Positions 1-44,487 of a stretch of DNA of 44,487 nt are shown piece by piece; positions within the stretch are counted from its first letter, which is position 1; the number at the start of each line of letters is the position of its first letter. The notes under the pieces were generated by a model that was not told the origin of the DNA, ran no database searches, and saw nothing but the letters and a program-made list of their open reading frames with translations. The stretch lies in the IMG/VR virus record IMGVR_UViG_2718218131_000009, positions 1 to 44,487 of that record, one strand, 5' to 3'. Source of the stretch: a virus. Lineage: Duplodnaviria; Heunggongvirae; Uroviricota; Caudoviricetes. Position numbers and translations under genes: made by a program.

Positions 1-10208: not shown

Positions 10209-10880
10209 TCAGCGACCAATCACCACAACCTGACCACCGTCCCCTTCGTCTGCCGTGCTGATCTCCTGAGAAACCACGCGTGACCCCACGCGCATTTCAC
10301 CGTACAGAACCGGCAGAACATTGCCCTGGGCAACCATGTTATCCAGTGAGGAGAAATAGGTGTTCTGTTTGCCGTTATCTGTACTTGCTGCCGTGGGCGT
10401 CCTGGCTTTCGGTGCCAGCATCTGCGCCACACCACCGAGCACCATACTGGCACCGAGAGAAAACAGGATACCGGTCATACCACCGGCCCCAATGGCTGCC
10501 CCCCATGCTGCAAGGGTGGCTCCGGCAGTAAAGAATGATCCGGCAATGGCGGCAGCCCCCAGAACAATCTGGAATACGCCCCCTGGCTTGGCCCCGGCGA
10601 CTCTGGGAACAATATGAATCACAGCGCCGTCAGGCAGAGTCTCATGTAACTGCGCCGTTAACCCGGACGTGCTGACGTCCCGCCCGGCAATCCGTACCTG
10701 ATACCAGCCGTCGCTCAGTTTCTGACGAAACGCCGGGAGCTGTGTGGCCAGTGCGCGGATGGCTTCAGCCCCCGTTTTCACACGAAGGTCGATGCGGCGG
10801 CCAAATCGTTGCAAATCCCCGTAAAGGCAGATGCGCGCCATGCCCGGTGACGCCAGAGGGAGTGTGTGCGTCGCTGCCAT
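10209..10880 (-). CDS. I: Tail assembly protein I
   Basis: 223 aa, the same length as lambda gpI. Overlaps K by 103 bp exactly as in lambda. Confidence 0.9.
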   Translation of the reverse strand: MAATHTLPLASPGMARICLYGDLQRFGRRIDLRVKTGAEAIRALATQLPAFRQKLSDGWYQVRIAGRDVSTSGLTAQLHETLPDGAVIHIVPRVAGAKPGGVFQIVLGAAAIAGSFFTAGATLAAWGAAIGAGGMTGILFSLGASMVLGGVAQMLAPKARTPTAASTDNGKQNTYFSSLDNMVAQGNVLPVLYGEMRVGSRVVSQEISTADEGDGGQVVVIGR

Positions 10881-11521
10881 TTGTCGGTATACCTCTCTCG
10901 TTTGCTCAGTTGTTCAGGAATATGGTGCAGCAGCTCGCCGTCACCACAGTAAATGGCGGCATGATTCGGCACCGATGAACCAAAACAGCACAGCAGCACA
11001 TCGCCAGGCTGCGCCTCTGTCAGTGCGACACGGTAAAAACCCGTCGCCTCCATATTGTCAAGATAGAGATTCTGACCGTGACACCACCAGTCATCCTCCC
11101 GGTGAAAATCCGGCAGTTCAGTCCCCGCCAGATGATAAGCGTCCCGGAACAGCGCGTAACAGTCCGTCACCCCGTGCTCAAAGCGCCGCCCGGTGAGATG
11201 CGGCACACAGCGGAACTTATGAATCGCCCCCCGGCAGACCAGCCACCACGGCAAATCACTCTGCACCTGCAGCCGCCGGTCAGCCTCACTCAGCCAGGGC
11301 AGACCACTGGGGTGGCTGTGGACCAGCGCCACAATCTCACCCTGCATTTCTGCCTGCAGCCAGTCCTCCGGAGCCATCCGGAAATAATCCTCCGGCTCAC
11401 CGGAAATATTCACGCAGGGAAAATAGCTTTCCCCCTCCGGCGTTCTCACCACGAAGCCGCACGACTCCGCTGGCGCACATCGCCGGGCGTGCGCCAGAAT
11501 CGCTGATTCTGTCTCTGTCAT
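10778..11521 (-). CDS. K: Tail assembly protein K (JAB/MPN plus NlpC/P60 domains)
   Basis: HSHP JAMM-type motif and DCYALF Cys-peptidase motif. Start placed at the ATG at 11521 just after L; a lambda-equivalent internal start at 11377 is also possible. Confidence 0.85.
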   Translation of the reverse strand: MTETESAILAHARRCAPAESCGFVVRTPEGESYFPCVNISGEPEDYFRMAPEDWLQAEMQGEIVALVHSHPSGLPWLSEADRRLQVQSDLPWWLVCRGAIHKFRCVPHLTGRRFEHGVTDCYALFRDAYHLAGTELPDFHREDDWWCHGQNLYLDNMEATGFYRVALTEAQPGDVLLCCFGSSVPNHAAIYCGDGELLHHIPEQLSKRERYTDKWQRRTHSLWRHRAWRASAFTGICNDLAAASTFV

Positions 11522-11525
11522 GGGA

Positions 11526-12224
11526 TTACTGCGAAAGTTTGTTAATGGAAAGGAAACCGCCAAAGTTGCCGACGTTATTGCGGAACTTACAGCCGCTCAG
11601 GCATTTGCTGCATTTATCCTTCGTTATATCGGACGTCGGCTGGTCATATTCATCCGCGACAGCCGGACCGTTATAACCGCACTCATCACCGCGATAGGTC
11701 CAGGTGCAGGTGTTGGCCAGCATGGTACGTCCCGGAAAAACAGCGCCATCCGTTTCCGTCGGCGTGGCCAGTACAAAAGAGGCACTGACTGCGCTCAGTT
11801 CGCTGCACTGCTCGATGCGCCAGCGGCTGATCACCTCCTGCTCCGGATCGGCGTTGCTGTTTCCGCTGACGAAGTTCACCGCATCCAGAAAACGGGCGTA
11901 AACCTTACGCCGGACTACCGTTCCGCCGACCAGACTCTGCATATCTTCCACCATACCGGTGACCATGCCGTACAGGTTAGAGACTGCCAGCGTGGGCCGC
12001 GTACTGGTGCCTTTGCCATTCAGTTCAAAACCGCTCCCCTGAATGGGGTATGCCTGATACTGTCGCCCCTGCCAGGTGACCGGCTCACCTTTTTCGTTCT
12101 GCTCATTACAGAAAAAATAACGTTCTCCACCAACCTCTGTCAGATCGATTTCCCAGAGCACCACGCTGGCCGACTGCTCCGCACGGGTGCATTCATTCAG
12201 TGTTTCCTGCCGGATATCCTGCAT
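11526..12224 (-). CDS. L: Minor tail protein L
   Basis: 232 aa, the same length and position as lambda gpL. Confidence 0.9.
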   Translation of the reverse strand: MQDIRQETLNECTRAEQSASVVLWEIDLTEVGGERYFFCNEQNEKGEPVTWQGRQYQAYPIQGSGFELNGKGTSTRPTLAVSNLYGMVTGMVEDMQSLVGGTVVRRKVYARFLDAVNFVSGNSNADPEQEVISRWRIEQCSELSAVSASFVLATPTETDGAVFPGRTMLANTCTWTYRGDECGYNGPAVADEYDQPTSDITKDKCSKCLSGCKFRNNVGNFGGFLSINKLSQ

Positions 12225-12553
12225 CAGTTCACCACCTGTTTAAACTCTGCGCTGAACTCAACACGCAACATACTGACCTGCGACGACCATTTTGCGCAGG
12301 TCACCTTTATCTGCCTGTAACCATAAGGCGGCGTCCACAGAAAGGCCTTCCAGCCCCCGTGCTCAGCCAGAAACGACTCCAGCGCCGTGGCCTCCTCACG
12401 GGAGACAGACAGCGTCACGCTGTACGTTTTCAGGTCAGCGTTCAGCCCGGCAGGCGCACGCTGGGAATAGCCATCACCAAAGCGCACCTCCCTGACGGAA
12501 GGGGCCGATGTCACATCCATACCGGGTTTCACTTTCCAGCGGAAGGTTTTCAT
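12224..12553 (-). CDS. M: Minor tail protein M
   Basis: 109 aa, the same length and position as lambda gpM. Confidence 0.9.
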   Translation of the reverse strand: MKTFRWKVKPGMDVTSAPSVREVRFGDGYSQRAPAGLNADLKTYSVTLSVSREEATALESFLAEHGGWKAFLWTPPYGYRQIKVTCAKWSSQVSMLRVEFSAEFKQVVN

Positions 12554-15204
12554 CGTCCACCTCCGGAGAACAGGCCACCATCACGCATCTGTGTCTGAAT
12601 TTCATCACGGGCACCCTTGCGGGCCATGTCATACACCGCCTTCAGAGCAGCCGGACCTATCTGCCCGTTCGTGCCGTCGTTGTTAATCACCACATGGTTA
12701 TTCTGCTCAAACGTCCCGGACGCCTGCGACCGGCTGTCTGCCATGCTGCCCGGCGTACCGACATAACCGCCGGTGGCATAGCCGCGCATCAGCCGGTAAA
12801 GATTCCCCACGCCAATCCGGCTGGTTGCCTCCTTCGTGAAGACAAACTCACCACGGTGAACAATCCCCGCTGGCTCATATTTGCCGCCGGTTCCCGTAAA
12901 TCCTCCGGTTGCAAAATGGAATTTCGCCGCAGCGGCCTGAATGGCTGTACCGCCTGACGCGGATGCGCCGCCACCAACAGCCCCGCCAATGGCGCTGCCG
13001 ATACTCCCGACAATCCCCACCATTGCCTGCTTAAGCAGAATTTCTGTCATCATGGACAGCACGGAACGGGTGAAGCTGCGCCAGTTCTGCTCACTGCCGG
13101 TCAGCATCGCCGCCATATTCTGTGCAATACCATCAAAGGTCTGCGTGGCTGCACTTTTTACCTGCGACATACTGTCCGTGGCGCTCTCTTCCCACTCACT
13201 CCAGCCGGACTTCAGGCCTGCCATCCAGTTCCCGCGAAGCTGGTCTTCAGCCGCCCATGTCTGTTTCAGTGCCCCGGTGACCCGGGCCAGCGCCTGCGGA
13301 TTATCACCGTACACGTCCCGAAGACGCTGCGCTTCAGACTCCCGCTGCGCCTGACGGTCAGTGAGACCGCGGGCTTTTGCGCTGATGGCGGCCTGCTTCG
13401 CGCTCTGCTGCTCTTCAAACCGCACCGCCTGCTGTGCCAGCTCATTCAGGCGTTTCTGGTGTTCAACCTTGTCGCCCAGGTCAGCCAGCTGGCGTTTGTA
13501 CTCCAGCGTCTCTTTCTCATGGGCCAGCAGGGATTTTTCCTGCCAGGATAACTGCCGTTTCGTGACAGCCTCTTTCAGGACCGCATACTGACTTTCCGCC
13601 TTCCATAAATCACGGCGCTGCCGACTGATTTTCTCATTCGCACCGCTGTGTTTTTCCAGCGTCCTGAGCTCAGCTTCAAGGGCAAGCAGAGCCTCTCTTG
13701 CCTGCTCCTCTTCCCTCTCCCCGGCAGAGCGCGTTTTCGGTGATGTATGCTTTTTACCTGTCAGCTCTTCAGCCAGACGGCTGACGGCTTCCTGCTGCCC
13801 AGGACCTTTGCTGACGCCTGTTGCACGCGAGCGGTTGATGTACCCCATTTCCCCCTGGCGTATACGCGCATCCCGTTCCGCAATGGATTTTCTCAGCGCC
13901 AGTTCATCGCGTTTTGTTTTCTCAATAAATACGCGGTTCTCTTCTGCCAGTTCACCAAACAACGCACCAACGCCGGGCACATTCTTTGTCGTTTCCCAGG
14001 CTGACTGAATAAATTCAGCCAGCGCCAGATCCCCCTGCACAAGTAGCAGCTTCACTTGTTCAACGGTTCCGGCCACCACGTCAGTGATCAGACTGAGTGC
14101 CCCCAGTGTATGATCACCTATCCATGCCCATGCGTCAGAAGTCCAGGTTTTAACATCGTCCCAGATTTTTTCCACCGGCGTGGCCGCTTTATCAAGTTGC
14201 TCCAGACGTGCATTCATGACATCCGCAAACAGGGACATCGCCTCCGTCACCGCAGCCTGTTTACCTTTCGTGCGCTCAAGCTCATCAATATGGCGTAACT
14301 GGGAAACGCTCAGGAAGTTATACTGCTGATTCAGGGAGGCCAGCGCCTTCACCGGATCTGCTGCAATCCCTTCAAAGGCTTTTTCCACCTTCCCGGCATC
14401 GTCCCCCACCGTCTGCAGCCATCTCTGAGAGGTTTCCCCCATGATCCGTAGCTGCCCGGCGGTATATTTCCCGCTTTCTGCCAGACGGGCCAGATTTTCT
14501 GCCGCCTGTCTGATACCACCACCGGCTTCATCGCTGATCACCCCGGCCATTTTCCACAATTCTGCCGTTGTGGTGGCAGCCGCCCCTCCGGTCAGGGTCA
14601 GTGAACGCAATAAGGCCCGGTCAGCCTGCTCTGCCTGCCAGGCGGCGGCAGCAAGCGCGGCCAGTACGGCAACCCCGCCACCTGCCGCCACACGGGCCAC
14701 CGACATAAATCGTCCCAGCTCACCGGCATTCCGGGCATTTTCAGCCAGTGCATTTGCCGTATCTGACAGCGACTCCTCTGATGATTCAGAGGCATCCCTG
14801 ATCCCGAGAAGTTCCTCCTTCAGCAGGGTAAGCAGGCTGAGCGGTCCACCGAATGAATCGCTGATCTGCCCCCCCTGCTGCAGCATGATAAGGAAGGGAT
14901 TCTGACCACCGGCAAGCTGAGTGACAATATCCGTGAACTGTGCGGGCAGTGTGCGCATGGCAGCCTTATACTGTCCGACTGATATCCCGGCTTTTTGTGC
15001 AGCCAGCGCCTGTCGGCTCAGACTCTGCTCAGCAGCATCAGCCTGTTTTCTGAAAGACTGACTGACTTTCCCGGACATCAAATCAGCAAGCGCACTGGTT
15101 TCACCCAGCTCTTTTTTTACCCGCGCTGCCTCTTCAGAAAAACGGGCAGAATCCAGTGTCAGCACGGCTGTCAGATCGGCAAAATTACCTGCCATCGTGG
15201 TCAC
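12550..15204 (-). CDS. H: Tail tape measure protein H
   Basis: 884 aa, Ala/Gln-rich coiled-coil protein located between T and M. Confidence 0.9.
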   Translation of the reverse strand: MTTMAGNFADLTAVLTLDSARFSEEAARVKKELGETSALADLMSGKVSQSFRKQADAAEQSLSRQALAAQKAGISVGQYKAAMRTLPAQFTDIVTQLAGGQNPFLIMLQQGGQISDSFGGPLSLLTLLKEELLGIRDASESSEESLSDTANALAENARNAGELGRFMSVARVAAGGGVAVLAALAAAAWQAEQADRALLRSLTLTGGAAATTTAELWKMAGVISDEAGGGIRQAAENLARLAESGKYTAGQLRIMGETSQRWLQTVGDDAGKVEKAFEGIAADPVKALASLNQQYNFLSVSQLRHIDELERTKGKQAAVTEAMSLFADVMNARLEQLDKAATPVEKIWDDVKTWTSDAWAWIGDHTLGALSLITDVVAGTVEQVKLLLVQGDLALAEFIQSAWETTKNVPGVGALFGELAEENRVFIEKTKRDELALRKSIAERDARIRQGEMGYINRSRATGVSKGPGQQEAVSRLAEELTGKKHTSPKTRSAGEREEEQAREALLALEAELRTLEKHSGANEKISRQRRDLWKAESQYAVLKEAVTKRQLSWQEKSLLAHEKETLEYKRQLADLGDKVEHQKRLNELAQQAVRFEEQQSAKQAAISAKARGLTDRQAQRESEAQRLRDVYGDNPQALARVTGALKQTWAAEDQLRGNWMAGLKSGWSEWEESATDSMSQVKSAATQTFDGIAQNMAAMLTGSEQNWRSFTRSVLSMMTEILLKQAMVGIVGSIGSAIGGAVGGGASASGGTAIQAAAAKFHFATGGFTGTGGKYEPAGIVHRGEFVFTKEATSRIGVGNLYRLMRGYATGGYVGTPGSMADSRSQASGTFEQNNHVVINNDGTNGQIGPAALKAVYDMARKGARDEIQTQMRDGGLFSGGGR

Positions 15205-15238
15205 CTCCTGAAATGTCCTCTGATACCATCAATAACTG

Positions 15239-15598
15239 TCACAACCTCCTTCCCTCCTCCCCGAAACGGACTCCACCGGCGAGGCCCGCCGCCTTCTGCA
15301 TCAGTACATCATTTTCGTCCGGCGTCTCCGCCTGCCCTTCCTCTGCCTCCGGAGCGAACAGGCTGAAATCCGCCGGATGCATATCCGGATCGCAAAAAAA
15401 CAGGCTGAGTACGGCGTACGTCAGCCCGGAAAAATGCATATCCAGCTGGGTATCCTGAAAATAATGCGTGCAGTAAAAACGTCGCCAGTCGGCATATTCG
15501 GTGGATGTCATCCCGGCAAGCATGGCGCGCCAGTCGGCTCTCCCCATCTCACGCGCCAGTTTCAGGACAAAGTTCAGCTCGCCTTCGAATGCTTTTTT
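15239..15598 (-). CDS. T: Tail assembly chaperone T segment, expressed as a G-T fusion by -1 frameshift
   Basis: The -1 frame is open from the slippery site to the stop at 15239 (reads KKAFEGELNFVLKLAREMGRADW...). It has no independent RBS or start. Confidence 0.7.
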   Translation of the reverse strand, partial: KKAFEGELNFVLKLAREMGRADWRAMLAGMTSTEYADWRRFYCTHYFQDTQLDMHFSGLTYAVLSLFFCDPDMHPADFSLFAPEAEEGQAETPDENDVLMQKAAGLAGGVRFGEEGRRL

Positions 15599-15996
15599 GA
15601 TGTTACCGGCTCAGTCGCTTCTGTTTTCCCGGTTGGTTCAGGATCGGCATCGTGCCGGTTATCCAGCATACCTGAAAGATAAAGCACCCGGTTCGTTGCC
15701 TGATTCAGTGCATCAGCAGGCCATCCCAGCATCACTTCACGGCGGATCTGCTGCATCTCTGTCTCCGGAGAGGCCAGAGTGCCTTTGAGGGAATGGGAAT
15801 GCCATAGCGACATCGCCACAAGCAGGGATGCCGTTTCCAGATATCGCTGGTTAATGTGCACGACATCATGCTTCGTTGTCTCCTGTTGTTCTGCGTCTGA
15901 AACAAACTTTATATAATCAAACCGCTGCAGCGCAGACAATTCGGAAAGCGTGACGGACACACCGTTATATTCAAATTGTTCTGTTTTCAGAAACAT
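15574..15996 (-). CDS. G: Tail assembly chaperone G
   Basis: 140 aa, the same length and position as lambda gpG, with a slippery site near its 3' end. Confidence 0.85.
   Translation of the reverse strand: MFLKTEQFEYNGVSVTLSELSALQRFDYIKFVSDAEQQETTKHDVVHINQRYLETASLLVAMSLWHSHSLKGTLASPETEMQQIRREVMLGWPADALNQATNRVLYLSGMLDNRHDADPEPTGKTEATEPVTSKKHSKAS
15592..15598 (-). other. Programmed -1 ribosomal frameshift heptamer A_AAA_AAG (G to G-T)
   Basis: mRNA ...ACA UCA AAA AAG CAU... lies three codons before the G stop, and the -1 frame continues into T. Confidence 0.6.
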
Positions 15997-16009
15997 GTAT
16001 TACCTCCGT

Positions 16010-16762
16010 TTACCCTGCAGCGCCCGCTTCAGTAACGGTGACTTCAGCCACTGCGGCGAACTGACCATTTCCGCTCACCACAGGGATCTGCACCTTACCT
16101 GTCGCCACGCCGTTTACCGTAATTGTCATATCTTTCACACTAATGGTGGCTTTCGACGGATCGGCGGAAACCGCTCTGAACGTCTTGTCGGTTGCACTTT
16201 CCGGCTCAAAAGAAACCGTCAGGGTGGTTGTTTTCCCTTTTGCCACCGTACCGGATGTCGGCGTCACCTTAATCGCAGTGACCGGCGTAATTTTGCTGCG
16301 TTCTTCCGCTACAGAAGGTTTGCCCACGTTGGTCACTTTCACCGTGCGGGTGATCACTTCTTTCGCCGTCACGGCCTTACCGATACTGCTGACCCAGCCA
16401 CGGAACACATCCACCGTGCCATTTGGGAAACGGATTTTATAGGCCCGCACATCCCCGCTTTCAAACCAGCCTATAAGCCCTTTCTGACCTTCTTCTCCCG
16501 GTTTCCAGGCCAGCGTAAAACTGGTATCTCCTGCAGACTTCTGCCCCTGCCCGGTCGCGGTCCAGTCCGCGTCTTCATCATCCAGGTAGTTATCATCGTA
16601 GGGTTCTGCCGTCATCTCGCCCGGCGTCAGATCCTTCACCTTAGCCAGTCGCTGCCAGTCATCGTCTGACAACGGGTTTGCATAAGCATCACCCTTGCCG
16701 TTGTAAACCCACAGAGTGGTACCGGCACCTTTTACCGGCTCAAGGGGATTTGGTGTTGCCAT
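16010..16762 (-). CDS. V: Major tail protein V
   Basis: 250 aa with an Ig-like C-terminal domain, in the lambda V position. Confidence 0.9.
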
Positions 16763-16769
16763 ATCGTCC

Positions 16770-17168
16770 TCACATCTCGTATGTAATTTTCCACAGGAGA
16801 TCTGCCGATCCCCACATCATAAACTCATCATCCCGGCGGTAGTCATACCCCTGAAGATTCATCTTCAGCAGTAATGCACTGAGCCCGGGAACTGCCTCCA
16901 GCGCAGGAAGAATTTTTTCTTCCATCCACATATCCAGTGCCGAGTCCGGTTCTTTTGCCCTGAGAAAAACCTCAATATGCAGTGTCGCCTCCCAGGTTCC
17001 CTCATCAACGAACTCGTCAGCAGCAGACGCATCTGTCAGGTAAACAGCAACAGCAGGCAGTTCCTGTTCATCAATAAAAACCGGGCGACCGTCAAACCAG
17101 CTCACCCTCTCAGAAATATTTTCTTTCAGGGCAGACAGAACTGCCGCCCGTATTTCACGGTGTTTCAT
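16770..17168 (-). CDS. U: Tail terminator protein U
   Basis: 132 aa, in the lambda U position between Z and V. Confidence 0.9.
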
Positions 17169-17180
17169 ACACCCTCCCAG

Positions 17181-17810
17181 TCATTTTCTTTTCAGCACCA
17201 GACGTAACTGATGCGTCATGGCTTTCATCATCTGCGCCGGTAATTTTTCCCGGTACATCCGGTCCCGTTCACGTTCAAAGGTTTCTGCCAGCGGTCCGGC
17301 AGTCGGAATCTTCACCACTTCAGTCGGCAGACGGTGGCGTTTCGGCCTCCCTTTGCTGTCAGCGCCGGTGGACGATGATGCCCACGGCATACGCTGCATC
17401 ACATGCCAGCGTCCGTTAGCCAGCCGGGTGATAAAGGCATCCGGGATCCGTCTTTTCCCCACAATCAGCACACTGCCACCGCCTTTCGTGACCGAACGCT
17501 CGCCTTTCTTTCGTCGCTTTCTGCGGGAAAGCCGCACGCTGGCCGTCCCCAGTTTTATGGCGGGCAGATTACCGGTGTTGATGATGACCTTCGCATAAAC
17601 CCTGTCTGCGCTGGCCCGTTGCAGGCGGATACGCTCACGGATGAGACGGCGCGGAACCGCCAGCTCCCTGGCAACCGAAGAGGCCGTTTTCGCGATGATG
17701 GACTCCGCCACACGGTTAAGTGTCGTGGCGGCAGCCCGGGGAACGGCACGGCGGTCAATTGCATCCAGATTTTTCATGGCCTGCGCCAGACCTTTTATTG
17801 CCATACTCAT
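17181..17810 (-). CDS. Z: Tail completion protein Z
   Basis: MAIKGL... with GRWHVMQR and KIPTAGPL motifs as in lambda gpZ. ATGA start/stop overlap with the upstream gene. Confidence 0.85.
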   Translation of the reverse strand: MSMAIKGLAQAMKNLDAIDRRAVPRAAATTLNRVAESIIAKTASSVARELAVPRRLIRERIRLQRASADRVYAKVIINTGNLPAIKLGTASVRLSRRKRRKKGERSVTKGGGSVLIVGKRRIPDAFITRLANGRWHVMQRMPWASSSTGADSKGRPKRHRLPTEVVKIPTAGPLAETFERERDRMYREKLPAQMMKAMTHQLRLVLKRK

Positions 17811-18088
17811 TCCTGTTCGACAAAAATCCGGGGTTTACCGTTGTACGTGTCATAACGGGTCACCGTCAGTGTGCGGCCCTCAAACACAACAACATCATGA
17901 CGGGCCGGACGGTACCGGGCTGAAAACACCACCAGTGACAACTGGCTGCCCGAAAGCGCCCCCATCTCCGCGGACTCTTCCTCCGGCATCACGTCGTACA
18001 CGACGCCGTTAATCTCCGCCTGTTTGCCCATCATCCGAACGGTCGCCACGTCCATCCGGCAACACATTCGCGTAAACAGATCAGACAT
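17807..18088 (-). CDS. Head-tail joining protein (FII-like), putative
   Basis: 93 aa, positioned between the head genes and Z. Assigned by position only. Confidence 0.55.
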   Translation of the reverse strand: MSDLFTRMCCRMDVATVRMMGKQAEINGVVYDVMPEEESAEMGALSGSQLSLVVFSARYRPARHDVVVFEGRTLTVTRYDTYNGKPRIFVEQE

Positions 18089-18407
18089 TGATTTTTACCG
18101 CCACAGTGGCGCTGTTTGCAGGAGCATTTTCCCAGGCTACCCCCGCGGCCACCGCACCGTCGGCAGCCAACTGCACAACCCCGTCCTTCAGATAAACCAC
18201 CGCGCCGGACTGAATGTCGTCAGCAGACTGTTTGGGCAGCAGGAACACGCCTTCGGCAAAACCGTCACCGGCCTCACCGGCAGGAATATCGGTAATGGCC
18301 ACGGCCACCATACTGCCGACCACCACCGCAGCACCGCTCAGGATGGTCTGATCTCCGGCATTCACCAGTTCAATGGTGGTACCGTCCTGTACAAAATTTT
18401 TCGCCAT
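18081..18407 (-). CDS. Head-associated Gly/Ala-rich protein (DUF2190-like), putative
   Basis: 108 aa beta-rich Gly/Ala/Val protein immediately after the capsid gene. Confidence 0.5.
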   Translation of the reverse strand: MAKNFVQDGTTIELVNAGDQTILSGAAVVVGSMVAVAITDIPAGEAGDGFAEGVFLLPKQSADDIQSGAVVYLKDGVVQLAADGAVAAGVAWENAPANSATVAVKINV

Positions 18408-18494
18408 AATGCTGTTTCTCCGGACAGCCCCTGTGGGGCTGTTTTTCAGGCATAAAAAAAGCCCTTTCGGGCAGTGATTGTGATAACGCGGTTA

Positions 18495-20474
18495 TCAGGC
18501 CACCGACGAACGCACCAGCCCGCGCCAGTCAAGTGGTGCCACTCCGGCATCAATACGGATTTTTGTGGCAATGCCGTCAGTGGTGAAACCTTCCTGCTGA
18601 TCAATGTATGGCGTGTCCACACCATCCAGCCAGGCCACTTCAATGGTGTCAGTGCCCTGTGCCGCCGCCAGATACCAGGTTTTCGGGTCTGCCGCATCAA
18701 GACGCGCTTCTGCAATCACCTCAGCAAAGTTCTGGATAGGGTTAATGACACCGGCGTTTGCATCCGCCCCTTTCACACTGGCCGATTTGATGGTCTGGTT
18801 CGCCACCGTCTCCAGTGCCACCGGTACCAGCATAAAGGCCGGACGGATATTCAGGGCACGATCGCCTTCTTTCTGCAGGCGCATCATCTGACGGGCCGCA
18901 TCCAGTCCGGAAACGGAGATCCCCCCGGTGGCAATATTTTTGTGATCGGCATGGAACAGCGCCTTACCGTCGGACAGTTTCGGGTTATCCGTCAGCACCT
19001 TGTAGACCAGGTCACCAATCGTTGCCTTCGCCGCACGCCCCATCTTCATCGGCACGTCCACCAGCATATTCAGATCATCATTGATAATGGCCTGGCGGGT
19101 GATGGAGAAAATCTCCCCGTAAGTGGCCAGTGCAATGGTCTCCTTGCGATCTGAGGTGGTGATGTATTTATACTCCGCCCCCTCACGAACCTGGCGCAGA
19201 GAACCAAAACCTCCCATCCCCACGCGATACGCTGTTTTGAAGTCTGACAGGCGTCCCTTACGGGTCCACTTCTGGAAGGTTTCTTCTGATTCCTCCCAGC
19301 CCTGGATCAGCCCCTTGTTCGACACATCCAGCAGAATATTGCCAAAATCAGAGGTGCTGTGCGTCAGCGCCAGCCCGACCATCTGCATGGGGTTATAACT
19401 GGCCACCCCAATACCGCGCTCCGTCAGTGACATGCGAGCCCATTCACGCAGGGTCATCCCGTTATAGGCGTTATCCTTCTCGACATTTTCAAATCCGGCA
19501 CGGGCCAGCATCGCCTGGCGGATCCCGTCCCCCACAAAATTGCCGTTTCCGGCATAAATATGGGCCGGTGTATTTTTGTTGGTCGGCGAGGACTCCTTGC
19601 CCATTTCATTCAGCAGTCGTTCACGGGCCATTTCCAGCGAACAGTCAGGATCAGCCACGCACTGTGCCTGAAGCGTCTGATAGCGACCGCCGAACATGGC
19701 AAACAGATCGTTAATGCCTGACATGCGGGCTTTCTGTTCTGCCATAACGCGGGCGCGAATGGTCGCCTCATCAGACACTGCCGGTACCGGTGATGGTTCT
19801 GTTACCGCCGGTGCAGGGATTGTCACTGTGGTATCACGCGGGGCACTGTTGCGTGGCGGAGTAATCATGTTTCGGATGGATTCCGGCATCTTTTTAAATT
19901 CCTCTGTACGTTTTGACTGAATACATGCCATTGCCTCAACAGCGGGTGTCACCTGGTCAGCAAATCCGTGTGCCAGACATTCGGCACCGGACATCCAGGT
20001 TTCATCCGCCAGCATGGCGGCAATTTCATCGGTGGTTTTTCCGGTTTTCTGCGCATAGGCTGGCAACAGTACCGATTCGACTTTATCCAGCAAATCGGCA
20101 TAACTGCGCATATCCTCAGCATCCCCGCCACTGAATCCCCATGGCTTATGGATCATCATGAAGGCATTTTCCGGCATAATGACCGTATCACCGGCCATCG
20201 CAATCACAGATGCCATCGAGGCGGCAACGCCATCCACATACACGGTAATGGTCGCCCCCTGATTTTTCAGGGCATTAAAAATGGCGATGCCTTCAAAGAC
20301 ATCGCCACCCGGTGAATTGATATGGAGATTAATGTGGGTGATATCACCCAGTGCATTCAGTTCGCTGACAAACTGCTTCGCGGTAACTCCCCAGAAACCA
20401 ATCTCGTCATAAATATAAATATCCGCGTCACCCGGCCCCCCAGCTTGCATCCTGAACCAGGATTTATTCTTCAT
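18495..20474 (-). CDS. Prohead protease (ClpP-like) fused to HK97-fold major capsid protein
   Basis: N-terminal ClpP-family region (HINSPGGDV, ASMASVIAMAGD) followed by a capsid-like C-terminal region of about 400 aa. ATG at 20474 (MKNKSWFRMQ...). Confidence 0.85.
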   Translation of the reverse strand: MKNKSWFRMQAGGPGDADIYIYDEIGFWGVTAKQFVSELNALGDITHINLHINSPGGDVFEGIAIFNALKNQGATITVYVDGVAASMASVIAMAGDTVIMPENAFMMIHKPWGFSGGDAEDMRSYADLLDKVESVLLPAYAQKTGKTTDEIAAMLADETWMSGAECLAHGFADQVTPAVEAMACIQSKRTEEFKKMPESIRNMITPPRNSAPRDTTVTIPAPAVTEPSPVPAVSDEATIRARVMAEQKARMSGINDLFAMFGGRYQTLQAQCVADPDCSLEMARERLLNEMGKESSPTNKNTPAHIYAGNGNFVGDGIRQAMLARAGFENVEKDNAYNGMTLREWARMSLTERGIGVASYNPMQMVGLALTHSTSDFGNILLDVSNKGLIQGWEESEETFQKWTRKGRLSDFKTAYRVGMGGFGSLRQVREGAEYKYITTSDRKETIALATYGEIFSITRQAIINDDLNMLVDVPMKMGRAAKATIGDLVYKVLTDNPKLSDGKALFHADHKNIATGGISVSGLDAARQMMRLQKEGDRALNIRPAFMLVPVALETVANQTIKSASVKGADANAGVINPIQNFAEVIAEARLDAADPKTWYLAAAQGTDTIEVAWLDGVDTPYIDQQEGFTTDGIATKIRIDAGVAPLDWRGLVRSSVA

Positions 20475-21966
20475 GCTGGCTTTCGGTGTCGCGCTGATAC
20501 TGTCGTTCAGTTCCGGCACTGTTGCCTCCTTTGTCGTTGACGGGGTCAGTATCAAAGACCAGCCCCAGTCTGCTGTTTTCATCAATTTCAGCCTTGCGGC
20601 GACGTTTGACCTCATCCGGATTGCGCCCACCGGCACGCACCCAGTCAGATTCTGTCGCTGCACCACCCCGGATCTGAATTCTCCAGGCTTCAGCTTCCTT
20701 AACCGGGTCGATCCACGGCATCACCGGACCGGAATACGTCGCGTTATATAGCGTTTTCATCTCCACATCCGCCGGAATTTTCAGCAGACCTGCCGCAACC
20801 ACCATATTCAGCCATGTCCGGTACACCGGGCGGGTTACCGCGCCAATAAAACAGTCCTGCAGGATCAGGTAACCATCCGTGGACTCGACCAGCTCCTGCC
20901 GCTGGGCGCTGTAGGTGCCGTTATAGTTACGCGCCGCACTGGAAAAACTCAGACGACTGCCTGCTGCCACTGCACGCAACTGGCCGTTGCGGAAAGTTTC
21001 AAGGTTGGGATTGGGACGGTCAGATTTGACCATGCCGATATCCTCGCCCTTGCGCAAATCGTCATAAATAATACCCGGGGTGATATGGACTTCCCGCTCG
21101 GTCTCTTTGATCCCCGGATCTTCATAGTCCTGTCCGTCACCTTTACGGATATACAGTCCCAGCGCCGCAGCAATACGCGCCGCTGTCAGTTCCGCATCCT
21201 CATACTCCTTAAGGGCACTGATCCGCATCAGCACCCCCGATAACATGGATGAGCCTCGCGTCTGATGCAGACGACGAGTGAACTTCAGGTGGATCATTTT
21301 TCCGGCAGCGATTTCTTTCGTATCACTCTGCCGGCCGCTGACCGGATAATTTTTATAAACCAGATATTTTTTCGGTCTTCCCCACTCATCAAGAAAAACC
21401 CCCTGATTCAGTCCGGCGGATTCATCAGTGCGCATGGGAACAAAATCCGGCTCCATCGCCTCAAGCCAGAATGGCACTCCCGCCGTCCGTTCCAGACCGT
21501 TTCCCGCACCACTGACCATCTGCGCAAACACTTCACCATCCCGCAGCCAGGTCCGCAGCAGTAAACGTTCAAGCACAGGACGGGTATACTGCCCTGTCAC
21601 ATCCGGACTCACGGACCATTCAGCCCACAAACGGCGGATATCCGCAGCCAGCTCAGCCGCCATTTCCCCGTTTTTTCGTAATGGCTGAGGCTCCACAATA
21701 ATTCCCCTGGCACCAATCACCCGCTCTTCCAGCTTGTCAAACACACCAATCACCAGGTCATGATTGATATCCAGAAAACGGGCCTGCTCCCGCAGGGAAA
21801 CCGCACCGTATTTACTGAGCTGATCAGCAGAGCGATTTTCCCGCCGGGCTTTATGTGTCCGGGTCGGTTTCACCGCCTCATAGGCCATGATTAACGCCCT
21901 TGAACGCAGTCTGGCTGCTTTCCACCCGGGGGAAAACACGCCGATCACATCATCAATAATTGCCAT
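20464..21966 (-). CDS. Portal protein
   Basis: 500 aa, positioned between the terminase and the protease-capsid gene. Confidence 0.9.
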   Translation of the reverse strand: MAIIDDVIGVFSPGWKAARLRSRALIMAYEAVKPTRTHKARRENRSADQLSKYGAVSLREQARFLDINHDLVIGVFDKLEERVIGARGIIVEPQPLRKNGEMAAELAADIRRLWAEWSVSPDVTGQYTRPVLERLLLRTWLRDGEVFAQMVSGAGNGLERTAGVPFWLEAMEPDFVPMRTDESAGLNQGVFLDEWGRPKKYLVYKNYPVSGRQSDTKEIAAGKMIHLKFTRRLHQTRGSSMLSGVLMRISALKEYEDAELTAARIAAALGLYIRKGDGQDYEDPGIKETEREVHITPGIIYDDLRKGEDIGMVKSDRPNPNLETFRNGQLRAVAAGSRLSFSSAARNYNGTYSAQRQELVESTDGYLILQDCFIGAVTRPVYRTWLNMVVAAGLLKIPADVEMKTLYNATYSGPVMPWIDPVKEAEAWRIQIRGGAATESDWVRAGGRNPDEVKRRRKAEIDENSRLGLVFDTDPVNDKGGNSAGTERQYQRDTESQHEE

Positions 21967-22202
21967 TAAAACCTCGCCAGTTTAAATCCCGGTTTTCCCC
22001 GCCTGCGGCTCACCATCGCGGCAAGCCTGCGTTCCCACTCCTGACGTCCGGCGCGGATCTGAGAAAGGCTTTCCAGCGTCAGTTGCTGCCCGTTGAAGGT
22101 GACAGACTTTCCCTCCAGTACGGCCATTTCCGCTTCACGGTACCGCTGTATCATTTCTCTGGCTTCTTCTGTGCTCACAACCAGCCTCCTGATGTTATCC
22201 AT
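21966..22202 (-). CDS. Head-tail connector protein (gpW-like)
   Basis: 78 aa, positioned between terminase large subunit and portal. Confidence 0.6.
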   Translation of the reverse strand: MDNIRRLVVSTEEAREMIQRYREAEMAVLEGKSVTFNGQQLTLESLSQIRAGRQEWERRLAAMVSRRRGKPGFKLARF

Positions 22203-24298
22203 GGATTATCTTCCGCACGCTCCGTCCACAGTTTTTTCTTCCGGCGACGGCGTTTTTCTGCCCCGGCCGTCAGTTCCGGGGATACCGTTTCACCAGAACG
22301 CTCCTGCGGGAAGACGAGCCACGTTTCCCGCTGTGCCCAGTCCGGTGCGGAGGGCCAGCGGATCTTTTCGTAACCATGCAGAACGGCAAGCGCATCCGCA
22401 TAAACCAGCAGGTCAAACGCTTCGTTAGCGCCCCTGCCCGGTTTTCGCCATTTTCCGTCACTGCCGCGCTCTTCATAGGTCAGCTCATCGTAAAACCACC
22501 GCCCCAGCCAGTCGGGAAAGTGGATATAGTTCGGCCCTGGTGTGTCACGCCACAGGGCATTATTTACACGATCCTTAAACGCATCCGTCTGAACCAGCCA
22601 CAGCGCGACATCGCCACTGGCTCTGGCACGGCGGGCACTTCTGCCGGTATTATCCGGGAAGGTTCGGTTAATCAGCCTGTCACGGCGAAGTCCATCCCCC
22701 TTGAACAGAAACACCCTGTTGCCCAGTCCGTCACTCCGGCAACGACGCCAGAAACGATAGGCGTTATCTGTCACCCCGGCTTCCCCTCCCGTATCCACCG
22801 CCATGGCCATCAGACGCATGCGCACATCCGGATCAGAAGCCAGCGGCCATGTTTTATGGAACACATCCGTCAGCAACAAATCCCAGTCCTCCGGATATGC
22901 CGCCGGATCAACCGGCAGACTTTCACCGTTGGGACTGCAGCGCAGTGAATGCCGGATGTTGTAGCGATCAACAATCCAGCGTTCCCCCTGCTCTCCGTAT
23001 CCGGTGATCTGCACAACAAAACGGCGATTTTTACCGCCCTGTACGTCAACCGTTGCCTCAATAAAACGCACACCATCCGGCACAGATCGCCGGGGAAACG
23101 GCTCGGCACGCTGTTCAAGCAGTTCACTTTTACGCTGTTCCGTGGCTGAACGGGGAAGATAGGGTCGTCCGATATCGGTGTTCACCACCGCTTTCAGGGT
23201 CTCTTCACTGCCGGTTCGCTCATACTCTTCTTCTGCCGCCAGCAGTTTAAAAATCAGTTGTTCCCAGGTCTGAAACGCCGCAGCTGGCCCCTCCATCCAA
23301 AATGACGCAATCCGGGAGTTTCGTGGCGTTCCGGTGATACTGCCGTCCGCCGCCGCCCGTTCACCTTCACGAAGCCAGATCCCCTGGTTATTCAGTTCGC
23401 GTTTCTGCTCAGGGGCAATCAGCCCGCGACAATGCGGACACATCAGACGGGCAGCCTGACCGGCAGCCACAAAATCCGGGTTATTCCGGTATCCGGTCAT
23501 GTTATCCATCACCGGCTGAAAATATTCCCCGCAGTGCGGACACGGCCAGTACCACCGGCGGCGGTCTCCCCGGTTATACAGTGACAGGATCCCCGTTGTT
23601 GGCGGTGCCTCATGTGCGCCACCACAACGCCATTTGGTATCGGTGATATCCCGCCCCGGTGAACTCTCGACCAGGGTCATCCCCGAGGACATAAAGGTGG
23701 TGGTACGCTTTGAGGCCAGCGTGAAGGCATCCCCTTCCCCGTCCACATTTTCAGGGAAACGGTCATAATCCGTCAGCGCCACACGACGGTAATCCGAAGA
23801 GGAAAAGACGGTGATCGACGGCCAGCCAATCTTCAGGAAGGAGCCGTCAAGAAACATTTTATCGTGGACGTTGTTGTCATTACGGGAAGGACTGAGGCGC
23901 TTGCTGACCTCCGGACTGTGGCGAAACGTCCTGGAAAGACGCGTTCTGGAATGCTCACGCGCCTTCGTCTCAGTCATCTGCACCACCAGCATATCCGCCG
24001 GATCACAGATGATGCCGTACACAATCCAGCCATCAATCAGCCCTTCGGTTTTCCCGGTTCGCGCAGGTCCCACAAACACCACCGCGTCATATTCACGGGC
24101 TGATAATGTATTAATGGGGTCAATCATATAGGGCGTCAGCGATGACTCCCACGGACCGGAAGTATTGGCTCCCCGTGGAACCCGCATATAACGCCTGATG
24201 GCTTCCGCTACTGGTAACCGGCTGGGTGGGCGAAACAGCGAGGCCACTTCGCGCCAGATATCGGATGCGCGGCTATGGCTCTCGTTCACCTGATTCAC
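22175..24298 (-). CDS. Terminase large subunit
   Basis: 707 aa, gpA-like, with ATPase and nuclease regions, adjacent to the small subunit. Confidence 0.9.
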   Translation of the reverse strand: MNQVNESHSRASDIWREVASLFRPPSRLPVAEAIRRYMRVPRGANTSGPWESSLTPYMIDPINTLSAREYDAVVFVGPARTGKTEGLIDGWIVYGIICDPADMLVVQMTETKAREHSRTRLSRTFRHSPEVSKRLSPSRNDNNVHDKMFLDGSFLKIGWPSITVFSSSDYRRVALTDYDRFPENVDGEGDAFTLASKRTTTFMSSGMTLVESSPGRDITDTKWRCGGAHEAPPTTGILSLYNRGDRRRWYWPCPHCGEYFQPVMDNMTGYRNNPDFVAAGQAARLMCPHCRGLIAPEQKRELNNQGIWLREGERAAADGSITGTPRNSRIASFWMEGPAAAFQTWEQLIFKLLAAEEEYERTGSEETLKAVVNTDIGRPYLPRSATEQRKSELLEQRAEPFPRRSVPDGVRFIEATVDVQGGKNRRFVVQITGYGEQGERWIVDRYNIRHSLRCSPNGESLPVDPAAYPEDWDLLLTDVFHKTWPLASDPDVRMRLMAMAVDTGGEAGVTDNAYRFWRRCRSDGLGNRVFLFKGDGLRRDRLINRTFPDNTGRSARRARASGDVALWLVQTDAFKDRVNNALWRDTPGPNYIHFPDWLGRWFYDELTYEERGSDGKWRKPGRGANEAFDLLVYADALAVLHGYEKIRWPSAPDWAQRETWLVFPQERSGETVSPELTAGAEKRRRRKKKLWTERAEDNPWITSGGWL

Positions 24299-24771
24299 AT
24301 ATCGGCCTCATCACAACAGTCAATGACTGCCTTTTCCAGTGTATCGCGGATCTCATCAACCACAATCTGTACTTCATTCAGTTGTGATGCGGTCCACCCC
24401 CTGTCCCTTTCCAGCCGGTCAGGCCAGGTTTCCAGTACCTGAACTATCGCTTTCACCACGACAGAAAAGGACCGCCTGACATCACTGACTGGCACAAGCT
24501 GACCAGTTTCCTGCTCAAATTTCAGTCGGTCACGTTCTGACTGGTACCATGCTTTACGCGCATGAGGATCCATTTCCTTGTTATCTACAGGCAGAGGAGC
24601 TTTCATCAGCTCGGCAAGGATATCTGTCAGTCGGTACAGTTTGAGATTGCTCTCATGACCACCGGCTGGGCTTATGTTTTTTACCCGAGCCGCAACAGTC
24701 TGTCGATGAGCACCGGATAATGCGGCCAGTTGGGAAATATTCAGATGCAGATTTTTTAATTCACGATCCAT
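24295..24771 (-). CDS. Terminase small subunit (Nu1-like)
   Basis: 158 aa with an N-terminal HTH (LNISQLAALSGAHRQTVAARV), immediately upstream of the large subunit. Confidence 0.8.
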   Translation of the reverse strand: MDRELKNLHLNISQLAALSGAHRQTVAARVKNISPAGGHESNLKLYRLTDILAELMKAPLPVDNKEMDPHARKAWYQSERDRLKFEQETGQLVPVSDVRRSFSVVVKAIVQVLETWPDRLERDRGWTASQLNEVQIVVDEIRDTLEKAVIDCCDEADM

Positions 24772-24879
24772 AACTCCCCCTGAAAATTATGTAAACACAC
24801 ACCAGTGATGAACAAAAAACAACCAGATTCGACACTAAAAATTTTTATTTTTCTATATATCAATAACTTACACTGGTGG

Positions 24880-24960
24880 TGATGGTGCCATAAAAATCAA
24901 AAAATGCGCCTTTTTCCGCGCCGCCCGCCCCGTGTTCAGGCCCACCCCACCAGGAGGACC
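24880..24960. other. Candidate cos site (cosN/cosB region)
   Basis: Minus-strand sequence ACGGGGCGGGCGGCGCGG resembles the lambda cosN region ACGGGGCGGCGACCTCGCGG, and an AT-rich IHF-like stretch lies just upstream of the Nu1-like gene. Confidence 0.4.
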
Positions 24961-25185
24961 CGCGAAAAATGATAATGGTTATCATTTGCAACAAAATCCA
25001 GTTTCTTCCGCCATCGCACCGGACTGGCGACTATGAGGGGACAACACCGCGCTCCGTTAACGCGGTAAACCCCGGTGTGTATCGTTTTTGATTATCCCCG
25101 CACACTCTCGCAGAGGAGTCTCCCTGTCGGGCTGCGGTCTCTGTTAATGCAGGAATACGGTGACGATACGGCGCATCAGCAAAAC

Positions 25186-25668
25186 TTAGTTCAGGCACTG
25201 AGTGCGGATATAGTCCTGTGCCCCTTCCAGCTGCTTCTGCATTGTCATCAACCGTTCTCTGAGGATGAAATAATCCCGTTCAGCGGTGTCTGCCAGTCGG
25301 GGGCTGGTTGCATTATCCACGCTGGTGGGTCCGGTGGCTTCACGCACGGCTGCGGAGCAACTGGCATTGACCCGCAGGCGCTTACGACCAGCGGCAACAT
25401 CAGCGCGCAGAGTTTCATTTTCAGCTTTCGCATTGGCTAATTCTCTCGAGTACTTTGCATCGAGCGCAGCAACATCACGCTGACGCTGTTGCATGTCAGC
25501 GATGGTGGCAGTCGCCTGCTTCAGCTCACTGACTTTTTTATCACGCTGTTCTTTGTAGGCGATGGCGTTATCACGGTAATGATTGACCGCCCACGACAGG
25601 CAGACGATGGTGCAGATAACCAGAGTATAAATAATCGCTGCGACTCTGCTCACTGATCTATCCCCCAA
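25186..25668 (-). CDS. i-spanin Rz
   Basis: N-terminal transmembrane segment and coiled-coil periplasmic domain. The Rz1 ORF is embedded in the +1 frame. Confidence 0.85.
25248..25433 (-). CDS. o-spanin Rz1 (lipoprotein)
   Basis: Embedded in Rz. Lipobox VVSAC and Pro-rich mature region. Confidence 0.8.
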
Positions 25669-26183
25669 CAGGCTAATGCACTTTCCTGGTCACGACGAAT
25701 AACCTGTCCATAGCAGTTATTTGAACGTATGCGGCAATCGCGCCCACCATCTTTTATCCACCAGCGAATCGCCTCGCATGCACCTTTACGATCACCAGCA
25801 TTCAGCCGCTTATAAAACGTCGACGGGAAACACTTACCGGGGCCAATGTTATAGGGACAAAATGACGCTATACCCGCTTTCTGTGGTTCGGTCAGTGGTA
25901 CTTTAATATTGCGCTCCACCCATGCCAGCGCCTTATCACGTTCAATAGCGTTAACCTGGTCGCATTTTTCCTTCGACAGCTTCATTCCCGGTATGACGGG
26001 CTTTCCATCCACCATTGTGGCACCACGACAGATGGTCCAGATGCCGGAACCATCGCGGTATGCCGTGGTATGGTTACCTTCCTTTTCATTCAGAAACTGG
26101 TCGAGAATATCAGGCGCGGGCGCACCGACGGCAATCAGTGCCAGAACGGCAGCCGACAGGCCGTATCTGATTTTTGCGTTCAT
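25650..26183 (-). CDS. SAR endolysin (T4-lysozyme family)
   Basis: Catalytic E-x8-D-x5-T triad ([16 protein letters not shown]) preceded by a weakly hydrophobic Gly/Ala-rich signal-anchor-release segment. Confidence 0.9.
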
Positions 26184-26246
26184 GGATATTTATCAGGATT
26201 TATCGGTTTCTGCCCACGGACAGGTTTATCTGTTCCGGTCAGTGAC

Positions 26247-26597
26247 TTAAGGTTGTGATTCCGGAGGAGTCTTCAGAGAACCAGTAATTCTTCCCGGTAG
26301 CTTTCCTTTGTAGGTTATCCATACATTCTGCGCCTCTAAAATTATGGGGCGCTTTTCCGGTGACTGCTCATCCCCTTCACATAACCCGGCAGCAACATCC
26401 AGGAAGACCTGTCTGATGCTCCTTCTGGCTGCTGCCTCATAAAACTCCAGCGCGGCACCTTCAACACGGTCCAGCGAGATGTCCAGGTCAAAAATTTCAC
26501 CGTCAAAGCGTTTTTTGTCCCGTAACGCTAAAGTTACCGTAACTTTATTCTCAAAATTGCGGATCCCTTTCACAATCACTTTATAGTTTTGAGTCAT
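26247..26597 (-). CDS. YdfR-like (DUF1327) protein within the lysis cassette
   Basis: 116 aa soluble protein between holin and endolysin, the position ydfR occupies in the K-12 Qin prophage. Confidence 0.5.
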   Translation of the reverse strand: MTQNYKVIVKGIRNFENKVTVTLALRDKKRFDGEIFDLDISLDRVEGAALEFYEAAARRSIRQVFLDVAAGLCEGDEQSPEKRPIILEAQNVWITYKGKLPGRITGSLKTPPESQP

Positions 26598-26601
26598 TGA
26601 A

Positions 26602-26817
26602 TTACTCTCCCCGTGCAGCCTTACGCTTGTCTTCTTTAATCTTGAAATAAAGATTTGTCAGATACGTCAGCAGGCCAAACACCAGACTACCCAGCACACC
26701 TATTGCCGCCCACTGTGAGGGCGTGACTTTATCGAGCAACTGTAAAAACCAGTACCCGGCACTACCTGCTGAGGTGCCATAGGCGACACCCGTTGTTAAC
26801 TTATCCATGGATTTCAT
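26602..26817 (-). CDS. Class II pinholin (S21-like)
   Basis: 71 aa. [26 protein letters not shown]... is close to phage 21 S, including the dual-start Met1/Met4 motif. Confidence 0.85.
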
Positions 26818-26884
26818 AACCCCACCTCGCAGATGCGGGTGCTGTGTAATGGAAATAAAAAGGCCACCTGACGTGGCCACCAGA

Positions 26885-27937
26885 TTATTTCCCCACCAGC
26901 TCGTTTATCTCTTTCACTGTCTGGTTAAACCGCTCTGACTCAAGCTCAACACCTAATGCCCGACGCCCCAGCGCCATTGCTGCTTTTATTGTGGAACCGG
27001 ATCCCATAAAAAAATCAGCAACCAGATCACCTGGTCGACTACTGGCATTGATTATTTGCCTGAGCATATCCGCCGGTTTCTCACACGGATGTTTCCCCGG
27101 GTAGAACTGAACGGGTTTATGCATCCAGACATCGGTATAAGGCACGGAGACTGATACGGAGAAATAGCGCCGGAGAGATTTAAACTCATCCAGCAATTCA
27201 GAATATTTACGATTCAGTGAATCATAAGATGCCACCAGCTGGTGGTGTGGTTGTTCCAGTTGTTGTTCCTGAAACTTCTCTGCCGCTATACGGGAAAACA
27301 GTGCCTGTAACTTCCGATAGTCAGCCTCATTCGGCAACTGCCACTGACTGGCACCAAACCAGTGGGAAACCATATTTTTCTTACCTGTGGCTTCGGCAAT
27401 TTGTTTTGCCGTTATACCCAGTTCGGCACGAGCATCCCTGAAATACGATATCAGCGGTGCCATTATGTGCTGTTTGAGTTCCCTTTCTTTTGCTGCATAG
27501 CCGTCACTTTTGCCGCGATATGGCCCCTGGTAATGTTCAGCAAACAGAACGCGCTCTGTGGCAGGAAAATATGCACGCAGACTTTCTTTATTACACCCAT
27601 TCCAACGTCCGGACGGCTTCGCCCAGATGATATGGTTAAGCACGTTGAAACGTTCACGCATCATGATCTCAATATCAGATGCCAGGCGATGCCCACAGAA
27701 CAGGTAAAGGCTTCCGGCAGGTTTTAACACCCGCCAGAACTGGGCCAGACAGTGGTCCAGCCACTTAAGGTAATCTTCGTCCCCTTTCCACTGATTGTCC
27801 CAGCCGTTGGGTTTCACCTTGAAGTACGGCGGATCGGTAACAATCAGGTCAATGGAATCATCAGGCAGGGACTGAATAAAATGCAGGCAATCAGCGTTGA
27901 TTAAATCAACACTGTTTATTTTTACAGTATTTTTCAT
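26885..27937 (-). CDS. DNA methyltransferase (beta-class N6-adenine/N4-cytosine), orphan
   Basis: Motif IV DPPY near the N-terminus and motif I FMGSGST near the C-terminus. No adjacent restriction endonuclease gene. Confidence 0.85.
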
Positions 27938-28087
27938 GGATCAGTAAGCGTAACTCTGGTAGGCTCACTCTGCTTTTGCGCTAAAGCAGTGGGCCGTGGT
28001 TCGCTTGTGACCAGTAAGCATGAGCGAATGGCTGGCAGGTGCTACCAACACCCACCAGCCGCCCATTTTCACAGCAGGAAACCGCCA

Positions 28088-28315
28088 TTACTGGCAGCGT
28101 CTGAATTTATTCCCGTACCCGCCGTTATCCTTCGCCAGACCCGCCAGAACTAACTGAGTCAGTATTAACTGGCACCGGGCTTCGCTTACTCCGGTAGTTC
28201 TCGTCATCATGCGTGGCGTTACCCACTTGTCAGCAGGTAAGAAATGAAGGACTGCGGCGGCGGTTTCTGTCATATCTTGCTGTTTTAGCATGTCTTTTTC
28301 CCTTCTGGTTAACAT
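28088..28315 (-). CDS. Hypothetical small protein
   Basis: 75-aa ORF between the methyltransferase and the Q-proximal region. No recognised motif. Confidence 0.4.
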   Translation of the reverse strand: MLTRREKDMLKQQDMTETAAAVLHFLPADKWVTPRMMTRTTGVSEARCQLILTQLVLAGLAKDNGGYGNKFRRCQ

Positions 28316-28561
28316 GACATACCAATAACTCTTGTCTAAAAAGCCAGCAAGATAAAAGGTCAGTATTCACGACCACCAGCGTGTTTACTGTACTGCACCA
28401 AGTTTACAGGTACAAAAAAACCGCTCAGCGGCGGGTTTAAGTTGTGTGGCGAAGTAACCACTCTTAACAGCATATTTGATTTTTTACGATTGTAAACGGT
28501 TGATTATTCATCTCCAATAAAAATAATTGTGTAGGTATGCCCTTAACAATGGATAAGAAAC

Positions 28562-29008
28562 ATGAATAAAATGACTGTACTATTACTTAGCGCAACTATC
28601 ATTTCAGGTTGTACTTCTTCCGTACCATTGATAAAAAAAACTCAATCAGGAAAACCTGAGGGGGTTTATCAAAATACGACAAAAGATAAAGTCAAAGATG
28701 CCCTTGTGAATTACTGCAATAGTAGAGGGTTGATAATTTACAACGCTGATAACAGCAGTGTTATATGTGGTAAAGAACTGGAAGGCGGGTCTGCTGTTTT
28801 TGGACAAATGTTAATCGGCAATGCCTATTCAACAACCCCGGTATCAAAAGTCAGATTTACTATCGCTCAAGTTAATAACGATACAAAAGTGTGGGCCGAT
28901 ATGTGGATGGAAACTCAAATGGCAATGGGGCAAGTACAACAAATGGCTATAACAGACAACGCAAGCAAAAACACTATCCAACAACGTCTTGATGAATTAA
29001 AACCTTAA
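28562..29008 (+). CDS. Lipoprotein (moron)
   Basis: Signal peptide with lipobox ISGC. AT-rich, on the strand opposite to the late operon, followed by a hairpin terminator. Confidence 0.7.
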   Translation: MNKMTVLLLSATIISGCTSSVPLIKKTQSGKPEGVYQNTTKDKVKDALVNYCNSRGLIIYNADNSSVICGKELEGGSAVFGQMLIGNAYSTTPVSKVRFTIAQVNNDTKVWADMWMETQMAMGQVQQMAITDNASKNTIQQRLDELKP

Positions 29009-29028
29009 GTAAATTAATTAAATAAAAT

Positions 29029-29050
29029 GGGGAGAATAAATCGACTCCCC
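29029..29050. terminator. Hairpin terminator between the lipoprotein gene and Q
   Basis: GGGGAG-n10-CTCCCC stem with a U-rich tract on the minus strand and a weaker one on the plus strand. Confidence 0.45.
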
Positions 29051-29092
29051 ACACATTAAACTGATTCAATTACCCCCTCAATAAGAGGTCTT

Positions 29093-29473
29093 CTAACGAT
29101 CCATCTCTAGCTCAATTTCTAACATCATTAACATGCCATCAACTACACCTTCAGCCTTTTGCAATAAACGCCCAACCCAGCAATCAGAACGCCCATGTTT
29201 ACGGGCAAGCGCCATAAACGTCATACCACCTACATAATAATCCACTAATAAATCGTGCAAATCGCTGTTGTTCTTTTTCAGGCGAGCCATGCACCCACAA
29301 ATGATCATCGCATCATCGTCACAACATTGCGGGCGGGATTTTACTTTTGAAGGGATTAGTCCTTTAAATCCTGCAGCAATAGACGACCAGGTGACATCCT
29401 CGTGATTATTTGCCACCCATGCCCCCCAACGTTCAAGAACCATTTGAATATCACGCATCAACGTTCTCCACAA
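29093..29473 (-). CDS. Late-gene antiterminator Q (phage 82/21 type)
   Basis: [14 protein letters not shown]...[18 protein letters not shown] matches the QuuD-type Q family. Located upstream of the lysis genes. Confidence 0.8.
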
Positions 29474-29475
29474 AA

Positions 29476-30471
29476 TCAGGCCAGTACGCCAATTGCCAGC
29501 GCACGATCGATAAAACGAAATATCAGCTCCAGCTGGGAGCCATACTTCTCTTCAAATGCCACGGTATCCGCATGCAGCTCGTCGTGATGCTTTCTGCACA
29601 AAGGCAACACAAAGAGGTCATGCGCTTTTGTACCCATTCCACCCTGACCGTGGCCTATCAGGTGGTGGGGATCATCAGCAGGCTTTCCACAACATGCACA
29701 CGGCTGTGTCTTAACCCAGCGCGTGTACTTTTCATTAACCCAGCGGCGGCGTTTTGGGCGTAACATAAAAGACTCCGGCGACTCCGGATCCACTTTCAGC
29801 GCCAGCACCTTTTTTGCCTTATCCTGGATGATGCTGGTGGCAGGAACCGAAGGCACAAGGTCACTTTCCCGGGTGACAGACGGCACAACAGGCTTTGGTA
29901 ATCTCAGTGCCTTACGGGCTGCACTTTCCGGTAAGGCATCCGCTAGGTCATTACGAATCAGCCACCAGCACAGTTCCGGCATTGTCACAACGTGACTATC
30001 ATCAAAACCGAGATCCCGACGCACAACAGACAACACCCAGCGGGCACAGTTATCCGTTGCCATTGATTCCAGCCGTTCCGTGAACTGATCGCGCAGCTGG
30101 TTATCGCAGTGCCAGCACAGACGGATTGCGCCCGGAGCGTGTCGCATTGTGGTCATGTTCTCGCTGTGCCAGTCGGAATGAGGCCACTGGCAGCCTTTTT
30201 CACGACGTAACCAGCTTTCAAGACATTCCACGCCACCAGCACGACGGATCACTGCCTCATTGCGGAACACGGCCCGAACGGCAGGATCATCCGCCAGCGG
30301 TTGTGATGCCGCCGGAACGGCACCACTGGCGAAAGATGAATAACGTTCCGGCTCAGGCTCCAGCAGAACACGCCCCTGCATAAACAGGGGCATCAGCTCT
30401 GAACCTGGCCTGAACAATACGATCCCCATACGCGGGGCAATTTCAGGGGTCAGTAGTGCTCTCACGGTCAC
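29476..30471 (-). CDS. DUF968/HNH-like protein
   Basis: C-terminal CACCGKP...[10 protein letters not shown]...CRKHHDELH Cys/His motif. Confidence 0.7.
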
Positions 30472-30472
30472 C

Positions 30473-31282
30473 TCAATGAACGGTATCGAGCAGCTTTAAC
30501 AGCTCAGGGAATCGGGATTCGAAGAAATGCGGCTGCGTCTCGCGCGGATTTGCAGGACTGGTGATGTTCTTGCCGAACATGCAGCCTTTCGCCGTCAGCG
30601 ACCAGAATTTTTTGATGTTGTTAATCGCGGTACGGCTGTATCGTTCGCGTTGTTCAACGATCCCCAGCTTCACCATCTGGTGATATGCCTGATTAGCCGT
30701 CAGGCGGATACCATACTGCTTCAGCAGTGCACTCAGCGACAGCGTGGGGCGACTTGAGCCATCAGGCGCGTCAGCAGGAGCATCAATGGCATAGCGCGGT
30801 GCCAGATTCGGTAAGCCAACAGCCTCCTGAAGCTTCTGACAGGCTCCAAGCACTGATGAGTTAGACAGATTTAATTCCCGGCGCATAAAGTCCAGCAGGA
30901 TCACGCCAGCCTGCATCTTGTCAGCAGCCTGTCCGGATAATTTTTCCGGTGCGCTGGTTACCATGTCGAAAGTACGGATCACCTTCAGATGGAATGACGG
31001 GCTGATCCACATTGCATAGGCATACACCAGTTCTTTGCAGACATACGTCCCCTGGTTATTTCCGCCATTAATGACGCTAACTGGTTGATTTTGTTCCAGA
31101 GGCGGAATTCCACCCTCGGTGAAAAGTTGTTCAATCAATTCACAGGTTTGCTTATTGGAGAGCCAGTATTTCGGGCGGTTTTTTTGTTCTCCCCCGGCTG
31201 CCCTGTGCAGATCGTTCAGGCTGTAACGCCCATAAGCATCACGACGAACTTCAATACCATCAATGACCATCAGATTATTCAT
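30473..31282 (-). CDS. KilA-N domain protein
   Basis: N-terminal NNLMVIDGIEVRRDAYGRYSLNDLHRAAG. Start at 31282 with a GAGGAG RBS; the track start at 31330 would overlap rusA. Confidence 0.75.
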   Translation of the reverse strand: MNNLMVIDGIEVRRDAYGRYSLNDLHRAAGGEQKNRPKYWLSNKQTCELIEQLFTEGGIPPLEQNQPVSVINGGNNQGTYVCKELVYAYAMWISPSFHLKVIRTFDMVTSAPEKLSGQAADKMQAGVILLDFMRRELNLSNSSVLGACQKLQEAVGLPNLAPRYAIDAPADAPDGSSRPTLSLSALLKQYGIRLTANQAYHQMVKLGIVEQRERYSRTAINNIKKFWSLTAKGCMFGKNITSPANPRETQPHFFESRFPELLKLLDTVH

Positions 31283-31301
31283 ACTTCGTTTCTCCTCTTG
31301 A

Positions 31302-31691
31302 TCAGGCGGCTGCACCCGCCGGTTTCTCATACTTACTGATAGTGATCTCGACCTTCCCTTTCTGGATAACCGGTCCCCACTCCACCAGCATTCTTTTCAC
31401 CTGGCTGTCGTCTTCCCACACCCCCGCGTGGGTCAGGGCGTCAAACAGCGCCTTGTTATAGTTGTCCAGATCGCGGATCCGGTTATCCGGAGGAAACAAC
31501 ACGATCTCCACTGAAGCAGGTGCCGACGTTGGTTTTGGCAGACGACGTAACTGCTCAACTATTGCTGCGCACGCCGCGCTCTGGAATTTGCGCCCCGCCG
31601 CGCTTATCAGGCTTTTACCAGCAAACGCCCCTTTATTAGGGTGTCGCCAGTACGTATTCACGCTGGGCGGGAAAGGTAGGATCAGTTTCAT
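31302..31691 (-). CDS. rusA: Holliday junction resolvase RusA
   Basis: MKLILPFPPSVNTYW... with a conserved acidic catalytic region. Confidence 0.9.
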   Translation of the reverse strand: MKLILPFPPSVNTYWRHPNKGAFAGKSLISAAGRKFQSAACAAIVEQLRRLPKPTSAPASVEIVLFPPDNRIRDLDNYNKALFDALTHAGVWEDDSQVKRMLVEWGPVIQKGKVEITISKYEKPAGAAA

Positions 31692-32014
31692 ACTTTCAGG
31701 CCTCTCTCATGTAACCAGTGGGTTGCACGCAGCCTGGCGTTTTCCTCACCGGCAAGCAGTGAGCGGATAATCCCGACCGCCTCGCTGTCGTCGTCCTTCA
31801 CCGCGGTATGAAGCGTTATCCCCCGGGCCACGCCACGCTTTATCGTGATGACGCCTTTTTTCTCCAGTGCGCGAAGATGCTCCACCGCTGCATTCACTGA
31901 ACGGTATCCCAGCATGGTTGCCACCTCCTGATTGGTTGGCGGGAAGCCACGTTCTTTCTGGTAAGAAATCAGCATATCCAGCACCTGCTGCTGGCATTGA
32001 GTTAACGTCGTCAT
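31688..32014 (-). CDS. LexA N-terminal DNA-binding-domain homolog (no peptidase domain)
   Basis: QQQVLDMLISYQKERGFPPTNQEVATMLGYRSVNAAVEHLRALEKKGVI parallels the LexA winged-helix domain (QQEVFDLIRDH...[32 protein letters not shown]). It is 108 aa and lacks the S24 cleavage domain. Confidence 0.75.
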   Translation of the reverse strand: MTTLTQCQQQVLDMLISYQKERGFPPTNQEVATMLGYRSVNAAVEHLRALEKKGVITIKRGVARGITLHTAVKDDDSEAVGIIRSLLAGEENARLRATHWLHERGLKV

Positions 32015-32664
32015 GCCGCCATCTCCCTGACCAGTTTTTCCGCCTGCTGGCGAACCTGCACCAGAAAGGCTTCACCACATGCCTCAAGTTCATCGCGCCC
32101 GATGTAGCTGATTGCCGGTCCCTTCCAGGTCTTGTCGAAAACAGCAATAGCACCAGCGAAGAAAGCGCCTGTCGGCACCTGCTTCTCATCCTTCGGGATA
32201 AACCAGGCAGGCAGTTCAAAACCAATACGCCCGCGAATAAAAGCAATATGGTCCGCATCTTCCGGCCACCACACTTCGCTGGTGGCAGCTTTGATCAGGA
32301 AAACATAGCGCCCGCCCTTATCACGCATGGCACTGGCATGTTTCATGATGTAACGCATGCCGGTGATGTATTGCCCCTCATGCTGACTGGCGCGGCTGTA
32401 TGGGGGATTACCAAAGGCAGCACCTTTAAGCTCCGCAAGACGTTCTGACCAGTCATGCGCCAGCGCGTTATCTTCCGCCGTGTAATACGCGGCACATTTG
32501 GCGTTATCACCGTCAGTAAACAGATCCAGAACAAACGGGCCAAACAGGGTGTTAATTCCCCAGAAAATGTTGTCCGGCGTGCGCCACTGATCGCCCACTT
32601 CCTTCAGTTCATGGGCTGGTTTGTTCCGCAGTTCCACCAGCGCCTGGCAATATTTATTACTCAT
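32011..32664 (-). CDS. Phage Dam-family N6-adenine methyltransferase
   Basis: WRTPDNIF... and FGNPPYS (NPPY) motifs. Start probably MSNKYCQ at 32664; the track start at 32697 overlaps the upstream gene. Confidence 0.85.
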   Translation of the reverse strand: MSNKYCQALVELRNKPAHELKEVGDQWRTPDNIFWGINTLFGPFVLDLFTDGDNAKCAAYYTAEDNALAHDWSERLAELKGAAFGNPPYSRASQHEGQYITGMRYIMKHASAMRDKGGRYVFLIKAATSEVWWPEDADHIAFIRGRIGFELPAWFIPKDEKQVPTGAFFAGAIAVFDKTWKGPAISYIGRDELEACGEAFLVQVRQQAEKLVREMAA

Positions 32665-33158
32665 TAAGCCCCCACGTAATTCCCTGACAGATACCACTCT
32701 TCACCCGATGCAGCGCGCTTGCTGCTTTTCCGTAAGCACCGCTCACGACGCGCCAGAAAATTGTTTCGTTCTGGCTGGGAGTGGCTTTCACGGAATGCCG
32801 CCATCCACACGGTTGCAGCACGACGGTATAAGCCCCTGGACTCCAGTTCTTCAGCCTGGCGGGTCAGGCACAAAATCACCCGTGGATCGTTAGTGCCGAC
32901 ATAGAAATTGCGCACAGGTCTGGTTTCTCGAACTGGTTGTGGTTCCGGTTCCTGCGCTCTCTCAGTCAGGCGCGGGAAATGTCTGCGTGTATCTCCTTCA
33001 CAACGGTGAGCCACACGCCCACTCTGACGTAACTTGCTTGCTGACTGCAGAACGCGCTGCCGTGAGTAACCTGCAAAAGCATCCGCAATGTCTCCGGAAG
33101 TACACCCCGGATGGGCTTCAATGAATTTCTGAACTTCATTCAAAAGACTCATGATCAC
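32664..33158 (-). CDS. PerC-family-like regulator with N-terminal extension
   Basis: The C-terminal region EELESRGLYRRAATVWMAAF matches the PerC/Pch signature (ELEskGLWRRAA..W). Confidence 0.6.
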   Translation of the reverse strand: MIMSLLNEVQKFIEAHPGCTSGDIADAFAGYSRQRVLQSASKLRQSGRVAHRCEGDTRRHFPRLTERAQEPEPQPVRETRPVRNFYVGTNDPRVILCLTRQAEELESRGLYRRAATVWMAAFRESHSQPERNNFLARRERCLRKSSKRAASGEEWYLSGNYVGA

Positions 33159-33973
33159 CCCCTGAATCCTGCCGGGATCTGGCTGTAGTCCACGTTGTCG
33201 TAACTGGCTTTGAAGTACGGGTCCTCACGTCTGGCTGCAGATACCGCAGGAACTTCCCAGGATTCTTCGAAATGACGATCCGGACCAAAGAACGTGACAG
33301 CCTGTTTCACAAATTGTGTGCCGCTGTTACCCATCGCAGATACCCAGCCCGCGTAGCGTTTCACACCTTCCAGCATGGTTTCGGGGTTTACCCCCTCATT
33401 CAAACGGGCTTTCCAGGCTTTGAAGGCTGCAGATTTTGAATTACCACCAGCACGTTTGGGATATGCCAGCCATGCCTGCTCAAACTCCGGAGAGTATTCC
33501 GGCCGGTTTGAACGAACTCGCACGGACTCATCAACTGATGCACCAACAGCTATTGGTTCATTGACTGGTTCTTTGACTGGTTCAAAAGAGTGACTGGTTC
33601 TGGGTGAATCTCCTGCACTACCCCCTGGTGCAACTCCTGCACTACCTGGTGAATTTGCTGCACCAGATAGTGAATTATTTGCACTACCCCCTAGTGAATC
33701 TCCTGCACCATCCAGATGAAGGAGATAGGTATTACTTGAGTTACCTTTTTCACCTTTCCGGGTGACTTTTTTTACCAGCCCGGACTCACAAAGGGCCGCA
33801 ATATGATTCATCACAGAACGTTTGCTAATCTCGCACTGGTCAGCAATATGCTGGTAGCTGGGCCAGCACTCACCCTGATCGCTGGCATTATCAGCCAGCT
33901 TGATCAGAACCAGTTTTCGCAATGGATTACCCACTCGAATTTTCATCGCTTTAACCATCAGCTCCATACTCAT
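33155..33973 (-). CDS. Replication initiator (O-like, N-terminal winged HTH)
   Basis: N-terminal HTH (SYQHIADQCEISKRSVMNHIAALCESGLV), a low-complexity linker encoded by iteron-like DNA repeats, and a C-terminal domain. ATGA coupling to both neighbours. Confidence 0.7.
   Translation of the reverse strand: MSMELMVKAMKIRVGNPLRKLVLIKLADNASDQGECWPSYQHIADQCEISKRSVMNHIAALCESGLVKKVTRKGEKGNSSNTYLLHLDGAGDSLGGSANNSLSGAANSPGSAGVAPGGSAGDSPRTSHSFEPVKEPVNEPIAVGASVDESVRVRSNRPEYSPEFEQAWLAYPKRAGGNSKSAAFKAWKARLNEGVNPETMLEGVKRYAGWVSAMGNSGTQFVKQAVTFFGPDRHFEESWEVPAVSAARREDPYFKASYDNVDYSQIPAGFRG
33560..33700. repeat. Iteron-like direct repeats inside the replication gene (candidate ori)
   Basis: Three copies of TGACTGGTTC, two of GTGAATCTCCTGCAC and two of CTGCACTACC within about 140 bp. 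Confidence 0.5.
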
Positions 33974-34194
33974 GCTGCACCTCCGAGATGCTTCATGTTT
34001 TTTCCGGAGCGAAAGGCTATAAGCGGCATACTGACGCGGTAATTACGGCCCAACGGTTCACAAATCACTTTCTGACATTCACGGTCAACCAGGCTAACAC
34101 GTAGAACATGCCCTGCAGGCGTGGTGTACCACTGGCCCGGACGAGGACAACGGAAAGTCTGATTGGTAAACCGTTTGAAAATATTCCGGATCAT
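33970..34194 (-). CDS. Hypothetical protein (74 aa)
   Basis: Translationally coupled (ATGA overlaps) to both the Rha-domain gene and the replication initiator. Confidence 0.5.
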   Translation of the reverse strand: MIRNIFKRFTNQTFRCPRPGQWYTTPAGHVLRVSLVDRECQKVICEPLGRNYRVSMPLIAFRSGKNMKHLGGAA

Positions 34195-35342
34195 TTGCGC
34201 CCCCTTACCTCTGAAGGGTTCAGTGACAGATTTATGAGACTGGCCAGTACCGCCGCGTCGTTGATGCGGTCATACAGACTTATAGCCAGCGGGGATTCGG
34301 CTTTTGCCAACATGGGATAAAGCTGCTGCAGCCAGACTTTGTGGATTACCGACAAGTGGGAGTAAAGCACGCTGGCGTTATGTGCGGCATCGCTCAGCGT
34401 GGATGGCCTTGAAAGCTGCTTTTCCATCTGGTTAAAGGCATTGATGTATGCCTCTTTGAACTGGGCAGCACGTTTCCCCGTGAAACCCATAGCAAGAAAC
34501 GCAAAGCCGTCGCGGGTTATTTGATAGCAAGGTAGTTTGCGGCCTGTGCAATCGGTGTAATCACTCACCGAAAAATTGCGGGCAGTGAATGATGCGGAAC
34601 ATTCAAGCGTGCGGATCTTTTTCAGTACATCGTCATGACGTTTGGAGAAGAAGTTGGCAACAGCCAGGGATGAAGTAACAGCCTGACCATCAACGATGGC
34701 AATTTCAGGTTGAGTGAGGGTTGGGATCGTAGCCATGATGGCAGCCTCTTTGGTGATTTTTAATAACTCACCACCAAGGCTTTCCACGACCTTATTGGTG
34801 GTGAGACGTACAGGGGTGGAAATACCGGTCACCAAAGAACCCGGCCCAACCGAAGTTGGCCCTGCACGCCCCACCATAATTTGGGCGTAATGCTGCTCAT
34901 GACACAAAAAAACCGCAAGAGCGCGGTTGTGCGCTTTGGTGAATTCCGGGTTTCCACGCCCGGCACCCGCTTTATAAGGTGCCTGAACAGTGTAACGTCC
35001 CGGAATGGCAGAATCAATGTGCTGGTGGTCCTTCACACTCAACAAAATCACGCCTGAATTTCCACAAAGGACTAAAGCACTCATGCGGGTAGTCTTTGCG
35101 AAGATAGATAACGCGCTGCGTTTCTGGCTCCCAACGAATAACATGGACATAAAGCCCTCTTCCGTCACGAAACCAGCGGTTAAGTTCCTGCACAACTCGC
35201 CCCCCACAGTCAGGTAAAGTTCTCTGTGGTTACTTACAGCCAGGTGATTTGGTAATCTGCATTCATGCCGTAACAACAGGTGTTCAGCGACGCTGACCAC
35301 CAGCTGTTGCGACAAACGGTTATTTGCCGTTAAACTGTTCAT
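34191..35342 (-). CDS. Rha-family regulatory domain protein with ~200-aa N-terminal region
   Basis: C-terminal half (from M203, ATG at 34736) is IPTLTQPEIAIVDGQAVTSSLAVANFFSKRHDDVLKKI, a Rha domain. The upstream 202 codons are in frame and begin with an ATGA overlap to the CII-like gene. Confidence 0.6.
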   Translation of the reverse strand: MNSLTANNRLSQQLVVSVAEHLLLRHECRLPNHLAVSNHRELYLTVGGELCRNLTAGFVTEEGFMSMLFVGSQKRSALSIFAKTTRMSALVLCGNSGVILLSVKDHQHIDSAIPGRYTVQAPYKAGAGRGNPEFTKAHNRALAVFLCHEQHYAQIMVGRAGPTSVGPGSLVTGISTPVRLTTNKVVESLGGELLKITKEAAIMATIPTLTQPEIAIVDGQAVTSSLAVANFFSKRHDDVLKKIRTLECSASFTARNFSVSDYTDCTGRKLPCYQITRDGFAFLAMGFTGKRAAQFKEAYINAFNQMEKQLSRPSTLSDAAHNASVLYSHLSVIHKVWLQQLYPMLAKAESPLAISLYDRINDAAVLASLINLSLNPSEVRGRK

Positions 35343-35902
35343 GCGTTAGTTTCTCCACAGACACAAAACGCCACGACGCCCGGAGCTGCACACTCGCGGG
35401 CGTCACTCTTTTCTGGAGCGCAAAAGATTTTGTAGACCAGTGCTGCATGCTCCTGGAGCTTCGAAATTGACAGATACAACTCATCATTAATTGCTGTCTG
35501 CTCGTGTGGCTCCACTACCCCGTCTTCGATTGCCGAACGAATCTGCTTTGAGTAACTCCCGATCTGTTCGATGACTTCCAGCAGGCGCTGGTTTATATCG
35601 GCGTTCTCTACTTCCTCAATTTCAGGAAGCGATACAAACACCCCACCAGCAGACTGTGCGACAGCATCCGCAATGTAGTGAGTGCCAGCCGCGCGCTGTA
35701 AAATCATTGCCCATCCCAGCGGGAAAATCTGATCGCCATCTGCACGAAGGCGGTTGAATAAAGCGTTCTCTGTTACATCCAGCCACTCAGCAGCTTCAGC
35801 GTACCCCCCCGGCAACGCCGCGATAGTTTTTCTGACAGCTTTCACGTACCACTCAGGCTGTTTTTCTACTTTCCAGTGATGCTTACCCACGGTTAGCCTC
35901 AT
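35339..35902 (-). CDS. CII-like regulator (YdaT family)
   Basis: 187 aa, downstream of the cro-like gene in the rightward operon, matching the YdaS/YdaT arrangement of the Rac prophage. Confidence 0.65.
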   Translation of the reverse strand: MRLTVGKHHWKVEKQPEWYVKAVRKTIAALPGGYAEAAEWLDVTENALFNRLRADGDQIFPLGWAMILQRAAGTHYIADAVAQSAGGVFVSLPEIEEVENADINQRLLEVIEQIGSYSKQIRSAIEDGVVEPHEQTAINDELYLSISKLQEHAALVYKIFCAPEKSDARECAAPGVVAFCVCGETNA

Positions 35903-35933
35903 CGTTCTGTGGTTAAAAATTGAAGGTGTTCTG

Positions 35934-36134
35934 TTAATCTTTCGGATAGATATCCGGTCTTAAGTCAGATTTCGTAATTGCACCTGACGTGCATTGCTCA
36001 AGTTTTTTAGCCAGCACAAAACTGGCTTTTTTATAACCATTGAAAACCAGCCGTAAGTAGCCTGGTGTTGAGCCAACTTTTCCGGCCAACTCGCCCTGCT
36101 GTTCTTTGGTTAAAGAGTCCCAATACGCTTTCAT
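35934..36134 (-). CDS. Cro-like HTH regulator (YdaS-like)
   Basis: 66 aa. ATG at 36134 with a GGAGG RBS, divergent from the repressor gene. Confidence 0.75.
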   Translation of the reverse strand: MKAYWDSLTKEQQGELAGKVGSTPGYLRLVFNGYKKASFVLAKKLEQCTSGAITKSDLRPDIYPKD

Positions 36135-36224
36135 ACAATATGTACCTCCAATATACATATTACATGATTGAGATGAACCTTCAAGATACTTGTACCCTAT
36201 CGGTACAAAGGTTTTAATTTCGTT
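36135..36224. promoter_or_regulatory. Immunity-region operator/promoter (OR-like)
   Basis: Divergent intergenic region containing the palindromes TTGTACCctatcGGTACAA (36190-36208) and ATATGTA-n9-TACATAT (36139-36160). Confidence 0.55.
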
Positions 36225-36899
36225 ATGAAAACAGTCCATGACATCCGGCGGTCTAACGCCAGAAAACTGAGAGATGGTGTTGGCGGGAATTCTTCCTTTG
36301 CCACCATGATTGATCGCGAGCCAACCCAGACCAGCAGGTTTATGGGAGATGGTGCTACTAAAAATATCGGTGACAGCATGGCACGGCACATCGAAAAATG
36401 TTTCGACCTGCCTGTCGGATGGCTTGATCAAGAACACCAGACAACAAACATCACAAAAAAACCTGATGTTTCAATTACTAACAAACAAATAACGTTAGTC
36501 CCTGTCATATCATGGGTACAGGCCGGAGCATGGAAAGAAGTTGGCTATTCTGAGGTTGATTTGAGCACAGCAGAAACGTATCCCTGCCCTGTACCCTGTG
36601 GCGAAATGACTTATATCTTGCGGGTGATTGGTGATTCAATGATTGATGAGTACCGCCCGGGAGACATGATTTTTGTAGATCCTGAAGTCCCTGCCTGCCA
36701 CGGTGACGACGTTATTGCATTGATGCACGATTCAGGCGAAACCACCTTCAAGCGGTTGATAGAAGATGGAACACAGCGTTATCTCAAAGCATTAAACCCA
36801 AACTGGCCTGAGCCTTACATTAAGATTAACGGTAATTGCTCTATAATTGGTACAGTGATTTTCTCGGGAAAACCAAGAAGATACACAATAAAGGCCTAA
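36225..36899 (+). CDS. CI-type repressor (HTH plus S24 LexA-like peptidase domain)
   Basis: C-terminal VIGDSM Ser nucleophile and TFKRL Lys. N-terminal HTH ending in PVGWL. Confidence 0.85.
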   Translation: MKTVHDIRRSNARKLRDGVGGNSSFATMIDREPTQTSRFMGDGATKNIGDSMARHIEKCFDLPVGWLDQEHQTTNITKKPDVSITNKQITLVPVISWVQAGAWKEVGYSEVDLSTAETYPCPVPCGEMTYILRVIGDSMIDEYRPGDMIFVDPEVPACHGDDVIALMHDSGETTFKRLIEDGTQRYLKALNPNWPEPYIKINGNCSIIGTVIFSGKPRRYTIKA

Positions 36900-36913
36900 T
36901 CAATATTTATGAA

Positions 36914-36934
36914 CCTGCTTCGGCAGGTTTTTTT
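36914..36934 (+). terminator. Rho-independent terminator after the repressor gene
   Basis: CCTGC-ttcg-GCAGG followed by TTTTTTTT. Confidence 0.65.
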
Positions 36935-36938
36935 ATGC

Positions 36939-36967
36939 TTGACAATGTACCCATGAGATACATAATG
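36939..36967 (+). promoter_or_regulatory. pL-like promoter with overlapping palindromic operator
   Basis: TTGACA, then a 16-17-nt spacer, then CATAAT/ATAATG. The perfect palindrome AGATACAT-a-ATGTATCT overlaps the -10 element. Confidence 0.5.
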
Positions 36968-37404
36968 TATCTAAAAGAAACATAACACAGGCAAGATTAA
37001 AACAAAATTTGGTTGTAACACGGCGTATGGCACATGCGTCGTTAGCGGTCTGGGGACGTTAAAGGGGACAATCCACTCCTTGCTCGGGCAAACAAACCAG
37101 GTAGCCGGAATGTGCAAGTCAATGATGATGCTGATAAGACGCCTAACCAGCGTGGCGGTTCGGTTTGACACCTGGGAAGAGACCAGGGTGCAACGATGAG
37201 GGCATTTATGGAACCGCGACAAAGTGTGGTGCCGTAACTGGCTAAGTGCTCTCAGCGTTGTGGTGAATGCGCAGGCTGATGCGCGAAAGACATTGCAGCT
37301 ATTGCGGAAAAGAGCTGTTCGGCGGGGCAATTAAACGCCCGTGAGAGTCTGAAATAACCGCAAGCCGGAGATCAGCACCGGTCACCACAACAGCCACTGC
37401 TTTG

Positions 37405-37450
37405 GCGGTACCAGTTTGTACACTTGCTTCCGGCTGGTACCGCTCTTTTT
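37405..37450 (+). terminator. Intrinsic terminator inside the early-left leader
   Basis: 10-bp stem GCGGTACCAG/CTGGTACCGC with a 19-nt loop, followed by CTCTTTTT. Confidence 0.55.
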
Positions 37451-37587
37451 ACAAAACAGAGAAGAGCATCACCGGACGACGGGCTCATAACCCAATCCAT
37501 CCGGGCGGCTGCCACCGCAGGTGTTCTTCTCTGTTTTGTGGAGAAACCAACCGACCTTGCAGGGTCGATATGATGAGGAGCAGCAAA

Positions 37588-37950
37588 ATGGCTAGCGAAC
37601 GCAGTACTGATGTGCAGGCATTTATCGGGGAGCTGGACGGCGGCGTATTTGAAACCAAAATCGGCGCAGTTCTCAGTGAAGTCGCTTCCGGTGTGATGAA
37701 CACGAAAACCAAAGGGAAGGTCTCACTCAACCTGGAAATCGAACCATTTGATGAGAACCGTGTGAAAATCAAACACAAACTCTCATATGTTCGCCCGACT
37801 AACCGCGGGAAAATTTCCGAAGAAGACACCACCGAAACGCCGATGTATGTCAATCGCGGTGGTCGCCTGACTATTCTGCAGGAAGACCAGGGACAATTAC
37901 TGACTCTTGCCGGTGAACCTGACGGAAAACTCCGCGCAGCAGGTCATTAA
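37588..37950 (+). CDS. Hypothetical early protein (positionally equivalent to CPS-53 yfdP)
   Basis: 120 aa. GAGGAG RBS before the ATG at 37588. First gene of the leftward early operon. Confidence 0.6.
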   Translation: MASERSTDVQAFIGELDGGVFETKIGAVLSEVASGVMNTKTKGKVSLNLEIEPFDENRVKIKHKLSYVRPTNRGKISEEDTTETPMYVNRGGRLTILQEDQGQLLTLAGEPDGKLRAAGH

Positions 37951-38015
37951 TATCGTTTTTAATAAACTGATTATTTCTCTCATCACTGAATATTTTTATA
38001 TAGTGAGGACTTATT

Positions 38016-38840
38016 ATGTCTCAGAACTTAGACGCAACCGCAATTAATCAAATCCATGCCCTTATTTCTGCTCAGGGTGTTAATGAAATTATCAGTAAGA
38101 TTGGTGCCGATGCTGTGGCATTGCCTGAGAATTTCCGCATTCATGATCTGGAAAAATTTAATTTAAATCGCTTCCGTTTCCGTGGTGCGCTTTCCACTGC
38201 CAGCATCGATGACTTTACCCGTTATTCTAAAGATCTTGCAGATGAAGGCACCCGCTGCTTTATCGATGCCGATAATATGCGAGCCGTCAGTGTGCTTAAC
38301 CTGGGTACTATTGATGAACCAGGTCACGCAGATAACACCGCCACCCTCAAACTGAAAAAGACAGCACCGTTCTCTGCTCTGTTGTCTGTTAATGGCGAGC
38401 GTAACTCCCAGAAGTCACTGGCAGAATGGATTGAAGACTGGGCCGACTACCTTGTGGGCTTTGATGCTAATGGTGACGCTATTCAGGCAACAAAAGCGGC
38501 TGCGGCGGTCCGTAAAATCACGATTGAAGCAAACCAGACCGCTGATTTTGAAGATAATGACTTCAGCGGCAAACGCTCCCTGATGGAGTCTGTCGAAGCG
38601 AAGACCAAAGATATTATGCCAGTGGCATTTGAATTTAAATGCGTTCTGTTTGAAGGTCTGAAAGAACGTCCATTTAAATTACGCCTCAGCATTATCACTG
38701 GCGATCGTCCTGTACTGGTTCTGCGCATTATTCAGCTGGAAGCAGTGCAGGAAGAAATGGCTAACGAATTTCGTGATCTGCTTGTTGAGAAATTCAAAGA
38801 CAGCAAAGTAGAAACCTTTATTGGTACTTTCACCGCCTGA
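38016..38840 (+). CDS. yfdQ: DUF2303-family protein (YfdQ-like)
   Basis: 274 aa. The size and the gene order yfdP-Q-R-S-T match the K-12 CPS-53 prophage. Confidence 0.7.
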
Positions 38841-38968
38841 TTTCATTACTGCTAATGCCCCTGCGGGGGCATTTATGGAAACGTAATTAACTCAATAATC
38901 GCCGGATGGTGAGGGCTTCCTTTTACCAGAATTCAGCGCGGTGCAGCGCATATAACGTGGAGAACAAA

Positions 38969-44487: not shown

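Follow-up and report, generated by a model that had tools for sequence, protein, structure and literature searches.

Lambdoid phages of the ST64B/SfV/mEp460/LLS class lack N, and their use of a put element has merely been speculated (PMC12315714). The locus described here poses the problem in a concrete form: in a viral genome of 44,487 nt (Caudoviricetes; the whole of this stretch is termed the window), the repressor and the early-left operon are separated by about 690 bases which are non-coding and specify a highly structured RNA leader, with an intrinsic terminator, tL0, ahead of the first early-left gene. By what means is early-left transcription carried past this terminator? A preliminary description of the interval had proposed an RNA-based mechanism such as a put-like element; its non-coding structured leader, real terminator and missing N all stood, whereas the put-like suggestion did not. 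It had also treated the leader as one unit; the leader is instead modular, and two of its modules, A and B, recur in unrelated phages beside tRNA genes.

All of the features inventoried earlier were recovered, at the same positions or within a few bases of them (Table 1). The near-consensus promoter, pL, is also annotated as a promoter in phage Ayreon, and the repressor terminator is annotated as such in both Ayreon and SfV. The perfect 8-1-8 palindrome said to overlap the promoter (AGATACAT-A-ATGTATCT, 36956-36972) proved to be the junction of the adjacent operators OL1 and OL2; the operator motif TGTACC-N5-GATACA has 9 matches versus 2.3 expected, 8 of which fall in the pL and cro/cI regions, with three at the cro/cI divergent region and two at pL. 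A boundary of the immunity mosaic lies near 37001, just downstream of pL. The first early gene begins with the ATG at 37588, as had been described, and is followed by yfdQ (DUF2303) and a yfdR-like HD phosphatase (RefSeq and Pfam). None of the ten early-left proteins is N-like by the ORF list and Pfam, in agreement with the preliminary description. No promoter-like site was found between tL0 and yfdP or elsewhere for the early-left genes downstream of the terminator; as had been argued, these genes must therefore pass tL0 and depend on read-through. No further strong plus-strand terminator was found in the early-left operon.

Table 1. Features of the leader between the repressor gene and the early-left operon (window coordinates)
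Feature	Position	Strand	Description or basis
cI (repressor) intrinsic terminator	36911..36937	+	8-bp stem GAACCTGC/GCAGGTT at 36911-36930, then T-run
Early-left promoter pL	36939..36966	+	TTGACA at 36939, 16-nt spacer, CATAAT; 11/12 consensus
Operators OL1 (36946-36962) and OL2 (36966-36982)	36946..36982	.	two adjacent 19-bp sites
Module A, conserved multi-hairpin RNA, ~235 nt	37010..37243 (approx.)	+	covariation, recurrence in phages
Spacer AAGUGCUCUCAGC, weak boxA-like motif	37244..37256	+	precedes module B
Module B, tRNA-shaped cloverleaf	37257..37391	+	covariation across large family
B stem P1	37257-37265 paired with 37383-37391	+	covarying closing stem
B P2 hairpin	37269-37284	+	compensatory changes
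B variable arm	37285-37363	+	part of four-way junction
B P4 hairpin	37364-37382	+	abuts P1 directly
Intrinsic terminator tL0	37405..37452	+	10-13 bp stem, 15-19 nt loop, tail UCUUUUUAC
Long hairpin	37451..37539	+	~21-bp stem, three-way apical junction; fold, covariation
Small covarying hairpin (37551-37567), SD GAGGAG (37575-37580) and yfdP start codon	37551..37590	+	
First early-left gene, YfdP family	37588..37950	+	RefSeq annotation, Pfam

The preliminary description had named a conserved coding gene in the region as the finding that would count against it, and the small ORFs of the interval are not conserved. An ORF of 39 codons within module A (37080-37199) is frameshifted and interrupted by stop codons in other lineages, and the ORFs which span the long hairpin are disrupted in relatives by apical indels of 21 and 25 nt, which exclude coding constraint on this element. 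The interval is supported as structured non-coding RNA under selection. A scan of positions 35800-38200 against Rfam 15 (E up to 1) returned a best E of at least 0.13, far under the gathering scores, and nothing on module A, module B or the long hairpin; across the whole window, Rfam detected C4 and isrK alone, both outside the leader, and ARAGORN found no tRNA or tmRNA gene. A literature search with the core sequences of the modules found no paper containing them. These RNAs may be among the roughly 10,000 unnamed viral RNA candidates of one catalogue, which describes nothing specific about them; the prophage sRNAs Pas, AgvB, AsxR and STnc100 were considered and are unrelated, being encoded in late regions and represented by Rfam models. 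About half of complete E. coli genomes contain parts of the leader, unannotated; Stx2-converting prophages are among the carriers.

The put suggestion was examined with a covariance model built from 7 put sequences, which gives 52-101 bits to known put sites. Between 36900 and 37600 nothing exceeded 7.2 bits (E = 1.9), and module A gave no match; judged by this model, the leader is not a put element. There are likenesses to the put sites of HK022 and HK639, RNA antiterminators of N-less lambdoids which act in cis and whose terminator read-through depends on the zinc-binding domain of the beta' subunit of RNA polymerase: in an N-less lambdoid context, a structured RNA follows pL directly and precedes a terminator, modules A and B lying between pL (36939-36966) and tL0 (37405-37450) with no N; sequence conservation is very high; and the first hairpin of module A shares ACGGCG...CAUGCGUCG with put stem I, a by-eye resemblance that was not confirmed by the covariance model. 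Membership of put is defined by two stems and the invariant GAACGNC...GUCGG...GGCGGG.UCAGG..GA.CG.CAAU, of which GGCGGG.UCAGG..GA.CG.CAAU, along with G35, is absent from the leader. Furthermore, put is a 70-nt two-stem V, whereas the modules of the window are multi-branch RNAs of 135-235 nt, of which A and B are also found outside early operons, beside tRNA genes.

The leader is a mosaic of separately mobile conserved RNA modules (A, B and C) rather than one structure. Module C consists, in order, of the terminator with its covarying stem, the long hairpin (about -47 kcal/mol), and the small hairpin with the yfdP SD. The terminator, previously placed at 37405-37450, has 10-bp arms (37405-37414 and 37434-37443) that are 100% complementary and are followed by UCUUUUU; a simple terminator scan missed it, since its 19-nt loop exceeds the 8-nt limit of the scan. 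Folding and covariation, which had been proposed as the check on this region, gave tL0 an energy of -21.2 kcal/mol (z = -4.8; none of 200 shuffled sequences reached this stability), and its stem covaries across phages of Escherichia, Salmonella and Klebsiella (ST64B, Kp4866-6 and others) while the CCUUUUUAC U-tract is fixed. On these sequence features, tL0 is predicted to be an intrinsic (Rho-independent) terminator, real and conserved. The long inverted repeat noted earlier downstream of it is larger than described, with 25-nt arms (37451-37475 and 37515-37539) which covary in relatives; the hairpin folds at -47.5 kcal/mol (z = -7.1), contains an invariant 28-nt segment, CGACGGGCUCAUNACCCAAUCCANCCGG (37477-37504), along with a variable sub-hairpin, and is conserved before different first genes across three genera. 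Different first genes likewise follow the small hairpin, in which CCGACCUUGCAGGGUCG is replaced by CGGCGGUGGCAGCCGCC in relatives.

An invariant 22-mer of module A occurs in at least 120 viral contigs, and the module was found in three lineages: in lambdoid pL leaders, in P1 directly after trnI, and in Uetakevirus directly before tRNA-Arg. Two of its hairpins, Hz and Hy, each exhibit double compensatory changes at three positions. The z-scores for single-sequence folding of A and of B were unremarkable (-0.4), so that the structural evidence for both is covariation, not stability. Two candidate antiterminator pairings were rejected as chance: that of the invariant AGCCGGAA..GCAAG of module A with the terminator loop, which is kept in SfV and SfIV, both lacking A; and that of the B arm AAAAGAGCUGU with the 3' strand and U-tract of tL0, which is not conserved with other B variants or terminators.

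At least 120 viral contigs, and the genomes of 115 bacterial species across the Gamma-, Beta- and Alphaproteobacteria, contain an exact copy of the 22-nt core of module B. In its closing stem, P1, the inner 7 bp are 98-100% paired, versus 49-77% with shuffled partners; each variable position shows 26-74 double-change cells, and a shift of register lowers the pairing from 0.90 to about 0.3-0.4. This 7-bp covarying core and the 5 bp of P4 make up a 7+5 bp stack, with P2 and the variable arm at the junction, and B matches the geometry of tRNAs and RNase P substrates, in which an acceptor-like stem of ~7 bp is stacked on a 5-bp arm in a four-way cloverleaf. By covariation, module B is a real RNA structure with this predicted stack. 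Two of its loops, GGCUGA and AGAUCAGCA, are invariant and mutually complementary; because the proposed loop-loop pairing never varies, covariation cannot support it. The central insert is hypervariable and ranges from 2 to 249 nt. A canonical elbow, of a T-loop (UUCRANY) and a GG D-loop, is not present in the B of the window, where the two complementary loops are found instead, and neither ARAGORN nor the Rfam C4 model matched it; the N leaders of P22-like phages contain relatives of B that have both a canonical T-arm (GAUGG-UUCGACU-CCAUC) and a GG-looped, D-like hairpin. The consensus of the 3' tail is A-C-C-A, with CCA at offset 1-2 in ~24% of copies, where it overlaps an optional stem extension. 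One variant (96-97% identical) is common to lambdoid, P1 and T1-like phages. From its sequence and distribution, we conclude that B is a very widespread, unannotated, tRNA-shaped RNA family without an Rfam model or a described function; the conservation of its loops exceeds what RNase P shape recognition needs, and suggests another conserved binding partner.

The genomic surroundings of B also point to tRNAs. A tRNA gene lies within 300 nt in 31 of 268 copies (~3% expected), on the same strand in 30 of the 31, and in typing phage 9 the slot held by B in the window is filled by a true tRNA-Arg, preceded by the same spacer as B. Copies of B are located in leaders after pL and pR', in untranslated tRNA operons, and also between ORFs deep in operons; 83 of the 268 are within 100 nt before a start codon. 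In N-type lambdoids, a B-type element with an extended closing stem sits between nutL and the start codon of N. A terminator follows within 150 nt in 20% of copies versus 5% of background (~four-fold), and co-oriented ORFs come after it in 49 of 50 such cases. A stand-alone sRNA gene was rejected as a description of B, since a promoter within 200 nt upstream is no commoner than background; the promoter-B-terminator arrangement was seen in 6 of 50 copies. Of 113 unique copies of B, 33 have the boxA-like motif [CT]GCTCT[TC] (UGCUCUUU) upstream at a fixed offset, versus 0.6% of background. The version in the window is weak, being UGCUCU alone (37247-37252), and canonical boxA (UGCUCUUUAACA) is absent from the leader, with no match to the 12-mer within 2 mismatches. 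Within this leader family, a B-like element always precedes tL0: in SfV, SfIV and ST64B the B-like element, terminator and hairpin are kept while the upstream cargo is swapped, the interval from pL to the B-like element receiving protein morons in SfV and SfIV and RNA modules in the window.

Four known systems offer comparisons. In the leader of lambda N, nutL is followed by a stem processed by RNase III before N. The B-type element of N-type lambdoids holds this same slot, and the long hairpin before yfdP resembles an RNase III substrate; however, there is neither N nor a boxB hairpin in the leader studied here, the boxA-like motif is degenerate, and the element is tRNA-shaped instead of a simple long duplex. 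The C4 RNAs of P1 and P7 and the CI RNA of P4 are regulatory RNAs of phages that RNase P releases from leader transcripts. Module B may by analogy share their recognition logic, as an RNA within a phage operon leader with an acceptor-like closing stem; unlike them, it has a four-way junction with a hypervariable arm and no known antisense target, and the Rfam C4 model misses it, although a bona fide C4 is present in the right operon of the window. A likeness to rrn boxA (NusB/NusE) antitermination of untranslated RNA operons is suggested by the boxA-like motif that many copies of B have at a constant distance upstream, in transcripts that are untranslated and contain tRNAs, and SfIV has a perfect GCTCTTTAACAA in the homologous leader; the motif is nevertheless missing from most B copies, and boxC/boxB context is lacking. 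Finally, the tRNA-like structures of viruses (TLS), of YrlA (the Y-RNA domain) and of tmRNA (the TLD) resemble B in their four-way cloverleaf with a 7+5 bp coaxial stack, in an elbow predicted from the interaction of two side loops, and in a variable 'anticodon' side; B differs in that Watson-Crick complementary loops replace the T-loop/D-loop motif, and in being missed by ARAGORN and Rfam.

Our preferred explanation, which we hold tentatively, is that the leader is a non-coding, modular, terminator-attenuated transcription unit which releases RNAs processed in the manner of tRNAs. The near-consensus pL lies under the control of two repressor operators; after induction, most pL transcripts would stop at tL0, yielding an RNA of ~480 nt that carries A and B. 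Tentatively again, and because B has the geometry of a tRNA (a 7-bp acceptor-like stem, a 5-bp arm and a loop-loop 'elbow'), we propose that RNase P and 3' trimming enzymes, with which the host matures its tRNAs, excise B or use it as a stable end. Such processing would resemble that of P1 C4 and P4 CI, and its counterpart in lambda would be the RNase III site found at this leader position ahead of N. Expression of the early-left genes would come from the polymerases that pass tL0, a terminator which its large loop should render sub-maximal, and in a lysogen tL0 might also shield these genes from cI read-through. Of the elements in the leader, module B is the strongest candidate for acting in cis to raise read-through or to guard the long untranslated leader from Rho, and the near-perfect long stem is a plausible RNase III site which could set the 5' end and the translation of the yfdP message. 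The covariation of tL0 and the hairpin, the proximity of B to tRNA genes and the enrichment of terminators downstream of it are consistent with this model. Against it, termination efficiency, processing and read-through are all things that we infer, as is the mechanism as a whole; the B loops are more conserved than RNase P would need, NCCA ends are seen in about a quarter of copies, and the boxA-like motif is weak.

A possible but doubtful alternative to processing is that B together with its boxA-like 5' flank acts in cis, as an RNA element against termination or against Rho. By binding RNA polymerase or Nus factors as it emerges, the cloverleaf would render the elongation complex resistant to tL0, and to Rho over the ~600-nt untranslated leader; in function it would correspond to put or to the boxA complexes of rrn, while belonging to a structurally different family. 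The fixed-offset motif and the four-fold enrichment of terminators with co-oriented genes after them would fit such a role, as would the occurrence of B in pL and pR' leaders and untranslated tRNA operons, its constant position ahead of tL0, a put-like degree of sequence conservation that spans proteobacterial classes, and its presence in a class of phages without N for which put has been no more than speculation. In N-type phages, however, a complete nutL upstream of B already provides for antitermination; many copies have no boxA-like motif and others lie between ORFs deep inside operons, and the tRNA-like geometry and neighbourhood would be left unexplained.

It is unlikely that tL0 is simply leaky, with A and B as unrelated cargo ('RNA morons', for instance anti-defence or host-directed stable RNAs) expressed early from pL with no regulated read-through, B being a decoy in trans for a conserved host or defence factor that recognizes the top half of tRNA. 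The swap site between pL and the B-like element is what cargo would predict; so are the sharing of one B variant by lambdoid, P1 and T1-like phages, a scaffold strongly conserved across host classes, and a hypervariable insert, as expected of a specificity or payload domain. Yet the stand-alone promoter-B-terminator arrangement is rare, the frequent placement of B just before start codons suggests a role in cis, and the conserved triad of B, terminator and hairpin argues for linkage. Very unlikely is a further possibility, in which the long hairpin, with its invariant 28-nt segment, binds polymerase or a factor as an antiterminator for Rho-dependent or weak terminators further in the operon: the structure is very stable, and its invariant segment within covarying arms is kept before different first genes in three genera, but it is located after tL0 and so gives no help past that terminator, the operon holds no further strong plus-strand terminator that we could find, the put model scores only 6 bits here, and a near-perfect 21-bp stem by the ribosome-binding site would be accounted for no less well by RNase III processing or translational control. 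That small proteins or leader peptides are encoded here (e.g. 37080-37199, 37224-37334, 37424-37573), with translation governing termination, is extremely improbable: mechanical ORFs do exist, 'hypothetical proteins' are annotated at this location in some records, and an SD-like AGGAGGAAG is found in the terminator loops of the ST64B and Klebsiella variants, but leader-peptide and coding models were rejected on the frameshifts, stop codons and indels above, the stem substitutions are compensatory and not codon-periodic, and the candidate start in the window is a TTG without an SD.

With put membership excluded, and with those conserved RNA elements named on which the regulation must rest, the question of regulation in N-less lambdoids becomes directly testable. 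Module B is a large, deeply conserved tRNA-shaped RNA family found in phages of at least three proteobacterial classes, and, because it sits at the position of the processing site in the lambda N leader and elsewhere beside tRNA genes, it may be a tool of general use to phages in processing or stabilizing RNA or in controlling elongation. As a modular scaffold that accepts a hypervariable insert, B could also find use as an engineering chassis. We would also raise the conjecture, to which we assign a low probability, that B and its relatives make up a second, tRNA-shaped class of RNA-only elongation modifiers, docking on RNA polymerase, Nus factors or Rho. If this were true, B would let operons read through terminators and long untranslated stretches, as in the early-left leaders of N-less lambdoids, late leaders and tRNA arrays; it would supply the missing antitermination mechanism of the ST64B/SfV/mEp460/LLS lambdoids, on a scaffold reused by P1-, T1- and N4-like and jumbo phages across the Proteobacteria.

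The window, about 44.5 kb long, is the genome of a lambdoid phage most similar to mEp460; from about 37001 on the two are 99.5% identical, and they differ in the immunity region. The pL promoter matches the consensus at 11 of 12 positions, and the perfect 8-1-8 palindrome that a preliminary description had placed over it is indeed present, as the junction of two 19-bp operators. A motif count of the operator sequence, TGTACC-N5-GATACA, gave 9 matches against 2.3 expected, with three copies between cro and cI and two at pL. These sites define an immunity specificity common to the window, Ayreon, cdtI, SfV and the Stx2c phages. Beyond the cII-like gene, the right operon contains Rfam gathering-level matches to C4 antisense RNA and isrK, both within a mechanical ORF of 383 aa, the C-terminal part of which resembles the Ant/KilAC antirepressor; 34794-34982 (- strand) is a phage P1 immI-like module (isrK-C4-ant). 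The end of the early-left operon is marked by a strong, bidirectional-looking terminator hairpin, GAAAACCCGCCTTCAGGCGGGTTTTT, just past the PrtN-like gene.

Features of the early-left leader and its surroundings (window positions)
Feature	Position	Strand	Remark
C4 antisense RNA	34794-34881	-	83.6 bits
isrK	34906-34982	-	67 bits
Weak put-model match	35242-35341	-	11.3 bits, E ~0.07
cro-like and cII-like genes	from ~36137		running leftward
Operator motifs, cro to cI	36141-36207		three copies
S24-type repressor (cI)	36225-36899	+	
Terminator after repressor	36911-36930		
pL	TTGACA(36939)-16-CATAAT(36966)		
Operators at pL	36946-36962, 36966-36982		
Palindrome	36956-36972		8-1-8
Module A	~37010-37243		multi-hairpin RNA
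Module B	37257-37391		tRNA-shaped cloverleaf
tL0	37405-37452		arms 37405-37414/37434-37443, tail UCUUUUU
Long hairpin	37451-37475, 37515-37539		25-nt arms
First early-left gene	start 37588		YfdP family
Operon-end hairpin	43242-43267		

The first early gene starts where it had been placed, and the interval before it was correctly described as devoid of an N-like gene; in Pfam searches none of the ten early-left products (YfdP-like, DUF2303/YfdQ, YfbR-like HD phosphatase, DUF4752, Ead/Ea22, DUF551, Rv2179c-like exoribonuclease, PrtN-like, and two lacking a Pfam match) resembled N. A 39-codon ORF at 37080-37199 was rejected as a gene, since other lineages carry length changes that are not multiples of three as well as stop codons, and apical indels of 21 and 25 nt interrupt every reading frame across the long hairpin; coding models for the interval are essentially excluded.

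It had also been suggested that read-through depends on an RNA-based mechanism, for instance an attenuator, an sRNA or an element like put, the cis-acting antiterminator RNA of HK022. The question is a recognised one: recent literature observes that phages of this class have no N and does no more than conjecture a put mechanism (PMC12315714). A put covariance model was built from seven RNAs (HK022 putL and putR, HK639, phiEt88, CobraSix, S9-5 and PdC23) and run with filters off; the HK022 sites were read from the genome, in agreement with published numbering (PMC9378689). The model scored 90 bits at HK022 putL, 52 at HK022 putR, 97 at HK639 and 101 at phiEt88, whereas the best score within 36900-37600 was 7.2 bits (E = 1.9) and module A was unmatched, although put stem I and the first hairpin of module A have ACGGCG…CAUGCGUCG in common. 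Because the leader scored so far below known put sites, its membership of the put family is ruled out. Separately, in the right operon, a weak match to the model, too weak for a putR-like call, directly follows the cII-like gene; it recurs at 843-942 of locus L001 and is conserved in phage Ayreon.

Both inverted repeats of the 3' part of the leader (module C: terminator, long hairpin, and small hairpin with Shine-Dalgarno sequence, SD) were recovered. The 10-bp-stem terminator at 37405-37450, tL0, folds at -21.2 kcal/mol (z = -4.8), and the long-range repeat proved larger than first described (-47.5 kcal/mol, z = -7.1). When homologues from Escherichia, Shigella, Salmonella (ST64B) and Klebsiella phages were compared, the tL0 stem showed compensatory variants (GGCGGUACCAG/CUGGUACCGCC, GUCGGCGUC/GACGCCGAC, GGCGGUUAUCC/GGAUAACCGCC and GGCGGCAUC/GAUGCCGC) while its CCUUUUUAC tract stayed fixed; the long hairpin had covarying arms, a variable apical sub-hairpin and an invariant 28-nt internal segment, CGACGGGCUCAUNACCCAAUCCANCCGG. 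The small covarying hairpin and SD are kept while the first genes after them differ, and 5' of tL0 the 3' end of a module B-like element (…CCACAAC) is nearly always present. These comparisons point to module C as a conserved regulatory unit. No promoter-like site was detected between tL0 and yfdP, and no further strong + strand terminator was found in the early-left operon. Two complementarities to tL0, of an invariant module A segment to its loop (37103-37110/37428-37435; AGCCGGAA(..GCAAG)) and of a module B arm to its 3' strand and U-tract (37308-37318/37439-37449; AAAAGAGCUGU), are probably due to chance, since neither co-varies with its partner in relatives. In the tL0 versions of Salmonella and Klebsiella phages (ST64B, L455 ~1455-1480; Kp4866-6, L456; several IMG/VR loci), an enlarged loop carries a strong SD-like AGGAGGAAG, for which 30S binding or a mini-ORF are possibilities.

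BLAST against phage genomes gave 178 records, with different phages matching different sub-segments: the leader is a mosaic whose RNA modules move separately. The invariant 22-mer of module A occurs in at least 120 viral contigs, in three lineages: lambdoid pL leaders; phage P1-like genomes, directly 3' of trnI and 5' of ban; and Uetakevirus (typing phage 9, TL-2011b), directly 5' of tRNA-Arg(UCU). In typing phage 9 the spacer AAGUGCUCUCAGC is as in the window, and a true tRNA-Arg then takes the place of module B. In each of two module A hairpins, both partners change in a compensatory way at three positions (for example CCUGG/CCAGG, CCUCG/CGAGG and GCCGG/CCGGC), with essentially no mispairs. 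The stretch from pL to the B-like element is a swap site, occupied by module A in the window and by small ORFs and an antisense gene in SfV and SfIV; the leader of SfIV, which has no N gene, has a perfect rrn-type boxA, GCTCTTTAACAA, after a hairpin (L130 ~1030-1060). Parts of the leader were found in 2,664 of 5,426 complete E. coli genomes, 1,136 of which carry at least 80% of it; yfdP is the only RefSeq annotation beneath these matches. In phage P1, the unannotated gap between trnI and ban is filled by module A.

Module B is more widespread. An exact copy of its 22-mer GTGAATGCGCAGGCTGATGCGC occurs in at least 120 IMG/VR contigs and in 115 species genomes, the latter spanning Enterobacterales, Pseudomonas, Halomonas, Xanthomonadales, many Betaproteobacteria and some Alphaproteobacteria, plus a few MAGs assigned to other phyla; carriers include phage P1, T1-like Klebsiella/Salmonella phages (IME207), N4-like IME11, jumbo phages of ~157 kb, and HK620 and other P22-like phages. 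Stem P1 closes the element; inside it come a 3-nt joiner (AAU), hairpin P2 (GCGCA-GGCUGA-UGCGC), a central insert that is hypervariable (2-249 nt, median 73) and hairpin P4 (GCCGG-AGAUCAGCA-CCGGY), which meets the 3' strand of stem P1 with no gap. Across 175 unique scaffolds, the inner 7 bp of stem P1 were 98-100% paired; at the variable positions, shuffled partners gave 49-77%, and the double-change cells numbered 74, 66 and 26. A register shift lowered pairing from 0.90 to 0.30-0.44, and an anchor-defined, non-circular test agreed. Hairpin P2, its 3' half fixed, has many compensatory variants (GCUCA/UGAGC, GCACA/UGUGC, ACGUA/UACGU, GCGAA/UUCGC, GCCGG/CCGGC and others), and its loop core GCUGA never changes. 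With its 7-bp stem stacking onto a 5-bp arm, module B reproduces the 12-bp acceptor/T-arm stack of tRNA, and the complementary loops GCUGA and UCAGC could form an elbow-like contact, to which covariation is blind because both are invariant. Between nutL and N, P22-like phages carry an element whose extended closing stem is the same and whose arms include a canonical T-arm (GAUGG-UUCGACU-CCAUC) and a D-like hairpin with GG in its loop; a further variant occurs in a 933W-type Stx2 phage. Other interiors, B' (SfV, ST64B) and B'' (Ayreon, cdtI, Stx2c phages), are enclosed by the same closing stem, and all fold to the same multi-branch shape. Module B matched no Rfam family, was not called as a tRNA by ARAGORN, and its core sequences appear in no paper among those searched. 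Two B-family copies (L087 ~3940-4060, L123 ~520-745) have a tRNA-derived central insert with D-arm and T-arm such as GCGCGGGTTCAAGTCCCGC, a sign that B scaffolds may have recombined with tRNA genes.

Of 268 unique copies of module B, 20% are followed on their own strand by an intrinsic terminator no more than 150 nt away; the figure is 5.3% for random positions, 10.6% when looking upstream and 7.5% for the opposite strand. Distances clustered at 1-9 and 52-58 nt. Terminator-followed copies are rarely stand-alone genes: a promoter (at least 9/12) lay within 200 nt upstream in 6 of 50, and a co-oriented ORF followed in 49 of 50. tRNA genes lay within 300 nt of 31 of the 268 copies (~3% expected), 30 of the 31 on the same strand. 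A boxA-like motif, [CT]GCTCT[TC], was present at a constant offset in 33 of 113 copies (0.6% background); of this motif the window's copy retains UGCUCU alone. In N-encoding lambdoids, one with an N close to that of lambda, module B has an extended stem and sits between canonical nutL (boxA and boxB) and the N start codon, the same place at which the lambda N leader has its RNase III-processed stem. Further copies are found in between ORFs, directly 3' of stop codons. In phage P1, module B lies just past tRNA-Thr on the tRNA strand (L008, OP279344, 1501-1649; AF234172 ~69.5-69.9 kb), antisense to the predicted 'plp' lipoprotein ORF, which may therefore be a mis-annotation over an RNA gene. An HK620 copy (L005 1501-1600) occupies the late leader, with the annotated pR'/qut on one side and the tQ terminator on the other, so a tRNA-shaped RNA would be part of the short pR' transcript in P22-like phages.

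From pL, then, a strong, repressor-controlled promoter is followed by ~430 nt of conserved structured RNA and a conserved intrinsic terminator. Our tentative preference, somewhat short of even confidence, is for a terminator-attenuated leader with tRNA-like processing: most pL transcripts would stop at tL0, which in a lysogen would also halt read-through from cI; termination would release an A-B RNA, matured by tRNA-processing enzymes, with module B serving as its processing and stability module; and the fraction of polymerases reading through would express the early-left genes, the long near-perfect stem 5' of yfdP being a likely RNase III site. The main rival, which we consider rather unlikely, is that module B and its boxA-like flank actively render polymerase terminator- or Rho-resistant; downstream terminator enrichment, leader positions and a put-like degree of sequence conservation agree with this, but module B sits after nutL in N phages, most copies have no boxA, and the tRNA geometry is left unexplained. 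A trans-acting decoy or cargo role is unlikely, and action of the downstream long hairpin as an antiterminator is improbable.

tRNA-like RNAs, RNase P-processed phage leader RNAs, RNA-based antitermination and attenuators are known kinds; the module B family and this leader architecture seem to have been neither described nor annotated. The leader offers a clean, testable entry to early-left expression in lambdoid phages that have neither N nor put, and module B exposes a widespread, deeply conserved family of phage RNAs.
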